Source: Candidatus Latescibacterota bacterium
GTDB lineage: Bacteria; Latescibacterota; CBDEFO01
Assembly: GCA_965248755.1 (NCBI GenBank)
Contig: OZ252149.1
Location: forward strand, 1,184,001-1,248,000
DNA: 64,000 bases
Reading direction: 5' to 3'
This document shows, in pieces, positions 1 to 64,000 of this stretch. The notes beneath the pieces were generated by a model, which was not told the DNA's origin, did not search any database, and worked only from the letters and a program-made list of their open reading frames with translations. The translations under genes were made by a program, and so were the position numbers. The first letter of the stretch is position 1, and each line of letters starts with the position of its first letter.

Positions 1-10
1 CAGCGCCCTC

Positions 11-367
11 TTGCTTACTACGGGGTATCTGTGCATCCGCCGAAGGATGGTAAAGGCACATAAGGTCTTTATGCTCTCGGCGTTTGCGACCTCTGTGGTA
101 TTTTTGACTTCCTACCTTTTTTATCACTACCATGTCGGATCAGTGCCCTTTTTAGGACGCGGCTCGATTCGACTCGTTTACTTTACTATTCTCATTTCAC
201 ACATTGCCCTTGCTGTCCTTATCCTTCCACTGGCCTTAATAACCCTCTACCGAGCATGGAAAGAGCAGTTTGAAAGACACATGAGGATCGCACGAATCTG
301 CCTTCCCTTATGGATGTACGTCTCGGTCACAGGAGTAATCGTATACTGGATGCTCTATCGGCTTTGA
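11..367 (+). CDS. DUF420 family membrane protein (5' end probably outside window)
   Basis: Hydrophobic helices; motifs FLTSYLFYH, YFTILISHI.LA and W.YVSVTGVIVY typical of DUF420. Confidence 0.85.
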   Translation: MLTTGYLCIRRRMVKAHKVFMLSAFATSVVFLTSYLFYHYHVGSVPFLGRGSIRLVYFTILISHIALAVLILPLALITLYRAWKEQFERHMRIARICLPLWMYVSVTGVIVYWMLYRL

Positions 368-478
368 GGGCCCTGAAAAAGTTCTTCGTCAGACACGGCA
401 GCGCGGCCGCTTTGCTGGGGTGGAAACAAGCCACGAAATGGTCCGACCCACCGATACTTTTTGAGGAGAAGACGATAC

Positions 479-934
479 CTAATCGCCGAGGATATCTACG
501 ATCCTATCCTTATCTCTCCACATTTCCAAATAGCCCTTCGACAGCTTCTTGAGATCGCTGATACCCTTTAACCCCTCCTCTGTATCTTTTATCTGGTCTT
601 GAAGGAATCGAACTGTCTCTTCTTCAACCTTCCCGTGTTTCTTCATTACATTCTGGATCTGCTCGATCAGGGGTTGGCAGAGTCTCTTGGTGCGTTGCTT
701 TTCGTTTTCGTCGACGTCCTTCAACTTCCCTTTCAAACTCTCCAAGACACCCTGAATCGCTTCCACTTGAGAGAACAACTTTCCTCTGTACTCGATTCTT
801 TCTTGCAGAACTTCCAAATTTTGATCTCGGGCCAGATCCTGGATTTCTTCTGTGATCTTATGTGCTCTTGAGGAAATATCCAAAACCTCTTCTAAATTCC
901 TCTTTATCTCTTCAGATATACTCAATCTCTGCAT
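479..934 (-). CDS. Coiled-coil protein, possibly FlgN/FliT-like flagellar export chaperone
   Basis: 151 aa all-helical; C-terminal GY...D..G tail resembles FlgN-type proteins; fliO-like gene nearby. Confidence 0.4.
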   Translation of the reverse strand: MQRLSISEEIKRNLEEVLDISSRAHKITEEIQDLARDQNLEVLQERIEYRGKLFSQVEAIQGVLESLKGKLKDVDENEKQRTKRLCQPLIEQIQNVMKKHGKVEEETVRFLQDQIKDTEEGLKGISDLKKLSKGYLEMWRDKDRIVDILGD

Positions 935-974
935 TTTATCTCACTCTCCAGTGGACATCACTTTCTGTGGTCGT

Positions 975-1793
975 TCAAGCTACTTGCGATGTCGGCGATA
1001 GTCGCAAACGGAAGACGAAAAGATCGATGTCTTCGAAAACGGCATCTCCTGTTTTTTGTTCCTGACAGTACTTTTTCAGTCCAATTAGACCTTCTTTGAA
1101 CTCATCATCCCTGATCGCTTGGAGGCTCGATAACCCCCTGAGACTTATCTTCTCAAAGTAGTGGTGAAAGTTATCTGCGAATAGATGATGGACAACAGTA
1201 TGTCCCTTTAGATCGAATCCATGGTCCTGCAAGAAATCCGTTATACCTCTTCTGGATGAGGTACGGGAAAGTTCGATCTGGCGCGCCTTGGGGAAGAACC
1301 CAAGCCAGCGGTAGGTGTCCATACTTTCTCGGGTCGACGTGCGAATACACAGGAATCCTCTCATCCTCAATATTCTCTTGAACTCGCGTATGGCCTCGCT
1401 TCGGTCTTGGATATGGTGATAGACCATCGAAAGAAACACCAGGTCGGCTACTTTATCATCGAGCGGAATGCTTTCGGCTGATCCACGGATAAATCCAACA
1501 TGAGGGGAAGTGAGGGATTGTCTGGCTACCGTCAACATCTTCCGAGAAGGGTCTATTCCGTAGACTATCGCTTTGAAGTGATCGGAAAGGCCCTCCATAA
1601 ATCTGCCGGTGCCGCAACCCAGATCCATAATAGTCTTCGTCAAATCTTGGGGCACATACTTCGAGATCGTTTCGAGCCACAGCGTCAGGGTCTCCTCAGG
1701 GAGTCTTCTGGATTCCTCGTAACATATCTGTACATCTGTTTGATCATAATTGAATTTGACCACTCGAATCTCCGCAGGTGAACTATACCGCAA
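975..1793 (-). CDS. Class I SAM-dependent methyltransferase
   Basis: DLGCGTG motif I, GIDPS..ML, GSAESIPL. Confidence 0.9.
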   Translation of the reverse strand: MRYSSPAEIRVVKFNYDQTDVQICYEESRRLPEETLTLWLETISKYVPQDLTKTIMDLGCGTGRFMEGLSDHFKAIVYGIDPSRKMLTVARQSLTSPHVGFIRGSAESIPLDDKVADLVFLSMVYHHIQDRSEAIREFKRILRMRGFLCIRTSTRESMDTYRWLGFFPKARQIELSRTSSRRGITDFLQDHGFDLKGHTVVHHLFADNFHHYFEKISLRGLSSLQAIRDDEFKEGLIGLKKYCQEQKTGDAVFEDIDLFVFRLRLSPTSQVA

Positions 1794-1975
1794 CTGGGTC
1801 AGGACTATTCAGTTTTCTCGAAAGAATCGGGAAAGCCCTTGAGATTGCTAGGCTGTCCCCGATTAAATCGAGGGTGGCAATGACATTGTTTGACTTGACC
1901 TTCAGTCTTTGCACGGGGTGAAATCCCTACCCCGAAGGAGACGCGAAGCGGAACTAATCTCATGAGCCCACTTAC

Positions 1976-2431
1976 TTATGTTTTACCTCTTAGGGAGCTG
2001 AGATATTCTGAAAATTTCTTGGGATAGGACCCTTTTCCTTCTTGCGAAACCGAGACGATTTGGCTTATGGTCTCTTCATCTGTGATTTCAGAAAGAGTGG
2101 AAATGGTTTCGTCCGTGACTCCTAAGACGAGTATCCGATCTGCGACCTTGACCAGATAGATAGCCTTCTTAGGTCCCAGGTAAACTGATGATAGGATCCT
2201 TACGAGATCTCCACTTCCTCCGTGTGAACCTTTATAGATGGACTTCTTGAGCAGAAAGATAGTTAAATAGATCAATCCTACGATGATAATTAGGGCAAGG
2301 AACACTTTGGCGATCTGATAGGGCCAGTCCACCTGTGTTGGAGATGTATCGTCTTGGGCGGCCGCCCTGCCAAAAGTGCAAGTTAAGAGCAGAACAAGGA
2401 CAACCGCATACAGCCGTACGACAGATTTCAT
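1976..2431 (-). CDS. fliO: FliO/FliZ-family flagellar biosynthesis protein
   Basis: Signal peptide plus TM helix, then LGPKKAIYLVKVADRILVLGVT..I..L.EI characteristic of FliO. Confidence 0.8.
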   Translation of the reverse strand: MKSVVRLYAVVLVLLLTCTFGRAAAQDDTSPTQVDWPYQIAKVFLALIIIVGLIYLTIFLLKKSIYKGSHGGSGDLVRILSSVYLGPKKAIYLVKVADRILVLGVTDETISTLSEITDEETISQIVSVSQEGKGSYPKKFSEYLSSLRGKT

Positions 2432-2478
2432 GCTAAAATCACCTTTTCTCCTTTGGTCTTGACACGTCACGCACTCTC

Positions 2479-3798
2479 CTACTCAACCAACGCTTCCGGG
2501 ATAACTGAATCGTCCTGCAGGTCATGACCTGGCCTCAGTCTTTTTTCCAACTCCTCTTTATATTTATCTACCTCTATATTGACCCTGGCGACGCCTGTTT
2601 CCATCGCCGCTTTGGCCACAGCCGGTGCTACCCAAAGAGGAACCCTGTAGTCGAACGGTTTAGGAATTATATAATCTTTCCCGAATCTAAGTTGCTCCAG
2701 GTCGTAGGCCTTCAATACTGAATCTGGCACATCTTCCTTTGCCAGATCTGCAAGGGCGTGCACCGCCGCTATCTTCATCTCTTCGTTGATCGACTTTGCT
2801 CTTACGTCCAGTGCCCCTCTGAAGATAAAGGGAAAGCCGAGCACGTTATTGACCTGATTCGGATAGTCCGACCTCCCTGTAGCCATGATCACGTCATCCC
2901 TTACGCTGATGGCGTCCTCGTAGCTGATCTCAGGGTCGGGGTTTGCAAGCGCAAAGACAATGGGGTTGTGGGCCATCGTCGCCACCATCTCCTTGGAGAC
3001 GACGTCCTTTATGGAAAGCCCGATGAAGACATCGCACCCTTCCATAGCCTCCAATAAGCTCTTCTTGTTGGTTTCGATCGCGAATCTCTCCTTATATTTG
3101 TTCATTCCCCCCTTTCTACCCTTATAGATAACCCCCTTGCTGTCGCACATTATCATGTTTTCCGGCCTTACTCCCATCTTTATGTTCAGATCAGCACAGG
3201 CTATCCCCCCTGCGCCTGCTCCGTTATACACAATCCTCACCTCAGCTATCTTTTTCTCTGCTATTTCGAGGGCGTTCACAAGGGCGACTCCTGTTACTAT
3301 GGCTGTTCCGTGCTGGTCGTCATGGAACACCGGGATGTTTATCCTTTTTCTCAGTTCCTCCTCGATATAGAAGCACTCAGGGGCCTTTATGTCCTCCAGA
3401 TTAACTCCTCCGAAAGTCGGCTCCATGATCTCAACCGTCCTGATAATCTCAGCAGAGTCCTGGGTGTTCAGCTCCAGGTCGAACACATCTATGTCGGCAA
3501 AGCGCTTAAAAAGGACACCTTTGCCTTCCATAACAGGTTTTCCCGCCAAAGCCCCGATATTTCCCAAGCCCAAAACCGCTGTCCCGTTAGTTACCACAGC
3601 TACAAGATTAGCCTTTGCCGTGTACAGATACGATTTACCAGGGTCTTTATGTATCTCTTTGCAAGGCTCGGCGACTCCGGGTGTGTATGCCAAAGACAGG
3701 TGCCTTGGGGTGGTACACGGCTTGGTGCATATTACTTCGATCTTCCCCCTGCGCCCTGAACTGTGGTACTCCAGAGCTTCGCTTGGTCTTATCCCCAT
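2479..3798 (-). CDS. NAD(P)-dependent malic enzyme (MaeB-like, no phosphotransacetylase domain)
   Basis: [51 protein letters not shown]. Confidence 0.95.
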
Positions 3799-3887
3799 CG
3801 TTCGCCTCCGAATTAACGCTGCAATCTTTGATATGTTTCCACAGCCAGCAGAAAGAGCAGGAAAGAGAGAGAATCTTCAATAGTAGA

Positions 3888-5087
3888 TCAATCCTTATCG
3901 CTCAGTGCAGCAACGCCCGGGAGGAGCTTTCCTTCAAGGAACTCCAAGGACGCTCCTCCACCCGTTGAGATATGAGTCATCCTGTTTTGGACCCCTGCTT
4001 TGGCAAGGGCGGCTGCCGAGTCTCCTCCTCCTACGACAGTTAAAGCTCCTCTATCTGTCGCCTCAGCGACTGCCTCGGCTATCCTGTAAGTCCCGCAGGC
4101 GAACCTTTCCATCTCGAATACTCCCATTGGCCCGTTCCAGAAAACTGTCTTGGCTTTCTTGATCGTTTCTGCAAATTCCTGGACTGTCCTGGGCCCTATG
4201 TCCAGTCCTCTCCATCCTCTTGGGATCTCATCGCTCTCCACGACCTTAGTTTGTGCATCCTCGGAGAGGCCATCGGCTATCAGGCAGTCTGAGGGGAGTA
4301 GGAGTTTAACTTTCTGCTTTTTGGCCCTGTTCAATATCTCGACCGACAAATTGACTTTGTCCTCTTCGATCAGAGAGTCACCTGTTTGGAGACGCTGTGC
4401 TCTGAAGAACGTAAAGGCCATTCCTCCACCTAAAAGGAGAGAATCGACTCTCTTCAACAGATTTTCGATGACATCTATCTTACCTGAGATCTTCGCTCCG
4501 CCTAGGACTGCTACGAAGGGTCTTTGGGGGGAAATCAAAATCCTGCTTAGATGATCTATCTCCTCTGCCATCAGGTAGCCTGCCGCCCTTTGTGAGAAGA
4601 ACTTTGTCACGCCTTGTGTCGATGCGTGCGCCCTGTGCGCTGTACCGAAGGCGTCATTTACATAGAGATCTCCCAACTTGGAAAGCTTCTCTGAAAATTT
4701 TGGATCGTTGGCCTCTTCTTGGGGATGGAAGCGTAGGTTTTCCAAAAGTGCGCACTCTCCATTTTTCAAAGAGTTCAGTTTCTCCTCTGTCTCCGGTGCA
4801 AGGCAGTCTAAAGGGTAAACCACAGGCATTCCCAAAAGCTTCTCCAATTTCACGACGACAGGAGCCATCTTGAGCTTGTCAACTATTTTTCCACTGGGTC
4901 TGCCCAGATGAGACATCAACACAGCCTTTCCACCATCCCTTAGTATTTCCCTTATAGTAGGCAGGGTCTCCACTATCCTCGTATCGTCCGCCACATGCCC
5001 GTCCTGATCTAAAGGCACGTTGAAATCCACTCTTACGAGGACTCGCTTTCCTCTGAGATCCAGATCATCCAGCAAAAGTTTCTTCAT
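3888..5087 (-). CDS. pgk: Phosphoglycerate kinase
   Basis: RVDFNVP, LLENLRF, NDAFGTAHRAHAS, STGGGASLE; start at ATG 5087 after GGAGG. Confidence 0.98.
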   Translation of the reverse strand: MKKLLLDDLDLRGKRVLVRVDFNVPLDQDGHVADDTRIVETLPTIREILRDGGKAVLMSHLGRPSGKIVDKLKMAPVVVKLEKLLGMPVVYPLDCLAPETEEKLNSLKNGECALLENLRFHPQEEANDPKFSEKLSKLGDLYVNDAFGTAHRAHASTQGVTKFFSQRAAGYLMAEEIDHLSRILISPQRPFVAVLGGAKISGKIDVIENLLKRVDSLLLGGGMAFTFFRAQRLQTGDSLIEEDKVNLSVEILNRAKKQKVKLLLPSDCLIADGLSEDAQTKVVESDEIPRGWRGLDIGPRTVQEFAETIKKAKTVFWNGPMGVFEMERFACGTYRIAEAVAEATDRGALTVVGGGDSAAALAKAGVQNRMTHISTGGGASLEFLEGKLLPGVAALSDKD

Positions 5088-5126
5088 CGGTTTTTGACCT
5101 CCCAAGGAACCTCTTCCACAAGAATC

Positions 5127-5255
5127 AGTAGACAGCATGGGATGGGAGATAGTCTAACAGAGATTGCTTCCGCGATTGAATCTATAGGGGATCACTTGCA
5201 ATGATGGTTTAGGTTTAGGGGGAGGATGTGCCCTGTCTACTACCTACTGTCTACT
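5127..5255. repeat. MITE-like element with AGTAGACAG/CTGTCTACT ends (copy 1)
   Basis: Colinear with 35427-35532: AGTAGACAGCAT...AGTCTAA..GAGATTGCTTC...GCAATGA...GGAGGA...CCCTGTCTACT. Confidence 0.7.
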
Positions 5256-5260
5256 TATGA

Positions 5261-6517
5261 TCAGGGATATATTCCCCTCACCCTGACTGCTTCTGCGACC
5301 CTGTCCACCGCCAGAAAATACGCGGCTGTGCGCATATCCACGTCCTCTTTCTGATGAGTCTTAAAGACCTCTTCAAAACTCCCGCATATAATGTTTTGAA
5401 GCCTCGAATTGACCTCTTTCTCGCTCCAGAAGAACTCCTGGAGGTCCTGAACCCATTCAAAATACGAGACTGTAACACCGCCTGCGTTGGCAAGGATGTC
5501 GGGGATTACGAAGATATCCCTGTCGTAGAGGATATTGTCCGCATCCGGTGTTGTTGGCCCGTTTGCCCCTTCTGCCACTATTTTGGCTTTTATCCTGGGC
5601 GCGTTCGATTCTGTGATCTGATTTCCCAAAGCGGCGGGTATAAGGATGTCGCACTCCACTTCCAAAAGCTCCTGGTTGGTAACCTTATCGCCGTTGGAGT
5701 ACTCTAAGACCGATGCTCCGTTATTTCTAAACTCAATCAAATCATTTGGATCAAATCCTTTGGTATTGTAAATGCCTCCTTTCGAATCGCTTGCCCCTAT
5801 AATCTTATACCCGAAGCTGTGTAGTATCTTAACCGCCGCAGATCCTACGTTTCCTAATCCCTGTACTACTACCCTCGTGCTCTCAATATCCATCCCCAGA
5901 TGCTTCATGGCGTTGTCAATGACCAGTGCGCATCCTCTCCCTGTGGCTTCTTCTCTGCCTTGCGACCCTCCGATCGATAGGGGCTTGCCGGTGACCACAG
6001 CCGGAACAGTGTGTCCCACGTTCATGCTGTAGGTGTCCATTATCCAGCTCATAGTCTGGGAGTTCGTATAGACATCGGGAGCGGGGATGTCCTTATCTGG
6101 CCCCAGGATGAGAGTCAACTCCGAAGCGAACCTCCTGGTCATCCGCTCAAGTTCTCCAGTGGACATCCCCTTAGGATCGCACGTCACTCCCCCTTTTGCA
6201 CCTCCGAAGGGGATATTCACCAAAGCGCACTTCCACGTCATCCACATAGCCAAAGCCTTCACCTCGTCCAAGTTCGCGTCCGGATGATACCTTATGCCGC
6301 CTTTGGATGGCCCTCTTGTTGTGCTGTGCTGCACTCTGTAACCCATAAAGACCTTGATACTTCCGTCGTCCATTTTTGTGGGCACAGAGACTATCAGTAT
6401 CCTTTCAGGATGCCTTAATTTCTCGTGTATGCCCTGATCTAAATTCAGCCTTTCGGCCGCATCATCCAACTGCCGCAAGGCGCTCTCCCAGGGGTTGGCT
6501 TCATTTTCTTTTTCCAT
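5261..6517 (-). CDS. gdhA: Glu/Leu/Phe/Val dehydrogenase (glutamate dehydrogenase)
   Basis: KGGIRYHP, GGAKGG, DIPAPD, GLGNVG, EGANGP, NAGGVTVSYFEW. Confidence 0.95.
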   Translation of the reverse strand: MEKENEANPWESALRQLDDAAERLNLDQGIHEKLRHPERILIVSVPTKMDDGSIKVFMGYRVQHSTTRGPSKGGIRYHPDANLDEVKALAMWMTWKCALVNIPFGGAKGGVTCDPKGMSTGELERMTRRFASELTLILGPDKDIPAPDVYTNSQTMSWIMDTYSMNVGHTVPAVVTGKPLSIGGSQGREEATGRGCALVIDNAMKHLGMDIESTRVVVQGLGNVGSAAVKILHSFGYKIIGASDSKGGIYNTKGFDPNDLIEFRNNGASVLEYSNGDKVTNQELLEVECDILIPAALGNQITESNAPRIKAKIVAEGANGPTTPDADNILYDRDIFVIPDILANAGGVTVSYFEWVQDLQEFFWSEKEVNSRLQNIICGSFEEVFKTHQKEDVDMRTAAYFLAVDRVAEAVRVRGIYP

Positions 6518-6640
6518 TTTGACCTCTTACATTAGGAACAATGACAATAATCTTTACATCTATCCCGCTGATTAATGTTTAATTCATTTTATCGGTTTTG
6601 TCAAGTAAGATTCTTTTTTTGTGCTTGAGTAAGAAGCTAA

Positions 6641-6675
6641 AAGGGGCTGCCCGATACGCTTACGGACAGCCCCTT
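6641..6675 (-). terminator. Intrinsic terminator downstream of pspA
   Basis: AAGGGGCTGCCCG...CGGACAGCCCCTT hairpin ending in a short T run on the minus strand. Confidence 0.7.
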
Positions 6676-6702
6676 AAATCTAATCATCCTAAGCTGACGC
6701 AT

Positions 6703-7371
6703 CTACTTCTTTTTCATCTTTTCCTTCAAAGCGGCAAGCTCATCGTCCGCACTGCCTTCCTGCTCGAGCTTGGCAAACTCGTCATCCAGCGAGTCTTCTC
6801 CTGCAAGCTCAGCGTGAGCCTCGGCTTCGGCCTCGGAAGTTTCGATCTTCTGTTCAAATCTGTCAAAGCTTGCAAAGGCGTCTCCTCCCAGTCCTGAGAC
6901 GCTTTGGGCAAGTGCTTTTTTTGCCTGCGACGCTCTATGCCTGGCTATTAGAGTGCCCTGACGAACACGAGCCTCTTCAAGCTTTGTCTTCAACTGATCC
7001 AGCTGACCTTTTAGTTGCCCGGCTGTATTTCTTGACTCCTCCAAGACAGGCGAAAGATCATCTACCGCCTTCGTCAGCGCATTCTTTCTCTCCAAAGCTT
7101 TTCTGGCGAGGTCATCGCTTCCTTTCTCCACAGCTAACATCGCCTTCCTTTCCCACTCCTCCGCCTGCTTCTTCTTATTTTCGTACTCCCTTTCTAATCT
7201 CTTCGCGTTGGCGATAGCCACTCCCACGGACGCTGTGGACTTATTTACGGCTTCCTCCATCTCTATCACCATCTGCTTGATCATCTTCTCAGGGTCCTCA
7301 GCCCTGTCCAAAAGTGCGTTCATGTTGCCTTTTGTAATGTCAGCTATACGAGAAAACATTCCTTTTCCCAT
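6703..7371 (-). CDS. pspA: PspA/IM30 family protein
   Basis: MFSRIADI...NALLDRAEDPEKM, WE.KA.LA..G.DDLARKAL, coiled coil, DDELAALK end. Confidence 0.95.
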   Translation of the reverse strand: MGKGMFSRIADITKGNMNALLDRAEDPEKMIKQMVIEMEEAVNKSTASVGVAIANAKRLEREYENKKKQAEEWERKAMLAVEKGSDDLARKALERKNALTKAVDDLSPVLEESRNTAGQLKGQLDQLKTKLEEARVRQGTLIARHRASQAKKALAQSVSGLGGDAFASFDRFEQKIETSEAEAEAHAELAGEDSLDDEFAKLEQEGSADDELAALKEKMKKK

Positions 7372-7630
7372 TTTGACTACCTCCTTTTGGTTAGATAACC
7401 CTCATCGAAGCTCTTCCTCTTTCAAAAAGACTTTCATACGTCTTAAAGTTCACGACCTCATTTTATAAGAGTCTTTCCCAGAGTTTCCGAGAGGACGGTA
7501 GATCTATATTTACAAAACCAGTGAAACCAAGGACATTGTGATAATTCCTACAGCACGCATTTAATTCCTCTTTACACCTCCCGTTTAGAAATTCCAAGTG
7601 CATCCACAATTTTTGCAGTCTAAATGCAAG

Positions 7631-7787
7631 TTAAAGTAAAGAACGAATAGCAAGTCTAGCTTATTCCCTGAAGGAAGAATATTCTGGCGAGCAGTCAACG
7701 TTGCATCTTCACTTATCTCAAAGATTCCTTTTAACAGCTCTGGGATGTTGCAAAAATATCTTCAATCTGGGACTCTCGTATATTCAT
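7631..7787 (-). pseudogene. Frameshifted fragment of a NucS/DUF91-like PD-(D/E)xK endonuclease
   Basis: Joining two frames gives MNIRESQIEDIFAT/PELLKGIFEISEDATLTARQNILPSGNKLDLLF, matching the E..IED...P.L...RQ...G..DLL pattern. Confidence 0.5.
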
Positions 7788-8052
7788 TCTTCTTGCTTCC
7801 ACTGTAGCGAATGTCAAATAGGACATTGATCTAAAGAAGTTCTGGTGGCATAATAGCGCCCAGAAATGGGGTTCTCGAAAGTAGGTAATCGAAGAACGTA
7901 CAGCCCACAGTCCAAGGTTACATAGCCCCCAAAGGTACCCAGATTCGGAAGTACTCTCCAGTTTTGTATCTCGACATCCCAGCTCAAAATGGTTTACTTG
8001 AGCTCTTTGAAGCATCTTACTCGTTCCTTGCCGCTATCGCTTATCCTTTCCT

Positions 8053-8487
8053 TTAAGACACCGTAGCGTGGATAATGATGGCTATAGCTACGTAAAAAGA
8101 TGCCTCAACGGCACCTGCAGCTACGTTTTGATCCTCCACGATCTCCTTATTGATGCTAAAGGGCGTTATCAGATCCAAAACCTTCCTGCCGACTGCTAAA
8201 GCAACGAGGCCGAACACGAAATATATCACTGAATTGAGCACGTCTCTCCATAAAGAGTCCAGAGTTACTCCGGCTATGGCGGCGTGGGTTATGATCGCCA
8301 AGCCCACGTAGAATCCTCCCGCTGTAACGCCGGCAGCTACGTTGTTTTTCTCCCCTATCTCCTGGCTCATACTGTGGGGGGTAACCAAATCTAAAATCTT
8401 ACGCCCAATTATGAGCGCGACCAAGCCCACGACGAAATAGAGAGCCGCCTCTCTTAACTGACCTAACTGATTGAGTATCGCTTCCAA
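8053..8487 (-). CDS. DUF350 domain membrane protein (two tandem repeats)
   Basis: Internal duplication of YF..GLVAL..GRK.LDL.TP.S...EI....NVAAG. Confidence 0.85.
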   Translation of the reverse strand: MEAILNQLGQLREAALYFVVGLVALIIGRKILDLVTPHSMSQEIGEKNNVAAGVTAGGFYVGLAIITHAAIAGVTLDSLWRDVLNSVIYFVFGLVALAVGRKVLDLITPFSINKEIVEDQNVAAGAVEASFYVAIAIIIHATVS

Positions 8488-8551
8488 TTGCCTTGCCTCC
8501 TTTTTGTGTTCCTGCGCTTGTAGCGCTAAAACGTTGTGAAGTTTTATTGAT

Positions 8552-9722
8552 CTACCGTAACTTGTTGATAATTTCTGCTATCTGTCCCAGGCACAGATAG
8601 CCCAAAAGAACGAAAGCCAAGATCAAGACTACGTTGGACGGGACGCCGTTTTTCAAGTTTTGTCCTATCCATTCCCTCTTATTGTTCATATATAGGAGGG
8701 AACGCCAAAAAGGTCAGATACGCTCTGTACCATATAGATTTTGAACTTACTGTCCTTTCTCTTTCCTCCTGTGAAAGTCCCTTCAAAAGAGCCACATAGT
8801 CTGCAAACATATAAGGCACTCCCTGCCAGACTCCCAGAGCCGAAGTAAAGATAACGCCCCAGAACCCTACAAGGAATATCCAACGTCCCGCTTCGCCTGC
8901 GACGCCTCCAAGAAGCTGTGCCATCTTCAGGACGCCCTCTTTTCCCGATACTTGTATGCCTCCTTTATGGAGCACATCAGACGAGAAGATTATGATCGCC
9001 GCACCGAACAATCCTGTCAGAATATTTGCTGTGGACAGGTCTATGCTTATGGCCTTGATGTATTCGGTCCCGCTCCATCTTTTCTCTCTTAGTCAGTATA
9101 TCCGTAGGACAGAAGAGTCAAGGTTCCACCTACGCCGCCTACGACTCCCAGGAGGAACTTCCCCGATACCTGGGGAACTTTTGGGATCAGGGATTTCCGT
9201 ACGGGCACAGCGCCGGTCCAGACGCAAAGTGCGCTTCCGACTATCGTGACGAACATAACGCCCACAAAGAATTTGATAATGCTCTCAAACCAGATGTACT
9301 CTCCCTTCAGGGCTATGGCAAATGCGGCAAGCGAATGTAGGATAGCGCAGGTATTCAGCGACAATCTAGGAAACATACCATATGCCGCAAGGCCGCAGGC
9401 TGAAATCAAGGCGCCTCCCACTATAAAGGACCAGAGCACAGGGTAGGCCAAAAAGTAGTATTAGACCGGACGCCCCAATTCTTTTGACCCAGCCTTCCAG
9501 GATTGTCGTCTCTGTGGATAACTGCCACCTCGCGAGTCCTTCGGTGAGGGTGTATTCCAAGATGGCTTCGACAACGGCCGCCCACAATTTCACCAGCCGG
9601 TATTTGGCCCCGCTCACAGTTGCAGCCACCATGTCGCCCACGCCCGAAGCCGCAACGGCGATATCAGGTCCTAGTATAGTGATAAAGCTCTTAAATCCTA
9701 TAGCGTTCTTTTTACCCCTTAT
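8552..9722 (-). pseudogene. Nramp/MntH-like (YcsG-type) transporter pseudogene
   Basis: Fragments in several frames (GP..AVAASG.GDMVAATVSGAKY, EGLARWQL, GVVGGVGGTLTLLSYGY, FTSALGVWQGVPYMFAD, MNNKREWIG) with frameshifts and deletions. Confidence 0.85.
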
Positions 9723-9841
9723 GCTCCTGTCCTGTCAAATAGCAAGAATAACATAGTCATACTCTGTTGCAAAGATACTGAATAGCGCCTTGACTCGCCC
9801 GATCTTCTTTTCAGTTCATTCTATGCAAATGGGAGTCCTTA

Positions 9842-11542
9842 CTATATCCCCCGACCTGTTAGGCTCACCGAAGTGAGTCCCTTTTTACGTGCATTGCTAA
9901 AGATCTCAAACGTGCTCTGATACGAGCCAACCGCTTTAGGACGGAAGATCACCTCTATGTCCAGGGATTCCCCCGGTTCCACCCTCGAGGTCTTGGGCAT
10001 GTCCTCCGATAGAGAAAACGGTTTTGGAGGTGAGGTGATCCGGGATATTTCGAGCGTCTCTGTCCCCAGGTTTGATACGGTGATTTTCCTGACTTTGTGT
10101 CTGCCGGCGGAAAGTTCCCCGAAGATCAAAAAGGAAGTCGAAAGACGAATTGAGGCATAGTCCTTGAACGTTAGCCCTCCCTTCGTTGCTTTGGTAAGGC
10201 TAGCCTTACGAAGGTCAAAATCAGCCTGCTTTAGCTGCTGTGCCTCCTCATATCTTCCCGCCTTGAGGAGATTTTCTATGAGAAAGTACCGGAGCACGGA
10301 ATCGGTCGGGTCTACCTTTAGCGCATCCTGAAGTAGTTCGAGAGCTTCGTCGATCTTGCCCAGATTGACCAGCAATCTAGAATAATAAGATGCGAGCTCT
10401 GCCAAATGATCTTCTTTCAGTTCCTCGTAGATCGACGCGAGCTTTGAGACCTTGTCCAGATGGCGCTCGTAGTCCCCTCCGATAGGTATGGACTTTGTAA
10501 TGTTTACTATCCGTTTGTTCGTCTGGCTGAACATTATGTGAGGCAAAATCTCGATTCGTTCTGCCATTCGATGACGTGCAAGGATAGGTTGCATAATGCA
10601 CCCCTTCTGGTCGACATGGATAGCGCCGAAGACGTGCGCAATCTCATGAACAAAGACGTGGGCGTTCATGATCTTCGTCACGAAGACGTTGGTGTGCAGG
10701 CGCGCATAGCCAATAGCCGTTGGTCCGGACCAGTAAGTAGTCGGAGCAGGAGGGCCGAGACTCACCAAGGTAAGATTGACATTCTCTCTGCCCGGAATGC
10801 TCGCAGCCGCTTTGGCTATGCTGGTGATGTCGCCCTCGGGCGGCCGCCATCGCTTAACCCGTTCAACGATGAGTTTCATGCCGAATTCTCGTTCCATAAT
10901 CCGGGAGGCAAGGGCCAATTGGGACATCAAATAGTCCTTCGTACGGCGTCCCTCGCCCCTAAGGCGCTGATCCGACACCACCAGCAACCTGATCTCTATA
11001 GGAGCCTCGTACATCCTGACGGGAAACTCTGCGAAAACCTCATCGAGGTTGCCGTAGGGTCGGATGTTACGGTACCTGGGAGGATCGAAGTAAGGGGCTT
11101 CGAATGTAGCGGACCATTTTCGGATCTCCGTTCCGCTCTTCACATCGAGCAGACGGAGCTCCACCTTTCCTTTGCGATCGTAGTCCTTGAAGTCCTCTAC
11201 TTTTGCCAGAAGCAGGGCGTCAGCACCTAACTCAGCGGCCTTCTCTCGCGCAGGCATCTCTGGTTTTTCCCGATTAAGTATGAATCTTTCTTTTAAGTTG
11301 TACTCATCGAGGTTGTGGAGCGTGTAGTTCTTAACGTTGTCCAGGTATCCCGCCAAGAACTCACTGAAATCTGGGGCAAGTATTTTTCCTTTCTGAACGA
11401 CTGAGCACACACATATCGTCCTGACAGCATCGAGTTCTACCCCTGCCCAAACTGATCCTACGATCACAAATGTGGCTATCTGTCCGACTATCCAGCGCAC
11501 CAGGAGTCCCCGCCACGCGAACAAAGACCGAAAAGTTTCCAT
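9842..11542 (-). CDS. Secreted metzincin-type zinc metallopeptidase with TPR and C-terminal Ig-like domain
   Basis: HEIAHVFGAIH plus Met-turn CIMQP; TPR helices; ITVSNLGTETLEI...VEPGES..IEVIFRP Ig-like motif. Confidence 0.75.
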   Translation of the reverse strand: METFRSLFAWRGLLVRWIVGQIATFVIVGSVWAGVELDAVRTICVCSVVQKGKILAPDFSEFLAGYLDNVKNYTLHNLDEYNLKERFILNREKPEMPAREKAAELGADALLLAKVEDFKDYDRKGKVELRLLDVKSGTEIRKWSATFEAPYFDPPRYRNIRPYGNLDEVFAEFPVRMYEAPIEIRLLVVSDQRLRGEGRRTKDYLMSQLALASRIMEREFGMKLIVERVKRWRPPEGDITSIAKAAASIPGRENVNLTLVSLGPPAPTTYWSGPTAIGYARLHTNVFVTKIMNAHVFVHEIAHVFGAIHVDQKGCIMQPILARHRMAERIEILPHIMFSQTNKRIVNITKSIPIGGDYERHLDKVSKLASIYEELKEDHLAELASYYSRLLVNLGKIDEALELLQDALKVDPTDSVLRYFLIENLLKAGRYEEAQQLKQADFDLRKASLTKATKGGLTFKDYASIRLSTSFLIFGELSAGRHKVRKITVSNLGTETLEISRITSPPKPFSLSEDMPKTSRVEPGESLDIEVIFRPKAVGSYQSTFEIFSNARKKGLTSVSLTGRGI

Positions 11543-11565
11543 GATATGCCTCCTTCCGATAGTCG

Positions 11566-12708
11566 CTATTTCAATTTGGAGAAATCACTGATTGCTCGAC
11601 GGGTTACGAGGTCCCAGATGCCGTGGTGGACTGAGCTTGTGTGAATCTTCCAGTCACGCCTTGTGATAAAGAATTCGTTTTCCTTCACCGCACCGACCAG
11701 CTCATCGACATATCTTTTCAGTGTTGCGTGGTCACTCCACACTTTTTTCCCATCGGGCAGCATCTCGATCCTCTCCTCAAGTTCAACGGTAATCTCGTAT
11801 AACATGCCTTCACGTTTTCTCTCCTCATAACTCTTTCTCTTCTTTGAGACCAGGAGTTCGTCTGGATCTCTCTCGGACCTTTCCCTTGTATCTCTGACCC
11901 AGTCCCAAGTCTCGCTCTCCACATGGAGCACAAGCAGATAGTCTGCCATTAGATCCTTCGAATCCGCGATGTTGTAACAAGGCACTATCCGCCTGAACCT
12001 TCTACTCATTGTCATAGACTTGCTCAACTTTTTCGATATGTAGCTGGTGCCGGTCCTTATTGTTTTCTCGCTCCAAGATTTCATCTTTCGCTCAGCTAAG
12101 AACCGATCCGACGCTTGTAAGTGAACTGCGAGCACATAGGCTCCGCGCGGTATCTGTTTTATCTGCTTCCGTGGGAGAGGACGCAGCTTTTTGGCCGCGT
12201 AATAAACCAATGTCCGAGCAAGATTGTTGCCCTTGTTTTCATCTAGATTCACCGCATCCGCCGCCTCACCCAGGATTTCATCCATGAAAGGGTTCTCTCC
12301 CCCTTCAAGGGAGGCCTGCGTCAAGGTCAACAGTTCAGTGACGAAGAGGGAAAAAGTGTCAGCTTCCACTCCTGAGAGGGTTGCTGCCCTTTGCTCAATC
12401 TCCTTTTTCAGGTTCAGGGAATCTGCCTCCACCTTGCTATCGGAGATCACCTTTCCGATAAGCATCGCCAAAGTGGTGCGCGCCCTGTTCTCCGGGAGAT
12501 ATACAGTTCTTGCGGCTTCCATAACTATTTCGTCAAGGGTCACATCCGCACGTTCAGCGAGCTTGGCGTGCAGCCCTTCCAACGCTGACAATGCCAACAA
12601 CGTTTCTTTTGTTGGTACGGTTTCATCCTGCGCGTGACCCAACTCCGAAAAGGTCAAGGTGCCAATAATCACTAATAGTATAAGAATGCTACCAGTTGGG
12701 CATTTCAT
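11566..12708 (-). CDS. Hypothetical exported protein
   Basis: 380-aa ORF with signal peptide, co-oriented with neighbours; no family recognised. Confidence 0.7.
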   Translation of the reverse strand: MKCPTGSILILLVIIGTLTFSELGHAQDETVPTKETLLALSALEGLHAKLAERADVTLDEIVMEAARTVYLPENRARTTLAMLIGKVISDSKVEADSLNLKKEIEQRAATLSGVEADTFSLFVTELLTLTQASLEGGENPFMDEILGEAADAVNLDENKGNNLARTLVYYAAKKLRPLPRKQIKQIPRGAYVLAVHLQASDRFLAERKMKSWSEKTIRTGTSYISKKLSKSMTMSRRFRRIVPCYNIADSKDLMADYLLVLHVESETWDWVRDTRERSERDPDELLVSKKRKSYEERKREGMLYEITVELEERIEMLPDGKKVWSDHATLKRYVDELVGAVKENEFFITRRDWKIHTSSVHHGIWDLVTRRAISDFSKLK

Positions 12709-12814
12709 AGCAACTTCCTGTGGATAAGCCGAAGAGGAGAGTTTTAGGCCACTTCCAGCAGGTCGAACTCCCGCAGGGTCTTGGCTTATAGAGAAGCAGG
12801 CCTACATAGTAATG

Positions 12815-13336
12815 CTAATCCAGGCTCCCTGGATATACCTCTATGTCGTAGTCATCTATGGAGCTCCCCACGCTTACTTCGTATTCTTCTCCCCATCTTT
12901 CGACCGACAGGAGATTTTCGTCCTTCCCCTCGAAATCCCAGTATTCCACATCCACTATCCTTGCGTTCCCCGACTCTTCGGTCAAAGTAGCCTTTGCGTG
13001 TCCGTGCTCCTCTAGCTCGAATTCCTCACCCTCGTAGTTAAGAACATCCGGCACAGGCTTGGGAATACGCATCTTTACTTTCTCCCAGAACGTAAGCTCT
13101 AGGCCGTCGTCCTCTTCGACGCCGAGCCACTTGACTTCATCTCCCTCAACGAGCCTGTACCCGAACCACTGGTCGCCTCCCTCGGAATATTTAATGCTCC
13201 CTTTGACTATGAAGTCCTGACCGTAATAGGAGACAACGTCGCCTATTCCCAGATTTTGAACGGTCTTTTTCTCTGATGAAGGCTTGCTCTTTTTCCTCGA
13301 CTTGAATATCGCCTTTGCCCTTCCAAACATGCTCAA
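12815..13336 (-). CDS. DUF4178 domain protein
   Basis: L.IGD.VSY...F.V.G...Y.EG...W..Y.L...WL.VE.DD, LSVERW..E..VS.G. Confidence 0.8.
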   Translation of the reverse strand: MSMFGRAKAIFKSRKKSKPSSEKKTVQNLGIGDVVSYYGQDFIVKGSIKYSEGGDQWFGYRLVEGDEVKWLGVEEDDGLELTFWEKVKMRIPKPVPDVLNYEGEEFELEEHGHAKATLTEESGNARIVDVEYWDFEGKDENLLSVERWGEEYEVSVGSSIDDYDIEVYPGSLD

Positions 13337-13354
13337 AGCCCTTTTCCCCCTTTC

Positions 13355-14392
13355 TCAAGTCAGACTCGGTCTTTTTTGTGTAAGGACGATCAGGAGATCG
13401 TCCTCCTGAATAATCTCACCAGGTTCGGGATTGGTGATATTTTCCTTTCCCCTCTCTATAGCTATCAACGTAGATTTGTAATTCTTCTTTAAAGACAGGA
13501 GCAGAACTTCCACAGACTGACCTATCATAGAGGGAGATATATCCACTTTAAAGAATGCGTTTCCGTAACTGCCGCACACGAGCTCAGATACCACGTTCGA
13601 GATCCCATGATCCAGAGCGGAGCGGGCCAAAAGCCTTCTGGAAATCTCACCCGTGACTATCACCTCATCTGCCTTTGCTCTTTCGGCGTGCCGAGTGTTC
13701 TCCGCATCCAGAAGCTCTACACAGGTATAGACATCCGGATTCAAAGACTTTACGGTCAAGACGGTCAGTATCGCCTTAGCGTCCCTTGAGTAGACTTCGA
13801 CGTCCTCGTCTGAGAGCACAATAACGGTTTCCGCGTCGGATATTCCCGCCCTTTTTAGAGTATCCTCAGACGTGCTGTCCCCGCTGACAAAGAGCACGCT
13901 CTCCTGATCTATCGGGGGCTTATGTTCCATATCATCTATCAACACTATAGGTGTATCTGCCATCTTTGAATCCATCATAAACTCATCTATGATGTCTCGA
14001 GCCTTTGTGCCCCAGTTGCACAAGATCACTTGTCTCCTGACTGTTACGTTCTTCATGCCTCTGTCTTCCTTTATTTTGCTCTCTAAGAGATTTTCCGTAA
14101 TCACAGAGATAAGCACTCCCAAAAGCCCGATGCCCATGAGCATTACGACTCCGGCTGTGATCCTTCCGCCTAAAGTTACGGGGAACTTATCTCCATAGCC
14201 GACGGTGGTCATCGTCACAAAGAGCCACCAGACGGCGTCCTTATAGTTGGAGAACTGATCGTTTTCCCCCTTTTCAAAGTAGAGTATCCCGAAAGTGCCC
14301 AAGATTAGGATGATAGCCCCGAAGACGATCACCCGTTTGTATCTTAATCTTCTCAGCCGTCGGAAGAATCTTAGTAGGGTCTGTAATATCAT
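13355..14392 (-). CDS. Potassium channel (2TM pore plus RCK/TrkA-N and TrkA-C)
   Basis: Selectivity filter TMTTVGYGD; Rossmann-like RCK domain. Confidence 0.95.
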   Translation of the reverse strand: MILQTLLRFFRRLRRLRYKRVIVFGAIILILGTFGILYFEKGENDQFSNYKDAVWWLFVTMTTVGYGDKFPVTLGGRITAGVVMLMGIGLLGVLISVITENLLESKIKEDRGMKNVTVRRQVILCNWGTKARDIIDEFMMDSKMADTPIVLIDDMEHKPPIDQESVLFVSGDSTSEDTLKRAGISDAETVIVLSDEDVEVYSRDAKAILTVLTVKSLNPDVYTCVELLDAENTRHAERAKADEVIVTGEISRRLLARSALDHGISNVVSELVCGSYGNAFFKVDISPSMIGQSVEVLLLSLKKNYKSTLIAIERGKENITNPEPGEIIQEDDLLIVLTQKRPSLT

Positions 14393-14399
14393 TATTATA

Positions 14400-15095
14400 T
14401 CACCCTAGAGCGTCGATCGCACCTTCAAGATCACGGGCAATACAGGTGAATATGGGAGTATCCCTTTCTGTGTATCTACTCGATTCTGTCCCTCGAAGTT
14501 CCATCACGAGGTCGAGAAAATTCTCGGGTTTGTTCGTCTCAAACGCCACTACGAACTCCTGATCGTCCAGACCGAATGAATAGGTGGTGTTCAGTAGCAC
14601 AGACGGATACTTGTGACCTATTTGTATATGTTCGTTCATTATGCCCTGGCGTGTCGGCTTAGCCAGGAGATACCATTCTCTGGTCTTGACAAACGGATAC
14701 ACGAAGAGATATTTCCCCTCGCCTGGAGTTAAAGTCAACCTCACACCTTCCTGTCCCTTGTGGGTGTGTTTATCCACGTAGGTCGATTTTTTGGTCATAG
14801 ATAGAAACGAATATGTAGTGTCTAGATATTTTCCCAGGCCGGTTGACAGGAGTTTTGTCGTCATCCCCTGAAACGACTCCAGAGAATATGATATCCGCCA
14901 CAGCATAAGATCGGCATCGGCTCGCATGCCCACAGTAGAATAGCTCAAACATTTAACATCTGATGAGAAATCCTCCACAACGGCCATTAAGTCTCTTTTC
15001 CCCGTTTGCTTTTCGTCAGAAGGTAACGTTCTCCAGGACCTATCTACTTTGTAGAAGGAAAAATTTACAAATTGTCGCTTTTGCTCGTCGGCCAT
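14400..15095 (-). CDS. Chlorite dismutase family heme protein (Cld/ChdC-like)
   Basis: YPFVKTREWYLL, R..IM.EH...G..Y, YSFGLDDQEFVV, LRGTESSRYT.RDTPIF. Confidence 0.85.
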   Translation of the reverse strand: MADEQKRQFVNFSFYKVDRSWRTLPSDEKQTGKRDLMAVVEDFSSDVKCLSYSTVGMRADADLMLWRISYSLESFQGMTTKLLSTGLGKYLDTTYSFLSMTKKSTYVDKHTHKGQEGVRLTLTPGEGKYLFVYPFVKTREWYLLAKPTRQGIMNEHIQIGHKYPSVLLNTTYSFGLDDQEFVVAFETNKPENFLDLVMELRGTESSRYTERDTPIFTCIARDLEGAIDALG

Positions 15096-15196
15096 TTTCA
15101 CCTCCGAAGATTTTATCTTTATTTCATATGGAGCTTACGCTCCGGGCCAATGCTTTCCCTGTAAGGAAGGGATTTTCTATGAGACAACCCAGAATT

Positions 15197-15250
15197 GAGA
15201 TTGCTTTGCTCCCCCCCCGATAGATTCAATCGGGGGGAGGTCGCATTGAC
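15197..15250. repeat. GAGATTGCTT...GCA(A/T)TGAC hairpin repeat with nested CCCCGATAGATTCAATCGGGG palindrome
   Basis: Seen directly; related outer repeats near 1841, 5160, 35460 and 40585. Confidence 0.75.
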
Positions 15251-15325
15251 GTCGCTTAGCTGGAGTCTGCAGTGATTGTGGGGGATCAATCCCTGAAGCG
15301 AGCTCATTTTCCCTCAATGGGAACG

Positions 15326-16102
15326 TCAAAATCTTTCCACCGTTACGCCCTGTGGAATTTTCATCTGAAAGCTCTTATCGTCCACGCCTCTGTTTACCTT
15401 TCGATGGATAAACTCGATTCTAGCCGTGTTCTGGCGGTGAAATATCTCGATTTGATTGGGAAGCAGAACGCCTCCTGTCTTCTTGTAATTTTTCATTATC
15501 CGTCTGAAGACTAAATTTCCGCTCAGATCATAGACGGACTCCTCCAGTGGAACTCTTCCTTTCTTATCTATCCAGACCCGGCGAATCTTACAGCCCTCGT
15601 CCAGAACGATCAGCCATCTATTGTCCTGCAAATCGAACTCGATGACATTTGCTATATCTTCTTGTTTTAGATTTACTATCCCTAAAAAGGCGAGCCTCGG
15701 ATCGTCCGGTCCGAAGTCCATGCCTGAAAACCGCAAAAATATATCGCCATCTATCTTTCCCTTTACGGCACTTTTGATTTTGGGGAGATAGACCTCCAAA
15801 CTGTCCCCGAAAGCCAGCGCCGTCATGACGTTTACTCCTAACGACCCATTTACCTGTATCTTCATTAAGTCCGGACTCTTAAACGCCACATATGCCCAGA
15901 CCCTGTTCTTTACCCCGTCCACATCCAAGAATACGTTTGCTCTCCCATACAAGTCCCTTAAATCTTGCTTGTTCCTACTGAGAACGGCCATTATATCCTG
16001 GAGAGTTAAATCTCTCATTACACCGCTCTGGGCACATCCACATAGTAGAACGAGCACAACGCCCAAAAGCCTCAAGAGACTCCTATTTTGACAGCCTCTC
16101 AA
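15326..16102 (-). CDS. LolA/LolB-like (DUF4292-type) lipoprotein
   Basis: Lipobox-like LCGC; beta-rich; C-terminal ..LP..I.I...N...D..F.. pattern. Confidence 0.65.
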   Translation of the reverse strand: MRGCQNRSLLRLLGVVLVLLCGCAQSGVMRDLTLQDIMAVLSRNKQDLRDLYGRANVFLDVDGVKNRVWAYVAFKSPDLMKIQVNGSLGVNVMTALAFGDSLEVYLPKIKSAVKGKIDGDIFLRFSGMDFGPDDPRLAFLGIVNLKQEDIANVIEFDLQDNRWLIVLDEGCKIRRVWIDKKGRVPLEESVYDLSGNLVFRRIMKNYKKTGGVLLPNQIEIFHRQNTARIEFIHRKVNRGVDDKSFQMKIPQGVTVERF

Positions 16103-18086
16103 GCTTTTCCCTTACCTTGTCGTTTTCAGGATCTATCTGAAGGGACTTGATCCAGTGAGTCTGGGCCTTTTGAAACTTTTCCAGGGTAAACGAAATATCG
16201 CCCAAATGATCGAATATAACGGCGTTTTCCTTATCGTTCTCATTCACAAACGTAACGGCCTTATCCAGGGATTCCTCGGCTTTGTCTAACTGTCCTAGTT
16301 GGTAATACGCCCATCCTAAGCTATCCCAAAATGGTCCGTTTTGGGGTTCTTGGACTAATGCCTTTTTGATCATCCCGACCGATTCGTGCAGCTTTATACC
16401 CTTTTCTATGAATATATAACCTAAGTAATTAAGGGTGAACGCATGGTCTGGATCTATCCTGAGCAGAGTCTCAAATGTGCTTACCGCCTCATCGGAGGAC
16501 CCGGTTCGTTCCAGGGCATTTCCTAACCCGAACAGATAGATTGTGTTCTGGGGATCTTTTTCCACAAGAGAAGCATAAATCTGAATGGCGTCATCGTAAG
16601 CTCCGGAACGGTTTAAAGCTCGAGCTAATCCAAAAAGATAGCTTTCGTTTTCAGGGTCGCCCATAAGGAGGTCTCTGAAAAGTTTAATTGCCTCTTTGTG
16701 AAGTTTTGCGCGGCTTAGCGTGTAGGCCAGTGAAAGTGCAAATTCTGTATTATTGGGATCTCGCTCAAGGAGCGCCCGAAACACAGCTACTGCCTCGGTG
16801 TAAGAACTCGATCTGTACAGAGCGTCCCCAAGCCCATACTGATACTCAACGTTGTCCGGCTCCATCTCCACCAGGGAGCGGAGCGTTTCAATCGCCTCAT
16901 TGTGGGAATCTGCCAGGCTCAAAGCCTGGCCCAGTCCGAAGAGATAGAGCTTCTTGTACGGTTCCTCCTCAAGACGGGATCGAAATAGTTCCACCGCTTC
17001 ATCGTGACGCTTGGAGCGGCTTAACGCAAGCCCTAAAGAGAGCAGGTAGTCGCTATTATTCGGCTGAACCTCTAACGCCATTTTGTACGCCCAGACTGCC
17101 TCATCGTACTTCTTTCGAGCCGACAGCGAGGCTCCCAAAAGATTATAAGCCTTATCGTCTTTTCCCTCATCTGCAAGGGCCTTAAACACGACCTCTGCCT
17201 CTTTGAATTTCCCTTTCGTCAAGAAGGTCGAACCCAAGTAATATAGGAAGTCCCTATTTTCTCCTGTCTTCTCTATCGCTCTGTCTATCAAATCGTCATC
17301 GGAAAGGTATATCGAGGAGAGCCTGTCGAATATATTTATGTCCCTCGGATTCCCCTTCTGTGTCTCCTGGTTAAGGACCTCCTCGTAAAGCTCCATTGCT
17401 CCTTCTTTATCTCCTTCAGATTCTAGAATCAGACCCAATCTCAGCCAGGCGTCCACGAAATTCGGATCGTCAGCGATGACCCTGCGGTAGTTCTTCTTGG
17501 CCTTCGGCATCTTTCCAAGGACCGAGTAATTCCTCGCTATCGCAAAACGTATATTAGTTGGGAGAACCTCTATGGTCTCCAGCTTGTCGAGTATCTTTAC
17601 AGCATCTGCTGACCTGTTCTCGCGGAAATACAGATTGATGAGATCAAAATACCTGTTATAATATCTCGGCTCGAGTTCTATAAGCTTCTTGATTCCTCTC
17701 TCCATTCTGATACTGTCACCCTTTTTGCGATAGAGGTTGATCAGAAGATTGTTCGCCTTTTCAAAGGAGGGGTCTATTCTTATCGCTTTTTGAGTGAACT
17801 CTATGGCTCTATGGTCAAATTCACGAAGCGCCATGTAGTTTCGGGCGATAGCGTAATATATAGATGCTGAAGTCGAATCTAACCTTGCTGCTTCCATAAA
17901 CTCCACGATAGCGGCGTAGTAATTCTCCCTGAGTTCGAACGCTTTAGCCGTGACAAAGTGAATCAAAGCCTCGCTTTTAAGTTCCGTCTTCTCCCCGGGC
18001 CTTGAGCTCGTTTTCAGGTGACCAGGCGCCGCACAGCCCGCGACGACGAGGCATAAGACTAATATTTTGTTGGCGTAACTTCCCAT
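16083..18086 (-). CDS. TPR-repeat lipoprotein
   Basis: Lipobox VAGC; many 34-aa TPRs; LNYLGY and DSLGWAYY..G, FDHLGD motifs. Confidence 0.9.
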   Translation of the reverse strand: MGSYANKILVLCLVVAGCAAPGHLKTSSRPGEKTELKSEALIHFVTAKAFELRENYYAAIVEFMEAARLDSTSASIYYAIARNYMALREFDHRAIEFTQKAIRIDPSFEKANNLLINLYRKKGDSIRMERGIKKLIELEPRYYNRYFDLINLYFRENRSADAVKILDKLETIEVLPTNIRFAIARNYSVLGKMPKAKKNYRRVIADDPNFVDAWLRLGLILESEGDKEGAMELYEEVLNQETQKGNPRDINIFDRLSSIYLSDDDLIDRAIEKTGENRDFLYYLGSTFLTKGKFKEAEVVFKALADEGKDDKAYNLLGASLSARKKYDEAVWAYKMALEVQPNNSDYLLSLGLALSRSKRHDEAVELFRSRLEEEPYKKLYLFGLGQALSLADSHNEAIETLRSLVEMEPDNVEYQYGLGDALYRSSSYTEAVAVFRALLERDPNNTEFALSLAYTLSRAKLHKEAIKLFRDLLMGDPENESYLFGLARALNRSGAYDDAIQIYASLVEKDPQNTIYLFGLGNALERTGSSDEAVSTFETLLRIDPDHAFTLNYLGYIFIEKGIKLHESVGMIKKALVQEPQNGPFWDSLGWAYYQLGQLDKAEESLDKAVTFVNENDKENAVIFDHLGDISFTLEKFQKAQTHWIKSLQIDPENDKVREKLERLSK

Positions 18087-18099
18087 AACTGTATCTCTT

Positions 18100-18408
18100 T
18101 TAATGTGTGTAAGGCGTAGTAGTATCATCCTCTTTTATTCCTCGAACTAGGCCTTTCATCTTCTTGTATCTTGTAAATCCCACTATGAAAGTCGCTATTC
18201 CCATAGGGACGAATATCCATCCGACTATTTCGATCGCGACAGAATCGAAGAACTGGATACAAGACACCCCGGCTATAAAGAGGGTTAAAGCCGTCCGTAT
18301 GTATGCGAGGAAAGTCCTCTCATTGGCGATAACCGTTCGATCCACAGCCAGATAGTCGCGCAGGATCAACCCCTCTTTGATAAATTTGGAATATGGCCCC
18401 TCTGACAT
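18100..18408 (-). CDS. DUF202 (YidH-like) membrane protein
   Basis: RD.LA.DRT..ANERTFLAYIRTAL. Confidence 0.9.
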   Translation of the reverse strand: MSEGPYSKFIKEGLILRDYLAVDRTVIANERTFLAYIRTALTLFIAGVSCIQFFDSVAIEIVGWIFVPMGIATFIVGFTRYKKMKGLVRGIKEDDTTTPYTH

Positions 18409-18436
18409 ATTTCTTTCCTCAAGCTCCCCTTTGAGC

Positions 18437-19840
18437 TTAGATCGGCGGAGGCTTAAAGCCCCCCAGAGCAGTCTCGATGTGCTGGGCCACAGCCAGTGCC
18501 ACATCCTCACGCCAGGGTCGACCCACCACCTGCACACCTATGGGCAGGCCCTCAGGCGAAGTTCCGCCCCGGACGACCACAGCTGGCCATCCCGTCAGGT
18601 TATAGGTGAAGGTGTAACTTTGGGCCAGCAACTTGTCGTCGTCAAATGTGACGCCGTGGGGCAGAGCAGGATAGCCGTTGACCGGTGAAATGATGACATC
18701 GTAATTCTCCATGAAGGAAATCATAGCACCTCGGAACACATCAATTCTGGCGAGCAAATCTTCAAACTCAAAAGTTGACATCTCATAACGACGCATCAAT
18801 TCCAGAAAGCGCTCCAACAAGGGGTGTATTTCCGCAGTTCCGACCGTCTTAAGCAGGGCTTCTATACCAGATCCGCCGTCTGCACCAATCAGACCGAGTA
18901 TTAGATCGAAAGTCTCTTGGATACATTCAGGGCGATCCTCCACCACCGATATACCCGCATCAGATAGCGACTTTGCGGCTGCCTTCACGGCATCTACCGT
19001 TGCAACCGAAGGAGATGCAATACCGTTATCGGTGTGGAAACTTATGCGCAGCCCCTTGATATCTACTTTTTGAGGGTCACTGAGCGGCATCGGGACAACC
19101 GATGGATCGCGCCAGTCCACTCCGGCAATAATTGAGAGGATCAAGGTCAGATCCTCAACAAACCTGGCCATTGGACCAAGCTGCCACAGCGCCTTTCCCG
19201 CCCCGTCCGTAGGGGGGAAATGCCCTGTGATCGGTACTCTGCCGGTGGTCGGCTTCATGCCGGCGATTCCGCAGTAATGACAGGGGACTCGGACGCTGCC
19301 TCCTGCGTCGCTTCCCAGACCCAGAGGAGATCCTCCCGCTGCGATGATGGCACCCTCACCGCCGGTGCTGCCACCGGATGTGCGCGACAGATCGTATGGA
19401 TTGTTAGTACGCCCGTAAACCAGATTGTCAGTCTCAGCGGCCATTGCCATTTCAGGGACGTTGGTCTTCCCCAGCAGGATCGCTCCTGCGGAACGGAGTC
19501 GGGCCACGACAGTCGCATCCTGTGTCGGCACAAAGGAGGCACGCCCTTTAGTACCTGATGTAGAGATCACGCCAGCCGTCTCTATCGAATCCTTAATTGT
19601 CATCGGCACACCGTGAAGCGGACCCTTGATTTCTCCCCGTGCCAGAGCGGCATCGGCTTTACGTGCCTCTTTACGGGCTGCATCTGCTGTCAACTGCACA
19701 ACTGCGTTTATCTTTGGGTTCACAGATTCGATGCGCTGCAGGTGGGCGTTCACCACCACCTCCGAAGAGACCGTCTTGGTGCGAATTGCCTCTGCCAGTG
19801 CTGTCGCTGAGGCGTAGATCAATTCATCCAGAACTTTCAC
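18437..19840 (-). CDS. Amidase signature family protein
   Basis: GPLHGVP.TIKD, GGSTGGE, GSDAGGSVRVP. Confidence 0.95.
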   Translation of the reverse strand: MKVLDELIYASATALAEAIRTKTVSSEVVVNAHLQRIESVNPKINAVVQLTADAARKEARKADAALARGEIKGPLHGVPMTIKDSIETAGVISTSGTKGRASFVPTQDATVVARLRSAGAILLGKTNVPEMAMAAETDNLVYGRTNNPYDLSRTSGGSTGGEGAIIAAGGSPLGLGSDAGGSVRVPCHYCGIAGMKPTTGRVPITGHFPPTDGAGKALWQLGPMARFVEDLTLILSIIAGVDWRDPSVVPMPLSDPQKVDIKGLRISFHTDNGIASPSVATVDAVKAAAKSLSDAGISVVEDRPECIQETFDLILGLIGADGGSGIEALLKTVGTAEIHPLLERFLELMRRYEMSTFEFEDLLARIDVFRGAMISFMENYDVIISPVNGYPALPHGVTFDDDKLLAQSYTFTYNLTGWPAVVVRGGTSPEGLPIGVQVVGRPWREDVALAVAQHIETALGGFKPPPI

Positions 19841-19948
19841 TCCTGTGTAAACGATTGATAGGTGGAGCTATGAGTCCGCTGATCCATATTAAACAGGTTT
19901 TGTAGAATGTTCGGTTTCTAAGTTGTTTGCCTATCTTTTATCATTGCT

Positions 19949-20485
19949 TCACTGACTTGCAAAAGCCTCAATTACGCTTTCTACTTCTTCCTCCGTGAGT
20001 CCTCCAAGTATAGAGCGCCCATGTCGTATATGTGCCAGCAGAATAGGAAAACTCACCCAGCGAGCGCCGATCTTTGTTGCTACGGGTTGATTCTGATGCG
20101 AAGTATCAGCGCTATACTCGCTCAAAGCCTCCGTGCCAGCTGCGTCCAATGCTACTCCTACAAATCCTTTCCGTTCAAAAGGTGTAGATGAAACGATATT
20201 CTGCTCCGTGAAGATTGGCTGATGCTCTACGAGATATACAGCAGTTCTACCTTGTTCGCCATGAAATGTAACGATTTCCCATCCCAAAGGTGGCTGGCTT
20301 GTCTCATCTCTCATCCGTCTTGCTGGATATACTCCAATAGATGGTTTGCGTATTTCATGGGCATCTTGATCGCTCCGTTCTCCACAGCTCAGAGGGAGTA
20401 GCGCAGCCACGAACAGCGCAAAAGGGATTCTCAACGGCAACTTCGCATCCTCCCTGAATTTCGCAGTCCAGTGCCGTCTCCCCAA
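19949..20485 (-). CDS. Lipoprotein with standalone SecDF P1-head-like domain
   Basis: Lipobox PLSC; V.LD..G...L...S...VA..I...VS.P....I..G...GGLTEEE resembles the SecD head subdomain. Confidence 0.45.
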   Translation of the reverse strand: MGRRHWTAKFREDAKLPLRIPFALFVAALLPLSCGERSDQDAHEIRKPSIGVYPARRMRDETSQPPLGWEIVTFHGEQGRTAVYLVEHQPIFTEQNIVSSTPFERKGFVGVALDAAGTEALSEYSADTSHQNQPVATKIGARWVSFPILLAHIRHGRSILGGLTEEEVESVIEAFASQ

Positions 20486-20493
20486 TAGATATT

Positions 20494-21357
20494 CTAAACC
20501 TTCATCCTGGGATCTAACGCATCTCTCAATCCGTCGCCTAATAGATTAAATCCCATTACGCAGAGCAGTATCGCAAGGCCGGGGAACGTCAATACCCACG
20601 GGGCTTTAAGTATCAACTCTCGTCCCCCGCTCAACATAGCTCCCCATTCGGGCGTCGGCGGCTGTGCGCCCAAGCCCAGAAAGCTCAATCCGGCGGCGTC
20701 GAGTATGGCCGTCGCCATACCGATAGTAGATTGAACTATCAGAGGCGCCACACAGTTGGGGAGGATACTCTTTAATATGATCCTGCTGTCCTTCGCCCCC
20801 AAAGCCCGCGCCGCCTGAACGTATTCCTGTTCCCTTATCGTCAGCACTGAGGCCCTGATCAGCCTTGCGTACTGGGGAATCACCACTATCCCCACAGCTA
20901 TCATAGCGTTGTTTAAGCTCGGACCTATGATCGCCACGATCACTATAGCCAAAAGGATGCTCGGAAAGGCAAGCATCACATCCACAAACCTCATGATCAG
21001 ATTGTCCACGAACCCGCCCCAATATCCGGAGGCCAAGCCCATGGCAGTACCTACGAACAGCGCGATGGCGACGGAGACCAAGCCTATCCTCAGTGAGATC
21101 CTCGCTCCGTAGATAACCCGACTTAGGATGTCCCTCCCAAAATCATCGGTCCCGAAGAGAGATTCCTTAGACGGAGGAGTCAATCTGCTGTAAAGATGCT
21201 GTTGAATAGGGTCATGAGGAGCTATCGCCGGCGCTAAGATAGCTATTAGAAGGAAGAAAAGGAGTATGCCCCCTCCGATTATGGCCAGCCTGTTCCTCTT
21301 GAGTCTCCTCCATCCTTCATAGAGTAGACTCCTTCCTTTAAGACGCTCATTCGACAT
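20494..21357 (-). CDS. dppC: Dipeptide/oligopeptide ABC transporter permease
   Basis: GTDDFGRDILSR..YGAR.SL, EYVQAARALGA, LSFLGLG..PP.PEWG. Confidence 0.93.
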   Translation of the reverse strand: MSNERLKGRSLLYEGWRRLKRNRLAIIGGGILLFFLLIAILAPAIAPHDPIQQHLYSRLTPPSKESLFGTDDFGRDILSRVIYGARISLRIGLVSVAIALFVGTAMGLASGYWGGFVDNLIMRFVDVMLAFPSILLAIVIVAIIGPSLNNAMIAVGIVVIPQYARLIRASVLTIREQEYVQAARALGAKDSRIILKSILPNCVAPLIVQSTIGMATAILDAAGLSFLGLGAQPPTPEWGAMLSGGRELILKAPWVLTFPGLAILLCVMGFNLLGDGLRDALDPRMKV

Positions 21358-21361
21358 ATCG

Positions 21362-22366
21362 TCAGGCGTACTTTATCCTCGGGTCGAGCCATGCATAGAG
21401 GAGATCCACGATAAGGTTGATCAAGACGAACGTGATCGCTATCAATAGGACTCCTCCCTGAACGGCTCTGAAATCCCTCGCCTGAACGGCAAAGAGCAAC
21501 CATCTGCCAACACCCGGCCACGAAAAGATCGTCTCAGTTATTATCGCCCCGCCTAACAAATATCCAAATTCGATGCCCATCACGGTCAGCGTCGGCGTGA
21601 AGCTGTTCTTCATAGCGTGCTTCAGGACTACGATCTTTTCTGAGAGTCCCTTCGCCCAGGCCGTCCTTATGTAGTCCTCGCCCATCACCTCTATCATGCT
21701 CGATCGGGTCATCCTTGCTATCACCGCCATCGGAATCGTCCCAAGGGCGACCGCGGGCAGAAATAGGTGCCACAGGGCATCTTTGAAAGCTCTTATATTT
21801 GCGCCGAGCAGACTATCTATCACGTAAAATCGGGTCACAACATCCAGCTCTACATCTGAACTTAACCTTCCCGACATAGGGAAAAGCCCCAGACTCACCG
21901 AGAAGATGAGTATGAATATCAGCCCCAGCCAGAATATAGGCATAGATATGCCTATCAAAGCGACCATCATCCCGGTGTAATCTAAGATGGTGCCGCGCCT
22001 TACGGCCGACAGCACTCCAGCTGAGATTCCGACTATGGAGGCTAAGATCATGCTTGCAACTGCCAGCTCCACCGTCGCAGGGAATCTGTTTTTAAGTTCC
22101 ACGATCACACGCTCGTGTGTCTTTATAGACCTTCCCAAATCTCCTTGTATTAGTCCGAAGAAGAATCTTCCGAACTGGACGTAAAACGGCTTATCCAGAC
22201 CTAACTCAGCTCTGAGCTCCGCCAGGCTTTCCGCGCTCGCTCGTTCTCCCAGCATCACCTGAGCGGGATCGCCCGGCACGAGGTGGATCATTAAAAATAC
22301 CACAACAGATATACCCAACAGCGTCGGGATCAACAGAGCCAAGCGCTTCAGGATGAACGATCTCAT
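21362..22366 (-). CDS. dppB: Dipeptide/oligopeptide ABC transporter permease
   Basis: PGDPA, GDLG.S, DYIRTA.AKGL, ETIFSWPG.G. Confidence 0.93.
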   Translation of the reverse strand: MRSFILKRLALLIPTLLGISVVVFLMIHLVPGDPAQVMLGERASAESLAELRAELGLDKPFYVQFGRFFFGLIQGDLGRSIKTHERVIVELKNRFPATVELAVASMILASIVGISAGVLSAVRRGTILDYTGMMVALIGISMPIFWLGLIFILIFSVSLGLFPMSGRLSSDVELDVVTRFYVIDSLLGANIRAFKDALWHLFLPAVALGTIPMAVIARMTRSSMIEVMGEDYIRTAWAKGLSEKIVVLKHAMKNSFTPTLTVMGIEFGYLLGGAIITETIFSWPGVGRWLLFAVQARDFRAVQGGVLLIAITFVLINLIVDLLYAWLDPRIKYA

Positions 22367-22370
22367 TGCC

Positions 22371-23957
22371 TTAATTGACAATCTCGACGTTCTTAAATAT
22401 CTTACTCCCCGTCGGATGGAGCTTGAACCCTACCACAGACTTCTTAAACACCGCCATCTGGGTCGAATGGACTAAGGGGACCCAGGGCGCATCACTGTGT
22501 ACGATCTCCTGCGCCTTTCTGTAAAGCTCCGCCCTTTTTGCTCTATCGGTGATCCTCCTCGCTTCGACCAGAACCTCGTGGAGTTCCTCGCTCCTGTAGA
22601 ATGCGATGTTCTGAGCCGGTTTAACCGCGGCGTTTTTGTCCAAAAGGACGTAGAGGAAATTGTCGGGGTCGCCGTTGTCTCCCGTCCATCCCAAAAGGGC
22701 CATCTGATGGTTGCCGTTCTCCACCTTATCTAAATAGGTCCCCCATTCATATCTCAAGACATCGGCTTCGATCCCCACAGCCCTTAAGTCCGCCTGAATC
22801 GCCTCGGCTATCTTCTCTGGCTGGGGCATGTAGGGTCTCGGAACAGGCATAGCCCAGAGTTCGGTCTTAAACCCGTTGGGGAATCCGGCTTCGGCGAGGA
22901 GCTTTTTTGCCATATCAGGATCGTAAACGTAATCTTCGATCTCATCGTTGTAGCCCCACATAGCCGGAGGAGGAGGAATGGGATTTTTAGCCGGGATAGC
23001 CAGCCCCTGATACAGATTGTCTACCAGGGATTTCTTGTTTATGGCGTGATTTATCGCTATTCGGACTCTCCTGTCGTTGAAGGGCTCCATCTCCATATTC
23101 ATCGCAAGGTAGCCGACGTTCATGCCCAATTGAGTCAAAAGCTTCAGATTGTCATCCGATTTAATGTCATCGACAAAATCGGGGATAACATTGTCCATCC
23201 CGTCGATAGAGCCGGTCTTGAGTTCTAAGAACCGCACGGAGTTTTCGAGGATTGATTTGAAGATGAGCTTTACCAATTTCGGAGGACCGCCCCAATAGTC
23301 GGGATTCCTCTCCATCACTATCCTCTCATCCTTGATCCACTCGACAAACTTGAAGGGTCCGGTGCCCACAGGGTGCTTGAAATAGTCGTTTACCCACTTT
23401 CTTACAGCGGCAGGGCTGACAATGGCGCAAAAGTTCATCGCCAGATTCGGCAGAAACGTTGCGTTCTGCTGTGAAAGTTGGATGACCACCGTAGAATCGT
23501 CCGTAGCGTAGATATCCTTGATGATGTCATCCATCCCCATGGACTTCCAATATTTATATGTCCCCTCTACTTTGTGAAAAGGATGGTCCTTGAAGAACTG
23601 ACGTCCTAAGGAAAAGACAACAGCATCCGCATTAAAGTTAGTTCCGTCGTGGAATTTGACTCCACTTCTGAGGTGAAATGTCCACTTTAGCTCATCACCC
23701 GAAACGTGCCACGATCTTGCAAGCCCCGGCTCGATCTCTGTCGTCTCGTCCTTATATTGAACCAGATTGTCGTATATATTGTCGCATACTTTTAAAGATT
23801 CTCCGTCGTCCTCCAAAGCCGGGTCCAAGCCTACCGAATCGCCTCCTCTCCCGAACACAAGGACAGCCGAGGCATCCGAAGAACTCTTGTCCAACGTATC
23901 GCCGCATCCGCTGATCAAAAGGAAAAGCAGTAGTAGAGCCAAGAATCTTGCTGACAC
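22371..23957 (-). CDS. dppA: Dipeptide ABC transporter substrate-binding lipoprotein
   Basis: Lipobox ISGC; SBP family 5 motifs LRSGVKFHDG, GTGPF, GWTGDNGDPDNF. Confidence 0.92.
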   Translation of the reverse strand: MSARFLALLLLFLLISGCGDTLDKSSSDASAVLVFGRGGDSVGLDPALEDDGESLKVCDNIYDNLVQYKDETTEIEPGLARSWHVSGDELKWTFHLRSGVKFHDGTNFNADAVVFSLGRQFFKDHPFHKVEGTYKYWKSMGMDDIIKDIYATDDSTVVIQLSQQNATFLPNLAMNFCAIVSPAAVRKWVNDYFKHPVGTGPFKFVEWIKDERIVMERNPDYWGGPPKLVKLIFKSILENSVRFLELKTGSIDGMDNVIPDFVDDIKSDDNLKLLTQLGMNVGYLAMNMEMEPFNDRRVRIAINHAINKKSLVDNLYQGLAIPAKNPIPPPPAMWGYNDEIEDYVYDPDMAKKLLAEAGFPNGFKTELWAMPVPRPYMPQPEKIAEAIQADLRAVGIEADVLRYEWGTYLDKVENGNHQMALLGWTGDNGDPDNFLYVLLDKNAAVKPAQNIAFYRSEELHEVLVEARRITDRAKRAELYRKAQEIVHSDAPWVPLVHSTQMAVFKKSVVGFKLHPTGSKIFKNVEIVN

Positions 23958-24287
23958 GTAACCTCCATTTGCCTTTATCTATAATAAGCTTTTGTCATTG
24001 GAATTGCAAGGATAAAATATGGATCGGATATTCAGCTTGACAATCGCCCCGCTTTTAGCTATTAATTGATTACCTACTATCTAAAAAGAGGATCAGACGT
24101 TGAGACCCGAAGGGCAAAATTGGCTTGAACAATCGGAGATAGATCTGGATACTCTCCGAGATCTGAAGGAGAGCGGGCATCTGTCCGCAGCGGCGTTCTA
24201 TTCGCATCAGGCCGCAGAAAAGGCTCTCAAAGGAGCTATTATCGAGATCGAACGAGAGATGCCGCCTAAAACGCATAATCTGATAGA

Positions 24288-25383
24288 TCTATTGCACAAT
24301 AAGAATGCGTTTTGAAAAGTTATTGTAAAACAAGAGCTTGGGAGAGATTTCAAAATAGTCCAATATTGTGCTTCAAGTTTTTGATTTCTTTTGGCTTATA
24401 AGAAATCCATCTACTATTATGCAATACGTCTAATCTTTATCTTCCTTCAATTCATATATTTGCTATCTGTGCTTGCTGGGTGGTACCCGCAGCGACAGCT
24501 TGTCCTACCTATTAAACCGTGATTCTTCCCGTTCACAAACCTCTGCAGTGTGGAACTCACATCACAACCAAAAAGCTAGGAGGAATGAATATGAAGATCG
24601 AACAAACAACTTCATCCGCACTTACAGAACTCTGGGCAGACGTGGAACCATGTGTACAGCAATCGAAGTGTCTGGAGGAAGCCGCCCAAGAGTTGGCCAC
24701 TGCGCTGCATACGCAGTTCGATGAGTCAGTTGTAATCACCCGAGTCTTTCTGACTGTTCCTTTCAATGTCCTGCCGCTGACAAACAAGGAATTTGTTGGG
24801 AAACTGGCTGAGTCGGCCGGGGTAGTATCCGAGTTGAAGACGACCACCCCTGTGCTCTCGCTTATCGGGACCCATGGCCAGGAGGAGGACTGGTGTGACC
24901 GCCGTAAGTCGAAAGGTCATGTGGGGATTCCGTTGATTTCCTCGTCCTTCGTCGGCGCTATTCCGATGATCTCCCGTCTGATCAGAGAACTTGGTATACC
25001 TCTGGACTGGGTTGACAGCCACGATGAAGAAATCATAATAGAAACTATAGGAAGTTCGGTGGGTTTGTTTTTCGTAGAAAACGCTGCCGAAACCGCAGAT
25101 CACGAGGGTAGGAAGATAATTGCGGCACAAGACTTTGTTTCCGACTATAACGTAAAAAGCGTTTTTGGCACTGGAGGAGCGTATTCTAGCGGTCAGATGA
25201 TTGTCATCGTTGTATTCTGCCGTGATGTCTTTTCACGAGCCACTGCCGAGCATTTCCTTGCACTAGCGAACTTGTTCCAGAGCAAGACGGCCTCCCTCGT
25301 TGAAACCAAGAAAATTTTCTCCGATGGGTAGAGGGTCAATCTCTACAAGCTGGATGTGATATTTGTGCATTTTGTCCAATAGA
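24288..25383. mobile_element. Non-autonomous inserted cassette with 12-bp terminal inverted repeats
   Basis: Ends TCTATTGCACAA / TTGTCCAATAGA (1 mismatch); removal restores the HEPN frame; no transposase. Confidence 0.75.
24591..25331 (+). CDS. Hypothetical protein (possibly GAF-like), passenger of the cassette
   Basis: AGGAGG RBS; conserved-looking LSLIGT.G....W.DR..S.GH..IPL and PMISRL..ELG. Confidence 0.75.
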   Translation: MKIEQTTSSALTELWADVEPCVQQSKCLEEAAQELATALHTQFDESVVITRVFLTVPFNVLPLTNKEFVGKLAESAGVVSELKTTTPVLSLIGTHGQEEDWCDRRKSKGHVGIPLISSSFVGAIPMISRLIRELGIPLDWVDSHDEEIIIETIGSSVGLFFVENAAETADHEGRKIIAAQDFVSDYNVKSVFGTGGAYSSGQMIVIVVFCRDVFSRATAEHFLALANLFQSKTASLVETKKIFSDG

Positions 25384-25551
25384 ATTAGGGAAAACCCTTG
25401 AAGCTCCGGAGAATATCCTCTCCTCTTTAAGGCTGTTGAACCCTGAGTATTCTGTCTCCCGATATCCAGATGCAGCAAACGGAATGCCCGAACAAAATTA
25501 CGATACAGCTAAGATAGGAACGTTGGTAGAAGCTTCCGAGAAGGTAAAAGC

Positions 25552-25920
25552 ATGGGTTCATACACTGTTGAAAAAGGCAGGGTCGGAATAGATTGGAAAG
25601 CCCTAAAGAGCTTTGTGAAGCGACTTAGCGCGGAGTACCCCCTTCAGAGGGCAATTATCTTCGGATCGCGCGCAAGGGGCGATGAACTTATAGGTAGCGA
25701 CTACGATCTTATACTCGTCTCACCCTCCTTCCAAAACATACAGTTTACTCAAAGGTCGGCTGAGGTCAGCAGATACTGGAATCTTCCTGAAAAGCTGGAA
25801 GTTTTATGCTATGCTCCCGAAGAGTACGGACGGAAAGCCGAGCAGATAAACATAGTCTGCCAAGCCGAAAAAGAGGGTATTGAGATTCGAGTAGAAAGTT
25901 CAACCGCAGTCCCCAGATAG
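25552..25920 (+). CDS. Minimal nucleotidyltransferase (MNT antitoxin)
   Basis: IIFGSRARGD....SDYDL; overlaps the HEPN 3' end. Confidence 0.9.
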   Translation: MGSYTVEKGRVGIDWKALKSFVKRLSAEYPLQRAIIFGSRARGDELIGSDYDLILVSPSFQNIQFTQRSAEVSRYWNLPEKLEVLCYAPEEYGRKAEQINIVCQAEKEGIEIRVESSTAVPR

Positions 25921-25971
25921 ACTTCTATTCTCGGCAGCTGCGGTAATTCTTATAAGAGATTATACCAGAAC

Positions 25972-26934
25972 TCACGCCCACCACATGGGCCCCGGTGTCT
26001 CCTTGAGGAGGACCTCATGAAGGAACGTCACCGCCTTCATCAAACCTTCGTTGACGGACATCAAGCTGTCCTCGTGTTCGATTGAGATCACATAGTCGTA
26101 GCCGACCATCCTGAGGGTGCTCACAAAGTCGTTCCAGAACTCGTATCCGTGGCCGTATCCCACGGTCCTGAATATCCACGACCTGTTGATCTCATCTCCA
26201 TAGGGTTTAGTATCCAACACGCCGTTGACCGATGAGTTAGCCTCGTAGACCATACAGTCCTTAGCGTGCACGTGGAATATCGCCTCTCCTAATTCTCTTA
26301 TGCACGCGATGGGGTCCATCCCCTGCCAGAACAGGTGGCTTGGATCGAAGTTGGCACCGATATTATCTCCACACTCGTCCCTGAGCTTCAAGAGCGTCTC
26401 TGAGTTGTAGACCACAAAGCCCGGATGCATCTCTATACAGAACTTGGCGCCGTGATCTGAAAGTATCCTCGATCCCTCTTTCCAGTACGGTATGACCTTT
26501 TCCTCCCACTGCCAGTTTACGATCTCTGTAAAATCCGGTGGCCAGGGACAGGTCACCCAATTGGGGTACTTGGCGTCGTCCGAATCTCCCGGACATCCGG
26601 AAAATCCGTTAATCCTATCGATTCCGAGCTTTTCGGATAACTGACAGGTCTTCACAAAGGAATCGTGGTGCTCTTTGGCTATCGCCTCGTTCGGATGGAT
26701 CGGATTTCCGTGACAGGAAAGCGCGCTGATCTCAAATCCACTGTCCTGGATTGTCTTCTTGAACGTATTGAGCTTGTCTTGGTTCCCTAAAAGCTCATCC
26801 GGGTCGCAGTGCGGACTTCCCCCATAACCGCCAGTTCCTAATTCGACCACGCTCAGACCCGCTTTAGATAGATAGTCCAGAGTCTCTTCTAGCGACCATT
26901 CTCCGAACAGTGCGGTTAAGACACCGAGTTTCAT
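25972..26934 (-). CDS. Sugar phosphate isomerase/epimerase (xylose isomerase-like TIM barrel)
   Basis: LSCHGNP.HP, IEMHPG, NFDPSHLFWQG, HVHAKD, SIEHED. Confidence 0.9.
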   Translation of the reverse strand: MKLGVLTALFGEWSLEETLDYLSKAGLSVVELGTGGYGGSPHCDPDELLGNQDKLNTFKKTIQDSGFEISALSCHGNPIHPNEAIAKEHHDSFVKTCQLSEKLGIDRINGFSGCPGDSDDAKYPNWVTCPWPPDFTEIVNWQWEEKVIPYWKEGSRILSDHGAKFCIEMHPGFVVYNSETLLKLRDECGDNIGANFDPSHLFWQGMDPIACIRELGEAIFHVHAKDCMVYEANSSVNGVLDTKPYGDEINRSWIFRTVGYGHGYEFWNDFVSTLRMVGYDYVISIEHEDSLMSVNEGLMKAVTFLHEVLLKETPGPMWWA

Positions 26935-27007
26935 TTGACAATCCTCGTTTGCTGTGCGATAAAGAATTTAGTGCCGATATTGCCTGCCCAGAAGATGGAC
27001 ATACACT

Positions 27008-28168
<1,161 letters not shown>

Positions 28169-28211
28169 CGTCTTGCTCTCTTTCTTGGCCTTAGCCTATG
28201 CATTGGCCGTC

Positions 28212-28424
28212 TTATATTACAATTACCTTCATAATCTTGACATCCGCTTTTTCTCCGTCGTAGATGACCTCTACAACTCTGCTGGACTTATGCGCCTCTC
28301 TCAGCACTTCCCCCCACTCTCCGATGTTGCCCCAATGCAAGGATTCGCCATTGATGTTGATCTCGGATATCTCTTTGGGATTGTGATAGACAATAAATCT
28401 TATCTTACCTTTTACTGTTTCCAT
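28212..28424 (-). CDS. Small hypothetical protein
   Basis: 70 aa with GGAGG RBS, co-oriented within the gene run. Confidence 0.5.
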   Translation of the reverse strand: METVKGKIRFIVYHNPKEISEININGESLHWGNIGEWGEVLREAHKSSRVVEVIYDGEKADVKIMKVIVI

Positions 28425-28552
28425 GTTCCTCCCTGTGTATCATTGTCCTCTTCTTGGGAGTTCTTATATTCCCTTTGGGGTGTTACTTTGGCTCTCCTTA
28501 CCTTTTCTTGTCATGTCATTGTCAGCATTTCACCGCTGGAGCGGTATTGCTT

Positions 28553-29323
28553 TTACTCCAACAATTTTTCCCTCTTCAAGTCGAGGTCAAAGACTCTCAA
28601 AAATCGTCCTGCGGATTCACCTATCAGTTCTAAAATGCCGTCGTCGTCTACGTCCAGCATGCCGAGCCTATCGCCGAACGGCTCTCTGTATCGCCACTCG
28701 AAATCCCGAAATCTAGCGTCCAGGACAAAACCTGTATTTAAGACTATCTCATCTTGGCCGTCTGCATCAAAATCGGCTATTACCATATCTTCTGCTGTGT
28801 ATTCCTCATCGCTCCTCCACTCTTCGAAGTGATCCTTACCATCGTATATGTAAAGGTGGGAATCCGCTATGAAGATAAATTCTTTCTGATCGTCGTCGTC
28901 AACGTTGTATATCTCCATACAGGTTATCGATTCAAATTTGGTCTGTATAGACTGCCAGATGAGCCTGTGTGTCCTCGGGTCCCAGAAATATATCCTGCCT
29001 GTGTTGGTATAGACAACTATCTCCAATTGACCATCAAGGTCCATATCTTCCACGAACACTTCGCCGATTGCTCCTCCTAATTCTCTGCTTTTCCATTCCT
29101 CCAGATAGCCCCTCTTTTGCCGCTTGAGTATGTGAATGATGCCTCTGTTATCCCCATAGACTATCCTTTCCTTGTCGGACTTGTCATCGGGAGGGAGGAT
29201 CTTTATAGCATCGAACTCGTCGGCCGATCCCTGTAATATCTCCTCTGCAACTGACTGATCGGAGGGAAAGACCAAAGACCCATAAAGTAGCACAAATGTC
29301 AGGCATAGTCTTATCATAGACAA
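28553..29323 (-). CDS. Exported FG-GAP/VCBS-like repeat protein
   Basis: Signal peptide; repeated D.D.DG..EI motifs. Confidence 0.75.
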   Translation of the reverse strand: MSMIRLCLTFVLLYGSLVFPSDQSVAEEILQGSADEFDAIKILPPDDKSDKERIVYGDNRGIIHILKRQKRGYLEEWKSRELGGAIGEVFVEDMDLDGQLEIVVYTNTGRIYFWDPRTHRLIWQSIQTKFESITCMEIYNVDDDDQKEFIFIADSHLYIYDGKDHFEEWRSDEEYTAEDMVIADFDADGQDEIVLNTGFVLDARFRDFEWRYREPFGDRLGMLDVDDDGILELIGESAGRFLRVFDLDLKREKLLE

Positions 29324-29383
29324 ATAGGTGTTAGGTCATAATAGTCTGGACAAGATTATAGAGATCCACATAGAACGGATAAG

Positions 29384-29446
29384 AACAGACAGGAATGTCT
29401 GTTCTACCAACACATATGAAAGCGTGGGTCAGACATTCCTGTCTGA
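29384..29446. repeat. REP-like inverted doublet
   Basis: ACAGACAGGAATGTCTGT...GTGGGTCAGACATTCCTGTCTGA inverted pair, each unit a hairpin. Confidence 0.65.
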
Positions 29447-29453
29447 TGTCTTA

Positions 29454-30032
29454 TCATAAAACTTGAACATAGATCATGTCCAGGAAGTATCTATGTACCC
29501 TCGTATCATCTGTAAGTTCAGGATGAAACGACGATACCAGGACATTTTTCTGCCTTGCCACAACGCACTCGCAGCCGAGCGTCCCTATGGACTCGGCACC
29601 ATCGCCCAGACTGATTATCCTGGGAGCGCGGATGAAGACCATGTCTATCTCCTGAGACTCAGAGGAAAGATTCACCTTCCCTGTGCTTCTAAAGCTTTCC
29701 CTCTGACGGCCATAGGCATTTCTCTCAACTTTTACGTCTATAAAGCCCAAAGAAAATTGAGAGGGGTTTATAACCTCCTTTGCTACCATTATCAGTCCTG
29801 CGCAGGTTCCAAAGATAGGCTTTCCTCCACTGTGGAAGTCTCCGAGTGCGGGGACAAACGCATACTCCTCTATAAGCTTTAAGAGAGTTGTGCTCTCTCC
29901 GCCGGGGATGATAAGTCCTTCGACTTTTGACAAGTCCTGGGGTCTCTTAACTATACAGGGATCTTCCCCGAGCCGCGTCAACATCCCTTTGTGAGCGTCA
30001 AAATCCCCCTGAAGCCCCAAAATGCCTATCAT
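29454..30032 (-). CDS. pdxT: Pyridoxal 5'-phosphate synthase glutaminase subunit
   Basis: LGLQGDF, IPGGEST, FGTCAG, FIRAP, FHPEL. Confidence 0.97.
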   Translation of the reverse strand: MIGILGLQGDFDAHKGMLTRLGEDPCIVKRPQDLSKVEGLIIPGGESTTLLKLIEEYAFVPALGDFHSGGKPIFGTCAGLIMVAKEVINPSQFSLGFIDVKVERNAYGRQRESFRSTGKVNLSSESQEIDMVFIRAPRIISLGDGAESIGTLGCECVVARQKNVLVSSFHPELTDDTRVHRYFLDMIYVQVL

Positions 30033-30034
30033 CT

Positions 30035-30925
30035 TCAGACCCCTCTGCTTTGGAACAGTTCCTCCGCTGACAACGAGGCTATCTCTATCCCGACCATAGC
30101 CTCTCCTAAATATTCGGAGATTCTAACTAAGACTTCAGGATCGTCGTAGTGGGTTACTGCTTCCACTATGGCCTTTGCTCTCAGCGGGGGATCTTCGGAC
30201 TTGAATACCCCTGATCCCACAAAGACGGATTCTGCTCCTAACTGCATCATAAGGGAAGCGTCGGCGGGAGTGGCAACTCCGCCCGCTGCGAAGTTCGGAA
30301 CGGGGAGCTTGCCCGCTTCCGCCACCATCTTGACCAGAGAGTAAGGCGCTCCCAACTCCTTTGACTCTGTCATCAACTCCTCTGTCCTCATAGAAGTTAG
30401 TTTGGAGATATGTCCCATAACCTTGCGCATATGGCGGACGGCTTCCACGATGTTTCCTGAACCTGCTTCCCCCTTGGTCCGTATCAGCGCTGCTCCCTCA
30501 CCTATTCTCCTCAGCGCCTCTCCCAGGTCCCTTGCCCCGCAGACGAAGGGGACATTGAAGGCGAACTTATCTACGTGAAAGTTCTCATCGGCGGGAGTTA
30601 AGACTTCGCTTTCGTCTATGAAGTCAACTCCCAGCGCCTCTAATATCTGCGCCTCCACAAAGTGACCTATTCTGACCTTAGCCATCACAGGGATAGAGAC
30701 AATGTCCATAATCTCCCTGATCTTGCTGATATTTGCCATCCTTGCTACTCCGCCTTCTGATCTGATGTCGGCGGGTACCCTTTCCAGTGCCATAACAGAT
30801 ACAGCCCCAGCGTCCTCGGCTATTTTTGCCTGTTCAGCATTAGTCACATCCATTATCACACCGCCCTTCAACATCTCCGCCAAGCCCACTTTCAGTTTTA
30901 ACGTTCCTGTTTCCATTTGCGACAC
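30035..30925 (-). CDS. pdxS: Pyridoxal 5'-phosphate synthase lyase subunit
   Basis: [37 protein letters not shown]. Confidence 0.98.
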
Positions 30926-30987
30926 CTCTTAGAAGAGTAGACAGTAGACACCAGCTCTTCTCCCTATATGCTGTTACCGTTTGCTGC

Positions 30988-32157
30988 CTACTTATGCTTG
31001 TTTCCTGTTGCTTTCTGCACAGCAGAATAGACCTCAAGTATTGGGATTTCTCTTTCTCTTGCTATACGCGCACAGTCGTCGAACTCAGGAGTGATCCTTC
31101 TGGATCCGTTCAGATGGGCGATCTTGACCTTGACAGGTCCCAAAGCCGTATCCAGGGACCCCGACTCCCTTTCTAATTTCACCCTATCGACTCTGTATGT
31201 TCTCACCCCGATAGTCGTGGTTTCGTTCAGGATAGTTTCAATTATCGAATCTTTGTGATCGTCATCACAAAGGACGCTCAAAACTATCCCCGGGCGGCCC
31301 TTTTTCATAACCACAGGAGAAAGATAGGCGTCCTTTGCGCCCGATTCTATCATCCTGTCGAGTATGTAGCCGTATATCTCTGAAGTCATATCATCTATAT
31401 TCGTTTCCACTACAATTGAATAGTCCTGCTGGAACTCACCAACTGTCTGGCCTATCTGAAGCCTCAACACGTTCGGCATCTCTCGGAGGTCTCTTCCTCC
31501 TGCGCCGTATCCGATTGACTCGGTTCTGAACTTGGGAGACGTCCCGAAGCCTGAAGCAAGGGAGGTCAGAATCGCCGCTCCTGTAGGTGTAACCAACTCC
31601 GCCTTTACATCAGTTCTCTCTGAAGGAACCTCCTTACATAGTTCCAGCACAGCGGGCGCAGGGATGGGGATTACTCCGTGAGCCGATTCTGCAAACCCTG
31701 ATCCGAATCTGAGAGCTGAAGAATAGATTTTCTCAATTCCCATAAGCTCCAGACCCACCACAGTCCCTACAATATCCACAATAGCGTCCAGTGCCCCCAC
31801 CTCGTGGAAGTGAATCTTGTCAGGAGTAGTTCCGTGAACCTTAGCCTCAGCCTCAGCCAGTCTTTCAAAGATCTTCCGAGCCGTCTGCTTGGCGGTAGGA
31901 GATATGGAACTTCTATCTATAATATGTACTATATCGGACAGATGACGGTGAAGATTCGTATCTTCTGCTATGACATTCAGCTTAGTCGCAGCTATCGGTC
32001 CCCTTACTGCCCTTTTGCTCTCCAGGCTGAAGCCCGTTATTTTTAGTTTTGAAAGTTCATCAGATAGTTCATCTATGTTAAGGCCCGCGTCAACCATAGC
32101 CCCTAATATCATATCCCCACTTATACCGGAAAAGCAGTCCAAATAGGCTATTTTCAT
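30988..32157 (-). CDS. larC: Nickel pincer cofactor biosynthesis protein LarC
   Basis: YLDCFSGISGDM.LGA, HFHEVGALD, TPTGAA, ETNIDD, MKKGRPG. Confidence 0.95.
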   Translation of the reverse strand: MKIAYLDCFSGISGDMILGAMVDAGLNIDELSDELSKLKITGFSLESKRAVRGPIAATKLNVIAEDTNLHRHLSDIVHIIDRSSISPTAKQTARKIFERLAEAEAKVHGTTPDKIHFHEVGALDAIVDIVGTVVGLELMGIEKIYSSALRFGSGFAESAHGVIPIPAPAVLELCKEVPSERTDVKAELVTPTGAAILTSLASGFGTSPKFRTESIGYGAGGRDLREMPNVLRLQIGQTVGEFQQDYSIVVETNIDDMTSEIYGYILDRMIESGAKDAYLSPVVMKKGRPGIVLSVLCDDDHKDSIIETILNETTTIGVRTYRVDRVKLERESGSLDTALGPVKVKIAHLNGSRRITPEFDDCARIAREREIPILEVYSAVQKATGNKHK

Positions 32158-32537
32158 CCACTGAACTCCTTCTTTCTTTTCTTCCAATCGAGCTCCTCGT
32201 CGAAATCGTAGACATCCTTGAAGTCCTCTATACTGTCCTCTTGCGTCTTGCCCATCAACTGGGCATCCACAAGCGCAAAGACCATCTCCCCGAAGTCCTC
32301 TGTTCTGGTAATCCCCCAGTGCTCAAAGACCGATTTGGTCATAGGGCCATACTGCATCAAGCCGTACTGGCTTATCCCCTTTGAAAGCTCCTCTCCTGTG
32401 ACGTGCCGCTTTTCGCCAACCGTATTGACCGTGTGATCAAGGGCAGCAAAGAGGAAAAAATAGGCTTCTTTCTTAAATTTATTGAGCTTCTTGGCTACTT
32501 TTTCTATTTTCTCTACAAACTCTTCGTTTGAATCCAT
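32154..32537 (-). CDS. Minf_1886-like family protein
   Basis: EAY.F...AL, HVTG.EL..G, QYGPM...V...WGI..TEDFG.MVF.LV. Confidence 0.8.
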   Translation of the reverse strand: MDSNEEFVEKIEKVAKKLNKFKKEAYFFLFAALDHTVNTVGEKRHVTGEELSKGISQYGLMQYGPMTKSVFEHWGITRTEDFGEMVFALVDAQLMGKTQEDSIEDFKDVYDFDEELDWKKRKKEFSG

Positions 32538-32570
32538 AATAGCTCCGGGCTTCCGAATTTACCGAAAACT

Positions 32571-33944
32571 TCAAAAAAGGTTGTAGATTATGCGAAAGAG
32601 AGAAGGTTTTTCATCTCTTTGGATTGCCAGCGCTTCGTCGGTCGAATCCTTTTGAGCAACTTGTGCGATCTGTTCCTTCTCTTCCCAAAATTCGTCCAGC
32701 ATGCCTATCATCTCATCTTTGACCGCTCGGAAATTCCTTACGTATTCTTTTCTGACAGGATCTGCTGTGACGATGTTTTCACTTTGGGGATTTTCGGACT
32801 TTCCGTCTTTCTTGAGATGATAGTGCAGATGCGGGCCGGTCGACAGCCCTGAAGACCCCACGGAACCTATGACATCTCCCTGCTCGACGCTTCTTCCCCT
32901 TTCGATCCCGCTGGCGTAACGGTACAGGTGACCGTAGGACGTCTCGTAGCCCCTTGCGTGTTTGATTCTGATTAACCTCCCGTTGGAGCCGCTCCACCCC
33001 TTGTAGCTAACCACCCCAGCGGCCGTCGCCTTCACGTCCGTCCCCACCGGAGCGGCGTAGTCTATCCCGAGGTGGGGACCATACGTCTTCAAGATAGGGT
33101 GGAATCTTTTATGCGTGTATCCCGAACTGATCCTCTTGAAATATTCTAAGGGCAGTTTGAGAAACATCTTCCTTTTGGATGAACCATCTGGATTGTAGTA
33201 TCCTCTACTGCCCTGGGGGTCTTCGTAATAGACGGCCCTGTGGATCTTTTTCTTACTTTGATACTCGGCGGACAATATCTTCCCATATCTTATAAACTGT
33301 CCGTCCCTGAAGTTTTCCTCGAACACCATCCCGAATCTGTCACCGGGCCTGGGGTCGGACGAGAAATCTATGTCCCACCCGAATATCTCATCTGCGAAGC
33401 GATGAATCAAGACTCCAGATTTGGGACCCTCAAGTTCAACTATCGCACTGTAGAGATTATCCTGTATGATGCCCCCTGTTGCCCTTATGCTTTTATCCAG
33501 GGGCATATGCTCCCTGCGCGAGATCAACTTGCCTTCGAGTCTCTCCGCGATAATGGTCTCCTCTATTCCCGGCGTATATTCAAACCTTTCGATCGCGCCC
33601 GTCGAGTATAAGTTCACGAAGTAGCTGTCCCCAGGGAGAGATTTTCTTAAGTCCATCACACTCTGCAGGGAGTTTGTCAACTCCAGAATAGCCCTGTCGG
33701 ATACCCCTCCTCTCTTAAGTGAAAGATAGAGAGCTTCTCCCTTGTCCAATGTATCGGAGAAAGATACGTAGAGAGTCTTCTGCTCTTCCTCAGGTAGTTC
33801 TGACCTTTCATCTAGGTCCTCTACATTGTCGTTTTTCCCTTTGAACGCTATAAAGGAGAAAACGACTATAAGGATCAGGATAAAGCCTCCATACGTATAT
33901 ACCGACGCCCGCCTACTGCCGCTGTTCAGCAGTTGATGTGCCAT
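32571..33944 (-). CDS. M23 family peptidoglycan endopeptidase (MepM-like)
   Basis: N-terminal TM; H.GIDYAAP.G, YGHL, STGPHLHY. Confidence 0.95.
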   Translation of the reverse strand: MAHQLLNSGSRRASVYTYGGFILILIVVFSFIAFKGKNDNVEDLDERSELPEEEQKTLYVSFSDTLDKGEALYLSLKRGGVSDRAILELTNSLQSVMDLRKSLPGDSYFVNLYSTGAIERFEYTPGIEETIIAERLEGKLISRREHMPLDKSIRATGGIIQDNLYSAIVELEGPKSGVLIHRFADEIFGWDIDFSSDPRPGDRFGMVFEENFRDGQFIRYGKILSAEYQSKKKIHRAVYYEDPQGSRGYYNPDGSSKRKMFLKLPLEYFKRISSGYTHKRFHPILKTYGPHLGIDYAAPVGTDVKATAAGVVSYKGWSGSNGRLIRIKHARGYETSYGHLYRYASGIERGRSVEQGDVIGSVGSSGLSTGPHLHYHLKKDGKSENPQSENIVTADPVRKEYVRNFRAVKDEMIGMLDEFWEEKEQIAQVAQKDSTDEALAIQRDEKPSLFRIIYNLF

Positions 33945-34345
33945 CTTTGAATCCCTCCCTCATTCACAAAGATAAGCATTCGAGCAATCCCTGCTCTACT
34001 ATCCGGTTTTGCTCATATCGCAAAACGCCATGTCCCGGCTATACCCACAAGTTTTTACGCAAACAAAACTTACGATTCCAGCACTTATAAGATAATACAA
34101 AAAAGACACAAGAAAGTCAAGACAAAAACCTGTTGCTCGGTAACGGAGCTTTTTGAGATTTAACGTATCTTCTTAGGCGATGCTCCATAAGCTTTTTTGC
34201 AAACTTCGATCAACTGACCATTGTCAAGGATGAATTGCTGATAAAATCCTTGCTCGACCTGTGGCGATTCTTTAAATTTGTCCTGTATCTGGAGTCTTTG
34301 CGAGGACAACTTAAAATTTTCCCTTAATTTAAGGAGGACAAAAAC

Positions 34346-35431
34346 ATGCCGCTTCCCACCATTCATGTTGGATGCACGCACTTTGCATCCGGGCGCCTTC
34401 AAGCGCTGATCAACTCCAAAGGTCTGGAGTCTGTGGCGTTAGTGGACATCAATACAGAGGCGTCAAAAGAAGCGATCAAGAAGCTTGAGGGAAATGTCCC
34501 TGAAGGGCTTGAAGACCGACTCTACACCAGTATTTCAAAGGCCTGCAAAGAGCACCCAGCGGAGGTGTGCTTAATATACGCCTCTACGACCTCCCACGCC
34601 GAGCTTATTGTTGAGAGCCTGAGCTGTGGGATGCATACGCTCTGCGTTAAGCCTATTGCCTGCAATCAGGATGAATTTCGCTCGATCATCGAAGCTCACA
34701 GGATGCATTCCGATCTGATGCTGGTCCAGGGGCAGAATATTCGGTGGAATCCGGCGGCGGCTAAAATGCGAAGGTGGCTTAAGGAACCCGGAGGCATCGG
34801 GCGGCTCATCGCAGGCGAGGTTCGCTTCTGGATACGCCAGAACCTCTGGACGGGGCCCGACTCGAAACAGCCCGACGCTTACGTTCCGGGTCTCTTCTTC
34901 CACTCCGGTTCCAGTCACCAGTTAGACCAGCTCGTCGCGGCTACAGGTCTGCCGCGCTATGTCACTGCGCGCTATCATCTCCGCCAGGATACCGAGATAG
35001 CTCAAACTGGCATAGAGGGCACAGCAGGTGGCAACACACTTTTTGAATACGACAACGGTGCTATTGTGACCTACTGCGGGACACGGGCTGCTCACGCCGG
35101 TCCCTACGCTTGGAGCGGCTCATGGACGATGCACGGTGAGGAGGGGGATCTGATACGGAACGGGGGCAATCTCCAGCTCTATCGCAAGGGGGAATGCGTG
35201 GAGGATCTCACACTGCAGGACCTCCATCCAGGTCTTATCGAGGATGACCGCCTGCAGTTTGACGCTTTTGCAAAAGCTATTAAAGATGGAACTGACCGCG
35301 ATTGGCTGCAGCACAGCACGCTGGACACCTGGATCTTGATGGAGGCCTGCAACGAATCGGCGCGAACAGGTGAGCGCGTGGACGTTTATGAACTCCGTTC
35401 AAAGCTGATGGGTGAGGCAACAAACAAGTAG
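34346..35431 (+). CDS. Gfo/Idh/MocA family oxidoreductase (divergent)
   Basis: H.LCVKP (EKP variant), GQN.RW.P, H.LD. Confidence 0.75.
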   Translation: MPLPTIHVGCTHFASGRLQALINSKGLESVALVDINTEASKEAIKKLEGNVPEGLEDRLYTSISKACKEHPAEVCLIYASTTSHAELIVESLSCGMHTLCVKPIACNQDEFRSIIEAHRMHSDLMLVQGQNIRWNPAAAKMRRWLKEPGGIGRLIAGEVRFWIRQNLWTGPDSKQPDAYVPGLFFHSGSSHQLDQLVAATGLPRYVTARYHLRQDTEIAQTGIEGTAGGNTLFEYDNGAIVTYCGTRAAHAGPYAWSGSWTMHGEEGDLIRNGGNLQLYRKGECVEDLTLQDLHPGLIEDDRLQFDAFAKAIKDGTDRDWLQHSTLDTWILMEACNESARTGERVDVYELRSKLMGEATNK

Positions 35432-35532
35432 ACAGCATACAGGGCGAGGCAGTCTAAGTGAGATTGCTTCGCTGCCACCGATTAAATCCGGGGTCGCAAT
35501 GACAGTTTAAAGGAGGAGATACCCTGTCTACT
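35427..35532. repeat. MITE-like element with AGTAGACAG/CTGTCTACT ends (copy 2)
   Basis: Colinear with 5127-5255; its ends contain the TAG stops of both flanking convergent genes. Confidence 0.7.
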
Positions 35533-36808
35533 TTTTTGATTTTGAATTGCTCAGCCCATAAATCTTGGCTGGATTGTCGTGGAAGACCGCCTGTGCTACG
35601 TCAAGTGCGATGGATTCTGAAATAAACCCCTCCTCGATCATCTCGGCAAGCGCGATTGCGAAATTCTGACGGGCCATCTTTATATGCCCATAGACCGTCT
35701 CGACGTACTGGAGATCGTCACCGTAGGCGATTATCTTGTTATAAGGCACCATGCGAAGCCACTCCTTGAGATCTGTCCGCGAACCTATCGGGGAGATAAT
35801 GTGGATCCAAGACATATTCAGATAGACGTTGCCGAAAGCCTTGCCTAATACGGCGCCTTCCCGCAGATAAGGATAGCCTGAGTGCGAAAGGTCGAAACGG
35901 GCTTCCCGAAATGTCTGCATCAGTTCGGTAAGTGGAGCTGGACTGCATCCGTCCATACTTCCGTAATTTCCGGCACGTATGCCTTGATGAAATTGTATCG
36001 TCAGATCGGCGTCAGAGGCAGCGCGGCAGCACTCGAAAACGAGATAGTCCTCTAATAGAACACCTTCTTCTGAATCTAATCCAGCATAATTTCCTCTCAT
36101 CAGTCCATCGAAGATCTTCGCCGCATCCTCTTTCTGTCGCTGTTTGAAGTCCATACGCCTATGATAGGATTGAGACATCTTGACGCCTGCAGCCCTTGCC
36201 TCTTTCCATCCACGGCACACTCCTCGAATGGCCTCGATATGTTCGTCCAGGTTTGTGATGCTTAAGTCGTAATCCCGTTCGATTTCCTGAATTTGGGAGG
36301 CAGATCCGAGCATACTGAAGCGGTTCAAGCGTGGAAGCGGCAGGAACAGTTCTGGATCGACTTCGATTAGATCTCCCATGTTCAGCACCGAGATCTCGAT
36401 ATTCGACCGCTTTTTCAGCACATCGCGGTAGAATCCCGGTTCGCTATACTGGGATAGTGCCTCTGAGATCGGTTCAACTGTCTCTTTTGTCAACTCCGGA
36501 AATCCGAGCAGATCTCGGAACCCTTCGATTATGCACTGCGAAAAGCCCGTCAGACGCGTCCATCTCCAGTACGGCTCGAAGATTTGAAATCGTTCTTCAA
36601 GCGGAAGTCCCGGCGTTAACGCAGTCTCGATCTGGCTTTCGGACATCCCCGCGGAGACCAGATCGGATCGCGCGTAGGCATGTCTGAAGAAGGCAAGGGC
36701 ATCTGGGGCTTCTGCCAATCTCTCTTTTTCAGGCATAATATGTGAATGAGAATTAACACAGGAGATTTTAGCTATTTCATCAAATAACTCCCTCGAAAGT
36801 GTATCCAT
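35528..36808 (-). CDS. Amidohydrolase family protein (uronate isomerase-like)
   Basis: NSHSH metal motif, QFHQG, DLSHSGYPY, KI.AYGDD, N...IY. Confidence 0.8.
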   Translation of the reverse strand: MDTLSRELFDEIAKISCVNSHSHIMPEKERLAEAPDALAFFRHAYARSDLVSAGMSESQIETALTPGLPLEERFQIFEPYWRWTRLTGFSQCIIEGFRDLLGFPELTKETVEPISEALSQYSEPGFYRDVLKKRSNIEISVLNMGDLIEVDPELFLPLPRLNRFSMLGSASQIQEIERDYDLSITNLDEHIEAIRGVCRGWKEARAAGVKMSQSYHRRMDFKQRQKEDAAKIFDGLMRGNYAGLDSEEGVLLEDYLVFECCRAASDADLTIQFHQGIRAGNYGSMDGCSPAPLTELMQTFREARFDLSHSGYPYLREGAVLGKAFGNVYLNMSWIHIISPIGSRTDLKEWLRMVPYNKIIAYGDDLQYVETVYGHIKMARQNFAIALAEMIEEGFISESIALDVAQAVFHDNPAKIYGLSNSKSKK

Positions 36809-36912
36809 TTTGCAATTCTCCTGAATTTGTCGATTTTTCACAAAGATCTATAGGATTGGCTCCTTAAAATCCCCGCGTGTCTTTGGGAGAACCGAAAGGG
36901 AAAGACCTTACT

Positions 36913-36943
36913 GTCCCCGATTGAATCTATCGGGGATCGGGGA
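36913..36943. repeat. CCCCGAT-loop-ATCGGGG palindrome (nested copy)
   Basis: GTCCCCGATTGAATCTATCGGGGATCGGGGA; similar copy at 37932-37956. Confidence 0.75.
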
Positions 36944-36972
36944 CCTGTCCACTGAAGTTCCTTACCGTTCAA

Positions 36973-37869
36973 TCAACGGACAAACCAGCGGATCGCGTGA
37001 CGCTCCTCAACATCCCGAAACATGAGCTTGTAGGGATCACAACTTCTGTACGCCACGCAACCATCCGTGCGAAGCATCAGCCAGCCGAAGTCCCACCCGC
37101 GCCTTGCATAGCGCAACGGAATACCGGGTTTTACGCGAACAACCGGATGGGAGCCGCCGATAAAACATGGGTTCTCCGTGTAGTAGTAACACGATCCCAG
37201 TTGAACAAACACTTCGTGATCTACCGCGGCCGCAGATTCGTTTTCCAGATCAGAACAGAGGCCGCGAACCCCTACCTTCACCGCACACCCATCTGAAAAT
37301 GCCTCGACCAGGGCTTGGATAGAGCCAGATTTGACAGCACCATCGGTGTCGTGAGAGAATACCTCACGCCAAGAGTCACAGACGCAGAAGCGATAGACGT
37401 CGAAGTCATAAATGAAGTTGTTGCTTGGGGCATTGGTCTCTTCATCCCAACTGTCCTCTGTGTGATATTTGGGCATGTTCGGTGGAGCGTCAGGCGGCGA
37501 GGATCCGTGAGCCTTTGCGGGAACTCCGTCGAGATATGGGCGAGCGATCGCCTGCTGTCCATTCTGGTTATACAGAAAGAATGACATCGACGGACGTGGT
37601 CCGAAGCCATCCGGCAGTTCAATGGGCTGACGCAGGCTCATGATTCCCGCCGCCCAGGAATCCTGAAGTAGATATGTGACCCCGAATTCTGCCACTTCAA
37701 GCACACGTTCGTCACTGTCTGAGTCCACGTCGACGTGCTCGTTGTGAAGAAATTCGGTGTAGATGCGCAGGTCCGCCCCGCGCCGGATCGCATCGCCGAG
37801 TGCCTTCTCACTTCCTTCAACGACGCTTCGATCCGCGTTCAACTTCAACGCACAAGCCCATTTGGCCAT
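36973..37869 (-). CDS. Hypothetical protein with internal duplication
   Basis: About 298 aa; two W....G...G S..AL..A...G..L/V units. Confidence 0.7.
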   Translation of the reverse strand: MAKWACALKLNADRSVVEGSEKALGDAIRRGADLRIYTEFLHNEHVDVDSDSDERVLEVAEFGVTYLLQDSWAAGIMSLRQPIELPDGFGPRPSMSFFLYNQNGQQAIARPYLDGVPAKAHGSSPPDAPPNMPKYHTEDSWDEETNAPSNNFIYDFDVYRFCVCDSWREVFSHDTDGAVKSGSIQALVEAFSDGCAVKVGVRGLCSDLENESAAAVDHEVFVQLGSCYYYTENPCFIGGSHPVVRVKPGIPLRYARRGWDFGWLMLRTDGCVAYRSCDPYKLMFRDVEERHAIRWFVR

Positions 37870-37972
37870 ATAAAAGCTCTGCTCATATTTTGAACATCCA
37901 AGGTGTGGGATCACGGAAACATAGGAGGACGGTCCCCGATAGATTTAATCAGGGACCACCGGTTTCAACCAC

Positions 37973-39169
37973 TTACTCCTTCGGCAGTGCAGACGCAGAC
38001 AGCATAATCCTGGCGTAGATCTCCACCGCCTTTTCCAGGTGTCCGATGTCAATGTATTCCACGGCTCCGTGCGCCTGATCTATACTCCCGGGCCCAAGTA
38101 CGACGCAGGGGATGCCCGCCGTGGACAGCGCCGCCGCATCTGTTCCGTAGGGTACACCTTCGGCCCGGTCGTAGCCCGTCACCGCCTTACAAGCATCCTG
38201 GGAGATCTTGACAATCGGTGCAGATTCCGAGGTCTCCATCCCGGCTCCTGCAAATAGCGGCGTCTCCATCTTCACATCCAGATCAGGGTCGTCGCGGCGC
38301 ATATCCTCCAAAAGCTCCTCAAAGGGTTTCAAAGTCTCGTGTGGATCCTCTCCCGGTATCACCCGGCGGTCGAGGCAAATGGCACACCTGTTGGGCACGA
38401 AATTGACCTGGATTCCCCCTTCGATCTTCCCGATGTTCAGTGTGGGGCCGCCCGTTAAGGAATGATCCATCTCTGCGTAAGTCGGGACTATGCCCTCCTG
38501 GATATTTTGTATAATAGCCGCCATCTTTGTGATTGCATTGATTCCTAAGTGCGGTTTCGAACTGTGAGCCGCCTTCCCATTGACGACAATCCACCACCGC
38601 ATAACTCCCTTATGCGCCCGAATGACCCTGAGTTCTGTCGGCTCTCCCACGACTGCACCATTGGCGCGAAACCCAGATTCACCCAGGTGCATGGCTCCTC
38701 GCATATAAAGTTCTTCGTCCACTACGCCTGCCACGACAACGTTTGTAGGAGGTTTTTCCTCCATCTTTTTGACTGCCAACAAAGCGTGAAGCATCGTCGC
38801 CAAAGATCCCTTGGTGTCGCAGGATCCTCTCCCGTAAAGCAGACCGTCCTTTTCCTCTGGACTGAACGGATCTATCGTCATATCCGCAACTGACGCTGTA
38901 TCCATATGCGCCTCGAACAGTATAGTCCGATCCTGATCCTCACCTTCGACTGTTCCGAGAACGTTGTGTCGCCCGCCCATAACCTCCTGTCTTTCGTATG
39001 GGACGTCGTGCCGCTCAAAAAAGTCCGATACGTAGCGAGCCATCTCCGCCTCGCCCGTTTCCAGCCCGCCTTCCAGATCTGGATTCACGCTGTTGATCGC
39101 AACGAGATCCTTGAGGGTCAAGAGGACAGCTTCTTTATCGATAAATGAATTAATAGAGTCAGGATCCAT
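37973..39169 (-). CDS. M20 family metallopeptidase (ArgE/DapE-like)
   Basis: EAHMDT, YGRGSCDTKG, VDEE, GEPT, GPGSI.QAH. Confidence 0.92.
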   Translation of the reverse strand: MDPDSINSFIDKEAVLLTLKDLVAINSVNPDLEGGLETGEAEMARYVSDFFERHDVPYERQEVMGGRHNVLGTVEGEDQDRTILFEAHMDTASVADMTIDPFSPEEKDGLLYGRGSCDTKGSLATMLHALLAVKKMEEKPPTNVVVAGVVDEELYMRGAMHLGESGFRANGAVVGEPTELRVIRAHKGVMRWWIVVNGKAAHSSKPHLGINAITKMAAIIQNIQEGIVPTYAEMDHSLTGGPTLNIGKIEGGIQVNFVPNRCAICLDRRVIPGEDPHETLKPFEELLEDMRRDDPDLDVKMETPLFAGAGMETSESAPIVKISQDACKAVTGYDRAEGVPYGTDAAALSTAGIPCVVLGPGSIDQAHGAVEYIDIGHLEKAVEIYARIMLSASALPKE

Positions 39170-39197
39170 CAAATATACGCCTCCTTGTGACAATGCT

Positions 39198-40238
39198 CTA
39201 ATAAGACAGGGTCTCCTCAACGATCTTCAACGTCGTTTTTATGTCATTGGAATCCACATCCAGATGAGTCACCATCCGAATGCGTCCGCTTTCACCCGAA
39301 GACAAGACTCCTTTTTCCTTTAACCTTTGCATGAACTCATCGGCAGACAGCCCCGTCCCCGATGGATCGAAATAGACCATGTTCGTCTCAACGTTCTCCG
39401 GATCCAGTCTTATGCCCTTTATCTGCATCAACCCATCAGCAAGGAGTCTGGCATTTCTGTGATCCTCCTCCAGCCTTTGGACATTGTTCTCCAGTGAATA
39501 CAGCCCCGCAGCGCACATAATCCCTACCTGCCTCATCCCACCTCCCAACCTGTACCTCACTCTCCTTGCTTCTTCTATAAGTTCCTTACTGCCCGCGACC
39601 ACAGAGCCTATCGGCGCTCCCAAGCCCTTCGACATGCAAAAAGAGACGGAGTCAAACCCGCTCACCAACTCTTTAACGTCCCTTTTTGACGCCACAGCGG
39701 CGTTGAATATCCTCGCTCCGTCCAGATGCAGGGGGATAGACCTTTTCTGGGCAAACTTTAGTATCTTTTCTACCTCCTCCTGGGGGAATACCCTGCCCCC
39801 AGGGTAATTCATAGTGTTTTCTATCTCTATCAGTCCGCTTTTGGAATAATAATAAACGTCTGGTCTGATCTTCTCCTCTACCTGCTCTGCTGTGATGTAG
39901 CCGTAAGGAGAATCTATGGGTACTGCACTTACGCCTGAATTTGTGGCCAGGCCCGCAAGTTCGTCGTGCAGTATGTGAGCCGTGGACGAACATATAACCT
40001 CCTGACCAGGCTCTGTGAGGACGTTGATGCAGACTTGGTTTCCCATAGTCCCTGAGGAAACAAAGAGAGCCGCCTCCATACCCAAAATCTGTGCCGCCTT
40101 CTCCTGGAGCTTAAGGGCGGTCGGATCGTCGTCTATTACATCGTCACCCACCTCTGCTCCGTACATGGCCTCCCTCATCGCCTTTGTCGGCTTTGTGACT
40201 GTGTCGCTCCTGAGATCTATTATCCCATTGTCAGACAT
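39198..40238 (-). CDS. ltaE: Low-specificity L-threonine aldolase
   Basis: IDLRSDTVT.P, SGTMGN, HLDGARIFNA, SKGLGAP.GS, GGGMRQ.G. Confidence 0.93.
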   Translation of the reverse strand: MSDNGIIDLRSDTVTKPTKAMREAMYGAEVGDDVIDDDPTALKLQEKAAQILGMEAALFVSSGTMGNQVCINVLTEPGQEVICSSTAHILHDELAGLATNSGVSAVPIDSPYGYITAEQVEEKIRPDVYYYSKSGLIEIENTMNYPGGRVFPQEEVEKILKFAQKRSIPLHLDGARIFNAAVASKRDVKELVSGFDSVSFCMSKGLGAPIGSVVAGSKELIEEARRVRYRLGGGMRQVGIMCAAGLYSLENNVQRLEEDHRNARLLADGLMQIKGIRLDPENVETNMVYFDPSGTGLSADEFMQRLKEKGVLSSGESGRIRMVTHLDVDSNDIKTTLKIVEETLSY

Positions 40239-40467
40239 AGATTACCCTCTTGTGTAGTTCTTGTGCTGTGGTTCCCTGATCAACCTGCAATTGCCTCGAT
40301 TATGAAGATTTTCCCTGTTGTCCACTAAATATATTATCTTAGCGCCACAAGATCAAGAGAAAAAATATTTGACATTAATGAGTCTTATAGTTAATTTAGG
40401 CACTTGAACTTAATGATATTGGCTCGTGCACAAGATACCGAAGATTTCAAAACTGTCACTGTACTAA

Positions 40468-40696
40468 CCCGATTAATTCATAAACTTGGTGGAGTCATTG
40501 CGACCAGCAAAGCGACGAAGCAATCTCAAGGTTTTATAGTGATCTCCTATGAGAGCCGGAGCGTATTACATCTACCACAGAATGGAGATTGCTTCGCCTC
40601 CGGCTCGCAATGACACCGAAGGTGGTTAAACGTCATAACTATAATATAGTACAATGCCTTAATTAATACACGGCCTTTTTTTGTTAATTATTCGGG
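40468..40696. mobile_element. MITE-like element flanked by CTAA direct repeats
   Basis: Ends CCCGATTAATT / AATTATTCGGG; CTAA at 40464-40467 and 40697-40700; contains a GTCATTGCG...GAAGCAATCTC / GAGATTGCTTCG...CGCAATGAC doublet. Confidence 0.6.
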
Positions 40697-40726
40697 CTAA
40701 AGAAGAGAGCGGGTAGAGACAGAAGG

Positions 40727-42187
40727 GTGTCCTATTTACAACCCTCAGTGTCTACTAACCCGTGGAATATGAAAAGATTCAATTCTTGTATTATCTTCTT
40801 AGCTGATGGGGCAAGGGCTGATGTCACAGAGGAGATGCTGTCTGCTGGCAAATTGCCCAACATACAAAAATATGTACTTGAAGATGGGACCTATACTCGG
40901 GCGGTGACAGCTTTTCCATCCACCACAGGCCCGGCATACCTGCCTTTTCTCACCGGTTGCTTCCCCGGTTCGTGCAACTTGCCTGGGATCAGGTGGTTCG
41001 ATAGAGAAAGATATTTCAGGCAGGGCCTTTTCAGCTTGTACAGATTCAGAAGTTACATAGGCCCTGGCAACTACCTTATGAACAGGGACATCGATAAAGA
41101 TCGTCCGACCCTTTTCGAGATAGCCGATAACTCTGTCAACATCTTCAGCTCTCTGAGCAGGGGAGCTGGATTTTGGGGCAAAAGAGTAAACGTTCTGAAG
41201 GCGTTCTTTTGGGTTTTGGGACACTTTGCTCACCCCTGGCCTATTGTGGACAAGACGGCGGCTCGCTTGTTGGAGATAGCCCTTAGGAGGCGTCCCGACT
41301 TTGTGTATGCTGTCTTTCCTGCAATTGACGGACTTTCGCACATCGGATCTCCGTTTTCCCAGGAGGTTCTCGCCTCCTACAGAAGGATAGATGAAGCTGT
41401 GGGCAGAACAGGCGAGGCACTAAAAAAGATAGGCAGGCTCCAGGACACACTGCTTATCTTTGCCAGCGATCACGGGTTGACCGAGACCCATACGCATTTT
41501 GATCTGGTGGAATTTGTGGAAAACAGAGGGCTAAAGACTTTTCACTATCCAAGGATATCCAGAAATGGCTTCGACGCTGTGGTCATGGAGTCGGGCAACG
41601 GAATGGCTAACGTCTATCTGAAAAACTGCGACGGATGGTCAAGGAGAACACATCACGATGAGATTCGGAACATCGCGCCGGACCTCATCACAGATCTGGT
41701 AAAAAGAGATGAAGTAGCATGGATCGCCAGCAAGGATCAAAATGAAGCGATCCGCATAACCGGTCCAAACGGAGAGGCAAAGATCAAAAGTGAAGGTAAC
41801 ACCGTGATCTACAGCGTCGAAGGAGAAGACCCCTCAGGATACGATCCTCTGCCCGAAAGGATGACACACCAAGAAGTATTGCAGGCCACGTTCGATACCG
41901 AGCACCCTGACAGCCCGATCCAGCTCCTTCAGATATTTAAGTCGAAAAAGTGTGGTGACATTGTCTTGAGCGCCAATAAGGGGTTCGACCTGAGGAGGGC
42001 AGAGTCCGAAAGTCCCGAACATAAATCATCTCACGGATCTATGCATAAAGAGCATATGCACGTCCCTTTTTTGATTAACTATAAGATAAAAAGGACCAAA
42101 TTGAGGACAGCTGACATTTTTCCATCTATCTTAAAATTGATGGGGAAAAAGAACAACTTTGAAATAGACGGAGAGGCCTTTGTCTGA
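40727..42187 (+). CDS. Alkaline phosphatase superfamily (nucleotide pyrophosphatase/phosphodiesterase) protein
   Basis: FLADGAR, FPSTTGP, D.LSH..P, ASDHG, SHGS. Confidence 0.9.
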   Translation: MSYLQPSVSTNPWNMKRFNSCIIFLADGARADVTEEMLSAGKLPNIQKYVLEDGTYTRAVTAFPSTTGPAYLPFLTGCFPGSCNLPGIRWFDRERYFRQGLFSLYRFRSYIGPGNYLMNRDIDKDRPTLFEIADNSVNIFSSLSRGAGFWGKRVNVLKAFFWVLGHFAHPWPIVDKTAARLLEIALRRRPDFVYAVFPAIDGLSHIGSPFSQEVLASYRRIDEAVGRTGEALKKIGRLQDTLLIFASDHGLTETHTHFDLVEFVENRGLKTFHYPRISRNGFDAVVMESGNGMANVYLKNCDGWSRRTHHDEIRNIAPDLITDLVKRDEVAWIASKDQNEAIRITGPNGEAKIKSEGNTVIYSVEGEDPSGYDPLPERMTHQEVLQATFDTEHPDSPIQLLQIFKSKKCGDIVLSANKGFDLRRAESESPEHKSSHGSMHKEHMHVPFLINYKIKRTKLRTADIFPSILKLMGKKNNFEIDGEAFV

Positions 42188-42249
42188 TGACAAAGGCTCA
42201 AAGTCGCAGAGACTACCTACTACAGTCTTTATAAATATGGGGGGGCACT

Positions 42250-43260
42250 ATGAAATGGCTATCTAAGGTGCGCCTGACGGTGGAAGAAGCAAGACAGTTG
42301 TTGCGCGCCATGATTTCTACCAAACACCCTATCAATGCCCAGATAGTCGCCATAAGGAGATGTAACCTCAGCTGCACCTATTGTAACGAATACGATCAAA
42401 CATCGGATCCGGTTCCTATTCCTGATCTATTCGCACGTATTGACCGGCTCAAAGAACTGAAGACCGCTTCTATAACGATTACCGGTGGCGAGCCCCTTTT
42501 GCACCCTCAGCTGTCAGAGGTTATCGAAAGGATCCGTTTCCATCGTATGGTCGCAGGTGTGATTACAAATGCCTATCTACTTACCAAAGATCGCATCAGG
42601 GAACTTAACGAGTCGGGCCTGCAGCATATGCAGATCAGCATCGACAACGCCAAGCCGGACGAAGTCTCTGTCAAAAGCTTAAAAGTTCTGGACAAAAAGC
42701 TTAAGTTACTTGCCGATTATGCGGACTTCAAAGTGAACATCAATTGCGTTTTAGGTGCCTTGCACGATCGTGCTGAGGATGCCTTGTTGATTTCAGAGCG
42801 CGCCGTTCAATATGGCTTTTCGCATTCGATAGGCATTATTCATCAACAAGACGGATTCATGAAGCCACTGTCCGAGAAGGCCTGCCAGGTCTACAGACAG
42901 ATAAAAGAGAGGTATCCAAACAACTTCTGGTCGTACGTCGTCAACAATAGATTCCAAGATGAACTTGTGAAAAACGGGCAGGTGGATTGGAAATGTCGCG
43001 CCGGTGCACGTTATCTCTACATATGCGAAGATGGACTTGTCCACTACTGTTCGCAACAGCGCGGAAATCCGGGTATACCCCTTGAGGAGTACACCAACTG
43101 GAATATTCAACAGGAGTACAGCCGGAAGAAGCTCTGCAGCAAATTCTGTACGATAGGATGCGTTCAACGCGTCAGTCAGCTCGATAACTGGCGCGACGAG
43201 CAGACCCTGGATCCGCCATATTATCCGATTCTTAACTCGGCAATACCTATCTCAAAATAG
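42250..43260 (+). CDS. Radical SAM protein with C-terminal SPASM/twitch-like cysteines
   Basis: CNLSCTYC, TGGEPLLHP, CRAG...YICEDG.VHYC, C..C...C. Confidence 0.92.
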   Translation: MKWLSKVRLTVEEARQLLRAMISTKHPINAQIVAIRRCNLSCTYCNEYDQTSDPVPIPDLFARIDRLKELKTASITITGGEPLLHPQLSEVIERIRFHRMVAGVITNAYLLTKDRIRELNESGLQHMQISIDNAKPDEVSVKSLKVLDKKLKLLADYADFKVNINCVLGALHDRAEDALLISERAVQYGFSHSIGIIHQQDGFMKPLSEKACQVYRQIKERYPNNFWSYVVNNRFQDELVKNGQVDWKCRAGARYLYICEDGLVHYCSQQRGNPGIPLEEYTNWNIQQEYSRKKLCSKFCTIGCVQRVSQLDNWRDEQTLDPPYYPILNSAIPISK

Positions 43261-43435
43261 TAGACAGCAGTCAGTAGACAGCATAGAGGGACTCCCCCTG
43301 CTTCCCTTGAATGTAGGGGCTGGGTTACCCAGCCCTTGGGGCGAGGCGCCGTGGGGCACGGCGTGCATTGTTAGGGAGTGGAGGCAACAAGCCACGAAGT
43401 GGTCGCCTCTACATCTTTGTCTGGGAGGAGATATA

Positions 43436-44362
43436 TTGAGAGTAGCCGAAGAGAGTATATTAGAGTTAGTAGGCAAAACTCCCATGATCCGTCTCGACAG
43501 GATCAGAAAGAATGGTTGGGCAGAGATATGCGCTAAACTGGAGGACCTGAACCCCGGAGGTTCTGTAAAGGACAGGATATGTCTTGCGATGATAGAGGAG
43601 GCCGAAAGATCGGGAAAATTGAAGGAGGGCTATACCATAGTCGAGCCGACGAGCGGAAATACGGGCATAGGTCTGGCGATGGTCGCGGCTGTTAAGGGCT
43701 ACAGATTGATCTTGACGATGCCAGAGACCATGAGCATGGAGCGGAGGAATTTCTTGGCCGCTTACGGGGCGGAGATAGTCCTGACACCGGGAGAGGAGGA
43801 CATGAAGGGGGCGGTAAAAGTGGCGGTGAAGATCGTAGAGAACAATTCGAATTGCTTTATGCCTCACCAGTTTACAAACCTCGCAAATCCCGAGGCGCAC
43901 AGGAAGACCACGGCGATGGAGATCCTCTCAGAAACGGAAGGCAAACTGGACGCTTTCGTTGCAGGAATAGGTACAGGGGGGACTATAACAGGCGTGGGAC
44001 AGGCCCTAAAAGAAAAGCTCAAGGATGTGTTAATAGTCGGGATCGAACCGGCTAAGTCAGCAGTTCTGTCGGGCGGAAAGCCCGGACTCCACGATATTCA
44101 GGGGATAGGCGCAGGCTTCGTACCCGAGGTGCTCGATATGGACGTGGTGGACGAGGTGATAGCAGTAAGCGATGAGGACGCCTTTGAAACTGCAGAGTTG
44201 ATCGCAAGGAAAGAAGGGGCACTAATGGGAATATCGTCAGGGGCAAATATCTTTGGTGCTATGAAGATAGCAGAAAGGCTGGGCGAAGGTAAAAGGGTTG
44301 TGACGATCCTGCCAGATACTGGGCAAAGATATTTCAGTATGAGAGATAAGTTTCTAAGGTAA
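43436..44362 (+). CDS. cysK: Cysteine synthase A
   Basis: NPGGSVKDR, EPTSGNTG, GTGGT, HDIQGIGAGF, GISSGA; TTG start after GGAGG. Confidence 0.95.
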   Translation: MRVAEESILELVGKTPMIRLDRIRKNGWAEICAKLEDLNPGGSVKDRICLAMIEEAERSGKLKEGYTIVEPTSGNTGIGLAMVAAVKGYRLILTMPETMSMERRNFLAAYGAEIVLTPGEEDMKGAVKVAVKIVENNSNCFMPHQFTNLANPEAHRKTTAMEILSETEGKLDAFVAGIGTGGTITGVGQALKEKLKDVLIVGIEPAKSAVLSGGKPGLHDIQGIGAGFVPEVLDMDVVDEVIAVSDEDAFETAELIARKEGALMGISSGANIFGAMKIAERLGEGKRVVTILPDTGQRYFSMRDKFLR

Positions 44363-44380
44363 AAAGGAGGAACAGAGGCT

Positions 44381-44683
44381 ATGCCAGCTATTGCCCACGT
44401 CATCGTTAAAGAAAAGGACAATGTAGCTACCCTTATAGGTGATGTGAAGAAGGGAGACCAGATAAAGGCCAGTGCCAAGGGCGTGGATCTGGAATTTGTC
44501 GCAGAAGAGGACATCCCCTACGGTCATAAGATCGCCCTTGAGGATATAAAAAGGGGAGAGACCGTATTTAAGTATGGTCTGGGTATAGGCTCTGCTTCTG
44601 TGGACATCAAGGCGGGGGACTACGTTCACGTTCACAACATCGAGAGCAACAGAGGACGCGGCGATTTAAAAAAGGAAAAGTAA
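44381..44683 (+). CDS. UxaA-family SAF-domain subunit (altronate dehydratase/SuyA-like)
   Basis: DNVAT, IPYGHKIA, KYG..IG.A..DI..G..VHVHN. Confidence 0.9.
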   Translation: MPAIAHVIVKEKDNVATLIGDVKKGDQIKASAKGVDLEFVAEEDIPYGHKIALEDIKRGETVFKYGLGIGSASVDIKAGDYVHVHNIESNRGRGDLKKEK

Positions 44684-44684
44684 A

Positions 44685-45857
44685 ATGAGAGACACATTCT
44701 GGGGATATGTTCGAGGGGACAGCACCGTAGGAGTAAGAAACTACCTTTTGATGCTTTCGGGGACCCTATACGCCAATACCCTTTGCGAGCGTGTGACAAA
44801 TATACTTGATAATACAATTCCTATTGTCCATCCTCTGGGGAGATGTCAGATAGCACCCGATTTGAAACAGACGTTTGACACCTTGGTCGGCCACGGTGCC
44901 AATCCGAACGCCGGCGCAGTGATCGTTGTTGACCACTTCAAGGAGGAGGGCTGCACCGCCGAGGAGATAGCACACGAAATCTCCAAGACGGGAAAGCCCG
45001 TCGAAGCCGTCAACATCAGGGCTTCAGGAGGCGCTGTTGAGGCTACCTCCAAATGCATATCTCTGGGAATAGATATGCAACGCGAGATCACGTCGAACCT
45101 GAGAGAAGAAGTGAACGTCTCCAACATACTGTTAGGATTAAACTGCGGAACGTCGGATACCACATCAGGCCTTGCGTCCAATCCCGCTGTGGGGTACTGC
45201 TCAGATATGATCATAGACCAGGGCGGAAGGTCTATATTAGCTGAGACCACAGAGATGATGGGAGGTGAGGACATGCTTGCCCGAAGGGCTGTAAATGAAG
45301 GAGTAGCTCAGAAGATATACGATATTGTAAAGGCTATGGAAAAGAAGATACTGGAGTACGGAGTCGATCTGAGGGGATCTCAGCCCACAGGGGATAATAT
45401 CGCGGGGGGACTTTCAACAATCGAGGAAAAATCGATAGGAGCTATTCAGAAGAGCGGCACAAAGCCCATCATAGATGTGATCGAGTACGCCCAGGCTCCG
45501 GGGAAGGAGCCCGGTCTCTATATTATGGATACACCGGGTCACGGCGGCGAATCTATCACGGGAATAGCGGCGGGCGGCGCACAGATTATGTTCTTCTCAA
45601 CGGGAGGAGGACACAATATAAATCATCCACTGATGATCACAATAAGGGTTACGGGCCATAAGGAATCCTTCGAGCTGATGAAACCTACTATGGAAGTGGA
45701 CCTGTCGGACATCTTCTCTGAAGGCACCTCGATAGAGGAGGCGGGGGAGAGAATATATAACGAATTGTTGGACACCGCTTCCGGCAAAATGACAAAAGCC
45801 GAGATCTTGAAAGAATACAACGCCTTTGCCATCAACCGCATCGGACCGAGCGTTTAA
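44685..45857 (+). CDS. UxaA-family dehydratase/lyase large subunit (SuyB/GarD-like)
   Basis: GY.R....GVRN, CG.SD..SG...NPAVG, GLSTIEEKS.G, FSTGGG. Confidence 0.9.
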   Translation: MRDTFWGYVRGDSTVGVRNYLLMLSGTLYANTLCERVTNILDNTIPIVHPLGRCQIAPDLKQTFDTLVGHGANPNAGAVIVVDHFKEEGCTAEEIAHEISKTGKPVEAVNIRASGGAVEATSKCISLGIDMQREITSNLREEVNVSNILLGLNCGTSDTTSGLASNPAVGYCSDMIIDQGGRSILAETTEMMGGEDMLARRAVNEGVAQKIYDIVKAMEKKILEYGVDLRGSQPTGDNIAGGLSTIEEKSIGAIQKSGTKPIIDVIEYAQAPGKEPGLYIMDTPGHGGESITGIAAGGAQIMFFSTGGGHNINHPLMITIRVTGHKESFELMKPTMEVDLSDIFSEGTSIEEAGERIYNELLDTASGKMTKAEILKEYNAFAINRIGPSV

Positions 45858-45918
45858 GATAAACTAAAGAGCGTTTTGTCGTTTGTATATGCTCAACTTA
45901 CTCAAAAGGAGGTATTCT

Positions 45919-46230
45919 ATGCGTTTCTTATTCAAGGCTGTCTGGGATGTTGAGGCCAGTAATGCAGCAATAAAGGAAGGTCGAATGGGCGAAATTGTCG
46001 AGTCCATCCTCGCCGACCTGAAGCCCGAAGCAGTGTACTTCGTGGCGGAGAACGGGAAGAGGGCGGCCTATATCATCCTGGATATGCAGGACACTTCGCA
46101 AATGCCGGCGATAGCGGAGCCATGGTTCCTTGCCTTCAATGCCGCCGTCGAGTTGATTCCGGTCATGGTCCCTGAGGATCTGATGAAGGCGGGACCGGCC
46201 ATCGAGGAAGCGGTCAAGAAGTACGGGTAA
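45919..46230 (+). CDS. Small hypothetical ferredoxin-like-fold protein
   Basis: AGGAGG RBS; LKPEA.YF....G.R, PAIAEPWF..F.A.V...PVM..EDL. Confidence 0.75.
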   Translation: MRFLFKAVWDVEASNAAIKEGRMGEIVESILADLKPEAVYFVAENGKRAAYIILDMQDTSQMPAIAEPWFLAFNAAVELIPVMVPEDLMKAGPAIEEAVKKYG

Positions 46231-46239
46231 ACCGGACAA

Positions 46240-46271
46240 TCCCCGCTGGATGTGAATCTGGCGGGGGTTTG
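46240..46271 (+). terminator. Intrinsic terminator
   Basis: CCCCGCTGGAT-GTGA-ATCTGGCGGGG followed by a T-rich tract. Confidence 0.6.
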
Positions 46272-46586
46272 TTACATGTGGTTGTAAAACAGTCATTTAT
46301 CGTCAATTGTAAAAATTAAATCCTCGAACACTTAGCTCCCGTGATCTATAGGAAGAATAGGTTCACGCTGTACGGGACTGTGGCTTAATGTTGGATCGCC
46401 TTGAAGGAAGCCCTACTTACAAAGTCTGTACCTCTGGAGCTTGTGCCGAGAAGGGAAACGTGCAGAACAGAGAGATCCCCTTTATTTGGGCTTAGGTCTG
46501 CGCAAGATCGAGATTTAGATAGACGTCTTTACAAATCTCTATTTTTTTGTCATAATTACCCGTAAGCTGTAGGAAAGAGTCAGGAG

Positions 46587-47354
46587 ATGATCCTTATGGC
46601 CGAAGAAAGGCCTATATTCCTACAGTCCGACGGTCGCCCGGAGCATAGAAGTATAGATGAAATTCCCCGTGACGCGATCGCCGGGGGGGACTTCAACGAT
46701 CTCCCGGGTAGGGGAAGACCGCTCGACTGGGAGGACTATTTTGCCAGCGGTCCGGAACACCGCATCGGCTACAGGCTCCTCAAGGATAACCAGCTTCTAC
46801 CTGAGCCCCTTCAGGACCGCAAAGAAGCGGAGGAACTGCAACAGGCCGGTGAGGGACTCCTGATCAGGGAGGCGAAAGTCCTAAAGGACATCGGGGAAGA
46901 AATCAGCCGGAAGTCCATCCCTTTAGTGACATGCTTTCTAAATCGGCAGACTCTCACGAGATGCCTCGGTCTTGACTCCTGGCCTCCCTGCTTTGCCGAG
47001 CCGGCGGCAGGTTCGAGGCCCGACCTGCTACGCGTCCTCAGACAGATAGAATGCCTTCAGTCTCTAATCTCACGCTACAATCACCGCATAGATGCACTGA
47101 TCCTTAAATATCTGGACCTCTTGAAAGGGGCCAACGAATATATCCACGGACTCAACAATAAGATCGCCTCCACCGGACGCTTCAACAGCTCCCTCCACAT
47201 AGTCCCGTTAAACCTTTCTGCTCGGGAACAAAAGGTCCGGGCGCGTTTTCCCGAACTGCCTCCGTTCCCGGAAGATCTCCCGAAGCGCATCCAGACCTAC
47301 TATAGAGAAACTCCTGGCCCCTCCTGGATCAGCGTGTATGAGAGCTTTTTTTAG
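46587..47354 (+). CDS. DUF1992 (DnaJ C28-like) domain protein
   Basis: I..A...G.FNDLPG.G.PL, Y..LK.N..LP. Confidence 0.75.
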   Translation: MILMAEERPIFLQSDGRPEHRSIDEIPRDAIAGGDFNDLPGRGRPLDWEDYFASGPEHRIGYRLLKDNQLLPEPLQDRKEAEELQQAGEGLLIREAKVLKDIGEEISRKSIPLVTCFLNRQTLTRCLGLDSWPPCFAEPAAGSRPDLLRVLRQIECLQSLISRYNHRIDALILKYLDLLKGANEYIHGLNNKIASTGRFNSSLHIVPLNLSAREQKVRARFPELPPFPEDLPKRIQTYYRETPGPSWISVYESFF

Positions 47355-47375
47355 GGAAAATAGTCTCCCGTTCAT

Positions 47376-48035
47376 ATGTACACTACGCAGAACATGGATT
47401 CGTGTCTCAAGAATAATCAACCTCCAAGCTATGAGGACGCCGTAGAGCATATCAGGCTCTCGGAATCGGCGACTGTACATGGTGTGGACTCATGGCTCGA
47501 CTACTGCCAGCGCTGGGAGATATATCACCTTCCGACGCGGGAATTCGTGCATCTCCTATCAGATAAGATAAGGCTTTTGGAGGTCGATAACCTCTTAGAG
47601 GTCTGTACTGGGTTCGGTCTTTTGAGTTCAGGGCTGCACAACGAGGGGCACAAAGTAATAGCTGTCGATTCTGGAGACTGGAAGGACACAGCCCCTCCCG
47701 TTCCCCGATTGAATCTATCAAGGATTCAGAGGATGAGTGCAAAGGGGGCACTGGAAAGATATAACCCTGATCTGGTTATAGGCTGTTGGACGCCGTCAGA
47801 TGGAACTGTGGACATCCAGGTGATGCGATATCCCTCCGTGAGGTATTATATCTACATAGCTCAATCGTCAAAAACGTCTGTCGGTTCCCAGAGGGTCTGG
47901 GAACAAGGGGGATGGAGTGTCTGTGAGTTGAAACACCTTGAAAAATACAGCCTCTGCCGCTACGACTTTTTCATAGGAATCACTGAAGGAGAACTGATGA
48001 AACACAGCAGGTCTTTTCTCTTTTGCAGGAGCTAA
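47376..48035 (+). CDS. Putative SAM-dependent methyltransferase-like protein
   Basis: LLEVCTGFGLLS..L, VIAVDSG.W, DLVIGCW.P. Confidence 0.6.
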   Translation: MYTTQNMDSCLKNNQPPSYEDAVEHIRLSESATVHGVDSWLDYCQRWEIYHLPTREFVHLLSDKIRLLEVDNLLEVCTGFGLLSSGLHNEGHKVIAVDSGDWKDTAPPVPRLNLSRIQRMSAKGALERYNPDLVIGCWTPSDGTVDIQVMRYPSVRYYIYIAQSSKTSVGSQRVWEQGGWSVCELKHLEKYSLCRYDFFIGITEGELMKHSRSFLFCRS

Positions 48036-48038
48036 TAT

Positions 48039-48797
48039 TCAACCTCTTACAGTCTCCAACGCCTTCCTTGCTCCGTCCAGGGCAAATCCCATGTCCCCTC
48101 CGACAATCACGAGCTTAGCTCCTTTATTGAGCCAGGATTTAGCTTCATCGGGACCTGATGTGGACAACCCGAAGGCTACATTATTCTTCTCGCACACTTC
48201 CATGATCTTTTCGAACCTCTCTCTGACCTCTTCAACTGCCTCCCCCGGGAACTTGCCCAGTGAAAAACTCAGATCGGAAGGCCCGCAGAACGTTCCATCA
48301 ATGCCTTCCACGGACAGAATCTCCTCGATGTTGTCCACAGCTTTCTGCTGCTCTATCTGGATGAAGACTCCGACTTCATCGTTGGCTCTTTTCATATATT
48401 CGGCGGGATAGGCTCCATATCCTGATGAGAGCCAGGGTCCGCTGCCCCTTATGCCTTCGGGCGGATACCTGGTCGCTGCAACTGCCTGACGAGCCTCCTC
48501 GGCGCTGTTTATCATGGGGAAGATAACGTTATAGACTCCGGAGTCCAGAACCTGCTTTACTATCACAAAATCGTTCCACGGAACTCGTACTATCGCCTCC
48601 GTTTCTGACGCTTCTATAGCTATTATCAAAGAGGGTAGAACGGCTCTATCTACGGATGAGTGCTCCATATCGAAAAGCATAAAGTCAAAGCCCACCTTGG
48701 AGAGGGCGTTTGCCAGTATAGGATTCGGCACAGATAAACCTATGCCCGCTACGGCCTGTCCACTTCTAAATTTTTCCTTGATACGATTGGTCCTCAT
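48039..48797 (-). CDS. HpcH/HpaI aldolase family protein
   Basis: FD.EH, VRVP, LD.G, RYPP.G.RG, QIE, GPSDLS. Confidence 0.93.
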   Translation of the reverse strand: MRTNRIKEKFRSGQAVAGIGLSVPNPILANALSKVGFDFMLFDMEHSSVDRAVLPSLIIAIEASETEAIVRVPWNDFVIVKQVLDSGVYNVIFPMINSAEEARQAVAATRYPPEGIRGSGPWLSSGYGAYPAEYMKRANDEVGVFIQIEQQKAVDNIEEILSVEGIDGTFCGPSDLSFSLGKFPGEAVEEVRERFEKIMEVCEKNNVAFGLSTSGPDEAKSWLNKGAKLVIVGGDMGFALDGARKALETVRG

Positions 48798-49097
48798 ATT
48801 TGCTCTCTCCCTTTTTAAGGCCACAAAACTTTGTGAAGAATTTATGTCAAAGATAAGTGCAGTTCCTTGCAAAGTAAAGAACTATTTACAAGGAAATTCC
48901 CAATTGCCTCTATCTTTAGAATCAACGATAAGCCCTCAATCTGATATGCACAGACATCTTGCCTATCAAATAGGTTGATCCCCTATAAAATCAGTGGCTG
49001 AAAGCCAATAGATTCATTTGGAGGTTGATTTTATCCTGTCGATATCGTATTTTTTATGTAAGCATTCCGAGAATCCGCGTTTTAAATATAAGGGACA

Positions 49098-49655
49098 ATG
49101 AAAAAAGAATTTATAAAAGCTTTCTTCCTTCTGCTTATTCTATTTCATGCAAGAGCGTTCGGACAGACCGGTTCGGACATGGGAGCAGAACGGCTTTTCT
49201 ACCTGGGAGCCGCACGATTCTCTAAAAGCCAGATCAAAGACCCCGCATGGGAGGAGGCAAAAGAGTACTTGAAGGCGGCGATTAGAGTATCTCCAGAACA
49301 TCAAAAGTCGTCGGCTCTTCTGCAGATAATGGAACAGATGGAAAAGCAAGATCAGCAGCAACAAGAAAATCAATCCGACCAACAGCAGCAAGGGACTGAA
49401 TCTGATACCCAAGGTGTAGAGAATCAGCAGGAAGCTCAAAGTGATACTTCTTTTGCCGCGCAGAGTCAATCCCCGATAGATTCAATCGGGGATAGTTCAC
49501 AAATTTCCCAGGAAAGTGGAGCCGACACAAGCATGACAAAGTCCCAAAAGGAGGCAGCAAGACTCTTGGAATTATTTATAGAGAATCAGGAGAAAGTGTC
49601 CAAGAATATCCGAGATCGGAGCATCCAAAGGAGCCGGTCGGAAAAGGACTGGTAG
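49098..49655 (+). CDS. BatC-like exported protein (TPR fragment, Q-rich linker, EKDW terminus)
   Basis: Signal peptide, poly-Q linker, EAARLL...E...EKDW end typical of BatC. Confidence 0.55.
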   Translation: MKKEFIKAFFLLLILFHARAFGQTGSDMGAERLFYLGAARFSKSQIKDPAWEEAKEYLKAAIRVSPEHQKSSALLQIMEQMEKQDQQQQENQSDQQQQGTESDTQGVENQQEAQSDTSFAAQSQSPIDSIGDSSQISQESGADTSMTKSQKEAARLLELFIENQEKVSKNIRDRSIQRSRSEKDW

Positions 49656-49672
49656 GAGGACGAAGCTAAATA

Positions 49673-50308
49673 ATGGCAAAAAAGCATCTGGCCATATTCA
49701 TCATCCTCTTTTTGGCCTCAGCGCTGATGGCTATTGCGGGTTTCCTGAATGACCTGAATAGCGTCGCTGCAAAGGTGGAAGAGGGAAATCGACTATTTTT
49801 TGAGGGGGATTACGAGGGTGCTGAAAAGTGGTATCGAGACGCTCAGATAGAAGACCCTACCTCATCTCGGATCCATCTAAATACAGGAGATGTCCTCCAT
49901 AAACAGGACAAACACCAGGAGGCTATCTCGGAGTATCAGAAGGCTCTGCCGTCCGATGAACCGGCTTTGGAGGCTATGAAGAACTACAATATAGGAAATT
50001 CCTTCTTTAAGGAAAATATGCTAACAGAAGCCCGTGGGTCCTATAAGAAGGCGCTGGACATAAACGCTTATGATCAGGATGCAAAATTCAATCTGGAGAT
50101 AGTCCAAAACAGACTTGATCAAATAGCAGGAGTCTTTGGAAAGTCTTTAGAGTTGGTGACCGGGGGTAAAGTTGACCAAGCTTTGTCTTTGGTCACAATG
50201 ACGCTTGTGGAAAATCCACATGAGGCAGCTTTCCTGTCGGAGCACCGGCAGCATCTGGATATCATCGCCAATGTAATCGCAGCATCAGAGCATAAATCTG
50301 TGATGTAG
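49673..50308 (+). CDS. TPR protein (BatC N-terminal-like)
   Basis: GN.LF..G.Y..A...Y, YNIGN, YKKAL..N..D.DAKFNLE. Confidence 0.7.
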   Translation: MAKKHLAIFIILFLASALMAIAGFLNDLNSVAAKVEEGNRLFFEGDYEGAEKWYRDAQIEDPTSSRIHLNTGDVLHKQDKHQEAISEYQKALPSDEPALEAMKNYNIGNSFFKENMLTEARGSYKKALDINAYDQDAKFNLEIVQNRLDQIAGVFGKSLELVTGGKVDQALSLVTMTLVENPHEAAFLSEHRQHLDIIANVIAASEHKSVM

Positions 50309-50383
50309 CCCCCCTAATAAATTCAATTGGGGGTTAAATCGGGGGCAGATCACAAAATCGGCTAATAAACCAGGAAACTGAAG

Positions 50384-51589
50384 ATGATCAGTTCGGAATT
50401 TGTCAAAGACTTAGTCGTTCCGTCGGACTCCAAGATATTCCTCCTCGTCATAGACGGGTTGGGAGGTCTTCCGCATCCGGATACGGGGAAGACTGAGCTG
50501 GAGATGGCTAAGACTCCCAATATGGACAAGATAGCAAAGGAAGGTCAGGGCGGACTGACTATCCCTATAGAAAGGGGAATAACCCCTGGAAGCGGTCTTG
50601 CTCACCTTGCTCTCTTCGGTTACGACTCCGTTAAACACAAGGTCGGAAGGGGCGCAGTCGCCGCTGTGGGAGTCGGTCTGGGCATGGACGAAGGCGATGT
50701 CGCAGCGAGGGTCAACTTCGCCACCGTAGATGACAACGGAACAGTCACAGACAGAAGAGCAGGCAGAATAGCCACAACTGAAAACGCCCGTCTGTGCGAG
50801 ATCTTAAGGGACATAGAATTCCCCCACGTCCGATTTGTTATGGAGCCGGTGAAAGACCATAGAGCAGTAATAGTCTTCAAAGGTGAAGGTCTTTCCCCGG
50901 AACTTACAGACACCGACCCCCAGGAAGTGGGACTTCTCCCTAAGAAAGTCCAGGCGAACTCCAAAAAGGCAGAGCGGACAGCCCAACTGGTCAACAGCTT
51001 TGTAGACAAAGCCAAAATAGCCCTCAAAGATCAGCATCCCGCGAATATGATCCTTATGAGGGGTTTCGACACAAAGCCGCACTTTTTGCCGATGTCCGAA
51101 GTTTATGGTCTAAAAGGTGGTGCCATAGCCACGTATCCGGACTATCTTGGAGTAGCCCGAATGGTCGGAATGGAAGTAATATCCACAGGTCCCGAGATGT
51201 CTGACGAATTTGAAGCTCTGAAAAAAGCGTTCAACAGCTACGATTTCATCTATCTCCACGTAAAAAAGACCGACAGTTTCGGAGAAGACGGCAATTTTGC
51301 CGGCAAGGTTGAAGTCATCGAGGAGATAGACAGCCTAATCCCAGAAGCGACTGGACTTAACCCAGATGTTATAATGATCACAGGCGATCACTCCACACCT
51401 GCGACGTTAAAAATTCACAGCTGGCACCCTGTGCCCTTTACAATAAAGAGCAGATGGTGCAGAAAGGACGGTACCGCCGCATTCTCAGAGACCGAATGCG
51501 CCAAAGGTCTGTTGGGAACTTTCCCCGCAACTGAAGTTATGTCCTTGGCACTTGCCCACGCCGGACGACTCATGAAGTTCGGAGCTTAG
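50384..51589 (+). CDS. apgM: 2,3-bisphosphoglycerate-independent phosphoglycerate mutase (ApgM type)
   Basis: IDGLGG, T.LE.A.TPN.D, TPGSG.AH..LFGYD, DRRAGRI, TGDHSTP, HSWHPVP. Confidence 0.93.
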   Translation: MISSEFVKDLVVPSDSKIFLLVIDGLGGLPHPDTGKTELEMAKTPNMDKIAKEGQGGLTIPIERGITPGSGLAHLALFGYDSVKHKVGRGAVAAVGVGLGMDEGDVAARVNFATVDDNGTVTDRRAGRIATTENARLCEILRDIEFPHVRFVMEPVKDHRAVIVFKGEGLSPELTDTDPQEVGLLPKKVQANSKKAERTAQLVNSFVDKAKIALKDQHPANMILMRGFDTKPHFLPMSEVYGLKGGAIATYPDYLGVARMVGMEVISTGPEMSDEFEALKKAFNSYDFIYLHVKKTDSFGEDGNFAGKVEVIEEIDSLIPEATGLNPDVIMITGDHSTPATLKIHSWHPVPFTIKSRWCRKDGTAAFSETECAKGLLGTFPATEVMSLALAHAGRLMKFGA

Positions 51590-51703
51590 GTTAACTCAAC
51601 GTCTGATGACGAAACGAGAAACATTTAATGAATTATTTGACAACCAAGGTTTTGCTGATTATCTTTGCGGAAAACAACTCAAGGTACTGAGATACAACTT
51701 TTG

Positions 51704-51779
51704 GGGCTATTAGCTCAGTGGATAGAGCGTTGGTCTCCGGAACCAAAGGTCGCGCGTTCGAATCGCGCATAGCCCGCCA
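51704..51779 (+). tRNA. tRNA-Arg (anticodon CCG)
   Basis: GGGCTAT/ATAGCCC acceptor stem, TTGGT-CTCCGGA-ACCAA anticodon arm, GTTCGAATC T-loop, CCA end. Confidence 0.97.
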
Positions 51780-51780
51780 G

Positions 51781-51821
51781 AAATAAGGCCCTGTAGTACA
51801 AACACTTACAGGGCCTTATTT
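51781..51821. terminator. Hairpin terminator after the tRNA (possibly bidirectional)
   Basis: AAATAAGGCCCTGTA...TACAGGGCCTTATTT inverted repeat. Confidence 0.8.
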
Positions 51822-51888
51822 AATTTTTAAATGTTTCTAAATGTTTGCGATTTGGGATACTATTGGGATACTTTTCTGCCAGATTACT

Positions 51889-52983
51889 CTATTTTCCTAT
51901 GTTTTCGTCTACCTTCTTTTTGCCATAGTGCAAAGCATTGACCAAGTCCTTGACGTGGCCAGGTGCAAGATGAGCATACTTTAAGGTTGTGGAGTAATCA
52001 CGATGGCCAAGCAGTTCCTGGACAAAACGAAGATCAACTCCGTTCATGACAAGATGACTGGCAAACGTATGCCTTAATAAATGCAGCTTTAGGTCCGGCA
52101 CTCCAGATTCTTCAGAAAGTTTCTTTAAGCTTCTGTCAATTTTGTCTGTCAATCTATTCCCCAAATAGGTAAGAACATACTCTGAATTGTAGTTGTTGTG
52201 TTTCTGATATTTTTTGAGCTGCTCCAAGACCTCAAGAAGGACTTCAGTCATTCCAATGTATCTTACTCTATAGTTTTTAGTGTGCCAGTCATCTTTTGAC
52301 TCTATCTTCACAGTTTTATTCTTGAAATCGGTGTCCGTCCATTTATAGTTGAATAGCTCCTGTTTGCGCATTCCAGTTTGTAAACCAACTTGAATGGTTG
52401 GATACAGGTGGGCATATCTCTTGCCTTTCTTTCCTAACCCAATTGCAGCTTGGAGCACTGAATCAACTTCATCCTCGCTGAGAAATCTTGGCTCTCTCTC
52501 AGGGATTTTTGGACGTTCAACGTCACGAATGGCATTGGAACCCTGGTATCCTAACCTTGCAGCAATCTTCATCATATGAGAAAGAGTAGACATCTCGTGA
52601 ATTACTGTGTATGGACTTGCACCAGAATTTAGACGCTTCCTTTTGTATTCCTCGCATTGGCTGAAACTTATGCTTGACAGAGGCATACCACCAAAAGCCG
52701 GAATTAAATGCTGGTTGATATGAGATCTGTTGGAGAGAAAGCTTCTCCTTGATTTGTTCAGTTCAGCATATTCAAGGTATTGCTTGCTAAACTTTTCTAA
52801 AGTCACTTCCTTTGATTTTACATCAAGCCCAAACTTACCTTCAACAAATTCCTGCTCCCATTTTCGTGCAACTACATCAGCCTGTTTTTTCGTGCCGACA
52901 GCCTTTCTCGTAATACTACCGTCAGGAAGCTTAATGCAGGCATACCATTTTTTGCCTCTTTTGACAGTGAAAGCCATAATCAT
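51889..52983 (-). CDS. int: Tyrosine recombinase (phage-type integrase)
   Basis: N-terminal arm-binding-like segment; TGMRKQE, TKN, HLLRHTFAS, LGH, KYAH. Confidence 0.95.
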   Translation of the reverse strand: MIMAFTVKRGKKWYACIKLPDGSITRKAVGTKKQADVVARKWEQEFVEGKFGLDVKSKEVTLEKFSKQYLEYAELNKSRRSFLSNRSHINQHLIPAFGGMPLSSISFSQCEEYKRKRLNSGASPYTVIHEMSTLSHMMKIAARLGYQGSNAIRDVERPKIPEREPRFLSEDEVDSVLQAAIGLGKKGKRYAHLYPTIQVGLQTGMRKQELFNYKWTDTDFKNKTVKIESKDDWHTKNYRVRYIGMTEVLLEVLEQLKKYQKHNNYNSEYVLTYLGNRLTDKIDRSLKKLSEESGVPDLKLHLLRHTFASHLVMNGVDLRFVQELLGHRDYSTTLKYAHLAPGHVKDLVNALHYGKKKVDENIGK

Positions 52984-53219
52984 TATTCCTTTCTTCTACT
53001 GAAATGAATTAGAATATCATCCCACCTGAACCTAATCAATCTACCTATCCTGATAACCGGAAGCTCTGCTCTGTGCGTCATCTTGTAGACAGACGAGACA
53101 GGAATTTTTAACTTTTCAGCCAACTCTTCTGGTGTTAGTAGCTCATCAACAATGTCTTGAGAAGTATAAACTCTCTCATCATTAAAGGAATTGGACATTG
53201 CCTCGTCTGCGCTCATCAT
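52983..53219 (-). CDS. Excisionase-like HTH protein
   Basis: LLTPEELAEKLKI..S.VY......LP..RIG.LIRF; abuts the integrase. Confidence 0.88.
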   Translation of the reverse strand: MMSADEAMSNSFNDERVYTSQDIVDELLTPEELAEKLKIPVSSVYKMTHRAELPVIRIGRLIRFRWDDILIHFSRRKE

Positions 53220-53412
53220 TTTTTGACCTCCCTTTCAAGGCAGTTATTTTCCGACACCGCTCCTAAAAGATCATAAAAAACTATAAACACAACAACTTTC
53301 GGACGACTCAAAAAACCTGAAGGTTAGTAAGGTTATCTTTATTTTTCTTTCTTTCATAGGTGAACCATACCGCTCCCCTTGACAGAGCGACAAATATTTC
53401 GCAAATTGGGGT

Positions 53413-53742
53413 TTGAGAAGGGAGGTCAAGGTGTCGAGCCCCGAAGTGAAAGATGGTAAGCGCTGGACGGCGACCCGTAAGGGAGAGATTGTGTTGGCTC
53501 TTTTGAGAGGAGCAGATCTATCTGAGGTGTGTCGTAAGAATGGAATTAGCCAGTCGCAGGCGTATGCTTGGCGTGATAGTTTCTTAGAAGGGGGCCAGGA
53601 GAGTCTGAAGTCTCGGCGTGGTCGCAAGGATCCGAAGGAGCGAGAGGTTAGCCGGTTGGAGCGCAAGGTAGGGCAGTTGACGCTCCAGTTGGAGATACTC
53701 GAAGAGGTAGCCCGTCTAAAAAAAACGAAGCGGTTGCCTTGA
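53413..53742 (+). CDS. IS3-family transposase OrfA
   Basis: HTH (RWT..RK.EIV...L.G...EVCRK.GIS...Y.W), leucine zipper; A8 slippery run at 53718-53725. Confidence 0.9.
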   Translation: MRREVKVSSPEVKDGKRWTATRKGEIVLALLRGADLSEVCRKNGISQSQAYAWRDSFLEGGQESLKSRRGRKDPKEREVSRLERKVGQLTLQLEILEEVARLKKTKRLP

Positions 53743-54602
53743 GTGGGCGGTTTTTGGGTCGAGGCTATTCCCGCAAGGTGGTAGCTTTGGCTTTGGGTTT
53801 GCATCGTTCGACTCTGTATAGGTTTAGGGATAGAGGTGTCAGTTCTTCTGTTAAAGAGCCTGTGATAGATGAGGAGCTTGCTTTTCGTATTCGAGGGATA
53901 CTGGACCAAGAAGAGGCATTTGGTCACAGGCGGGTTTGGGCGCATCTTCGTTTCAAGGAAGGGGAATGTGTCAACGTTAAGAAGGTTCATAGGATAATGA
54001 AGCTTAAGGGGTGGCAGTGTAAGCTGTGGAATCGTCCCGGGAGAAAGGGGCCACAGGTTGCCCAGAAGCGTTCTGTGGTGGATAGTCCCGACAGTTTGTG
54101 GTCGAGTGACTTGACAAAGATTTACTGTGGAAAAGATGGTTGGTGTCCTCTTATTGCGGTGGTGGACAACGGAAGCCGGGAGGTTCCTGGGTATCGTTTT
54201 AGTCGAAAAGGGAGGGCACTGGAGGCCACAGATGCCCTGGATCGGGCCGTGATCTCTCGATACACTTCCAAGGAGGCTGTCCCCCAGGGTCTCACTTTGC
54301 GCTCTGACAATGGTTCCATCTTTTTGGCTCGGGCCTATTTGGCCAGTACCGAATATTGGGGAATTCGTCAGGAATACATACCAAGTGGTAAACCCGATTG
54401 GAACGGTGTTGTAGAGCGTTTTTTCAGGACCCTCAAGCAAGAGTGTGTTTGGCTTCACAAGTTTGAATCCTTTGAACAGGCTGAGAAGATCATATCTCAG
54501 TGGATCGATAATTACAACAAGAACAGGCTTCATTCATCCCTGGGATATAAGACCCCAAAAGAGTGGAGAAAACAATTTTATCTACTACCCCAGGTTGCTT
54601 AA
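53739..54602 (+). CDS. IS3-family transposase OrfB (DDE)
   Basis: FGHRRV, WSSDLT, RSDNGS.F, NGVVERFFRTLKQE, YN..R.HSSLGY.TP; -1 frame relative to orfA. Confidence 0.95.
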   Translation: MSGRFLGRGYSRKVVALALGLHRSTLYRFRDRGVSSSVKEPVIDEELAFRIRGILDQEEAFGHRRVWAHLRFKEGECVNVKKVHRIMKLKGWQCKLWNRPGRKGPQVAQKRSVVDSPDSLWSSDLTKIYCGKDGWCPLIAVVDNGSREVPGYRFSRKGRALEATDALDRAVISRYTSKEAVPQGLTLRSDNGSIFLARAYLASTEYWGIRQEYIPSGKPDWNGVVERFFRTLKQECVWLHKFESFEQAEKIISQWIDNYNKNRLHSSLGYKTPKEWRKQFYLLPQVA

Positions 54603-54659
54603 TTGGTGTCGCTTTCCTGGGAAGCAGTACAGAACTCCTATATAGCTGTCTCCTTCTGT

Positions 54660-55322
54660 TTAAAGATTCCTGATGATGTCCGTAAACCTGTCTAGCTCTT
54701 CCCCTGTAAGAGGCTTGGTGAAATAAGCCAACACACCCGGGCATCCACGTCCATCCACAATACTTCGATAATCCTTCAGGTAGCTAAGGAAAATTATCGG
54801 AATATCTCGGATTGTTTCTATTTTAGTCCTATGCCAAGCCATCTTGATACCATCCAGGCGAGAGAGGTCCACCTCTGAGACAATAAGGTCTGGATCCTCC
54901 CGTTCCATCACATCCAACGCCATCTCTCCGTCCTCAACTGTCAAAACATCAGCTCCCACTTCCTGTAGAATAGCTGTGATCTGTCGAATTACATTCGGGC
55001 TGTCATCCACGATTAAGACTTTCGGACAACTAACTCGCACCTTCTCTGGAGGAGATTCTTGCTCATTACCTATCAGTTCTTGTCCAGGGTCATCTTTCTT
55101 ACTTACAGTTTTTGAGGTATTTAGTCCCTGTCCAGGGTCACTCCTTGAAGCTTGGACATCTTTCATTACATCCGATGCTCGGATTCGCAATTCAGCCCCA
55201 TAATCCCCTTTCACATACATACTTCGATACCGTTTTTCGTGAACACGACGTCGGACAGTCTTTTCAGAAACTCTTAATAAATCAATAACTTGCCTTACTG
55301 ATAGCCATTTGCGGGTTGTCAT
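54660..55322 (-). CDS. Excisionase/MerR-like HTH fused to a receiver domain with Glu at the phospho-acceptor position
   Basis: WLSV..V..LL.VSEKTVRRR; VLIVDD...DLIVSEV...IIFLS...TKP. Confidence 0.8.
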   Translation of the reverse strand: MTTRKWLSVRQVIDLLRVSEKTVRRRVHEKRYRSMYVKGDYGAELRIRASDVMKDVQASRSDPGQGLNTSKTVSKKDDPGQELIGNEQESPPEKVRVSCPKVLIVDDSPNVIRQITAILQEVGADVLTVEDGEMALDVMEREDPDLIVSEVDLSRLDGIKMAWHRTKIETIRDIPIIFLSYLKDYRSIVDGRGCPGVLAYFTKPLTGEELDRFTDIIRNL

Positions 55323-55374
55323 GGTTCACTGCTTTCTGTTGAGACTCTTTTAAGCTTTGTCCAGGGTAGTTTTG

Positions 55375-55402
55375 ACTTCGTATAACCCGAATTATACGAA
55401 AT
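55375..55402. other. loxP/dif-like tyrosine recombinase target site
   Basis: ACTTCGTATAA-CCCGAA-TTATACGAAAT (11-6-11 inverted arms) about 50 bp downstream of the recombinase gene. Confidence 0.75.
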
Positions 55403-55452
55403 ACTATTTTCTCCTTTGCAATCCAAGGGCCTCATATATAAGAGAAAATGTT

Positions 55453-56433
55453 TTATTCCTCCGGTGCAGGTAAACCTCTGATAACATCCTGCTTTCGTTC
55501 CTGGTCTGAGTGCAGATATAGGGCTGAGGTTTCAATACTTGCGTGTCCTAAAAGCTCCTGAATATCCTTGATATTGGCTCCGGACTTTAACAAGCTGGTC
55601 GCAAAAGTATGCCTGCATTTGTGGGGACTTATGTCCTTCTGAATCCTCGACTCCTTAGCAATGTTTTTAACAATCCATTGAATTGTTCGATCACAGAGAG
55701 GATTCCCAGATTTGAGATTTATGTAGCAGTACTGATTCTGGAATTGGAGACTGATCTTCGCCTTCATCCATTTTTTGTAAGCATCCACCACAAGGCCATG
55801 GAGGGGTATATCCCTATTTTTCCCTCCCTTGGCATCCAGAATTTCCAGATAAGGAGAGTCGGTATCGATGTCCCGAAAATGAGTTGTATCCAATTGTGAT
55901 GCTTTATTAACTCTGATGCCAGTAAAAATAAGAGTGATCAAAAGAGAATGGTTCCTGATACCTCTTTGGTCGCTTTCTGATGTAGAATCTGAATTAAATG
56001 TAGATCTATGATAATTGATAATTTGAAAAACCTCTTCCTTGCTCAAAAATACAGGCTTGCCCTGAGACCTCTCCCATCTGGGAAGATCATCTTCTGCTTG
56101 CTCAACTGGATTGCTCGAAATATTACCCGCTCTTCTATGGTAGTTAAAGAATGAAGACAAGGTAGCAAGTCGGCGCTTTATAGAACTGCGTTTATGTCCA
56201 AGGTCTTTTTCCATAAAATCAAAGAAGGCTACAATATCATCAGCATCACATTTAAGTAGAGACTTGCGAAGATTTCTCTGTATAAACTCAAGGTCCTTGA
56301 TATAATTGTAAAGAGTAAGAGGGCGAAGACGTCTCCTCCTTCCTTCGATGAACTCCTTGATGGATTCATCTTTTACGTTGAGTTGCCGGATGATGTCGCT
56401 GTCAAACTTACTGAGTGGCATTGCTGTCCTCAA
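55453..56433 (-). CDS. XerC/XerD-like tyrosine recombinase
   Basis: SAM-like N-domain, TGIR, AKGGKNR.IP, SPHKCRHTFAT.LL..GA, IQELLGHASI.T..LY. Confidence 0.93.
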   Translation of the reverse strand: MRTAMPLSKFDSDIIRQLNVKDESIKEFIEGRRRRLRPLTLYNYIKDLEFIQRNLRKSLLKCDADDIVAFFDFMEKDLGHKRSSIKRRLATLSSFFNYHRRAGNISSNPVEQAEDDLPRWERSQGKPVFLSKEEVFQIINYHRSTFNSDSTSESDQRGIRNHSLLITLIFTGIRVNKASQLDTTHFRDIDTDSPYLEILDAKGGKNRDIPLHGLVVDAYKKWMKAKISLQFQNQYCYINLKSGNPLCDRTIQWIVKNIAKESRIQKDISPHKCRHTFATSLLKSGANIKDIQELLGHASIETSALYLHSDQERKQDVIRGLPAPEE

Positions 56434-58084
56434 CAGATTCGTAGAAGATCTTCACCTCAATATTGTTCTGCAACTTTTTAGTTATAATGCGGTGAATTTT
56501 ACCGTCCCAGTCTGAATAATGATACGCCTTACGCTTTAGCTCTGAGATTTCAGCGTTTAGTATTTGAATTTTCAGATTGAGATTGGATAATTTTTCTTGA
56601 TGGTCTACCTCTGCCTGTTTATGCCTAAGAGCCAAACTCTTTAAATCTGCTTGAATGGATTGGAGGCGGTTTGCCTTTTCCTGGACCTCTGACTTTGTGG
56701 TTCTTCCCAGATGCAGACGATGCTGATAGTCATTCAATTCATTTTCAGCCTGTTGTAATTTCCCCTTTAGCTCTAATTCTTCTGCTCTGAACTTCTCTAT
56801 CTTTTCATCCTGCACTTTGCTCTCATTGTGCAATTCATCCTTTGTATTCTCCAATTCCTGCTTTTTCAGGGTTATCTGTTCTATATGCCTTTTAATCTTT
56901 GCTAACAAATCCCCTTCCTGAGTAGCCATTCCCTCTTTTACGGCAAGGTCCTCAACATCTTGGATATGGAATGTATAGCTTGCCCATCTCTTCGATTTTT
57001 TAATAACTACAATGTCCTGAGGATAAAGAGTATAGACCAGCGAGATCTTTCCCCTTTCAACGATTAAATGTTCAAGCCCTTCTAAATCTTGATAAGTTGC
57101 GTATATTAGCGATAAAATCTTTCCAGATATGCTAACAGGATTGAAATGTAATGGAACTTTCTCAAGGGAATAATCATCAGTCAAAATAAGTGAAGGACTA
57201 ATCAAAAAATGCGAAACGTTTACATCCATCTCATTAGCTATCTCTCCTATAGCTTTTCCTGTCAAATCAATCTCCACCGGACCTTGTCTTTTATTTTTTC
57301 CCCCTCGATAGATGTGGATTTTATCAGCTCGTAGGATAGCTTTTGGATCTGTCCTGTCGTCTCCGATAGTCATCAGCCTATTATCAGGACTGCGCAGAAT
57401 GAGACGGCTGCCATCCTGTCCTATTACCATCCATTTTCCCTGCACTCTTATCTTCGTTGTCTGATGCCAGGCCGTAAAATCTGCCCAAAGTTGATAGTGG
57501 GACCCCCATTTCTCATAAAATTCTATGGATGCCTTTACATCTGCAAAACCCCAATTTAATATCCATCGTGGACCGATCCAATTTACAGGAAGTAAGACGA
57601 ACACCGTAAGTCCCAATAGAGTCCATCTAAATTTCTCTTCTTTCTTGCTTCCTGTGGGGATCCAAGTCTTAGTATTGGGAGAAAACTGCCACATCTCATC
57701 TGAAAAAGGCGACATCCACTTTATCCCATTAGGGGATGCGCTGTCCAAAGCTTGATGGGAAGCCAGGCCAAGCAGAAAGGCCGTATAACAGTCTGCTCTG
57801 TTTAGCCAAAGAAGAGGAGATAGAAATACTGCAGTGAGAAACAAGAACGGTGCGCTGTGGAAGAAATCTCTATGAACAACAGAAATACCAAATTTTCTTA
57901 GAAGAGGTACTAAACCTATTGCTCTTCCAACTACTGCTGTCTCCCTATCTACATCAGAAATGATGCTCCCCACGGTGCATGATATGAGGCACAAAAGACC
58001 GGAGAACAGATTAAAGTCGAAACCCCTGAAAATATTCAGAAATAGAAAAAGGGCTATCCCCGCTACAACGTGTGTCTCAATCAT
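56408..58084 (-). CDS. YdjM-type membrane metal-dependent hydrolase fused to a coiled-coil/lipoyl-hairpin (HlyD-like) region
   Basis: ETH, GS..SD.D, HRDFFHS, SHQALD; C-terminal LAVKEG....GDLLAKI + long coiled coil + S..DG.I..I. Confidence 0.75.
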   Translation of the reverse strand: MIETHVVAGIALFLFLNIFRGFDFNLFSGLLCLISCTVGSIISDVDRETAVVGRAIGLVPLLRKFGISVVHRDFFHSAPFLFLTAVFLSPLLWLNRADCYTAFLLGLASHQALDSASPNGIKWMSPFSDEMWQFSPNTKTWIPTGSKKEEKFRWTLLGLTVFVLLPVNWIGPRWILNWGFADVKASIEFYEKWGSHYQLWADFTAWHQTTKIRVQGKWMVIGQDGSRLILRSPDNRLMTIGDDRTDPKAILRADKIHIYRGGKNKRQGPVEIDLTGKAIGEIANEMDVNVSHFLISPSLILTDDYSLEKVPLHFNPVSISGKILSLIYATYQDLEGLEHLIVERGKISLVYTLYPQDIVVIKKSKRWASYTFHIQDVEDLAVKEGMATQEGDLLAKIKRHIEQITLKKQELENTKDELHNESKVQDEKIEKFRAEELELKGKLQQAENELNDYQHRLHLGRTTKSEVQEKANRLQSIQADLKSLALRHKQAEVDHQEKLSNLNLKIQILNAEISELKRKAYHYSDWDGKIHRIITKKLQNNIEVKIFYESVEDSNATQ

Positions 58085-58962
58085 TTCTTCCCCTTGTTTT
58101 TGAGAAAAGGAAGGACGAATTTACCCAGGAAGATACCCAAGATCATGCCCAGACAACCCAGGACGATGCTGACACGATCATGTTCTCCCTCGACCAGTCT
58201 TGACAGATACCTGTTAAAGATCAAAACAAACAGCATAGGTATGCACACCCAAAGGTACATATATCGAACCTTAGCTGTATGGAGCTTCTCAACGCTATCT
58301 ATAATCTCATTAGTCAGGTGTCGAGACTTCTGATAGCGTTCCAGAGCTTTTTCAATCAAACCAGGATACCCTTTGGTCTTTATAAACAATTCTCGCTTAA
58401 CATATCCCAGGTCTTCTATAACCCACCCTTCAACGAGATACTCGATGTATGCTCCTGAATCCTTCTCATCCAAACCAGCGATCTCCATAGGACGACCCAG
58501 CCGCTCGATGAAACTATTGTTCTTGTTCAAACTATGTGCACATACCAAAAATGTTACTCCAAGGCTATGAAGCTCACAAAGAGCTCTTAGAGCATTACCA
58601 CTGCCGGGCAAGCTCCCCTCAAAGTCTACGATACAGATTACTTGAGACCCCACACTTTTGATCTTACTCCTTACCATGCCCGCTAGTGCTGAAGTAGTAA
58701 GGCTCCTATTTCCACTGGAGAATATCTTCTTTTCCTCTTCACATTTGAGCTGAAAACAGATTTCTTGTAATAGAGGCTTTTCGTTACGCACGGATGTCAA
58801 AAAAACAACCTCTTCAAAACTCTCCTCACAAAGTCGTCTGAGGACCTGGCGAAGGATCGTGCTTGACCCACATCCTAGCTCCCCCAACAGGACAACAGAG
58901 TCGCCCTGCTTCAGAGATGACGTGGTGTCCTCAGTGATATTGTCTATTCCAAAAACCTTCAT
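58081..58962 (-). CDS. ExeA-like P-loop ATPase with degenerate Walker A and two C-terminal TM helices
   Basis: VVLLGELGCGSST (Lys to Ser), ICIVDFE, TKGYPGLI, hydrophobic C-terminus. Confidence 0.65.
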   Translation of the reverse strand: MKVFGIDNITEDTTSSLKQGDSVVLLGELGCGSSTILRQVLRRLCEESFEEVVFLTSVRNEKPLLQEICFQLKCEEEKKIFSSGNRSLTTSALAGMVRSKIKSVGSQVICIVDFEGSLPGSGNALRALCELHSLGVTFLVCAHSLNKNNSFIERLGRPMEIAGLDEKDSGAYIEYLVEGWVIEDLGYVKRELFIKTKGYPGLIEKALERYQKSRHLTNEIIDSVEKLHTAKVRYMYLWVCIPMLFVLIFNRYLSRLVEGEHDRVSIVLGCLGMILGIFLGKFVLPFLKNKGKK

Positions 58963-59654
58963 TCTTCAACTCTCTTCCAAGGTCTATCCCAACCGGTTAA
59001 CTCCATTAATTCTTGTAGAACTATCACCTGCTCATCTTCATTATCCAACCTCATAGACTCAATGCCATAGAACTCTATCCGAGCGCTTTGAAGCTGGTCT
59101 AGTGTTGCCTCTTGAGTTTTGTATCTATTGTCATAGAACTCCATTAACTCCCTTAATACCCCGGCCTTCTGATTGTAGAGCGTAGCTTTTCGTTTTAGTC
59201 CCTTCCAAAGCAGATATGTTTTGGTAATGTCTCGGATAAGAGATATGTGAGTATTCTTCAGTTCTCTACGGGCTGTCTCCAACTTCAACTTTGCTTCTCT
59301 GTGATCGTATCTTCCTGTGTTAAAAAGTCTGTCCAGATCCCAACTCAGACGGACGAAAGTTGTCTGCTCTTCAATCAAACGACTACCTTGCATAGCTTCG
59401 AGATTAGAGCCCCAGCTCAAAGACATTGATGGGATAAGTCGGGATGCTATGTTTGTTCTAAGAACATCCAGCTCTGCCAGCTGTACTTTACCCTCTGCTT
59501 CCTGCAGAAAAGGAGAGTGGATTCTTGCATATTCAATCATCTGTTCCAGCGACAACTCTTCAAAAGAATCTGGATACTCATCTGCAGGAGTTGGCTGTTC
59601 GAGAAAGAGGACGATAAGAAATCCCAGAATCAATTTAGAACTCAGATGTCTCAT
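58959..59654 (-). CDS. TolC-like outer-membrane efflux protein, single-repeat (half-length)
   Basis: Signal peptide; LSLEQ.IE.A...SP.L, P.MSLS, L.W...LF, DITKTY, RY....AT..L..A. Confidence 0.65.
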   Translation of the reverse strand: MRHLSSKLILGFLIVLFLEQPTPADEYPDSFEELSLEQMIEYARIHSPFLQEAEGKVQLAELDVLRTNIASRLIPSMSLSWGSNLEAMQGSRLIEEQTTFVRLSWDLDRLFNTGRYDHREAKLKLETARRELKNTHISLIRDITKTYLLWKGLKRKATLYNQKAGVLRELMEFYDNRYKTQEATLDQLQSARIEFYGIESMRLDNEDEQVIVLQELMELTGWDRPWKRVEE

Positions 59655-59818
59655 TAAAGGAGTCCTTACGTTAGATACCAGAAACTATTATGTTCACTTC
59701 TTCTCTATGTGAGAATCTGTCCAAGTGATTTGAAACATAAAGGATATGATGTTACAAAATTCTTTGTAATCTACAGGAATTCAGCCATATAGGATATAGA
59801 CGCACGCACCATCTGAAT

Positions 59819-60388
59819 TTAGTAGAGTCTTTCCTTCAAGACCAATTTGAACTTCGAATTGTACTTTCCGCCACCACATCTCCTACAACTTCCAGTAATC
59901 CATTTTCTCCGCCTAAACTCACGCCCACATTCCGGACAAATAAAGACATATTTAATAGGCCTTTTCGGCATGGGTTTGGCGCATTGGGGATCGCATCCTA
60001 TTCGCTTGCAGATTTCCTTGAACTCATCGGTATGTCCTGAGGGTCTGCCATTCTGTTTGAGGAATAAATGTACCATCTCATGTTTAACAGTGTCCTCCAA
60101 TTCTTCCTGCCAATTATACGTGTCATGATATTTTGCAGAAATTACCATTTCCCAGGGGGAATAAGTCACCTTTCCTGCGGCGCGGGTCATCCTCTTACTG
60201 ATCCTGATAGACGGCGGACGAATAAGCCCGTCAAAGTATTTGAAGTTGAATTGGTCAAAGAGGGCTCTGATCTTTTCGACGTTGAGCGTGGTCGGATTAT
60301 CATTCTGTGAACCTGGACTCACAGCTACACCTTTCTTTTTTGTGCTAAACTTAAAGACCTTGAGTATAAAATCTGAAATTTGAAACAA
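59819..60388 (-). CDS. SprT-like zinc metalloprotease with zinc ribbon
   Basis: FN..YF, S.RMTR.AG, KHEMVH, GH..EF, CPECG...CRRC. Confidence 0.9.
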   Translation of the reverse strand: MFQISDFILKVFKFSTKKKGVAVSPGSQNDNPTTLNVEKIRALFDQFNFKYFDGLIRPPSIRISKRMTRAAGKVTYSPWEMVISAKYHDTYNWQEELEDTVKHEMVHLFLKQNGRPSGHTDEFKEICKRIGCDPQCAKPMPKRPIKYVFICPECGREFRRRKWITGSCRRCGGGKYNSKFKLVLKERLY

Positions 60389-60542
60389 AGGTTATTAAGG
60401 AGCTAGGATTTTCCCTAACGTTCAGGGCTATCAGTATTGACAAAGCCCAAAAGAACGGCCATATTTTAAATAGAAGGAGATTCCTGCCTTCTCCAAAAGC
60501 ATCGAAAAACTTAAAAAGAGGCGGACGTGAAGACCATAAAGA

Positions 60543-60866
60543 ATGACCGATGCAGACTATAAGCCCGGGGCACGATGTAGATTCTATCCTCAATGTGCTA
60601 TCTACAACTTGGGGTTGCTTAGAGAAGAAGCTGAACTTACGCTTTGTGGTAACGGACAGACTATACAAAAGGATTATATTCCAAGAATTCAAGATGTTCA
60701 TACTCCTCCTTCAAGGGAAGCTGGGTCTCCTGGCGAGATGGCAGTTTGTCCTGCTTTTGTAGGCATGATAGAATCCCTTCTAACAGGAACAATTCGGGCC
60801 TATATTGAGCAAATTGATCAGTTCTGGCAAAGAAGAAGAGACCTGGACGATATATTTGATGAATAA
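60543..60866 (+). CDS. Small Cys-containing hypothetical protein
   Basis: 107 aa with C-x5-C...C...CP; no family recognised. Confidence 0.5.
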   Translation: MTDADYKPGARCRFYPQCAIYNLGLLREEAELTLCGNGQTIQKDYIPRIQDVHTPPSREAGSPGEMAVCPAFVGMIESLLTGTIRAYIEQIDQFWQRRRDLDDIFDE

Positions 60867-60926
60867 TTGAGCTCCACCTATCCACTTTAATATAAGTCTA
60901 CTCTATTATTCGTTTTTCGTCTATAG

Positions 60927-60954
60927 ACTCTGCATAATATATTTTTTGTTAGAT
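60927..60954. other. dif-like (XerC/XerD) site
   Basis: ACTCTGCATAA-TATATT-TTTTGTTAGAT versus E. coli dif GGTGCGCATAA-TGTATA-TTATGTTAAAT. Confidence 0.5.
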
Positions 60955-60987
60955 TCTGGAAGATCTGAATAGTCTGAGGATAAGCAG

Positions 60988-63231
60988 ATGACATCAAATT
61001 ATGTTTTCTTCTATGGGGATAGACTTCGTGAGGCAAGGTGTAAGAAAGGACTTACACAACAGGAAGTGGCGGATAAAGTGGGGGCATCACAGCCGGAAAT
61101 TTCAGACTATGAACGAGAGATAAAAGGATGTTTTATGGGTAGAGCTAGAAAGATAGTAGATTTTTTTAAGGTACCTTACGAAGAGCTAGTTCAGAGAGCA
61201 GAAACTATAAAAGGTGAGGTTCAAATTCCGTCCTCTCCTCCTCCTCGTGATATCGCTCATTTTAAGGGTCGAACCGATGAAATCAACAGGATCAAGAAAA
61301 TCCTAAGAGGTGAAGGTAAAGTAGGCATCTTGGGAATGGCAGGCATTTTTGGTATGGGTGGGATTGGAAAGACAGCGCTAGCTACGCATGTGGTGGCGGA
61401 TCCAGAAATACGAAAACAATTTCGTGACGGCGTAATATGGTTCGAAGTAGGGGAAGAACAGGACGTAATGATCGTTTTAGATCGACTCGGAGGACACTTG
61501 AAGTCTCCCAGTATCGGGAGAAAAGAGACAGAAGGAGACAAGCTCTCTTCCTTACTTGAGATTCTGTCTGAACTCCACGCGCTGATCGTATATGATAACG
61601 TATGGAGCGACCAAATAGCCCAAACTTTGGTGCGTCATTACGGAACATGTTCAGTGATTCTTACCGGCCGTAAGACGTTGGCTTTAGGATTAGTTGAGCC
61701 AGTTCCTCTTAAAGGTCTGGAACGAGATAAAGCCAGAGAGCTTTTCTGTTTGCTATCGGAATTAAATGAGGCACAACATGGAGAGATAGTAGATGAAATC
61801 TGTCGTCTCGTATCCTATCATCCACTCGCCATTAAGATATTGGCCACGAATCCGATCCGGAAGATGGCCCCCGAACATCTTCTCAAACGATTAAGTACTC
61901 CTGAGCGGCTCAAGCTCCTTCAAGATACATCAGAGGACAAGGACAACAGTGTGCGGGTGTCCTTTGATATCTCCTTTGAGGATTTAGAGAAAAAAGACCA
62001 ACGACTCTTTGCAGCACTAGGTACTTTTGGAAGGCCAAGTTTTACACTAGAGGCAGTGGAAGCTGTAATGAATAAAACTGGTTTGGAGGACGATCTTGGA
62101 ATTCTGATTAACTGTTCAATTATAGAAAGAGAAGGAGAACGTTATCGACTTCACGACCTAATGTGGGACTACGCAAAGGAAAAGCTGTTAGAACTGGAAG
62201 ACAATGAAGAACTTTCTGAGCGTATGGCGACCTACTTTTTGAATGTGGCAGAAGAAGATGCCAGTATACTGGAAACAGATAAAGAGAACGTCTTCTTCGC
62301 TATGGACTGGTACTACGAACGCAAAAGATGGGAGAGTGTATATCGGTTCATATATGAAAGAAATAACAAAGGCACATTTGACTTTCTCAATTTTCACGGC
62401 TACTGGAGCGAGGGAATTAAGCAATGTGAGAAAGCAATAGAGGCTGCAAACCGAGCAGGAAATCATATGCGTGAAGGGGCAATACTTAGTTATCTGGGAA
62501 TCTTTTATCAACATCGTGGCAAATTCAATCAGGCGGAAAAGATCTATACGCAGTCTTATGAAATCTTCAGGGAACAGAAAGCCAAGGAACAGATTGGATC
62601 ACTACTTCATCAACTTGGTAGAGTTGCTCAGGAACGTAAGGACTTGGACAAAGCCGAAGAATCTTATTTGAAAGCTTTAGATTCTTTTGAAGCTCTTGAG
62701 GAGACACTGGATAAGAAAAGGACAATTCAATTGCGCAGGGCAAGAACAATTCAGCAATTGGGAAGAATACATGAGTTGCGCTGTAATTGGGACAAGGCCG
62801 AGGAACGACATTGTGAAAGTTTGGAGATCAGAGAAAGCATTGACGATCCACATGGGAAGGCACAATGCCTTCAGCAACTTGGGAAGATTGCAAAAATCAA
62901 AGGAGACTTAGAAAAAGCTAAGAGTCTGATGAGAGAAAGCCTCCAAATAAAGAGAAAAATCGGAGATATCCAAAATGCAGGTAATAGCTTAGCAAGCCTT
63001 GGTCTGATCGCTAAAGATGAAGAGCATTTTGAGGATGCTTTCAGCATGCTTTACGAAGCGAAGTCTATATTCCTCTATCTTGAATCACCTAAGCTGAAGA
63101 ATTTGGAGGAAGAATTATCCGATGTCCGTTCAAAGCTCTCGCCGTCGGTGGTCCACAAACTTGAGCAAGAGACAGAAGCGAAGCTGAAAGACTGGCCTGC
63201 ATTATCTACGCTGTACGATCATCAGAAGTAA
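60988..63231 (+). CDS. STAND NTPase: XRE-HTH + NB-ARC + TPR (NLR-like)
   Basis: LREAR..KGLTQ.EVA..VG.SQ..IS.YE; F.GR; GMGGIGKT; LIVYDNVW; ILTGR; YHPLAI; RLHDL; TPR array. Confidence 0.92.
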   Translation: MTSNYVFFYGDRLREARCKKGLTQQEVADKVGASQPEISDYEREIKGCFMGRARKIVDFFKVPYEELVQRAETIKGEVQIPSSPPPRDIAHFKGRTDEINRIKKILRGEGKVGILGMAGIFGMGGIGKTALATHVVADPEIRKQFRDGVIWFEVGEEQDVMIVLDRLGGHLKSPSIGRKETEGDKLSSLLEILSELHALIVYDNVWSDQIAQTLVRHYGTCSVILTGRKTLALGLVEPVPLKGLERDKARELFCLLSELNEAQHGEIVDEICRLVSYHPLAIKILATNPIRKMAPEHLLKRLSTPERLKLLQDTSEDKDNSVRVSFDISFEDLEKKDQRLFAALGTFGRPSFTLEAVEAVMNKTGLEDDLGILINCSIIEREGERYRLHDLMWDYAKEKLLELEDNEELSERMATYFLNVAEEDASILETDKENVFFAMDWYYERKRWESVYRFIYERNNKGTFDFLNFHGYWSEGIKQCEKAIEAANRAGNHMREGAILSYLGIFYQHRGKFNQAEKIYTQSYEIFREQKAKEQIGSLLHQLGRVAQERKDLDKAEESYLKALDSFEALEETLDKKRTIQLRRARTIQQLGRIHELRCNWDKAEERHCESLEIRESIDDPHGKAQCLQQLGKIAKIKGDLEKAKSLMRESLQIKRKIGDIQNAGNSLASLGLIAKDEEHFEDAFSMLYEAKSIFLYLESPKLKNLEEELSDVRSKLSPSVVHKLEQETEAKLKDWPALSTLYDHQK

Positions 63232-63502
63232 CAGAAGCTGGTGCCTATAGAAACTGAAATACAGAAGTACCCGATCAACAACATAATGATATGACGTTTC
63301 ACCTTTTCAGACACAGCTTTGCTAACACCGAAAGAGACTAAAGAACCATGAAAGGCCGACGCCAAAATCCTTGTTCATACCGCAATCAACACTAATCTGG
63401 ATGAATACGGCACCTAGGATTTGGAAGAGGTGCAAGGAAATTACGAGAAGCTAACAACAGTGATAAGCAGAACAAATGATCTCATTATAAAAGGAAATAG
63501 CA

Positions 63503-64000
63503 ATGTCAGATAATCTGATCTTTGTAAGCTGTGGACAACAAACGCCCGAAGAGAAAGACTTAGGCACTGCTGTAAAGAACTTAATCGATTCAACACCAGG
63601 TTTCAAAGCCTACTTTGCAGAACACGAACAAAGTCTCGATTCTGATGTACTAAATATTTTCAAAAATCTTTGGGAATGTTCTGGATTTATAGCATTGCTC
63701 CATAAGAGGAATAGGATGGCTGAAACAGAAGAATGCTACCCCTCTGTCTGGGTAAACCAGGAGATAGCGATAATTGCTTATCGACAGCATTTTGAAGCAA
63801 GAGAAATCCCTATTCTTGTATATAAGGATGATGAAGTTCGGGTAGAAGGCTCGATGGCTTCGCTTATCGTAAATCCGCTCACTTTGAAATCGAAACCAGA
63901 TGTTCTGGAACGAACAGGGAAATGGTTATCAGATCCTGGCTCACCTTGGGCTACATCAGGTAACTACGCTATCTTCTTATCAAAATGGATAAAACTTCCC
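63503..64000 (+). CDS. TIR-like / nucleoside-deoxyribosyltransferase-like domain protein (partial, runs off window)
   Basis: Open frame absent from the ORF track: MSDNLIFVSCGQ...GFKAYFA...CSGFIALLH...SVWVNQEIA..AY...IPILVY; AAGGA RBS. Confidence 0.7.
   Translation, partial: MSDNLIFVSCGQQTPEEKDLGTAVKNLIDSTPGFKAYFAEHEQSLDSDVLNIFKNLWECSGFIALLHKRNRMAETEECYPSVWVNQEIAIIAYRQHFEAREIPILVYKDDEVRVEGSMASLIVNPLTLKSKPDVLERTGKWLSDPGSPWATSGNYAIFLSKWIKLP

Follow-up and report, generated by a model that had tools for sequence, protein, structure and literature searches.

A mobile-element module with a half-size TolC, a YdjM-adaptor fusion and a membrane-anchored AAA+ protein: a possible route for DNA export

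On the reading that we tentatively prefer, a four-gene operon on a genomic island of a Candidatus Latescibacterota bacterium is one variant of a conserved mobile-element module, and may form an envelope channel by which the element exports its own DNA independently of a type IV secretion system (T4SS). It was from the parts, their co-occurrence across genomes, the gene fusions and the absence of known transfer genes, each of them observed, that we inferred DNA export. The operon lies within the window, i.e., the whole stretch of 64,000 nucleotides that was analysed, with the following features:

51735-51775, plus strand: attL core, 41 bp within tRNA-Arg(CCG) (51704-51779), with an exact repeat at G000:1287362-1287402 (G000 being the host genome)
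51889-53219, minus strand: island integrase (51889-52983) and excisionase-like HTH protein (52983-53219), from Pfam
54660-55322, minus strand: HTH and response-regulator receiver gene, the next after the palindromic site
55375-55402, no strand: palindromic Xer/lox-type site of 11-6-11 form, 50 bp past the recombinase stop
55453-56421, minus strand: full-length tyrosine recombinase with core-binding and catalytic domains (Phage_int_SAM_1 and Phage_integrase)
56408-58084, minus strand: YdjM membrane metallo-hydrolase fused to a membrane fusion protein (MFP) arm (PF04307, AlphaFold model, structure matches)
58081-58962, minus strand: AAA+ (AAA_22-like) protein with a C-terminal membrane hairpin (Pfam, alignment, family profile)
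58959-59654, minus strand: one-repeat (half-size) outer-membrane protein of the TolC/OEP family, 231 aa (PF02321)
59819-60388, minus strand: SprT-like zinc protease gene, 164 bp upstream of the operon

An earlier note on this DNA had described four overlapping minus-strand genes, and when its ORFs were re-read all four were found in place. At two of the junctions that it listed, 58959-58962 and 58081-58084, the stop and start codons share the letters ATGA; the third, which it had placed at 56408-56433 (a TTG start), is more likely 56408-56421, from an ATG with GAGGA 5 nt upstream. Promoter and terminator counts were the same as in shuffled sequences. The SprT-like protease was not seen as a repeated partner in the neighbourhoods of relatives, and the PHROGs held no match for the three envelope genes.

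The synteny of homologues, a check that the note itself had proposed, proved to be retained across phyla. Among 36 well-flanked genome loci found by the YdjM motif alone, the ATPase adjoined a long YdjM gene in 34, and the two occurred together in all 14 plasmid regions read. Loci with both came from Thermus, Gammaproteobacteria, cyanobacteria, Bacteroidota, Fusobacteria, Desulfocapsa and Thermococcus, and were situated on plasmids, islands and variable loci of at least seven bacterial phyla and one archaeon, the module being missing from the same-genus genome searched. As judged from gene neighbourhoods, the fixed core of the module is the ATPase plus the long YdjM protein, with the TolC-half, MFP and recombinase as frequent but optional additions; the MFP was absent from 51/51 gammaproteobacterial loci. 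Since the TolC-half and MFP are optional, the proposal of a minimal tripartite, trans-envelope machine fits the variant in the window, where the parts are present, but not the family. Two kinds of gene fusion were found, YdjM-MFP and recombinase-ATPase, and the 15 ORFs of the latter kind had the full set of catalytic residues and no core-binding domain. A recombinase was within 10 kb at 23 of the 36 loci, often on the opposite strand. The copy in the window has only 16-26% identity to any relative.

The company that the module keeps is that of mobile DNA. Its neighbours on small plasmids are replication, partition and recombinase genes, a thermonuclease recurs beside it (loci of nine clusters), and on two cyanobacterial plasmids a HerA/TrwB-like ATPase immediately follows YdjM. 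Secreted or lipoprotein genes were beside it in Thermus and Bacteroidota, and no cargo gene shared across phyla was found near it. MOB-suite, which overlooks unfamiliar or distant relaxases, typed 39/41 carrier plasmids as non-mobilizable versus 38/61 cyanobacterial replication-protein controls, the count of 41 being inflated by kin (15 Synechocystis and 7 Synechococcus plasmids); further counts of carriers typed non-mobilizable were 15/15 and 13/13. Viral contigs gave no match by single protein and one locus by alignment, and 50,697 phage records gave no match.

The half-TolC of the earlier note was confirmed, i.e., the 231-aa protein has a single OEP repeat (PF02321, residues 36-221, E 7.5e-11) and is not a two-repeat outer-membrane factor (OMF). 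It begins with a likely signal peptide (identified by eye), and a profile of it with eight relatives matched one repeat of CmeC and of two other solved OMF channels (E 5e-4 to 2e-3). Among the 17 OEP matches in the genome it was the sole single-repeat protein, the other 16 belonging to eight two-repeat proteins. An “OEP-like” partner was called at 25 of the 36 loci by profiles made from the same loci: a supported TolC-half at nine, and a gammaproteobacterial secreted protein at 16. The secreted protein was also considered as a TolC-like partner, and profile comparisons gave no support.

The claim of a YdjM-type hydrolase that itself carries an MFP-like hairpin was likewise upheld. The match to YdjM (PF04307) spans residues 2-165 (E 1.4e-19), with metal ligands H5, D44, D46, H71, H76, H110 and D114 retained, and the AlphaFold model (pLDDT 88.5; a single-sequence prediction of pLDDT 49 was set aside) divides the protein into YdjM (1-170), a beta barrel (172-265), a second beta domain (266-353), and an MFP lipoyl domain with a long hairpin arm (approximately 365-552). 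Its best Foldseek matches were EmrA, HlyD and MacA (E 6e-5 to 8e-4), and model residues 367-551 aligned with EmrA over 184 residues (Z 11.5), the rmsd of 16.6 reflecting hinge differences, with HlyD and MacA matching also; on the strength of the model, an adaptor with lipoyl and alpha-hairpin domains is present. The barrel resembled the TrmB C-terminal domain (Z 13.2, rmsd 1.6 over 85 residues). No solved phospholipase C (PLC) or P1 nuclease structure was among those listed for the whole model, which were dominated by the hairpin. Zn_dep_PLPC matched eight of 42 long-YdjM family members, the long-YdjM profile had no sequence relative in the PDB, and word-index protein searches with the fusion, singly and as a profile, returned only itself among the matches listed. 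In the excerpts of PMC8557891, the kin of YdjM are PLC, Het-C and S1-P1 domains, and the argument there is for a phospholipase rather than a nuclease.

The third envelope protein matched AAA_22 weakly (E 2.8e-5, under the cut-off) and the family profile, in which it is included, at E 2e-79; it has two C-terminal hydrophobic segments (232-250 and 266-284). ABC-family matches were to the P-loop alone and far under cut-off, and as a single query against plasmids it matched nothing. In the column of K33 it has a serine, and of the Walker B acids the second is gone and D112 alone is left. Having lost the lysine of Walker A as well as the second acid of Walker B, the operon ATPase is likely inactive, so the description of it as a pseudo-ATPase holds for the window, but not as a family trait, the lysine being present in 24/24 non-redundant relatives. 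Complex prediction of YdjM (1-365) with this ATPase gave 0.02 (mark 0.32).

The fourth product, the recombinase, is intact (R170, H267, R270, H293 and Y302) and its gene overlaps that of the YdjM fusion; the earlier note had taken it as co-expressed with the machine. It falls under the XerC/XerD cut-offs (160 bits versus 330-335), and the host's XerC/XerD-like genes and dif-like site (G000:4501699, near the GC-skew maximum at 4500543) are located elsewhere. The lox-like site that had been noted after the operon was verified as a palindrome of two 11-bp arms, 10/11 complementary, around a 6-bp spacer; its match at 55377-55400 is single in the window, with none in 100 shuffles, and it is likely the cognate site of the adjoining recombinase. 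A sister site at G000:1969491 has the same spacer with both arms altered in step, and is also followed by a paralogue of the HTH-receiver gene, frameshifted. In metagenomes (80 motif loci examined of at least 118), a tyrosine recombinase lay no more than 500 bp from the arm motif at 30 of the 80. As a marker of the module the site was rejected, with a YdjM gene at none of those loci and a weak ATPase match at one. A quick recombinase tree of 39 rows, made after removal of 8 that were duplicate or long and of 10 near-duplicates, did not tie the window protein to module-linked ones, and placed the ATPase-fused recombinases in at least three groups. Since such a pairing of recombinase and site is common and occurs without the module too, and the tree gives no tie, the earlier link must be corrected: the recombinase with its site resembles a general resolution unit, with no membership in the machine implied.

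The island that harbors the operon extends 51.7 kb from attL to attR, past the window end, and bears the marks of an integrative and conjugative or mobilizable element (ICE/IME): an integrase, an excisionase, and att repeats placed at a tRNA gene. In contigs from four runs of one sample there was no joint at the palindromic site or attL. The island bears many IS copies and a broken GajB, and its sister locus is degenerate; restriction-modification (RM), Gabija and toxin-antitoxin (TA) cargo was seen on the island and on module plasmids. Pfam scans of 42 ORFs (37 of the island including its right edge, five of a second locus) found no transporter, no T4SS or relaxase and no capsid or tail protein, with no known relaxase family among the island ORFs, and PHROGs found no transporter, T4SS, relaxase or structural match among 28 island ORFs, nor any prophage or inovirus gene (capsid, tail, named Zot/pI). 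The absence of transporter, T4SS and phage structural genes noted earlier for part of the island thus extends across its scanned ORFs, and VirB4 (PF03135) and coupling-protein (PF02534) families were not found in the 98%-complete, single-contig genome. The island HerA and MoxR ATPases matched a terminase-labelled PHROG via the P-loop region alone; the match of HerA to TrwB is a 24-residue P-loop stretch, and it could not be aligned to the HerA proteins linked to the module elsewhere.

How might such parts export DNA? The membrane-anchored AAA+ and YdjM proteins would form an inner-membrane unit, the metal site of YdjM (PLC or S1-P1 nuclease type) might process DNA or open a path through the membrane, and the periplasmic side would carry the beta domains and MFP arm, docked on the TolC-half, of which six copies would be required for a TolC-like duct. 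The island integrase would provide an excised circle, which the adjoining recombinase and site would keep monomeric, and in relatives the ATPase-fused, catalytic-only recombinase could be a membrane-tethered nickase like MobK, TcpM or MpsA. As the operon ATPase appears dead, it would probably be a scaffold only, with energy coming from elsewhere (the island HerA-type ATPase is a candidate), or the window copy may no longer export. A broader version, which we regard as doubtful, is self-transfer independent of relaxase and T4SS in Bacteria and Archaea, with a membrane AAA+ motor and a YdjM gate of nuclease or phospholipase type pushing plasmid or island DNA through a hexameric half-TolC duct, and a membrane-tethered tyrosine recombinase as the nickase of some lineages. 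Against DNA export stand the dead ATPase and unalignable HerA, a recombinase near only 23/36 loci and with its core-binding domain retained in the window, and the 51 gammaproteobacterial loci lacking the MFP with a secreted partner without TolC support; against a nuclease role stands the preference of PMC8557891, in its excerpts, for a phospholipase.

The known systems each resemble this one in part. Tripartite exporters (HlyBD-TolC, MacAB-TolC and EmrAB-TolC) share the OEP protein and MFP arm, with a predicted fold like that of EmrA, HlyD and MacA, but their OMF has two repeats; here a YdjM hydrolase carries the MFP as a fusion, the partner is a membrane-anchored AAA+ protein, the carrier is mobile, and no ABC, RND or MFS transporter is present in the operon or among the island ORFs scanned. 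The same folds, which type I secretion and efflux systems have, would suit export of a protein, lipid or small molecule, and a phospholipase-type site would suit membrane remodelling that sheds vesicles, in which the element might travel passively; the secreted or lipoprotein genes in Thermus and Bacteroidota agree. We consider this unlikely, as there is no cargo gene common to phyla and no ABC/RND/MFS engine, and the fusion of the ATPase with a DNA-cutting enzyme suggests DNA. The MOB_M relaxases MobK, TcpM and MpsA, as described in excerpts of PMC8152469, are tyrosine-recombinase-like and share with the fused relatives a catalytic domain without a core-binding domain, but they feed a T4SS, whereas in the relatives the domain is fused with a membrane ATPase and there is no T4SS, and the operon recombinase has kept its Phage_int_SAM_1 domain. 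Single-recombinase systems of the Xer/dif and Cre/lox type have the same catalytic residues and an 11-6-11 site beside the gene; unlike dif, the operon site has symmetric arms and is away from the terminus. Thermus transjugation (TdtA), archaeal Ced and the pT26-2 core genes, for which DNA movement was shown or proposed (excerpts of PMC6972569, PMC5365140 and PMC11868833), share element-encoded membrane proteins and an ATPase, but by their descriptions alone they have HerA/VirB4-type or other ATPases, and those excerpts do not mention YdjM, an MFP or a TolC-half. E. coli YdjM/PRK11648 and Liberibacter YdjM, a proposed phospholipase toxin, share the domain and conserved metal ligands, but the long YdjM proteins fall under the PRK11648 cut-off and have 170-390 more residues and a constant ATPase partner.

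That toxin kinship (PMC8557891, in excerpts) also bears on a reading to which we give a similarly small chance, i.e., that a sensor ATPase and a membrane phospholipase or nuclease guard the envelope against phages or rival elements by defence, exclusion or abortive infection. It is in keeping with weak STAND-type ATPase matches (nSTAND_NTPase5, E 7e-5), NLR chains among the PDB matches, and the RM, Gabija and TA cargo; yet no PADLOC 2.0 system model matched the module proteins beyond a coiled-coil match and weak P-loop matches, defence needs neither recombinase-ATPase fusions nor an outer-membrane duct, and on small plasmids the neighbours are replication, partition and recombinase genes. That the window copy is a remnant, decaying or domesticated, its TolC-half and MFP arm serving host transporters beside an unrelated recombinase, is improbable: the dead Walker motifs, low identity, IS-ridden island with broken GajB and degenerate sister locus, and a host whose eight full TolC proteins imply many pumps all fit, but the four frames are intact and coupled, the YdjM metal ligands and ATPase membrane hairpin are retained, and different phyla have conserved this gene set.

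DNA export by the element thus remains our preferred reading. The earlier note knew of no named system with this layout, and no published description of the module was found in open-licence PMC and bioRxiv main texts (supplements aside), so that the rival readings, too, leave an envelope machine undescribed in the literature searched. If DNA export is correct, it would give YdjM hydrolases their first function and provide a natural one-repeat TolC, with a bearing on the evolution of TolC channels. The spread of plasmids and islands that lack a relaxase and T4SS becomes testable with this compact module, on plasmids of the tractable Thermus thermophilus (19-25 kb) and Synechocystis 6803 (pSYSX), and self-transfer, if true, would account for the spread of a class of “non-mobilizable” plasmids.

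Four minus-strand genes form the operon on this island, and all four open reading frames lie where the earlier note had put them, as does the lox-like site claimed behind them:

58959-59654, minus strand: one-repeat OEP (TolC-half), 231 aa; Pfam, one OEP repeat
58081-58962, minus strand: ATPase, 293 aa; Pfam, weak AAA_22
56408-58084, minus strand: YdjM fusion, 558 aa; Pfam, YdjM at residues 2-165
55453-56421, minus strand: tyrosine recombinase, 322 aa from ATG; Pfam, integrase with SAM domain
55377-55400: palindromic site, 11-bp arms and 6-bp spacer; only copy in the window, none in 100 shuffles

The first two junctions are the overlaps that had been read, both ATGA; at the third the overlap held and the proposed TTG start is the less likely one, an ATG with a ribosome-binding motif lying 12 nt inside it. 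The half-TolC was borne out by its single Pfam repeat and by a profile of the protein with eight relatives, which hits a single repeat of CmeC and two more OMF channels of solved structure. Ordinary TolC proteins, with two repeats, number eight in the host, and the module's OEP is the only one-repeat OEP in the genome.

Searching plasmids with the YdjM fusion matched 15, and with a central relative as query 81, some through the short YdjM domain alone. Synteny was found in all 14 plasmid regions examined, which have the ATPase within 4 kb of a long YdjM (Thermus, Flavobacterium, Nitrosococcus, Allochromatium, Fusobacteria, Synechocystis, Thermococcus, Microcystis, Spirosoma, Desulfocapsa, Synechococcus, Methylobacter and Haliscomenobacter). 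A genome scan with the YdjM motif gave 144 relatives, and the 78 loci among the matches listed, biased to Gammaproteobacteria, included 74 with a scorable gene; the ATPase was present in 62 of these, and in 34 of the 36 loci with enough flank. Of these 36, 9 had a supported TolC-half, 16 a secreted helical protein of no assigned family in that position, and 23 a tyrosine recombinase no more than 10 kb away. In 51 gammaproteobacterial loci no MFP was found. The claimed four-part set was thus reduced to its ATPase-YdjM link, with TolC-half, MFP and recombinase not being constant parts. On these partner counts the fixed core is the ATPase and the long YdjM, which even an archaeon lacking an outer membrane carries, and the TolC-half and MFP are diderm additions. 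The closest layout is that of Thermus plasmids (ATPase, TolC-half, two small genes, YdjM-MFP fusion, and a recombinase 5-7 kb away). Across the loci examined there were 21 YdjM-MFP fusion ORFs, 17 separate MFP ORFs or fragments, and 15 recombinase-ATPase fusion ORFs, some duplicates. Within the host's phylum the ATPase profile matched 26 of 168 genomes, three weakly, and did not match a same-genus genome. A Bacteroidota/Ignavibacteria variant (loci L091, L094-L096, L101, L102, L105, L111, L113) runs TolC-half, 430-aa protein, Lin1244-like protein, PolX-like fragment, YdjM-MFP, RadA-like ATPase and module ATPase, and ends with a serine or tyrosine recombinase.

The island is bounded by tRNA-Arg(CCG) at 51704-51779 and an exact repeat of 41 bp of it 51.7 kb away in the genome, and has a GC content of about 42-44% versus 49% for the genome. 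Its left end carries an integrase, an excisionase-like HTH gene, IS3 and an HTH-receiver gene, the IS3-family element (window 53366-54631; >40 near-identical genome copies) lying between the last and the excisionase gene. The rest holds a HerA/DUF87 ATPase, MoxR-type AAA and vWA operon on the module's strand 8 kb upstream (genome positions 1248551-1253060), SSB, a secreted-protein cluster, another tyrosine recombinase, a restriction-modification gene, Gabija and IS copies. The island HerA was not alignable to the module-linked HerA of cyanobacterial plasmids. Window 60988-63231 encodes a 747-aa HTH, NB-ARC and TPR (STAND-type) protein; the secreted CBM9/TPR/redoxin/NHL cluster (genome 1260478-1266345) has several 86-90% identical copies elsewhere; the other recombinase, of zinc-ribbon type, sits in a 6.3-kb unit (1268640-1274927) repeated identically at 2711395-2717682; and at 1275355-1283106 the Eco57I-type restriction-modification gene accompanies a Gabija whose GajB is broken by IS3. 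In one set of contigs (X1) from a single sample, depth was 12-14 over window 51746-55433, 6.6 over 55404-64000 and 10.3 in the host flank, so that the integrase-to-site segment had about twice the module-side depth, which is not copy number; a second set (X2) gave a variant contig at 55624. The depth step and variant contig may reflect a second strain or element with the same island left end.

A degenerate sister locus (genome 1968744-1969770; 78% identical), flanked by IS elements, retains the recombinase 3' end, the site and an HTH-receiver gene with a frameshift; the envelope genes occur only once in the genome. Its site has the same spacer and both arms altered in step, which speaks for selection acting on the palindrome. 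The dif-like site of the host lies elsewhere, at the GC-skew maximum. In 30 of 80 metagenome loci the arm motif lies within 500 bp of a tyrosine recombinase, and YdjM was not found among those 80; a 2.5-kb metagenome contig (L162) has four copies of the site motif 410-550 bp apart in a cassette-like array. The fused recombinases of relatives keep the catalytic set and lack the core-binding domain, the architecture of the MobK, TcpM and MpsA relaxases (PMC8152469); MOB_M relaxases, according to bioRxiv 10.64898/2026.01.13.699239, escape standard profiles. In the recombinase tree the window protein's placement is not fixed and the fusions split into at least three groups, compatible with, though not proof of, their having arisen by repeated fusion.

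The island ORFs scanned, also those beyond the window, include no relaxase gene and, as had been claimed, none for a transporter, a T4SS or a phage structural protein, nor were VirB4 and coupling-protein families found in the whole single-contig genome. Module plasmids were typed non-mobilizable in 15/15, 13/13 and 39/41 cases (the first two sets overlap), versus 38/61 for control plasmids of cyanobacteria that a replication protein had picked out, a difference that Fisher's p = 1e-4 makes look too strong because the records are kin. We tentatively read the module, at a little under an even chance, as an element-encoded, T4SS-independent DNA export machine, whose steps from membrane assembly onward we infer. 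Envelope defence or exclusion is an unlikely alternative, export of protein or lipid or the shedding of vesicles is equally unlikely, and a decayed remnant is more improbable still.

The model of the YdjM fusion (42-row alignment, pLDDT 88.5) comprises a helical YdjM domain (residues 1-170), a beta barrel matching the TrmB C-terminal domain (172-265; Z 13.2, rmsd 1.6 over 85 residues), another beta domain (266-353) and, after it, a lipoyl domain with a 120-residue hairpin. The MFP-like hairpin proposed for this hydrolase is thus supported as a prediction, the top Foldseek matches being EmrA, HlyD and MacA; the hairpin dominates these searches, which speak for it and not for the YdjM domain. 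The window's copy keeps every His/Asp residue that is invariant in the family, Zn_dep_PLPC is matched by 8 of 42 members, and PMC8557891 links YdjM to the domains of alpha-toxin PLC, Het-C and S1-P1 nuclease.

The label membrane pseudo-ATPase fits the window copy, with its two C-terminal hydrophobic segments (conserved across the family), Walker A lysine changed to serine and second Walker B acid lost, and fails for the relatives, as 24/24 non-redundant ones have the lysine, 23 of them found by pattern and 1 by eye. The window recombinase has all its catalytic residues.

The claim that no named system has this layout also held for the literature searched (listings and abstract starts of open-licence PMC and bioRxiv papers), and the module goes unnamed in the NCBIfam, PHROG and PADLOC models. 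The pT26-2 system, for which PMC6972569 proposes an ATPase-plus-membrane transfer module, is comparable yet different. The parts belong to known families and the system lies outside every family tested; the module is real, widespread and, in that literature, undescribed.
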